19,625 bases of DNA, taken from assembly GCA_964549075.1 (NCBI GenBank), contig CAZJUB010000021.1:1-19625 (forward strand). Direction: 5' to 3'. Both the position numbers and the translations under genes were made by a program. The DNA comes from an uncultured archaeon (GTDB taxonomy: Archaea > Asgardarchaeota > Heimdallarchaeia > Heimdallarchaeales > Heimdallarchaeaceae). Numbering within the stretch: position 1 is the first letter of the stretch; each line of letters opens with the position of its first letter. Below are positions 1 through 19,625 of this stretch, piece by piece. The notes below the pieces were generated by a model. It was not told the origin of the DNA. It saw only the letters and a list, made by a program, of their open reading frames with translations, and searched no databases.

Positions 1-1
1 T

Positions 2-1549
2 ACCTACCCATGGATACCTGATTTCAGATCAGATTTTCACTTGGGAAATACTGCTGACTATGACTGGATACAAAGACCTTGGTACGGTGAATTACTTGAT
101 GCAGAAGCAAAATCGGAACATAAGGGTATGGAAAGCCATTTTTCTAAATTAGGTGTTGATTACACTTTACAATATATCTTCATCTCTCTAGGTCAAGCAA
201 TTTATGATGAAAATAGCGATTTTGTGGGTTTCTGGGTAATGTATATTAACCTTGATTATTTAATGAATACTTTAGAATTAGATATAACAGCTGAAGATTT
301 TTCTCTCATAATTAATCAAGACAAAGAAATAGTCATCTCACCTCAAATAGCAGCAAATACTACTAGAAAGCCAAAAGAAGAGTTTCCAACCACAAATATT
401 GATGATTATCCAAACGAAGATTTACATGAATGTGTTACTGCAGTTCTCAATTATGAATCTGGTTACAAGATTTTAACTTATAATAGTACTGAATATGTTG
501 TTCTCTACAAACCTATTAGTTCTATTCCTTGGTTTATGTTACATTTCTCGCCATTAGTTTTGGTCATGAACGAGTTCTCACCAACCTTGACAACTCTTCA
601 AAGTAATATGAGAATTCTTGAACTAATCTTAGTATTAGTGTCCTTTGCTATCATAGTTGGTGTTGGGATTTTATCCACTTATTTAGCTGTAAATTTCTCT
701 AAATATGCTGTGCGCTTGTTAGATGCGATGAGAGCTGTTTCTGAAGGAGATTATAGCGTTAGTTTTGATGTTTCTCATGAACGGAATATCCATGAAATCA
801 GTGAGATTTATTTTGCTTTTGAGGAAATGGCTTTAAAATTAGAAGAGTCCTCAAGAAAAGAGCGAGAAGCAGCTCATCTCGCAGAATTAGCTATAGATCT
901 TTTTACTCATGATTTAAGTAACTATCATCAAGCAATTCTTGGTTATCTTGAAATGGCAAAAATGGCTAGTGATGATCCGAAACAAATTAATGATTTGATT
1001 AATAATGCAATTCGGATTATAAATCGCGCAAATACTGTGAAAGATAAAATCAGAAAACTAAGTGGTTTAGAGAAAACAACTGAACCATATACTAAGCGTA
1101 AGTTTTCAGAATATATAGATGAAGCAGTTGAAGTTGTTAAAACTTCTTATCCTGAAACTAAAATTGTTCTCGAAAAGAATTTTGATGATAATATCGAAAT
1201 CTATGCTAATGTTTTTCTTGTTGATGTATTTTCTAATATTTTTGATAATGCTCTTCAATCTAACAAAACTGATAGTATCAAATTCTCAATTCAAATCTCT
1301 CATCTTCAACTTAAACAAGGAAATTACTGGCAGATAACAATTGAAGATAATGGCTCTGGGATATCTGATGATGTAAAAGATCAAATCTTCCAGAGTTTTG
1401 ATTCAGGAATTAGAATACGCGGACTAGGAATGATGTTCATATATAGAATAATTAAAGCTTATGAAGGTACAATAGAAATTAAGGATAGGGTTGAAGGTGA
1501 TTATACAAAAGGAACCAAAATTATTTTCACTATTCGAGATTATAGATAA
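2..1549 (+). CDS. Membrane sensor histidine kinase (Cache-like sensor, TM, HAMP, HisKA, HATPase); 5' end outside window
   Basis: Frame is open from base 2 (TYPWIPDFRSDFHLG...), so the TTG at 41 is probably internal. Cache-type 'DWIQRPWY' motif; TM (ILELILVLVSFAIIVGVGIL); HAMP (AMRAVSEGDYS...EISEIYFAFEEM); H-box DLFTHDLSNY; N-box NIFDNA; G1 IEDNGSGI; G2 GLGM; GTK. Confidence 0.93.
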   Translation, partial: TYPWIPDFRSDFHLGNTADYDWIQRPWYGELLDAEAKSEHKGMESHFSKLGVDYTLQYIFISLGQAIYDENSDFVGFWVMYINLDYLMNTLELDITAEDFSLIINQDKEIVISPQIAANTTRKPKEEFPTTNIDDYPNEDLHECVTAVLNYESGYKILTYNSTEYVVLYKPISSIPWFMLHFSPLVLVMNEFSPTLTTLQSNMRILELILVLVSFAIIVGVGILSTYLAVNFSKYAVRLLDAMRAVSEGDYSVSFDVSHERNIHEISEIYFAFEEMALKLEESSRKEREAAHLAELAIDLFTHDLSNYHQAILGYLEMAKMASDDPKQINDLINNAIRIINRANTVKDKIRKLSGLEKTTEPYTKRKFSEYIDEAVEVVKTSYPETKIVLEKNFDDNIEIYANVFLVDVFSNIFDNALQSNKTDSIKFSIQISHLQLKQGNYWQITIEDNGSGISDDVKDQIFQSFDSGIRIRGLGMMFIYRIIKAYEGTIEIKDRVEGDYTKGTKIIFTIRDYR

Positions 1550-1562
1550 TTTTTTTCTTTTT
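1550..1562 (+). terminator. Oligo-T tract after the kinase, between convergent genes (archaeal-type terminator)
   Basis: TTTTTTTTCTTTT directly after the kinase TAA. Confidence 0.45.
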
Positions 1563-1914
1563 AATTTGCTTTATTTTCCTTTTGTTCAATTTCAAATTGA
1601 GCATTCTTTGCTTTTTCTTTATTAAATTCTCTAACATCCTTCCTTAAACTATGAAATAGTGGAATTATAACAAATATTACAATGAATATCAAAAGAACTA
1701 ATCCTAAAATTATCCAAGGTGTATCCAATATCCCTTCTCCATTCCACACACTTATTAGTCCTAATACAGCTGATACAATCCATAGTATTGTTAACGCGAC
1801 TAAAATAGAAATTTTTGCAATTTTAAATAATTTGTTAATTTTTTCTCTTTGCAGTTCTTCTTCTTCACTGAGTTCAGTAGAAACCTTTTGTTCTTCAATA
1901 TCAAGGTTTGCCAT
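1561..1914 (-). CDS. Small hypothetical membrane protein (2 TM, charged termini)
   Basis: 117-aa ATG ORF with two hydrophobic stretches (ISILVALTILWIVSAVLGLISVW; WIILGLVLLIFIVIFVIIPLF); fills the gap between neighbours. Confidence 0.8.
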   Translation of the reverse strand: MANLDIEEQKVSTELSEEEELQREKINKLFKIAKISILVALTILWIVSAVLGLISVWNGEGILDTPWIILGLVLLIFIVIFVIIPLFHSLRKDVREFNKEKAKNAQFEIEQKENKAN

Positions 1915-1921
1915 AACTTTC

Positions 1922-1950
1922 GAAAAGAGTAAGGTTTCTTAACTCTTTTC
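1922..1950. promoter_or_regulatory. Inverted repeat in divergent spacer (candidate operator/hairpin)
   Basis: GAAAAGAGT (1922-1930) N11 ACTCTTTTC (1942-1950), perfect 9-bp arms, 8-36 bp upstream of the minus-strand ATG at 1914. Confidence 0.4.
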
Positions 1951-1989
1951 ATTTTACCTTAAGTTTAATTTCTTTCTTTCTATAAATAG

Positions 1990-2032
1990 GAGAACCTTTA
2001 AAAATAAAATTGTAAAGAAAACTTGAAGGTGA
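1990..2032 (+). promoter_or_regulatory. BRE/TATA-like promoter and SD for M42 peptidase
   Basis: GAGAACC-TTTAAAAA (TATA-like 1997-2004) and AGGTGA (2027-2032) 6 nt before the TTG at 2039. Confidence 0.5.
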
Positions 2033-2038
2033 ATAACC

Positions 2039-3103
2039 TTGAGTTATGAAATTAATGAAAAATTTTTAGAAAAATTAGTTACTACACCTAGAGCTACAGG
2101 ATATGAATTTCCTGCACAGAAAGTAGTGAAAGAATACCTAGAAAGTGATGTTGATAAAATAGATGTTGATAGAGTTGGCAATGTTTGTGCAATCATAAAT
2201 CCTGAGAGTAAATTTAAAATTATGCTAGCTGGGCATATTGACCAAATTGGTTTTCAAATATCTCATATAGATGACAAAGGCTATTTGTGGATTCTTCCTC
2301 TTGGTGGTTTTGATACTTCAACTCTCCCAGGAAAGAGAGTTAGAGTTATTTCAGATAAAGGAGAAATTCTTGGTGTAATAGGTAAAAAAGCTATTCATCT
2401 GATGAAACCTGATGAAAGGAAACAAGCTCCTGAGATGGAAAAACTTTTCATAGATATTGGCTGCAAAGATGAAGAAGAAGCAAAGAAATTTGTTGATGTT
2501 GGTGATTTTGCTGTATTTAATTATGGCTATTCGAGATTGGGAAAAAATAATTATGCAGTTGCAGCAGGATTTGATGACGCAATTGGATCTTTCATAGTTG
2601 CAGAAATTATGAAAGAATTGTCGAAGAATAAAAACTTCTACCCTGGAGTTTATGGTGTTTCAACTGTACAAGAGGAAATTGGCCTTAGAGGTGCTCATAT
2701 ATCTGCAGAGGCTATTAAACCTGATATAGGAATTGCTTTTGATGTTGGATTCGCAGCTGATGCACCTGAAATTGAAAAGAAAATGGTCGGTGACACAAAA
2801 CTTGGCGGTGGTCCTATTATTTCGATAGGTCCTAATTTCAACCCATTAGTAGTGAAAAAATTATTTGAAATTGCAGAAAAAAATAATATACCTTATCAGA
2901 AACATGCTGCTCCAAGAGGGACAGGAACTGATGCTAATGCTATTCAGCTGTCAGGTGCTGCAACCGGATTGTTAGGCATTCCTAACAGATACATGCATAC
3001 AGCTTCAGAAATTGTTAGTTTAGATGATGTTAAAAACATCATACTCTTGGTTGTAGAGTTTATAAAGGCAATAAAAGAAGGAGACAGTTTCATACCTGTC
3101 TAA
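2039..3103 (+). CDS. M42 family metallo-aminopeptidase (TET/Frv-like)
   Basis: 354 aa; metal-ligand motifs LAGHIDQIG, FDDAIG, QEEIGLRGA, DVG, GTGTDA, RYMHT; SD-supported TTG start. Confidence 0.93.
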   Translation: MSYEINEKFLEKLVTTPRATGYEFPAQKVVKEYLESDVDKIDVDRVGNVCAIINPESKFKIMLAGHIDQIGFQISHIDDKGYLWILPLGGFDTSTLPGKRVRVISDKGEILGVIGKKAIHLMKPDERKQAPEMEKLFIDIGCKDEEEAKKFVDVGDFAVFNYGYSRLGKNNYAVAAGFDDAIGSFIVAEIMKELSKNKNFYPGVYGVSTVQEEIGLRGAHISAEAIKPDIGIAFDVGFAADAPEIEKKMVGDTKLGGGPIISIGPNFNPLVVKKLFEIAEKNNIPYQKHAAPRGTGTDANAIQLSGAATGLLGIPNRYMHTASEIVSLDDVKNIILLVVEFIKAIKEGDSFIPV

Positions 3104-3114
3104 ATTTTCCTTTT

Positions 3115-3951
3115 TTATTCAATTAACATTGTAAAATCAAAGTTCTCTACAGAATGGGTTAAAGATCCAGAAGATATTAAATTAACACCTTTTAAGGTAT
3201 ACTGCTGTAGATTCTCCAAAGTTATATTGCCACTTAATTCTACTAAAACATCGGGATTAAACTCTCTAATCTTTGGAATTGCATGTTTAACTTCTTCAGG
3301 GGAGAAATTATCCAACATGATAATATCTGCTCCACTTTTGGCAGCTTCAATCGCTTCCTTCTCATTTTGAACCTCGAGCTCAATCTTCTTACTGAAACTT
3401 GTTTTTTCTTTAGCCAAAGAAATAGCTTCAGCAATAGAGTCAAAAGCAGCAAGGTGATTTTCTTTTAATAATATCATATCAGATAAATTAAACCGATGAG
3501 TGTCACCTCCACCTATAGTGATAGCATATTTATCATATTTACTCAAACCTGGCACTACTTTTCTTGTTCCACAAATTCGGAGACTTGGATTGCTTTGTCT
3601 AGCTAATTTTACCATTTTAGCTGTTTTTGTTGCAATTCCAGATAATCTACCTAAAATGTTTAACGAAACTCTTTCTGCTTGAAGTAAGGATTGAAATTTC
3701 CCACTAATAGTAGCAATTGCTACTCTAGTTTCCACTTCTGTTCCCTCTTCTACTAAAGGCTCAAATTTAGCTCCCACAATTTCAAAGATTTTTTGAATAA
3801 TAAAAAGTCCAGCAACAGTTCCTTCCTGTTTGGAGTAAATTGTTGCTTTAGCACTCTTAATTGGCACTAAAGAAGTGGTAATATCCCAATATGGTAAATC
3901 TTCTTTGAGCCATTTTTTAATATCATCTTCAATAAGAAAAGCAGGTATCAT
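3115..3951 (-). CDS. nadC: Nicotinate-nucleotide pyrophosphorylase (carboxylating), QPRTase
   Basis: WLKED..DITT, ERVSLN, GTRKVVPG, HRFNLSDMILLKENH, ELEV, IMLDN, ELSGNI; 12 bp downstream of nadA. Confidence 0.96.
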   Translation of the reverse strand: MIPAFLIEDDIKKWLKEDLPYWDITTSLVPIKSAKATIYSKQEGTVAGLFIIQKIFEIVGAKFEPLVEEGTEVETRVAIATISGKFQSLLQAERVSLNILGRLSGIATKTAKMVKLARQSNPSLRICGTRKVVPGLSKYDKYAITIGGGDTHRFNLSDMILLKENHLAAFDSIAEAISLAKEKTSFSKKIELEVQNEKEAIEAAKSGADIIMLDNFSPEEVKHAIPKIREFNPDVLVELSGNITLENLQQYTLKGVNLISSGSLTHSVENFDFTMLIE

Positions 3952-3963
3952 TCTATAACTTCC

Positions 3964-4992
3964 TTAATATTTCAACATATTGCTTACAGCTTTGTAAGCT
4001 TTTTTACGAATTTCTTCATCTAAATCTATAATGTTCTCATCGGTTGGATTCTCAAGAGCTTTTAGAGTTGCTGCAAGATCGTTTCTTTTCATACTAACAC
4101 ATATCATCTTACTGTCTTCAAACTGAACATCTGGAAATTCAATTTTCATCCTATCGATAAAGCCTTGTTCAGTTAGAAAAAGTACTTTCTCTCCTTTCTT
4201 AGCTTGAGCTGAAAAACGATGCATATCTCCTGTTCCACCGATTAAATCAACAGCATCTACAACTTCTGGACGACATTCAAAATGAGCAAAAGTTTTGACA
4301 TCATCTTTATTAGCAATTAATTTCTCCAATCTCTTTATAGTCATTGCATCATGAGTTCTACAATGTCCTGGCCATGTTATAATATTCTTTCCTGTAATCT
4401 TTGCAAGATTCTCCCCCATATTCTGATCTGGGATAAAAATTATAGTATCTGTTTCAAGACTATCCACAATTTTTCTTGCATTTGCAGATGTACAGCAAAT
4501 ATCAGATTCAGCTTTTACATCCGCATTAGTATTTACATAACATACAACTGGAACTCCGGGATTTTCTTTCTTAAGTTTTCTTACATCTTCTGCACTAATT
4601 GAATCTGCTAAAGTACAGTCTCTACCTTTTTCAGGTACCAATATCAGTTTTTCAGGATTCAGAATTTTTACTGATTCTGCCATAAAATCGACACCACAGA
4701 ACAAAATTCTCTTCTCTCTGATTTCTGTAGCCTTCTTTGCTAAAGCAAGAGAATCCCCCACAATATCAGCTATTCCAAAAACAATATCTGCTGATTGATA
4801 TGAATGAGCTAGTATTTTAAATCCTTTATCATGTTTTAATTTATTTATTCTTAAAGTATAAGGTGCAATTGATTCACATGCACTTTTACTCCATCCCAAT
4901 TTACTCAGTTTTGAATATAATCGGTCTACTTCTTGCTCCAGCAATGTTCTATCTCCTTCAGCGACTTTCGGAGCGTCCTCTATAATAACCAT
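3964..4992 (-). CDS. nadA: Quinolinate synthase (4Fe-4S)
   Basis: LAHSYQ, GDSLAL, FCGVDFMAES, CYVNT, CCTSANA, AHFEC and three cluster Cys (DCTLA, GHCRTH, ICVSMK). Start placed at ATG 4992 (MVIIED) rather than TTG 5082 because a TTTAAATA box lies about 30 bp upstream of it and the extra 30 residues look non-homologous. Confidence 0.95.
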   Translation of the reverse strand: MVIIEDAPKVAEGDRTLLEQEVDRLYSKLSKLGWSKSACESIAPYTLRINKLKHDKGFKILAHSYQSADIVFGIADIVGDSLALAKKATEIREKRILFCGVDFMAESVKILNPEKLILVPEKGRDCTLADSISAEDVRKLKKENPGVPVVCYVNTNADVKAESDICCTSANARKIVDSLETDTIIFIPDQNMGENLAKITGKNIITWPGHCRTHDAMTIKRLEKLIANKDDVKTFAHFECRPEVVDAVDLIGGTGDMHRFSAQAKKGEKVLFLTEQGFIDRMKIEFPDVQFEDSKMICVSMKRNDLAATLKALENPTDENIIDLDEEIRKKAYKAVSNMLKY

Positions 4993-5021
4993 CTTCAGTC
5001 GGGGATTATTTTGTAAAATTG

Positions 5022-5029
5022 TATTTAAA
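5022..5029 (-). promoter_or_regulatory. TATA-like box for nadAC
   Basis: Minus strand reads TTTAAATA, 30-37 bp upstream of the ATG at 4992. Confidence 0.45.
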
Positions 5030-5127
5030 GAGTGTTCGTTTAGGGACAAAATTGAATGAAAATTACGTAAAAGAGACATCAAACCTTATAAAATAGCTGT
5101 TTAGCATAGTAATTTCATAAAATATAA

Positions 5128-5221
5128 GCAAACTTTGCCTATACTTTTTACTCAAAATTTGCATATTTTTGCGTTTTTAGCAATTCTGTATACAGTTTAC
5201 ATATTTTCAGATGAGTAAAAA
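5128..5221. promoter_or_regulatory. Cluster of dyads in the nadA / NADK-HTH divergent spacer (candidate operators)
   Basis: GCAAACTTTGC (5128-5138); TCAAAATTTGC (5152-5162); CTGTATACAG (5186-5195); inverted pair TTTTTACTCA (5145-5154) / TGAGTAAAAA (5212-5221). Confidence 0.4.
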
Positions 5222-5285
5222 TTAAAGGAAAAGACTAAATATGTCTTTAACATATAATAAAAAGAACAAAAACTTGTTGATAAAA

Positions 5286-6332
5286 ATGAATTTAGCTCTT
5301 TATATTGCAGAGGAACACACTGCTCAAATTTTTGCAAAGGAAATCAAAGAGGTTTTAAAGGAATTAGATCCAGCACTAAGTATTATTGAGATTCAGGATA
5401 AAGAGCTAACAAAAACTAATTGGGAAAATGAGATCCAAGATTTTGCAGTTCATCGTATAAACTGTTTAATAGCAGTGGGAGGAACTGGAACTTTTCTTAG
5501 AGCAATTTTTCTCTGTAGAAGTTCAATTCCAATAGTATCCGCTTCTTCTGAGAGTATTAGTTTTTTCACAGAAATCAACCCAATTAATTTACAAGAAACT
5601 TTACAAGCTCTTCTCTCGCGAAAATATGATGTTGACAACTACAATCAAATTGTCTATCAAGATAGGAGAAGTAATTTTTCAGTACCAGCTCTCAATGAAA
5701 TAGCAATTTTCCCCAAAGACTCAGCATTGTTGATGAATTACACACTTATAATTGATAAAAACCAATTATATCGAGGACGAGCCGATGGCCTAATTATATC
5801 CACTGCTCTAGGAAGTACAGGATATGCATTATCTTCAGGTGGTCCTATAGCTTTTGGGAATCCTGACATTCATATGGTTGTACCTGTAAACCCGTTAAGT
5901 AAAGATCACATACCCTTAGTAATTCCATCAAATTCTGAAATAAACCTCACTAATGTGAAATCTAGGTCCGAAATCGAAGTAATAATTGATGGGCAATTAC
6001 GATTACAAGCTGATGATGAAATCTTTGTTAGGAAATATTCATCTACAGCAAAAATTATGCGTTTCCAAGCAAAACGAAATATTTTAGCTAAACTACGTAA
6101 CCGTTTAGTAGAGCTCGATCTTCGCAATCTCCAAGGTGTCCCTCCATCAGCAAAATATATTTTCAAACTTCTTTTGACAGATGGAGAAATGACACAAAAA
6201 GAATTAATAGAAAGTACAGGTTTACCCAATCGTACTGTCAGAAATGCATTAGCTATACTTAAAGGAAAGGGAGTAATCAACCAAAGACCGCATTTAAGAG
6301 ATGCAAGACAATCCATTTACTATGTCGAATGA
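5286..6332 (+). CDS. NAD kinase-like domain fused to C-terminal winged HTH (probable pseudo-kinase regulator)
   Basis: LIAVGGTGTFLRA (GGDGT equivalent), ALNEI, ADGLIISTALGSTGYALSSGGP, IIDGQ; wHTH from about 6138 (VPPSAKYIFKLLLTDGEMTQKELIESTGLPNRTVRNALAILKGKGVI...RDARQSIY). Start could be 5241 or 5286; TATAATAA at 5253-5260 favours a near-leaderless start at 5286. Confidence 0.9.
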   Translation: MNLALYIAEEHTAQIFAKEIKEVLKELDPALSIIEIQDKELTKTNWENEIQDFAVHRINCLIAVGGTGTFLRAIFLCRSSIPIVSASSESISFFTEINPINLQETLQALLSRKYDVDNYNQIVYQDRRSNFSVPALNEIAIFPKDSALLMNYTLIIDKNQLYRGRADGLIISTALGSTGYALSSGGPIAFGNPDIHMVVPVNPLSKDHIPLVIPSNSEINLTNVKSRSEIEVIIDGQLRLQADDEIFVRKYSSTAKIMRFQAKRNILAKLRNRLVELDLRNLQGVPPSAKYIFKLLLTDGEMTQKELIESTGLPNRTVRNALAILKGKGVINQRPHLRDARQSIYYVE

Positions 6333-6386
6333 TACTAGATGTGATTTATCGTAATTTCACATACCGTAGACAGTACTATCGGCGTT

Positions 6387-6441
6387 TTTATAAAGTATCT
6401 TTGCTGTACATTAGAAAAGAATAATTCAAAATAATCAGGTG
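6387..6441 (+). promoter_or_regulatory. TATA-like box and SD upstream of GTPase gene
   Basis: TTTATAAA (6387-6394); AGGTG (6437-6441) 6 nt before TTG 6448. Confidence 0.45.
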
Positions 6442-6447
6442 TAGATA

Positions 6448-7140
6448 TTGAATCAGATGACCCAGTTATCCTTGAAGAAAATAACTGTTCTTGGAACAAC
6501 TGGATCAGGCAAAACTACATTTCTAGAAGCTCTTTTTGGAAATATTCAAAGAAATGATGTAGCAAGGAAACTCTTCAAAGAAGTAAGTAATAATCTGGAT
6601 TTTACACCTCTAAGATACAATAATTTTACATCTAGTACAACGACAATATCACTAAATGTTGTAAATTCTGTAATCATTTTAACTCGATTTAACAAAGTGA
6701 TTCTTAAAAAATATGCGGATATTGAGACTTTGGATTTCGAATCTATAGATTCAGCTTTTCAAGTAATATTCAATGATCCAGCTGGGCAAGATAGATTTGA
6801 TTTCATGCAGGATATAGCAATTAAGGGAGCAGACTTAGTTATTATAATGGCAGATGGTACCAACATATCTTCGTTGGAGAAAATCGTCCATTATCTGGAA
6901 ATGGTAAATCTAGAAGAAACTCGGAAACAAAGAGAAATCCCAGTGATCATTTTTATTAATAAAAGTGATTTACAAGAAAAAGGTGTTTATTTAGGGATGG
7001 AGGTAGCAGAACGAATTGTTTATTCATCTATTGTCGATAGGAAGATATTGTTCTATGAAACTACTAATTATGACGCCAATTGTTATCAACTACCTCTGAC
7101 AATTATCTTTAACTATCTTGCAATGCAAGCGTATAGCTAA
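6448..7140 (+). CDS. Small Ras-superfamily GTPase (MglA/Rab/Arf-like, Asgard type)
   Basis: G1 GTTGSGKTT, G2 STTTISLN, G3 NDPAGQDRF, G4 FINKSD, G5-like YETT; long insertions around G2. Confidence 0.9.
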   Translation: MNQMTQLSLKKITVLGTTGSGKTTFLEALFGNIQRNDVARKLFKEVSNNLDFTPLRYNNFTSSTTTISLNVVNSVIILTRFNKVILKKYADIETLDFESIDSAFQVIFNDPAGQDRFDFMQDIAIKGADLVIIMADGTNISSLEKIVHYLEMVNLEETRKQREIPVIIFINKSDLQEKGVYLGMEVAERIVYSSIVDRKILFYETTNYDANCYQLPLTIIFNYLAMQAYS

Positions 7141-7194
7141 ACCTTCAAACTAACTAAATCTTTATCAATTTTGCATTTAACAATTAGTTGAAGC

Positions 7195-7563
7195 ATGAAA
7201 AGCGTCAAACAGGTTACATTTAATTTTACTGAGAGTAGAAGAATCAAAAATTATGCGCAAAAAAATAATCTTGAAGAAAAAGAAGTGTTATCTAAATATC
7301 CTGAAGTGATGCATATAATTTTTCAAGCATGGAAGAAAAATCATTCTACTTCTCAAGAAATAAGTTTCAGAGATTTCTTTCTACAAGTAATGAAATTCGC
7401 AGAATTTGAGTTTCGTTTGAAAGAAAGGAAAGGCGACTTGAAACTGATAAATGAACATGTCAAGATCTTAAGAGACGCTTTAGAAGAATATGAACAGGAT
7501 TATGCTACTGTGATTAAAATTGAACAAATAGTTAAAGAACTTGCTGGAGGTACTATGCCTTGA
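7195..7563 (+). CDS. Hypothetical protein (helical, charged)
   Basis: 122-aa ATG ORF, co-directional with neighbours, stop overlaps the next start; no recognised motif. Confidence 0.75.
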   Translation: MKSVKQVTFNFTESRRIKNYAQKNNLEEKEVLSKYPEVMHIIFQAWKKNHSTSQEISFRDFFLQVMKFAEFEFRLKERKGDLKLINEHVKILRDALEEYEQDYATVIKIEQIVKELAGGTMP

Positions 7564-8009
7564 AAATCGGAACTACTATGTTCACTGTGAAGTTCAAAGA
7601 TAAAGTTCCTTGTGATGACGAAAATATCTTAGCTAGTGATCTTGCTTATTATCTCTATTATCTTAATATAATCCCTAAAGAAATTATAGAGTGGACTTTA
7701 GAAGATATATCCAAAAAAAGACTTGAAGATGAGACGATATTTACAGAGATGAGTAAAGAATATTCAAATTTATTCAAAGAATATGCTCTTATAAGATTAA
7801 AAGCAAACGAGCTTTATGAGAGAAATCGTACTGTAGCTCTAACAATGGGATTGTTAAGACAAAAATTAATTAAGTTCAAGGAAAATAATATAGAACTTCC
7901 TCTAGATTATGATAAATCAATTGAGATTGTAGAAAATTTCATCTATAGATATTTGACAAAGAAACAAGATAAAAGACTGATCGAGCAAGTCGTTTTTCAA
8001 GAACGATGA
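7560..8009 (+). CDS. Hypothetical protein (helical)
   Basis: 149-aa ORF; TTG start overlaps the upstream TGA (TTGA) and follows GGAGGT (7546-7551). Confidence 0.75.
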   Translation: MKIGTTMFTVKFKDKVPCDDENILASDLAYYLYYLNIIPKEIIEWTLEDISKKRLEDETIFTEMSKEYSNLFKEYALIRLKANELYERNRTVALTMGLLRQKLIKFKENNIELPLDYDKSIEIVENFIYRYLTKKQDKRLIEQVVFQER

Positions 8010-8035
8010 AAGCCTATAATCTCTAAGTATTACAG

Positions 8036-8071
8036 ACCTTTTAGTGAAGGTTTCAACCTTCTTAACAAGGT
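8036..8071. repeat. 36-bp dyad directly upstream of recombinase (candidate recombination/binding site)
   Basis: ACCTT-TTAGT-GAAGGTT-TC-AACCTTC-TTAAC-AAGGT; perfect 7-bp inner arms around a central TC, with 5-bp outer arms on the same axis. Confidence 0.7.
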
Positions 8072-8075
8072 TAAT

Positions 8076-8807
8076 ATGATCCGCTGTGTAATTTATGTGA
8101 GAACATCAACCGCTGACCAAGAATCAGGGTTAGAGACTCAAATTGATGATGTTTCTGCGAAAATCTACCAAGCAGGAGATCGCGAAATAGTTAAGATAAT
8201 TCGAGATGAAGATACTCCTGGTGATAGTGATCCTGAATACAGAGAGGGATTTACAGAAGTACTTGAAATGGCTAGAAACGGTGATTTTGAAGAGCTCTGG
8301 AGTCAATCTAGAGACAGACTTTCCAGAGATGTAGATATTTTGGGATATATTAGAATCTTACTTAAAAAGAAGGAAGTATCGATTATCTGTCTAGATGATG
8401 AAGATAATAAAGCAATTGCCAGAGTAAAAGATCTATTTGGGGAAATGGAATTAGAAAAATATCGTGAAAAACGATACAAAGGCATGTTACGAAGGATAAA
8501 TGAGAAAAAAGTAATGTCTAGACCACCTTTTGGTTATGCTGTAGATGATGAAGGCAATTTGACAATAGATGAAAGTAAAAGAGGACTTATAAGAAGACTT
8601 TTTGGAGAATTCGATAATCCGTTTTCATCACTTAAAACTTTGAGTATGAAGTATAATATTCCAGTCTCTACACTTCGAAATATTAGATCTAATCCCATTT
8701 ATCGTACTGGAGAAGTCAGATGGGCTGGAAAAATAGCTTATTTCGTTGAACCTATAGTACCTGAAGATAAGGATCAACTCCTCAATACTGATTGGACTGG
8801 GAGTTGA
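8076..8807 (+). CDS. Serine recombinase (catalytic domain plus short recombinase DNA-binding domain)
   Basis: YVRTSTADQ (catalytic Ser), R..F..VL, SRDRLSRD, helix E, RPPFGY linker, STLRNIRSNPIYRTG...EPIV typical of the large-serine-recombinase recombinase domain; 243 aa. Confidence 0.93.
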   Translation: MIRCVIYVRTSTADQESGLETQIDDVSAKIYQAGDREIVKIIRDEDTPGDSDPEYREGFTEVLEMARNGDFEELWSQSRDRLSRDVDILGYIRILLKKKEVSIICLDDEDNKAIARVKDLFGEMELEKYREKRYKGMLRRINEKKVMSRPPFGYAVDDEGNLTIDESKRGLIRRLFGEFDNPFSSLKTLSMKYNIPVSTLRNIRSNPIYRTGEVRWAGKIAYFVEPIVPEDKDQLLNTDWTGS

Positions 8808-8812
8808 TTTTC

Positions 8813-9718
8813 TCAATCATACATCTCATGAATATATCCTTTTTCTAATTCGATTTTTACATCAGGTATGTTTTCGCTAAATCCATACTCTGTAATATAA
8901 CCACTAATTAGATTTGCAGGTATAATCTCAAAATATGGATTATAAATTTTAATTCCCTCAGGTTTATCTTTAGGCCAGAGATCGCTGGAAGAATAACTTT
9001 GAATCGTAAATGGAATTGCTTTAAGTAATAGTTTCAATGTTGAACTAACAACATATACGGGGATTTTATGCTGATATGCGAAAAGAGCTAAAGCGTGACA
9101 ACCAATCTTATTAGCAACATTTCCGTTGGGAAAAATCGTGTCAGCTCCTATAACTACTATATCAGGTTTTAAAGTAATTATAGCCATAGACATTGCTGCA
9201 TCAACTAAATAATTTACTTTATAACCTAAGTTTACAACTTCAGAAGCAAGTTTTTTCCCTTCTAAAGCAGGTCTTGACTCAAAAATAGTTAATTCCGGTA
9301 ATTTTTCTTTTTCTGACTCTTCTGCAAGTTGTTTAAGGCTATTATATAAGGTGCTTGATCTTGAAAAAGTCATTACGTTCTTGCATTTTGAAATTATAGG
9401 TATTAGGTTTTGATTAACACTTTTTCTTTGGGTATCCATTTTGTCAATGACTCTTTCAGCTAGTTTCTCTACTGGAATACCAATTTGGAAGAAATCTATA
9501 AAATAAATAAGTACGTTTCTTAAAGCAGACATCTCTTTTTTAATTGTTATAACTTTTCTAAGCATTTCTATGAGATCCATAATATTTCCATATCTTTTCG
9601 GATCATTATCGATCTCTTGTTTAACAATTTGTATGGCTTTACGTACTATTTCTTCTGAACCACTAATTTTATCAGTTTTTAATTTCGCAATTTCAGCTTC
9701 AAATGTTTCGGAATACAC
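8813..9718 (-). CDS. eIF2B alpha/beta/delta family protein (aIF-2B-like; R15P isomerase/MtnA superfamily)
   Basis: DKISGS, TFSRSST, FESRPALEG, LVDAAM, VIGADTI, NKIGC, NPYFE, YITEYG; GTG start. Confidence 0.88.
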   Translation of the reverse strand: MYSETFEAEIAKLKTDKISGSEEIVRKAIQIVKQEIDNDPKRYGNIMDLIEMLRKVITIKKEMSALRNVLIYFIDFFQIGIPVEKLAERVIDKMDTQRKSVNQNLIPIISKCKNVMTFSRSSTLYNSLKQLAEESEKEKLPELTIFESRPALEGKKLASEVVNLGYKVNYLVDAAMSMAIITLKPDIVVIGADTIFPNGNVANKIGCHALALFAYQHKIPVYVVSSTLKLLLKAIPFTIQSYSSSDLWPKDKPEGIKIYNPYFEIIPANLISGYITEYGFSENIPDVKIELEKGYIHEMYD

Positions 9719-9775
9719 AAAGCTATTGCTAGAAGTGCATTTAAAAACTTGTTTTTTAATAAGAATTTGACTTAT

Positions 9776-10510
9776 CTATTTGGAAAAGAGCTCTTTTTCT
9801 TCCTCTATTATGCTTATGAAAAGATTATCTAATCTATGAGTCAAGTGAATAATATCAGGAGGTAATATCCTCATTTTTGTTTTATTAAACCAATTTAGAA
9901 CAGTCTGATAATACTCATCTCTTACCATCATATCTTTCTCTAAACGAATAATTAGTAAAGGAATGTCCTTATTTTCAGGTAGTATATCATCTAAGTTTCT
10001 TCCTACTTTTCTGATACAATGATTGTATTCTTTTTTCATATTTCTAGCACCATATCTAAGAAACATGTAAAGACCTTCAAATGAGGCTGGAACAGCTTTT
10101 TTGAAGTTAAAACCAGCAATGATAAGATTCATAGGAAAAAGTAGTGCTATTAAAATTGCAAAGAAATAGATAATTGGAACTGGAAGACGAAACATAAAGT
10201 TTAGAAACCAATGCACATCTTGAATGTGTGCTGCACCAACTAAAACAACTCCTCTACATCTTGTAAGATTTTTCCATCCTAACAGTTCAAGAATATTTGA
10301 TCCACCCATACTATATCCAATCAGCATGTATTCACGGTTTTTTGGCATTAGTGATTCTATTTCTTCAAGATGCTCCTCTATTGTAAATCTATTTTGGTTT
10401 GTAGTATGCGCAAAGTTTTCTTTCCCAAACTTCTCCTCATATATAGGATACTCTCTATCATAGTTTGAGAAACCAGCTGCTAGTATCATAAAAGGATCAT
10501 TCTTGACCAT
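9776..10510 (-). CDS. Alpha/beta hydrolase
   Basis: Nucleophile elbow IGYSMGG, oxyanion-like AAGFS, Asp (KDMMV) and His (IHLTH) candidates; hydrophobic cap segment. Confidence 0.82.
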   Translation of the reverse strand: MVKNDPFMILAAGFSNYDREYPIYEEKFGKENFAHTTNQNRFTIEEHLEEIESLMPKNREYMLIGYSMGGSNILELLGWKNLTRCRGVVLVGAAHIQDVHWFLNFMFRLPVPIIYFFAILIALLFPMNLIIAGFNFKKAVPASFEGLYMFLRYGARNMKKEYNHCIRKVGRNLDDILPENKDIPLLIIRLEKDMMVRDEYYQTVLNWFNKTKMRILPPDIIHLTHRLDNLFISIIEEEKELFSK

Positions 10511-10602
10511 GAAAGAAAAATGTGTGGGAGTCGTTATTAAATGTTATTTGTTCATATTGTTTTTAGGACAAACTCTAAAAAGTAGCTTATTGTCACTATT
10601 TT

Positions 10603-11511
10603 ATGGATACTTTACTCTTTACTATTTCAATAATTTCAGGGTTAGTTTATGCTGCTCTGTATAATATTGGATTTGTATTAGAGAAAAAGGCTATTTTATT
10701 GCTTCCATCAGAGAAGAAGGAGGGAACTCTAAATCTAATTAAATCAATTTTGACAAATAAACTCTGGTTATTAGGATTAATTTTGACTGTATCTAGTATG
10801 GGTTTCTATTTTCTTGCATTGCTTTGGGCACCTTTAAGTGCTATAGCACCTCTTTCTGGTTTTGGTTTGGTTGTATTAGTTGTATATGCACATCTTGATT
10901 TAAAGGAATCCTTGAAAAAACTAGAATTAGTAGGTGTTGGATTAGTTGTTATAGGGATAGCTACTTCATCCTACCTAATGAGTTTTGGGGAAAGATCTAT
11001 TCAATGGGAAGAATGGAAGACTGTTTCTCACTCAGTAAATGGAGCTTTAGTAGTTATAGGAAGTCTAGTTGTAGCTATTCTCTTTACATTTGTTCCTGTA
11101 TTATTTAAAAAGAAGATACGTCCCTTCGATATTGCAATCTTTGCAGGATTAATGGCAGGAATACAAGCTATAGCTGTTAAAGGTATTTCAGTATGGTCAA
11201 CTGAACAAAATATTGATCTAGATTTAGCTATAATTGTTATCTATGTTTTAATTGTATTAATAACAGCGTTATTATCAACAGGAAGTCTTCAATTTGCTTT
11301 TAAAGAAGGAAAAGTATCTAGAATAATGGCAATTTATAATGGCGTTATGACTATTTTTCCAATATTATTTGGTGCGATAATCCTTCTAGAATGGAATTCC
11401 CTCTTACCTATTCAACAAATTTCTCTTGCTATTTCACTTGTGATAATAACAATTGGAGTTATTCTTTTAAGCTTGAGACATAATCAACCTTATATTGAAA
11501 CCAATCTTTGA
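10603..11511 (+). CDS. DMT superfamily transporter, NIPA/DUF803-like
   Basis: About 9 TM; GFVLEKK, LWLLGL, ALLWAPLSAIAPLSGFGLV...AHLDLKE, LQFAF pattern. Confidence 0.78.
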   Translation: MDTLLFTISIISGLVYAALYNIGFVLEKKAILLLPSEKKEGTLNLIKSILTNKLWLLGLILTVSSMGFYFLALLWAPLSAIAPLSGFGLVVLVVYAHLDLKESLKKLELVGVGLVVIGIATSSYLMSFGERSIQWEEWKTVSHSVNGALVVIGSLVVAILFTFVPVLFKKKIRPFDIAIFAGLMAGIQAIAVKGISVWSTEQNIDLDLAIIVIYVLIVLITALLSTGSLQFAFKEGKVSRIMAIYNGVMTIFPILFGAIILLEWNSLLPIQQISLAISLVIITIGVILLSLRHNQPYIETNL

Positions 11512-12836
11512 GTAATTTTCTCTACTTCTTCTAAAGTGCTTTCAATATCTCGATTTACTAATTCAGAATCGTGAATTAGAAGATTTCCGTTTACAATTGC
11601 ATTTTTGACATCATTTCCTTTCATTGAGTAAGCAAAATGATTTAACACATACTCCGGTTCATAGTTTGGTGTTAAATGAGGTTTCTTTAGATTAATAGTT
11701 ATAATGTCTGCAATCGAATCTTGAGAGAGAGTTCCTAAACCTTCCCAATTAAGAGCTTTTGCTCCACCAATTGTAGCTAATTTAAACACTTCTTCAGCTT
11801 GAACTAGAGTTGGTTTATGGTGATAGCCTTTATAGTACAAAGCTACGAATCTAATTGTATCAAATAAATCAAGTGTGTTGTTACTAGAAGGACCGTCAGT
11901 ACCTAAACCTACATTATCAACTTGCTCTAGTATTTTTGGAACAGGAGGCATATAGTTCCCGAGTTTAGCATTTGATAATGGATTTAGAGACAGTTTTGTT
12001 TCTCTTTCCTTTAACCTTATAAGATCACTATCATTTACATGTATGCAATGAGCAGCAATCAAATTTTCATCTAATACATTAATCGAGTCAAGTAATTCAA
12101 CTGGTGTTTTTACATTTGGAAAATCTTGATTATATTTCTTGTTGAAATCTCTACTATCTTGCATCTCTGTTTCAGATTCAGCAAGATGGGTATGTATCAA
12201 GAGCTTTGGTTTCTCGCTTTCTAAGTTGTATTCAGAAGCATATTCATGTGCTTTTTGAAAATCTGATAAAGTAACTGTATAAGGAGAATGAAGTGATAAA
12301 GTTACTCTTATTAACTCATCAGACGTGTCATGATGTTTTTCTACTATATCTATTGCATCTTCAAAAGTTGTTATTCCTGTGATCAAAGGAGCCCCAATGT
12401 ATCCTCTTAAACCTATATCACTAATAGCCTTAGCTTCAAAACTTGGATACCAATACATAGAATTTACAGTTGTAACACCACTCAAAATAGATTCAATGCT
12501 ACCCAATAACGCACCTTGGTAGACATCTTCCTCAGTAAGTTTTGCTTCTAGTGGCCAAATATGGTCTTCCAACCAAGTTTTCAAAGGAAGATCATCTGCA
12601 ATTCCTCGAAAAATAGTCATTGCTAAATGAGTATGACAATTAATAAGTCCAGGAATAAGAAGCTGATTCTGATCACCAACAATATCATGTCCAGATATAT
12701 TAATTTTCATTTTTTCATATGTACCAATATCTACAATTTTATTCTCCTCAACGATGATTAAAGGATCTTTAATTATCTGTAATCTATTATTTGTGTCGTA
12801 AAAGATAGCATACCTTCCTTTGACTGCTAGTTCCAT
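11490..12836 (-). CDS. Amidohydrolase, MTA/SAH/5'-deoxyadenosine deaminase family (MtaD/DadD-like)
   Basis: PGLINCHTHLAMTIFRG, WLEDHIWPLE, HSPYT, HTHLAES, AAHC, SNAKLG, LGTDGPSSNN; 3' end overlaps the convergent DMT gene by 22 bp. Confidence 0.9.
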   Translation of the reverse strand: MELAVKGRYAIFYDTNNRLQIIKDPLIIVEENKIVDIGTYEKMKINISGHDIVGDQNQLLIPGLINCHTHLAMTIFRGIADDLPLKTWLEDHIWPLEAKLTEEDVYQGALLGSIESILSGVTTVNSMYWYPSFEAKAISDIGLRGYIGAPLITGITTFEDAIDIVEKHHDTSDELIRVTLSLHSPYTVTLSDFQKAHEYASEYNLESEKPKLLIHTHLAESETEMQDSRDFNKKYNQDFPNVKTPVELLDSINVLDENLIAAHCIHVNDSDLIRLKERETKLSLNPLSNAKLGNYMPPVPKILEQVDNVGLGTDGPSSNNTLDLFDTIRFVALYYKGYHHKPTLVQAEEVFKLATIGGAKALNWEGLGTLSQDSIADIITINLKKPHLTPNYEPEYVLNHFAYSMKGNDVKNAIVNGNLLIHDSELVNRDIESTLEEVEKITQRLVSI

Positions 12837-12880
12837 ACAAGAAAGAAAAAGAAAGAATATTTGAGTTTTTTTCTAAAGAG
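12837..12880 (-). terminator. Pyrimidine/T-rich tract downstream of the 7TM-longin gene
   Basis: Minus strand contains TTCTTTCTTTTTCTTTCTT between the two genes; could also be the initiation region of the deaminase gene. Confidence 0.3.
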
Positions 12881-14020
12881 TTATTGTGTATCAAAATCTT
12901 CAAACAAATCCATGATAGTAGGTTTACCATAAGGTAGAAAATCATCAACAAATTCTGATATTTCATTAATGTTCATAGTAGGATCAAAGTTCTTCATTAT
13001 GTTCTTCAAACCTTGTCTAATCATAACAGAAGGATGTTCACATATTATAAAACCAATATAATCCTCTTTTTCTTCAAGCATTAAAGAATATTCATCAAGA
13101 TCTATTTCACGAGGAACAACATCTTTACCTATCAATTGTCCTGCAAAATTGGAAATTGCTGTGGCTACACCTGAAATTAAGTGTTCATTAACATCATATT
13201 TACCTTCGAATAAACCAGCAAAGATACTCAATCCAGAATTATCAAAAATATGCACAGAATAAACTCTTGATGAACCATAAAGCGCACGTTTTCCACCTAA
13301 AATCATTCCAATTCCTATCATAGCTGCACCTATTGATGCAGAAATTAATTCTAGATGCAATGTTACTGCTTCAGCTGTAATTGCAAATATTGAATATAAA
13401 ATTGCACTAACAATAAAAGCTATTATTGTTCCTGCAATCATAAATGCTAGAATTTTCTTGTGCCTATCTTCCACAAATCGATATTGACGAGATAAGTACC
13501 AAGTCATCGTACCTCCAGCGAATAAAACCATCGCAGCATCAGTAATAACCCAAATAATATTAGCTTCAGTCTTAATAAAATCTAAACCACCTTCTCCATA
13601 TGGAAGAACAGAATAACTAATGTATTTTGTAGCACTATTAGGGTATCCTGCGGTTAAAGTGAGGAACACAGTAGCTCCGAAGAGAATACTACCTATAACA
13701 ACCGTCTTTGAATTCAAAGTTCTTCTAGCGCTTAAGACTCTTGCAAAAAGGACAGTAGAACCCATCGCAAACATACTACTTATTGTAGCTATAGCAGAAA
13801 ATACAAGTACAATTTTTTCATTTCCTGGTTTACTGAAAATAATTTGAAACATGTCCCCAATAATCCAACCTGCTATGCCAAAAAGAATTCCTAACATGAA
13901 ATAAACAGCAGAAGAAGCTAATTCGTACTGTTTTATGAATACAATAACAATCATGGCAATAATTATACACAAAGAAACCGCTGCATAAATAATAGATGTA
14001 ATTATCATCAACAATAACAA
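12881..14020 (-). CDS. 7-TM membrane protein with C-terminal longin-like domain
   Basis: Seven hydrophobic segments in the first ~245 aa, then VYSVHIFDNSGLSIF...EHLISGVATAISNFAGQLIG...REIDLDEYSLMLEE...IGFIIC (longin-like pattern); AAGGT SD before TTG. Confidence 0.8.
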   Translation of the reverse strand: MLLLMIITSIIYAAVSLCIIIAMIVIVFIKQYELASSAVYFMLGILFGIAGWIIGDMFQIIFSKPGNEKIVLVFSAIATISSMFAMGSTVLFARVLSARRTLNSKTVVIGSILFGATVFLTLTAGYPNSATKYISYSVLPYGEGGLDFIKTEANIIWVITDAAMVLFAGGTMTWYLSRQYRFVEDRHKKILAFMIAGTIIAFIVSAILYSIFAITAEAVTLHLELISASIGAAMIGIGMILGGKRALYGSSRVYSVHIFDNSGLSIFAGLFEGKYDVNEHLISGVATAISNFAGQLIGKDVVPREIDLDEYSLMLEEKEDYIGFIICEHPSVMIRQGLKNIMKNFDPTMNINEISEFVDDFLPYGKPTIMDLFEDFDTQ

Positions 14021-14080
14021 TTACTACCTTTTTTTAAGTTTAATGCTATTTTTTAGAGAAGAAGATTTTTGAAAGCTCTT

Positions 14081-15145
14081 TCAATTTTTATCATTTAATA
14101 GATAGACTGGTCTATATGGGAATATAGGAATAATTTTATTGCATTTTGGACATCTATTATCCTCTGTTAGTTTACTGAAAGTCACAGAAAAAATATCTCT
14201 CTTAATTAATAATTCTGAACATTCAGGACAATAAGTGCTTTCGAAGGGATGGCCAGGAATGTTTCCGAGATAAACAAATTCAAGTCCTTCATTCTTTGCA
14301 ATCATATGTGCTTTTTGAAGAACTGAGATTGAAGTTTTTTCTATTTTTGAAATATGTGAGGGAAAATATCTTATGAAATGTACTGGTGTATAAGGTGATA
14401 GATTTTTCAAAACTTTTTGAGAGAAATCTCTAATAAACTCTTCATCGTCATTAATAGTTGGAATAACCAAATAAACAAGTTCAACATGTACTCCTCGTTG
14501 ATAAGCAATTTGAAGATTTTCCCAGATATACTTATCTTTAATCTCTAATAGACAATCCACAATATTTTCCGTTCCTTTAAAGCTTACAGTTAAGCCATTC
14601 ATTCCGTTCTCAATAAGAATATCAAGAGCTTCTCCAGTCATATATCCATTAGAGACAAACATTTTGTAAAAATTGTTTGAAAGCATTTGAAAAACATCTA
14701 CTGCAAACTCAAATGAGAGCGTGGGTTCATTAAATGAAAAACAAACACCATTTATGGATGGATTAAAATTAGCATTTTCTATCACTTTTTCAGCAGTCAT
14801 AAGACTAGCATCTGTATATTTCTCTGGAGGTGGTCTTTTGGTTATGTCCCAATTGAGACACCAGTCACATGTGAAATTACACCCCCATGAACCTAAAGTT
14901 AATGCTGTAGAACCAGGAAAATAGTGATAAGCAGGTTTTTTTTCAATGGGATTTAAGCTATAGCTTGAGATATCACCATACTGTATAGTATAGATTTTAC
15001 CTCCTATATTTTTTCTAGTTTTGCAAAAACCTAATTCACCTTCTTTAATAGAACACATCCTTCGACAAATTAAACATTGTACAGAATCATTGTTCAGTTT
15101 TTTTTGAAGATATGATTCTTTTATCCTAGGATCTTTGTCTATCAA
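14081..15145 (-). CDS. amrS: AmmeMemoRadiSam system radical SAM enzyme (PFL-activase-like)
   Basis: N-terminal CLICRRMC...GFCKTR, PIEKKP, GCNFTCDWCLNWDI (CxxxCxxC), SFNEP, SNGY, YLGN, C-terminal CPEC/CPKC. Confidence 0.88.
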   Translation of the reverse strand: MIDKDPRIKESYLQKKLNNDSVQCLICRRMCSIKEGELGFCKTRKNIGGKIYTIQYGDISSYSLNPIEKKPAYHYFPGSTALTLGSWGCNFTCDWCLNWDITKRPPPEKYTDASLMTAEKVIENANFNPSINGVCFSFNEPTLSFEFAVDVFQMLSNNFYKMFVSNGYMTGEALDILIENGMNGLTVSFKGTENIVDCLLEIKDKYIWENLQIAYQRGVHVELVYLVIPTINDDEEFIRDFSQKVLKNLSPYTPVHFIRYFPSHISKIEKTSISVLQKAHMIAKNEGLEFVYLGNIPGHPFESTYCPECSELLIKRDIFSVTFSKLTEDNRCPKCNKIIPIFPYRPVYLLNDKN

Positions 15146-15219
15146 AGTGGTTCACTTTTTAGCTAATTATTCTGGTTAAATATCTTTTGTAAGTTTTAGT
15201 AGCTATGAAGTGACTTTTT

Positions 15220-16677
15220 TCAGAATATTCCGAATAAAGCTCTAGCAATAGGTATAATCACACCTAGTGATGCTAACACCTTAGGTCCCCAAGTCTGAAG
15301 GTAGTATCGCGCATCTCTGACAACTCGCAGATTAAAAATTTGAGTCTCGATTGGTTCGTTATTAGCATTCAAGTCTAAAGCAACTAAGTTAGAACCAATA
15401 TTTTCTGAATGAGCTGATATCCAAATAGCAGTTCCAGTAAATATTACTCCTGTGACTAATCTCACTAATTGTCGTTTATCTTCAGTTAAGAATTCTGAAG
15501 TGTCTTTAGGTATAGCAACAAATGGATCAAAAGCATTTATTGTAAAGGAAATTTCTAAGTCATGAGGTGAGAGGTCATCTGCACCTATATAATTCATAGT
15601 TACTTCTTGCTCTCCATTTTCCTCTTTCCTGTTTAATATAAAGAAGAAAATATCTTGTGACTCTTCCTTTTTTTGTGTTGGTGGTACTGCAGAAATAATC
15701 CAAAAATCTTTGATATCTATCTCTTCTGGAGTTTCTGTGAGAGTCAGAATAATTCTATCAATTATCAAGAAAAGTTCAGGAGTTTGTTTATTGAGATGAG
15801 TAAAAATTCTATCCCAAACATTCAAATTTAAATCATCACCTTTTAGAATTTTTTCAGCTAATGACATAGGAACTATGCGATATAATTCTTTCTTAAGAAA
15901 TTCCTTATCAATAATTTTCGGAAATCTATAATGAAGATAGAGTAAAACAAGAACATTTTGGACAGCTAATGGTTTTCGTTGTTTTTCAGGTTTAAGATTG
16001 GGAGCAAATTCAGGAACAATATTTTCTGAGATTTCTTCACTCCATTGATAAAATTTGACTCTAGTGATTGGATCTACAAGAGTGGAAATACCATCATAAA
16101 TCATCATATTCAAAATGTATGGATGTCTTGTAGCTTCATAATATTTGACTAATCCTCCGACACTTAAACCAGTTAATGTTGGTACTCGTATAATGATTGA
16201 TGCTGCTATAGCAAAAATTATTGCACTGATTGACAAATAGGTCGCAACGGTTTTACCACTGCCTGCCGAGAGAGCAAAGAGATTTTCTATTTGTGTTGGA
16301 AGATAAAGCGCTGCTGCATATAACGCGTATGCTAAAACAGCTAGAAATAAGATAATTATCAGATACAAATTACTTTGCTTGTATTTTTTCTCAAGATTTC
16401 TAAATCCAGCTGCAGAATTAATCGGTGTTCCTCTTTTAATTAGTTTATGAACTTCATTATCAAAAGCAAGAGATACTAAAACGCCGTTAAAAGCTAGAAT
16501 AAGGCTGTTTCCAAGGAAGAGATACCACGCAAGATCAACTAACCAATTTAAAGCAGTTGCTGTTTCAATTTCAAAATAAATCAACCCTGTTATCACTCCT
16601 GCTGGAAAGATGAATAGAAGAACTCTTCCAACCCATCTCGAATAAAGATTTACCAATCTAGAAAATATCGAAACCAT
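15220..16677 (-). CDS. Hypothetical membrane protein (about 4 N-terminal TM, large soluble domain, C-terminal hydrophobic tail)
   Basis: 485-aa ATG ORF with clear hydropathy pattern; no recognised motif. Confidence 0.8.
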   Translation of the reverse strand: MVSIFSRLVNLYSRWVGRVLLFIFPAGVITGLIYFEIETATALNWLVDLAWYLFLGNSLILAFNGVLVSLAFDNEVHKLIKRGTPINSAAGFRNLEKKYKQSNLYLIIILFLAVLAYALYAAALYLPTQIENLFALSAGSGKTVATYLSISAIIFAIAASIIIRVPTLTGLSVGGLVKYYEATRHPYILNMMIYDGISTLVDPITRVKFYQWSEEISENIVPEFAPNLKPEKQRKPLAVQNVLVLLYLHYRFPKIIDKEFLKKELYRIVPMSLAEKILKGDDLNLNVWDRIFTHLNKQTPELFLIIDRIILTLTETPEEIDIKDFWIISAVPPTQKKEESQDIFFFILNRKEENGEQEVTMNYIGADDLSPHDLEISFTINAFDPFVAIPKDTSEFLTEDKRQLVRLVTGVIFTGTAIWISAHSENIGSNLVALDLNANNEPIETQIFNLRVVRDARYYLQTWGPKVLASLGVIIPIARALFGIF

Positions 16678-16861
16678 GAAGAAAAAATGTTTCTAGTTGA
16701 ATATATAGTTTTTGCAGTTAAAGAATCAAATTCAATCCTTTGAGCTTATTTTAATTTTTCTAGTTTGTTTTTGGAAAATAAATCTTTGAATTTCATTTGA
16801 TTTTAGAAAAATACTAGAAATCTTTTTCAATTCCTAAAAAAACAACATTCTGAGTTCTATC

Positions 16862-17521
16862 ATGAGCTTTGTTCTAATGAAGGTACTGGAATCAGCACCC
16901 CACAGATATGATAAAGGAATGAAAATTCTTACCTTAGGTAAAATAGGAAAAGTATATGACGCTCTTACAGAGGATATAAAAGAGAATGATACAGTTCTCG
17001 ACATAGGTTGTGGTACTGGATTATTAACTCTCAGAGCTGCTCTAAAAGGTGCTTTAGTCACAGCAATCGATATTAATCCAGAAATGCTTGAGATAGCAAA
17101 AAAAAGGATTAATGAATTAGAAAAAGACACTTCAGTTAGATTCTTGGAAATGGGTGTTGCTGAATTAGATACATTTGAAGAATCTTCTTTTGACATAATC
17201 GTGAGTGGGCTTTGTTTCTCGGAATTGAGTACTGATGAAATAACTTATGCTTTAGATCAGATATCAAGGATTCTCCGAGAAGATGGCCTATTTCTTCTTG
17301 CGGATGAGATTAAAAGCAAATTTTTTCTCAAAAGAATAATAAATTGGTTTATCAGAATACCACTTGTTATAATAAGCTATATACTTACTCAGACTACTTC
17401 AAGAACTTTGAAGAATATAGAGGAACAAGTTACAGCTGCAGGAATGACAATAAAATTTCGGAAATCTAATTTTCTTGAAAATTTTGTTAGTTTAAAAATT
17501 ATTAATGAGGTAAAAAAATGA
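16862..17521 (+). CDS. Class I SAM-dependent methyltransferase, corrinoid-protein-associated (CpaM-like)
   Basis: Motif I VLDIGCGTG, AIDIN, FDIIVS, GLFLLADE; N-terminus MKVLESAPHRYDKG resembles the family found beside HgcAB-like fusions (recall, not searched); ATGA overlap with next gene. Confidence 0.88.
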   Translation: MSFVLMKVLESAPHRYDKGMKILTLGKIGKVYDALTEDIKENDTVLDIGCGTGLLTLRAALKGALVTAIDINPEMLEIAKKRINELEKDTSVRFLEMGVAELDTFEESSFDIIVSGLCFSELSTDEITYALDQISRILREDGLFLLADEIKSKFFLKRIINWFIRIPLVIISYILTQTTSRTLKNIEEQVTAAGMTIKFRKSNFLENFVSLKIINEVKK

Positions 17522-18660
17522 AAATTACATCTTATCTTTATTACATATTTGTTACAATATTAGAAACTCTTTTACGCTTTTTTCCTATTCCAGCAAAAAC
17601 TGGATATCAGAAAATTGGCAATCCCGATAAAGATTCTCCTGTTTTATTAACTTGTAACTTTCATTTAACAATTTTACGACTAAAAAAAGCAACTAGAGGT
17701 TTGAATTATCATCTACTAATAGCTAATAGTAACGGAATCAATGTCTGGTGTGCGTCAACAGGAGGACATCTGAATAACCACTCTGTGATCTCTGTAATAA
17801 AAATAAGTGGAATTGAAAAAAAAGTCAATCATAAAAAGATAATACTTCCTCAATTAGCTGCTCCAGGTATCGAAGCAAAAGTTATATATAAAAAAACTGG
17901 ATGGAAAGTTCTTTGGGGACCTGTAGAAGCAAAAGATATACCTTTATTTTTCAAACTGAATTTTGAAAAAACAAATCAAATGAGAAAAGTAAAGTTTCGA
18001 GTTCTTCAGAGAATTGAAATAGCAGTAATGTGGTTTTTTCTTGCTGCTTTATTTTTAATGCCAATTTGGGGTCCTTTATATGGTGTTGAAGCAGTTTTCA
18101 TGTTAGCTCAAATATTCTTAACATATTTTCTAGTTATGATGTCTTTTCCAATTTATGAGAAAATCTTTCAAAAGGAATCTTCGAAGAAGAAATCTTTTTT
18201 CAGTCTAGGAAATCTAGTTGTATTTTTAATTAATATAATTTATGCAGCGATTGGTGTAGTTCTCTATGCAATAGTCTACAAACACGATTATTCTTGGATT
18301 TTAATTCGTTGGAGTATAGTTTCTTTTGTGTTGGTGTTGATAATAGGCATGGATCTTAAAGGATCAACTCCAATCTATAAAAGTGACACTCATCAAGACA
18401 GATTATATGATGTTGGAATCGATCTTGAGAGATGCAAAGGAACAAGAATATGTATCGATGTTTGTCCTCGTAACTGCTTTGAAATGATAGAGGACCAAAA
18501 TAAAGTTTCTAATCCAAGAAAAGAAAATTGTGTACAATGTGGAGCATGTATTGTTCAATGCCCATTCGACGCCTTATATTTTGTAAATAAAGCAGGCGAT
18601 ATCATTGAACCAGAAACCATACGAACATTTAAACTAAACATGATGGGAAAAAGGAAATAA
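17518..18660 (+). CDS. HgcAB-like fusion: CdhD/HgcA-type corrinoid domain, about 4 TM, ferredoxin
   Basis: GYQKIGNPDKDSPVLLTCNFHLT, GINVWCASTGG (17740-17766), LPQLAAPG, WGPVEAKDIP; TM block; CKGTRICIDVCP and CVQCGACIVQCP; GAGGT SD at 17507-17511. Confidence 0.92.
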   Translation: MKITSYLYYIFVTILETLLRFFPIPAKTGYQKIGNPDKDSPVLLTCNFHLTILRLKKATRGLNYHLLIANSNGINVWCASTGGHLNNHSVISVIKISGIEKKVNHKKIILPQLAAPGIEAKVIYKKTGWKVLWGPVEAKDIPLFFKLNFEKTNQMRKVKFRVLQRIEIAVMWFFLAALFLMPIWGPLYGVEAVFMLAQIFLTYFLVMMSFPIYEKIFQKESSKKKSFFSLGNLVVFLINIIYAAIGVVLYAIVYKHDYSWILIRWSIVSFVLVLIIGMDLKGSTPIYKSDTHQDRLYDVGIDLERCKGTRICIDVCPRNCFEMIEDQNKVSNPRKENCVQCGACIVQCPFDALYFVNKAGDIIEPETIRTFKLNMMGKRK

Positions 18661-18671
18661 AAAGAAAAAAA

Positions 18672-19625
18672 TTATTTCCTTCTTAAATTTGTTAGTATTT
18701 TCGGTGACCAAATTCCTAACAGCATGAATCCGTTAAACTCAGTTTTACTTAAAGAATAAGGGATAAAAGCTGGCTCTAGATCAATAAGATTTATTGGAAC
18801 CAAAGAGAGATAGTCAACTGTTGGTAATGTTATCTTAGACATGTGAGTCGCGTCTACAAAAATACTATTATTTGCAATATTGGTTGTTGTATTTTGCCAC
18901 AGAGCATCACCTGTATTAGGATTAGATTCAAATCTAGGGTAATTTGAACTTGATATATCTACTCTGAATTTGTGCCCTACATTGAATAAATAAGCAGTAC
19001 TATCTAATGGAATAGTGATTTCATATGTCTCGCCAGGAGTAAGAAAGTCCCAGTCAGAAACACTGTTTCTATTTCTTGCTCTGATTATGGTGTCAGTTAC
19101 TAATTCTGAACGATTATCTGGAAATACATCAGTTATTTTAACAGTGAAGTCTGTATCAGTACAATTAGAACTAACATATAACGTCACTTCCATTTGCCCT
19201 ACAACTGTAAGAGGTTCTGTTAAAACATCGGTTGTAAAGCTGAGGACATCATCACGTATCTCTAATGAAGCTTGATCATATATTCCAGCTTGAATAGCCA
19301 AATTCCCACCACCAATTGTATCTACAGGATTATTTGGATCATAGAGATAACTCAAAGAATCTTCTGCAAGAATACTAGATTCTTCCAGTAAGCTGTAATT
19401 TGAATGTAAATATAACTCATATGGGCTAGAGTTAAGTGGCCAAACATCTGATTGATACCAATTGTTTCCTAATTGATCTGGATTAAAAGGTAATGAACTC
19501 ATTAGATAGAATGTCACAATAGGTAGACTATCCCATAATGTAGAATTATTCTTAAGCCATTTGCTGAACAGAGCTTCATTTGCTTTATAAATAAGACTAA
19601 GATCTTGATTAGGAAATGTGAATTC
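18672..19625 (-). CDS. CocE/NonD family hydrolase, C-terminal part (5' end outside window)
   Basis: Frame is open to the window edge (EFTFPNQD...FSKWLK); YDPNNPVDTIGG, DVLSFTT, DTDFTVKITDVFPD, RVDISSSNYPRFESNPNTG are PepX_C/CocE C-terminal motifs. Confidence 0.88.
   Translation of the reverse strand, partial: EFTFPNQDLSLIYKANEALFSKWLKNNSTLWDSLPIVTFYLMSSLPFNPDQLGNNWYQSDVWPLNSSPYELYLHSNYSLLEESSILAEDSLSYLYDPNNPVDTIGGGNLAIQAGIYDQASLEIRDDVLSFTTDVLTEPLTVVGQMEVTLYVSSNCTDTDFTVKITDVFPDNRSELVTDTIIRARNRNSVSDWDFLTPGETYEITIPLDSTAYLFNVGHKFRVDISSSNYPRFESNPNTGDALWQNTTTNIANNSIFVDATHMSKITLPTVDYLSLVPINLIDLEPAFIPYSLSKTEFNGFMLLGIWSPKILTNLRRK

What the first reader, a model, noticed from the sequence alone, without database searches (positions are those of the whole stretch)
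5286..6332. NAD kinase with substituted catalytic Asp fused to a wHTH, head-to-head with nadAC: candidate pseudo-enzyme NAD(P)-sensing transcription factor
Seen: the NAD-kinase GGDGT motif reads GGTGT (codon ACT at 5484-5486, two changes from GAT, so a single miscall is unlikely). The GxLGFL motif has decayed to SESISFF. The NAD-contacting NE motif and the Gly-rich DG...ST..GSTGY..S.GGP motif are intact. A roughly 65-aa archaeal wHTH is fused at the C-terminus, and the gene is divergent from de novo NAD synthesis genes. Established: the GGDG Asp is essential for NAD kinase catalysis, and known NAD regulators (NadR, NiaR, NrtR, NadQ, Rex) use other folds, with NrtR a precedent for an enzyme domain reused as sensor. 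Inference: a kinase fold repurposed as an NAD/NADP sensor that controls nadAC. I recall similar NADK-HTH fusions in Nitrososphaerota, so the architecture may be catalogued, but I know of no functional description.
Basis: partly seen in the sequence, partly recalled or inferred. Interest (0 to 1): 0.85.

Follow-up and report, generated by a model that had tools for sequence, protein, structure and literature searches.

The report
Dead NAD kinase turned NAD-gene regulator
This archaeal gene encodes an NAD-kinase look-alike that has lost its catalytic residues, gained a DNA-binding tail, and most likely acts as a switch for the cell's NAD-making genes, a kind of regulator I found no description of in archaea.

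Summary
Window 5286-6332(+) encodes a 348-aa protein with both NAD-kinase domains, GGTGT in place of GGDGT, SESISFF in place of GxLGFL, intact NE and Gly-rich motifs, and a C-terminal winged helix. It lies head-to-head with nadA-nadC.

The genome (a Heimdallarchaeaceae MAG) also has a canonical NAD kinase on another contig.

The fusion belongs to a broad archaeal family:
- GGDG is intact in 18 of 242 fusions, against 66 of 72 unfused kinases.
- The NE and Gly-rich motifs, which I recall as the NAD-contacting ones, are kept in 242 of 242 fusions.

Context in distant lineages:
- nadA is the divergent neighbour in 23 of 26 Heimdallarchaeaceae loci.
- nadA is the divergent neighbour in 16 of 20 other Asgard genomes sampled.
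- Other lineages have nicotinate phosphoribosyltransferase or a NiaP-like transporter beside the gene.

A 13-bp palindrome, GGCAA-N3-TTGCC, sits in these spacers (16 of 16 of the other-Asgard nadA spacers). In this window it is AGCAAACTTTGCC at 5127-5139. A similar site precedes nadM elsewhere in the genome.

Best reading: a catalytically dead, NAD(P)-sensing local transcription factor of NAD metabolism. The ligand and the sign of regulation are inferred, not shown. Six full-text searches found no published description.

The parts
5286..6332 (+). Gene for the 348-aa NADK-like + wHTH protein (stop codon included)
   Evidence: ORF; Pfam; orthologues of 348 aa; AF2 model
5286..6071 (+). NAD-kinase-like sensor domain (about residues 1-262)
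   Evidence: Pfam PF01513 + PF20143; Foldseek target TM-scores 0.79-0.87 to solved NADKs
5478..5492 (+). Degenerate motif I: GGTGT in place of GGDGT. T67 (codon ACT, 5484-5486) replaces the catalytic Asp
   Evidence: Read; aligned to the canonical NADK
5547..5567 (+). Degenerate motif II: SESISFF in place of GxxGFL
   Evidence: The motif is intact in 34 of 242 fusions against 65 of 72 unfused NADKs
5694..5699 (+). Intact NE motif (N137-E138)
   Evidence: N137 is invariant in alignment A3; N[ED] is present in 242 of 242 fusions
5784..5846 (+). Intact DG...ST..GSTGY..S.GGP motif (D167-P187)
   Evidence: present in 242 of 242 fusions
6135..6329 (+). C-terminal winged helix-turn-helix (about residues 284-348) with the family signature PPSAK...LTQKE...LP.RTVR.AL
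   Evidence: Weak Pfam wHTH hits; conserved across the family; AF2 helices 287-299, 304-311, 315-327 and wing strands 331-335 and 343-347
4993..5285 (.). Divergent nadA / regulator spacer (293 bp)
   Evidence: Conserved nadA ATG at 4992; spacer alignment
5127..5139 (.). Predicted main operator O2: AGCAAACTTTGCC (one mismatch to GGCAA-N3-TTGCC)
   Evidence: At most 1 mismatch in 15 of 23 and at most 2 in 22 of 23 orthologous spacers, at a fixed distance from the nadA ATG; shuffles give a mean of 0.045 hits at <=1 mismatch. The same motif occurs in distant lineages. It is the best PWM hit in the genome: 27.0 bits against 20.6 for the next
5044..5056 (.). Degenerate promoter-proximal site O1: GGACAAAATTGAA (4 mismatches), 13 nt from the nadA TATA box
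   Evidence: Conserved block. The homologous position reads GGCCAAAATTGCA (2 mismatches) in L023 and L030. The same TATA-gap-operator geometry is seen in L046-L052 and in other Asgard loci
5151..5163 (.). Weak third site: CTCAAAATTTGCA (3 mismatches)
   Evidence: Better copies lie at the same place in L027 and L030. Weak evidence
5022..5030 (-). Putative nadA TATA box (CTTTAAATA on the minus strand), about 30 nt upstream of the nadA ATG
   Evidence: Conserved in all 21 aligned spacers, with single-base variants in 6 of them. The promoter role is an inference from the archaeal TATA consensus, which I recall
5187..5201 (.). Second inverted repeat, TGTAT-N5-TTACA, conserved only within the genus; role unknown
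3964..4992 (-). nadA (quinolinate synthase), predicted target
   Evidence: Pfam NadA 328.5 bits; NCBIfam NF006878 321.3 bits against a cut-off of 294
3115..3951 (-). nadC (quinolinate phosphoribosyltransferase), co-directional with nadA and probably in the same operon
   Evidence: TIGR00078 313.1 bits against a cut-off of 198.4

Best explanation
The gene encodes a ligand-sensing transcription factor of NAD metabolism. It was built from a catalytically dead NAD-kinase fold fused to a C-terminal winged helix.

Proposed mechanism:
- The kinase-like domain keeps the pocket that binds the NAD(P) dinucleotide (NE and Gly-rich motifs). It has lost the phosphoryl-transfer loop (GGDGT to GGTGT) and the GxxGFL motif. 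It therefore reports the NAD(P) level instead of making NADP, which the separate canonical NAD kinase does.
- As a dimer or tetramer, like NAD kinases, it places its wHTH domains on GGCAA-N3-TTGCC palindromes between the divergent nadA-nadC and regulator promoters. In this window these are O2 at 5127-5139 and a degenerate O1 at 5044-5056.
- In this genome it probably also binds a site in front of nadM.
- I think it most likely represses these genes and itself when the dinucleotide is bound.

Shown by computation: the architecture, the motif states, the paralogy with a canonical kinase, the conserved gene linkage and the conserved palindrome.
Inferred: DNA binding by this protein, the identity of the ligand, lack of kinase activity, and the sign of regulation. 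I put repression at about 0.55-0.6, because sites upstream of BRE/TATA can also mean activation.
For: 1. Architecture and fold.
2. Dead catalytic motifs with intact NE and Gly-rich motifs.
3. Family-wide motif states: GGDG is intact in 18 of 242 fusions against 66 of 72 unfused NADKs. GxxG[FY] is intact in 34 of 242 against 65 of 72. NE is present in 242 of 242 and the Gly-rich motif in 242 of 242.
4. All NCBIfam NAD-kinase equivalogs score far below their cut-offs; the best is 145.6 bits against 326.
5. A canonical NADK lies at G000:C38:13239-14093. It co-occurs with the fusion in 23 of 26 fusion-bearing Heimdallarchaeaceae genomes. It was also found in 14 of the 20 sampled other Asgard genomes at E<=1e-30.
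6. Linkage to NAD genes:
   - nadA is divergent in 23 of 26 family loci.
   - nadA is divergent in 16 of 20 other Asgard loci, with pncB adjacent in 3 more.
   - nadA is divergent in 11 of the 80 metagenome loci kept: with nadC and nadX in L046-L048 and L050-L052, and without them in L066, L067, L069, L082 and L085.
   - pncB lies downstream in L061 and L072, at 468.6 and 476.8 bits against a cut-off of 243.
   - A PF00083 / aromatic-acid-symporter-like MFS transporter lies beside the gene: divergent in L055, L058, L059 and L064, and downstream in L060. This matches the description of the niacin transporter NiaP in PMC2330245 (passages read).
7. Operator:
   - GGCAA-N3-TTGCC with at most 1 mismatch occurs in 16 of 16 nadA spacers of the other Asgard loci, and is perfect in 14. 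Of 26 hits in those 20 loci, 23 lie in the spacers. In 7 loci there are two sites exactly 29 bp apart.
   - In the metagenome loci, 15 of 29 hits lie in the 26,239 nt upstream of the regulator gene, out of 602,045 nt scanned. Other intergenic hits sit directly in front of pncB, the MFS gene or larA.
   - In the Heimdallarchaeaceae spacers, 15 of 23 have a site with at most 1 mismatch at a fixed position; shuffles give a mean of 0.045 hits.
8. In G000, a 1-mismatch site (C92:10125-10137) lies about 45-57 nt upstream of the nadM ATG. A related palindrome, GG[AT]AA-N3-TT[AT]CC, is at -56 in 14 of 28 orthologous nadM upstream regions.
9. The putative recognition helix LP.RTVR.AL is nearly invariant across the family, which fits a shared operator.
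10. Precedent: archaeal RbkR is a riboflavin kinase fused to a wHTH (PMC5397151, passages read).
Against: - There is no experiment of any kind. No RNA run was available.
- In this window the main site has one mismatch and lies about 95 nt from the putative nadA TATA box. The promoter-proximal site has 4 mismatches, so the geometry is looser than in other lineages.
- The largest metagenome cluster (44 of 67 full-length loci; PfkB-like kinase upstream, CTP synthase downstream) shows neither NAD neighbours nor the palindrome.
- Asp is kept at motif position 3 in 193 of 242 fusions, and GGDG is fully intact in 18. The fusion alone therefore does not prove loss of activity.
- wHTH Pfam hits are all below their gathering scores.
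- Small stand-alone proteins with a related wHTH exist in many Asgard genomes, including G000:C9:61316-61510. They could be the true binders of the palindrome.
- nadX, nadE and the canonical NADK of G000 have no site, even at 2 mismatches.
- The nadM site differs from the consensus at the C/G position in most relatives.
- The roles of the NE and Gly-rich motifs in NAD contact, and of the GGDG Asp in catalysis, are recalled from the NADK structural literature and were not checked here.
Confidence: 0.7

Rival explanations
1. Bifunctional trigger enzyme, like RbkR or NadR: the protein is still an NAD (or NADH / polyphosphate-dependent) kinase and also regulates transcription.
For: RbkR is an active kinase fused to a wHTH (PMC5397151, passages read). 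18 of 242 fusions keep GGDG and 193 of 242 keep the Asp. The NE and Gly-rich motifs, recalled as NAD-contacting, are intact.
Against: This protein has no Asp at or next to the catalytic position (GGTGT) and lacks GxxGFL. A canonical NADK co-occurs in 23 of 26 family genomes. RbkR and RibK, by contrast, never co-occur (PMC5397151). NCBIfam NADK models score less than half of their cut-offs.
Confidence: 0.07
2. The protein is not a transcription factor. It is a divergent metabolic or scaffolding paralogue of NAD kinase whose winged helix mediates protein contacts. Another protein, for example the small stand-alone wHTH paralogues, binds the palindromes.
For: wHTH Pfam hits are below their thresholds. 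Stand-alone relatives of the wHTH exist in 73-141-aa open frames, at about 69-76 bits in the rows listed. The big marine cluster has no operator or NAD context.
Against: The palindrome co-travels with the fusion gene across lineages whose proteins are only 31-40% identical, whatever the NAD gene next to it: nadA, pncB, the MFS gene or larA. It often overlaps the fusion gene's own upstream region. The putative recognition helix is nearly invariant. The AF2 model shows a standard DNA-binding wHTH topology.
Confidence: 0.1
3. It is a regulator, but it senses something other than NAD(P). Candidates are ATP/ADP, NaAD or NMN, quinolinate or niacin, or a redox ratio (NADH/NAD+) as Rex does.
For: The ligand is purely inferred. 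The regulon includes uptake and salvage genes (a NiaP-like transporter and pncB), as in the niacin-responsive NiaR regulon (PMC2330245, passages read).
Against: The motifs that stay invariant are the ones I recall as contacting the dinucleotide. The loop that I recall as holding the ATP phosphates is the part that decayed. No extra domain is present.
Confidence: 0.13

Closest known systems
RbkR (archaeal riboflavin kinase / regulator; PMC5397151)
   Same: An archaeal cofactor-pathway kinase domain fused to a wHTH. Palindromic operators lie in front of the biosynthesis and transporter genes of the same cofactor. It was discovered by the same kind of comparative genomics.
   Different: RbkR has an N-terminal wHTH and an unrelated kinase fold. 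It is catalytically active and is the only RibK in its genomes. Here the wHTH is C-terminal, the catalytic motifs are degenerate, and a canonical NADK co-occurs.
NrtR (bacterial Nudix-related NAD regulator; PMC2330246, abstract and listing seen)
   Same: An enzyme-derived effector domain fused to a C-terminal wHTH-like DNA-binding domain. It controls NAD synthesis, salvage and niaP genes.
   Different: NrtR has a Nudix fold and is bacterial; I recall its effector as ADP-ribose. There is no homology to the NADK fold.
Canonical NAD kinase (PF01513 + PF20143; e.g. PDB 1suw, 7qvs)
   Same: The same two-domain fold (target TM-scores 0.79-0.87). The NE and Gly-rich motifs are intact.
   Different: The GGDG Asp and the GxxGFL motif are lost, scores are below all NCBIfam equivalog cut-offs, and there is an extra 85-aa linker plus wHTH. 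No solved structure carries the fusion.
NadR and NiaR (bacterial NAD / niacin repressors)
   Same: Predicted regulon content: nadA-nadC, pncB, niaP and an NMN adenylyltransferase gene. End-product logic.
   Different: Unrelated sensor folds, unrelated operators, bacterial. The NadR operator quoted in PMC2330245 is TGTTTAGTATACTAAACA.

Membership tests
NAD kinase (EC 2.7.1.23; Pfam PF01513 + PF20143) | Two-domain NADK fold | tested here: met
   PF01513 45.2 bits and PF20143 72.1 bits, both above their cut-offs. Foldseek to 7qvs, 1y3h and 1suw: E about 1e-22, target TM-scores 0.8-0.87.
NAD kinase (EC 2.7.1.23; Pfam PF01513 + PF20143) | GGDG motif with the catalytic Asp | tested here: not met
   GGTGT at 5478-5492. 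66 of 72 unfused NADKs in my set keep GGDG.
NAD kinase (EC 2.7.1.23; Pfam PF01513 + PF20143) | Second motif GxxGFL | tested here: not met
   SESISFF at 5547-5567.
NAD kinase (EC 2.7.1.23; Pfam PF01513 + PF20143) | NE motif and Gly-rich DG..GSTAY..S.GGP motif | tested here: met
   N137-E138 and D167-P187.
NAD kinase (EC 2.7.1.23; Pfam PF01513 + PF20143) | Score above an NCBIfam NAD-kinase equivalog cut-off | tested here: not met
   The best is NF002984 at 145.6 bits against a cut-off of 326. All 18 NADK models are below their cut-offs.
NAD kinase (EC 2.7.1.23; Pfam PF01513 + PF20143) | Phosphorylates NAD | not testable with these tools
   Needs an enzyme assay.
Bifunctional kinase-regulators of the RbkR type | Cofactor kinase domain fused to a wHTH | tested here: met
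   The domain order is reversed relative to RbkR (PMC5397151).
Bifunctional kinase-regulators of the RbkR type | Catalytic residues conserved | tested here: not met
Bifunctional kinase-regulators of the RbkR type | Never co-occurs with the stand-alone enzyme | tested here: not met
   A canonical NADK is present in 23 of 26 fusion-bearing family genomes and in G000 itself.
Bifunctional kinase-regulators of the RbkR type | Conserved operator in front of pathway and transporter genes | tested here: met
   GGCAA-N3-TTGCC in front of nadA, pncB, the MFS gene, larA and the regulator's own gene.
Winged helix-turn-helix DNA-binding domains (MarR/TrmB/ArsR-like) | Match to a curated wHTH model above its cut-off | tested here: not met
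   HTH_24 21.0 bits against 21.9; TrmB 20.4 against 25.6; MarR_2 19.3 against 27.
Winged helix-turn-helix DNA-binding domains (MarR/TrmB/ArsR-like) | Three-helix bundle followed by a beta-hairpin wing | tested here: met
   AF2: helices 287-299, 304-311 and 315-327; strands 331-335 and 343-347; block pLDDT 85-94.
Winged helix-turn-helix DNA-binding domains (MarR/TrmB/ArsR-like) | Binds DNA specifically | not testable with these tools
   Only inferred from the conserved palindrome.

The most novel reading that the evidence does not exclude
An ancient, archaea-wide family of NAD-kinase-derived pseudo-kinase transcription factors is the missing regulator of NAD homeostasis in Archaea. Its members occur in Asgard lineages and in records that sources name Vulcanisaeta, Nitrososphaerota, Woesearchaeota, Parvarchaeota and Njordarchaeia. 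The protein reads the NAD(P) pool through a kinase pocket that can no longer transfer phosphate. As a kinase-like oligomer it bridges paired GGCAA-N3-TTGCC operators, 29 bp apart in many Asgard genomes, to shut off de novo synthesis (nadA-nadC-nadX), salvage (pncB), uptake (a NiaP-like transporter), NMN adenylyltransferase and itself.
Probability: 0.55. Interest if true: 0.85.

Novelty: new variant of a known kind. Interest (0 to 1): 0.76.

Why it matters
- Six full-text searches found no description of transcriptional control of NAD synthesis in Archaea. The four bacterial regulator families I recall (NadR, NiaR, NrtR, NadQ) were not tested for here.
- This finding supplies a concrete candidate regulator, a 13-bp operator and a predicted regulon. 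All can be tested with one purified protein and a few oligonucleotides.
- It would add NAD kinase to the short list of enzymes recycled into pseudo-enzyme sensors.
- It would correct a widespread database annotation. Sources call these proteins "NAD(+)/NADH kinase", so metabolic reconstructions may count two NAD kinases where there is one.
- It would give a marker for spotting niacin uptake and salvage genes in uncultured archaea, including the Asgard relatives of eukaryotes.

Tried and rejected
- An RNA element in the spacer: Rfam at a permissive threshold gave only a plant miRNA model at 22 bits against a gathering score of 139.7, E 0.64. Rejected.
- A wider regulon in G000, searched with a regex and PWMs built from the Heimdallarchaeaceae spacers only: the next-best hits lay in coding sequence or next to unrelated genes. 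This led nowhere until the lineage-independent consensus was used.
- The conserved block next to the nadA TATA box as an N-terminal extension of NadA (ORF from TTG at 5082): rejected. The conserved ATG at 4992 is the start in 22 of 23 loci, and conservation upstream of it is not codon-like.
- The in-frame TGA codons reported inside canonical NADK matches of some relatives: read as alignment run-on past the stop codon, not as recoding. Not followed further.
- The marine 332-aa cluster: I looked for the operator upstream of its PfkB-like gene. The few hits lie in coding sequence (Cys-x-x-Cys codons) and were discounted.
- Expression evidence: no RNA holder was listed.
- Complex prediction (homodimer) was not run. 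NAD kinases are textbook oligomers, so a pass would not have changed my odds.
- Literature: six full-text searches found no paper describing an NADK-wHTH regulator. I read passages of PMC5397151, PMC2330245, PMC2330246 and PMC8305020 only. All other papers were seen only as search listings. Supplementary files were not opened; those of PMC5397151 and PMC2330245, or subscription-journal papers, might mention the fusion.
Full report
**What is there**

Window 5286-6332(+) encodes a 348-aa protein. Pfam finds both NAD-kinase domains above their cut-offs: the N-domain at 45.2 bits and the C-domain at 72.1 bits. It also finds a cluster of sub-threshold winged-helix models at residues 284-342. All 18 NCBIfam NAD-kinase models score far below their cut-offs; the best is 145.6 bits against 326.

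- GGTGT lies at 5478-5492, with ACT at 5484-5486.
- SESISFF lies at 5547-5567, where the genome's own canonical kinase has GKVGFL.
- NE is intact at 5694-5699.
- DG...GSTGY...GGP is intact at 5784-5846.

AlphaFold2 with a 95-sequence family alignment gives pLDDT 90.4. It shows an NADK fold to about residue 260, a low-confidence linker helix at 266-281, and a classical three-helix-plus-wing domain at 287-347. Foldseek finds solved NAD kinases with target TM-scores of 0.79-0.87. No solved chain carries the C-terminal extension.

nadA and nadC lie divergently upstream. The nadA start at 4992 is a conserved ATG, so the spacer is 4993-5285.

**Organism and paralogues**

Sources name the closest relatives Candidatus Heimdallarchaeaceae. 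The genome (G000; 3.23 Mb, 89.7% complete) has three NADK-like genes:
- the fusion;
- a 284-aa canonical NAD kinase at C38:13239-14093, with GGDGT and GKVGFL intact;
- a 371-aa NADK-family paralogue at C152.

Full-length orthologues of the fusion (E<1e-100) occur in 26 of 31 genomes of the family and in no other family of the class. 23 of those 26 also have the canonical kinase at a separate locus. The three exceptions are 81-89% complete. The fusion is therefore not the housekeeping NAD kinase.

**The wider family**

Searches of the two protein libraries find hundreds of 320-360-aa NADK + wHTH proteins. Sources name some of them Vulcanisaeta, Nitrososphaerota, Woesearchaeota, Parvarchaeota and Njordarchaeia. 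The C-terminal domain has a family signature: PPSAK...LTQKE...LP.RTVR.AL...D.RQ.Y.

I pooled all proteins in hand and split them with an HMM of that domain:

| Feature | Fusions (n=242) | Unfused NADKs (n=72) |
|---|---|---|
| GGDG intact | 18 | 66 |
| GxxG[FY] intact | 34 | 65 |
| N[ED] motif | 242 | 71 |
| Gly-rich motif | 242 | 70 |

These sets are not dereplicated, and kin are not independent. Still, the pattern holds in every lineage. Most fusions keep the Asp (193 of 242) but lose the flanking glycines. The Heimdallarchaeaceae clade goes further, to GDTGT, GDAGT or GGTGT.

I recall from the NADK structural literature that GGDG holds the ATP phosphates and supplies the catalytic base, and that NE and the Gly-rich segment line the dinucleotide site. 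On that reading the phosphoryl-transfer half of the pocket has decayed and the NAD half is under selection.

**Gene linkage**

Within the family, nadA is the divergent neighbour in 23 of 26 loci. This includes the other genera, where the downstream Ras-like GTPase synteny is already lost.

A metagenome scan used a wHTH-only alignment, so it was blind to context. It gave 565 relatives, of which 80 loci were kept. Among those:
- a divergent nadA-nadC-nadX operon in L046-L048 and L050-L052;
- a divergent nadA in L066, L067, L069, L082 and L085;
- a PF00083 / aromatic-acid-symporter-like MFS transporter beside the gene, divergent in L055, L058, L059 and L064 and downstream in L060;
- a downstream nicotinate phosphoribosyltransferase in L061 and L072, at 468.6 and 476.8 bits against a cut-off of 243.

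The MFS features match the description of the niacin transporter NiaP in PMC2330245: PF00083, nearest to PcaK and BenK, related to SVOP.

I then sampled 20 fusion-bearing Asgard genomes outside the family. They were picked from the score list before any context was seen. nadA is divergent in 16, pncB is adjacent in 3, and one has neither.

**The operator**

Aligning 21 orthologous spacers showed a footprint, AAGCAAnnnTTGCCTAT. It survives in other genera where the rest of the spacer is unalignable. Reading the spacers of distant lineages then showed the same palindrome in its perfect form, GGCAA-N3-TTGCC.

Counts:
- **Metagenome loci:** 29 hits with at most 1 mismatch in 602,045 nt. 15 of them fall in the 26,239 nt just upstream of the regulator gene. 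The remaining intergenic hits lie directly in front of pncB (L072), the MFS gene (L060, L063) and larA (L066).
- **The 20 other Asgard loci:** 26 hits, 23 of them in the nadA-regulator spacers. All 16 such spacers have a site, perfect in 14. Seven have two sites exactly 29 bp apart, lying between the two divergent TATA-like boxes.
- **Heimdallarchaeaceae spacers:** 15 of 23 have a site with at most 1 mismatch, and 22 of 23 with at most 2, at a fixed 123-135 nt from the nadA ATG. Shuffles give a mean of 0.045 hits at <=1 mismatch.

In this window the site is AGCAAACTTTGCC at 5127-5139. It is the top PWM hit in the whole genome, at 27.0 bits against 20.6 for the next. A second, promoter-proximal site sits 13 nt from the nadA TATA box, as in the other lineages. 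It is degenerate here (GGACAAAATTGAA at 5044-5056, 4 mismatches) but better in relatives (GGCCAAAATTGCA).

**Regulon in this genome**

Of 29 genome-wide sites with at most 1 mismatch, 22 are inside ORFs. The seven intergenic ones include the spacer site and C92:10125-10137, which lies about 45-57 nt upstream of the nadM ATG. A related palindrome, GG[AT]AA-N3-TT[AT]CC, occupies -56 in 14 of 28 orthologous nadM upstream regions, directly upstream of a TATA-like box. This is suggestive, but the C/G position differs.

nadX, nadE and the canonical NADK have no site, even at 2 mismatches. Two perfect sites on contig C153 flank a small Cys-rich ORF of unknown function.

**Mechanism**

The simplest account of all this is a local, ligand-sensing transcription factor. 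The dead kinase domain binds the NAD(P) dinucleotide. Oligomerisation through the kinase fold positions the wHTH pairs on one or two palindromes between the divergent promoters. Occupancy then changes transcription of nadA-nadC, of the regulator itself, and probably of nadM.

I favour repression with the dinucleotide as co-repressor, at about 0.55-0.6, for two reasons:
- It follows the end-product logic of NadR and NiaR.
- In some lineages the site lies 8-50 nt from the regulator's start codon.

Sites upstream of BRE/TATA are, from recall of TrmBL1 and SurR, also compatible with activation. The sign is therefore open.

**What weakens the case**

- There is no experiment and no RNA data.
- The largest metagenome cluster (44 loci) shows neither NAD context nor the operator.
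- Small stand-alone proteins with a related wHTH exist in many Asgard genomes, including this one. They could compete for or own the sites.
- Operator geometry in this particular window is looser than elsewhere.

**Novelty**

Six full-text searches found no description of this fusion as a regulator. Sources annotate it as "NAD(+)/NADH kinase", "ATP-NAD/AcoX kinase", "sugar kinase" or "winged helix-turn-helix transcriptional regulator".

The closest analogue in function is archaeal RbkR (PMC5397151, passages read). It differs in fold, in domain order, in being catalytically active, and in never co-occurring with the free enzyme. The closest in logic is bacterial NrtR, an inactive-enzyme sensor plus wHTH. 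I therefore rate this a new variant of a known kind. Supplements and subscription journals were not searchable, so prior mention cannot be excluded.

Noticed in passing
window 6448-7140 (+): A Ras/Roc/Arf-like small GTPase (Pfam Ras 38.9 bits) lies directly downstream of the regulator gene. The pairing is kept in most loci of the genus but lost in the other genera of the family.
   Followed up: partly
window 7195-8807 (+): Two ORFs without any Pfam family (122 and 149 aa) are followed by a serine recombinase (Resolvase N-domain, 65.5 bits). This may be the edge of a mobile element.
   Followed up: no
G000:C153:1542-1554 and 2131-2143: The only two perfect GGCAA-N3-TTGCC palindromes in the genome lie 589 bp apart. 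Both are intergenic and flank a 153-aa Cys-rich ORF (1576-2037) of unknown function. About 0.8 perfect sites are expected by my hand estimate from base composition.
   Followed up: partly
G000:C9:61316-61510 (-) and many Asgard genomes: Small stand-alone proteins (73-141-aa frames) carry a wHTH related to the fusion's C-terminal domain, at about 69-76 bits against the family wHTH profile in the rows listed. They are possible competitors or partners at the same operators.
   Followed up: partly
G000:C152:1821-2936 (-): A third NADK-family paralogue (371 aa) has an intact GGDGT but a long N-terminal half unlike canonical NADKs. Pfam N-domain 84 bits, C-domain 52.3 bits.
   Followed up: no
L066:3315-4583, L067:5346-6608, L156:1051-2310: A LarA-type lactate racemase gene follows the regulator gene. 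In L066 an operator-like site (1 mismatch) lies in front of it. From recall, LarA's nickel-pincer cofactor is made from nicotinic acid adenine dinucleotide, so this could be a real regulon member.
   Followed up: partly
L070-L125 (44-locus metagenome cluster, e.g. L100:3221-4090): A subfamily of mostly 332-aa proteins (motif GGD[KR]G) sits after a PfkB-like kinase gene in 27 of the 44 loci, usually at 32-41 nt. A gene of about 530 aa lies convergent downstream in many of them; in L100 it is CTP synthase. No NAD genes or operator were found nearby, so its role may differ.
   Followed up: partly
window 5187-5201: A second inverted repeat, TGTAT-N5-TTACA, is a perfect 9+1+9 palindrome in L023 and L025. 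It is conserved only within the genus and could be a second protein site or a leader hairpin.
   Followed up: no
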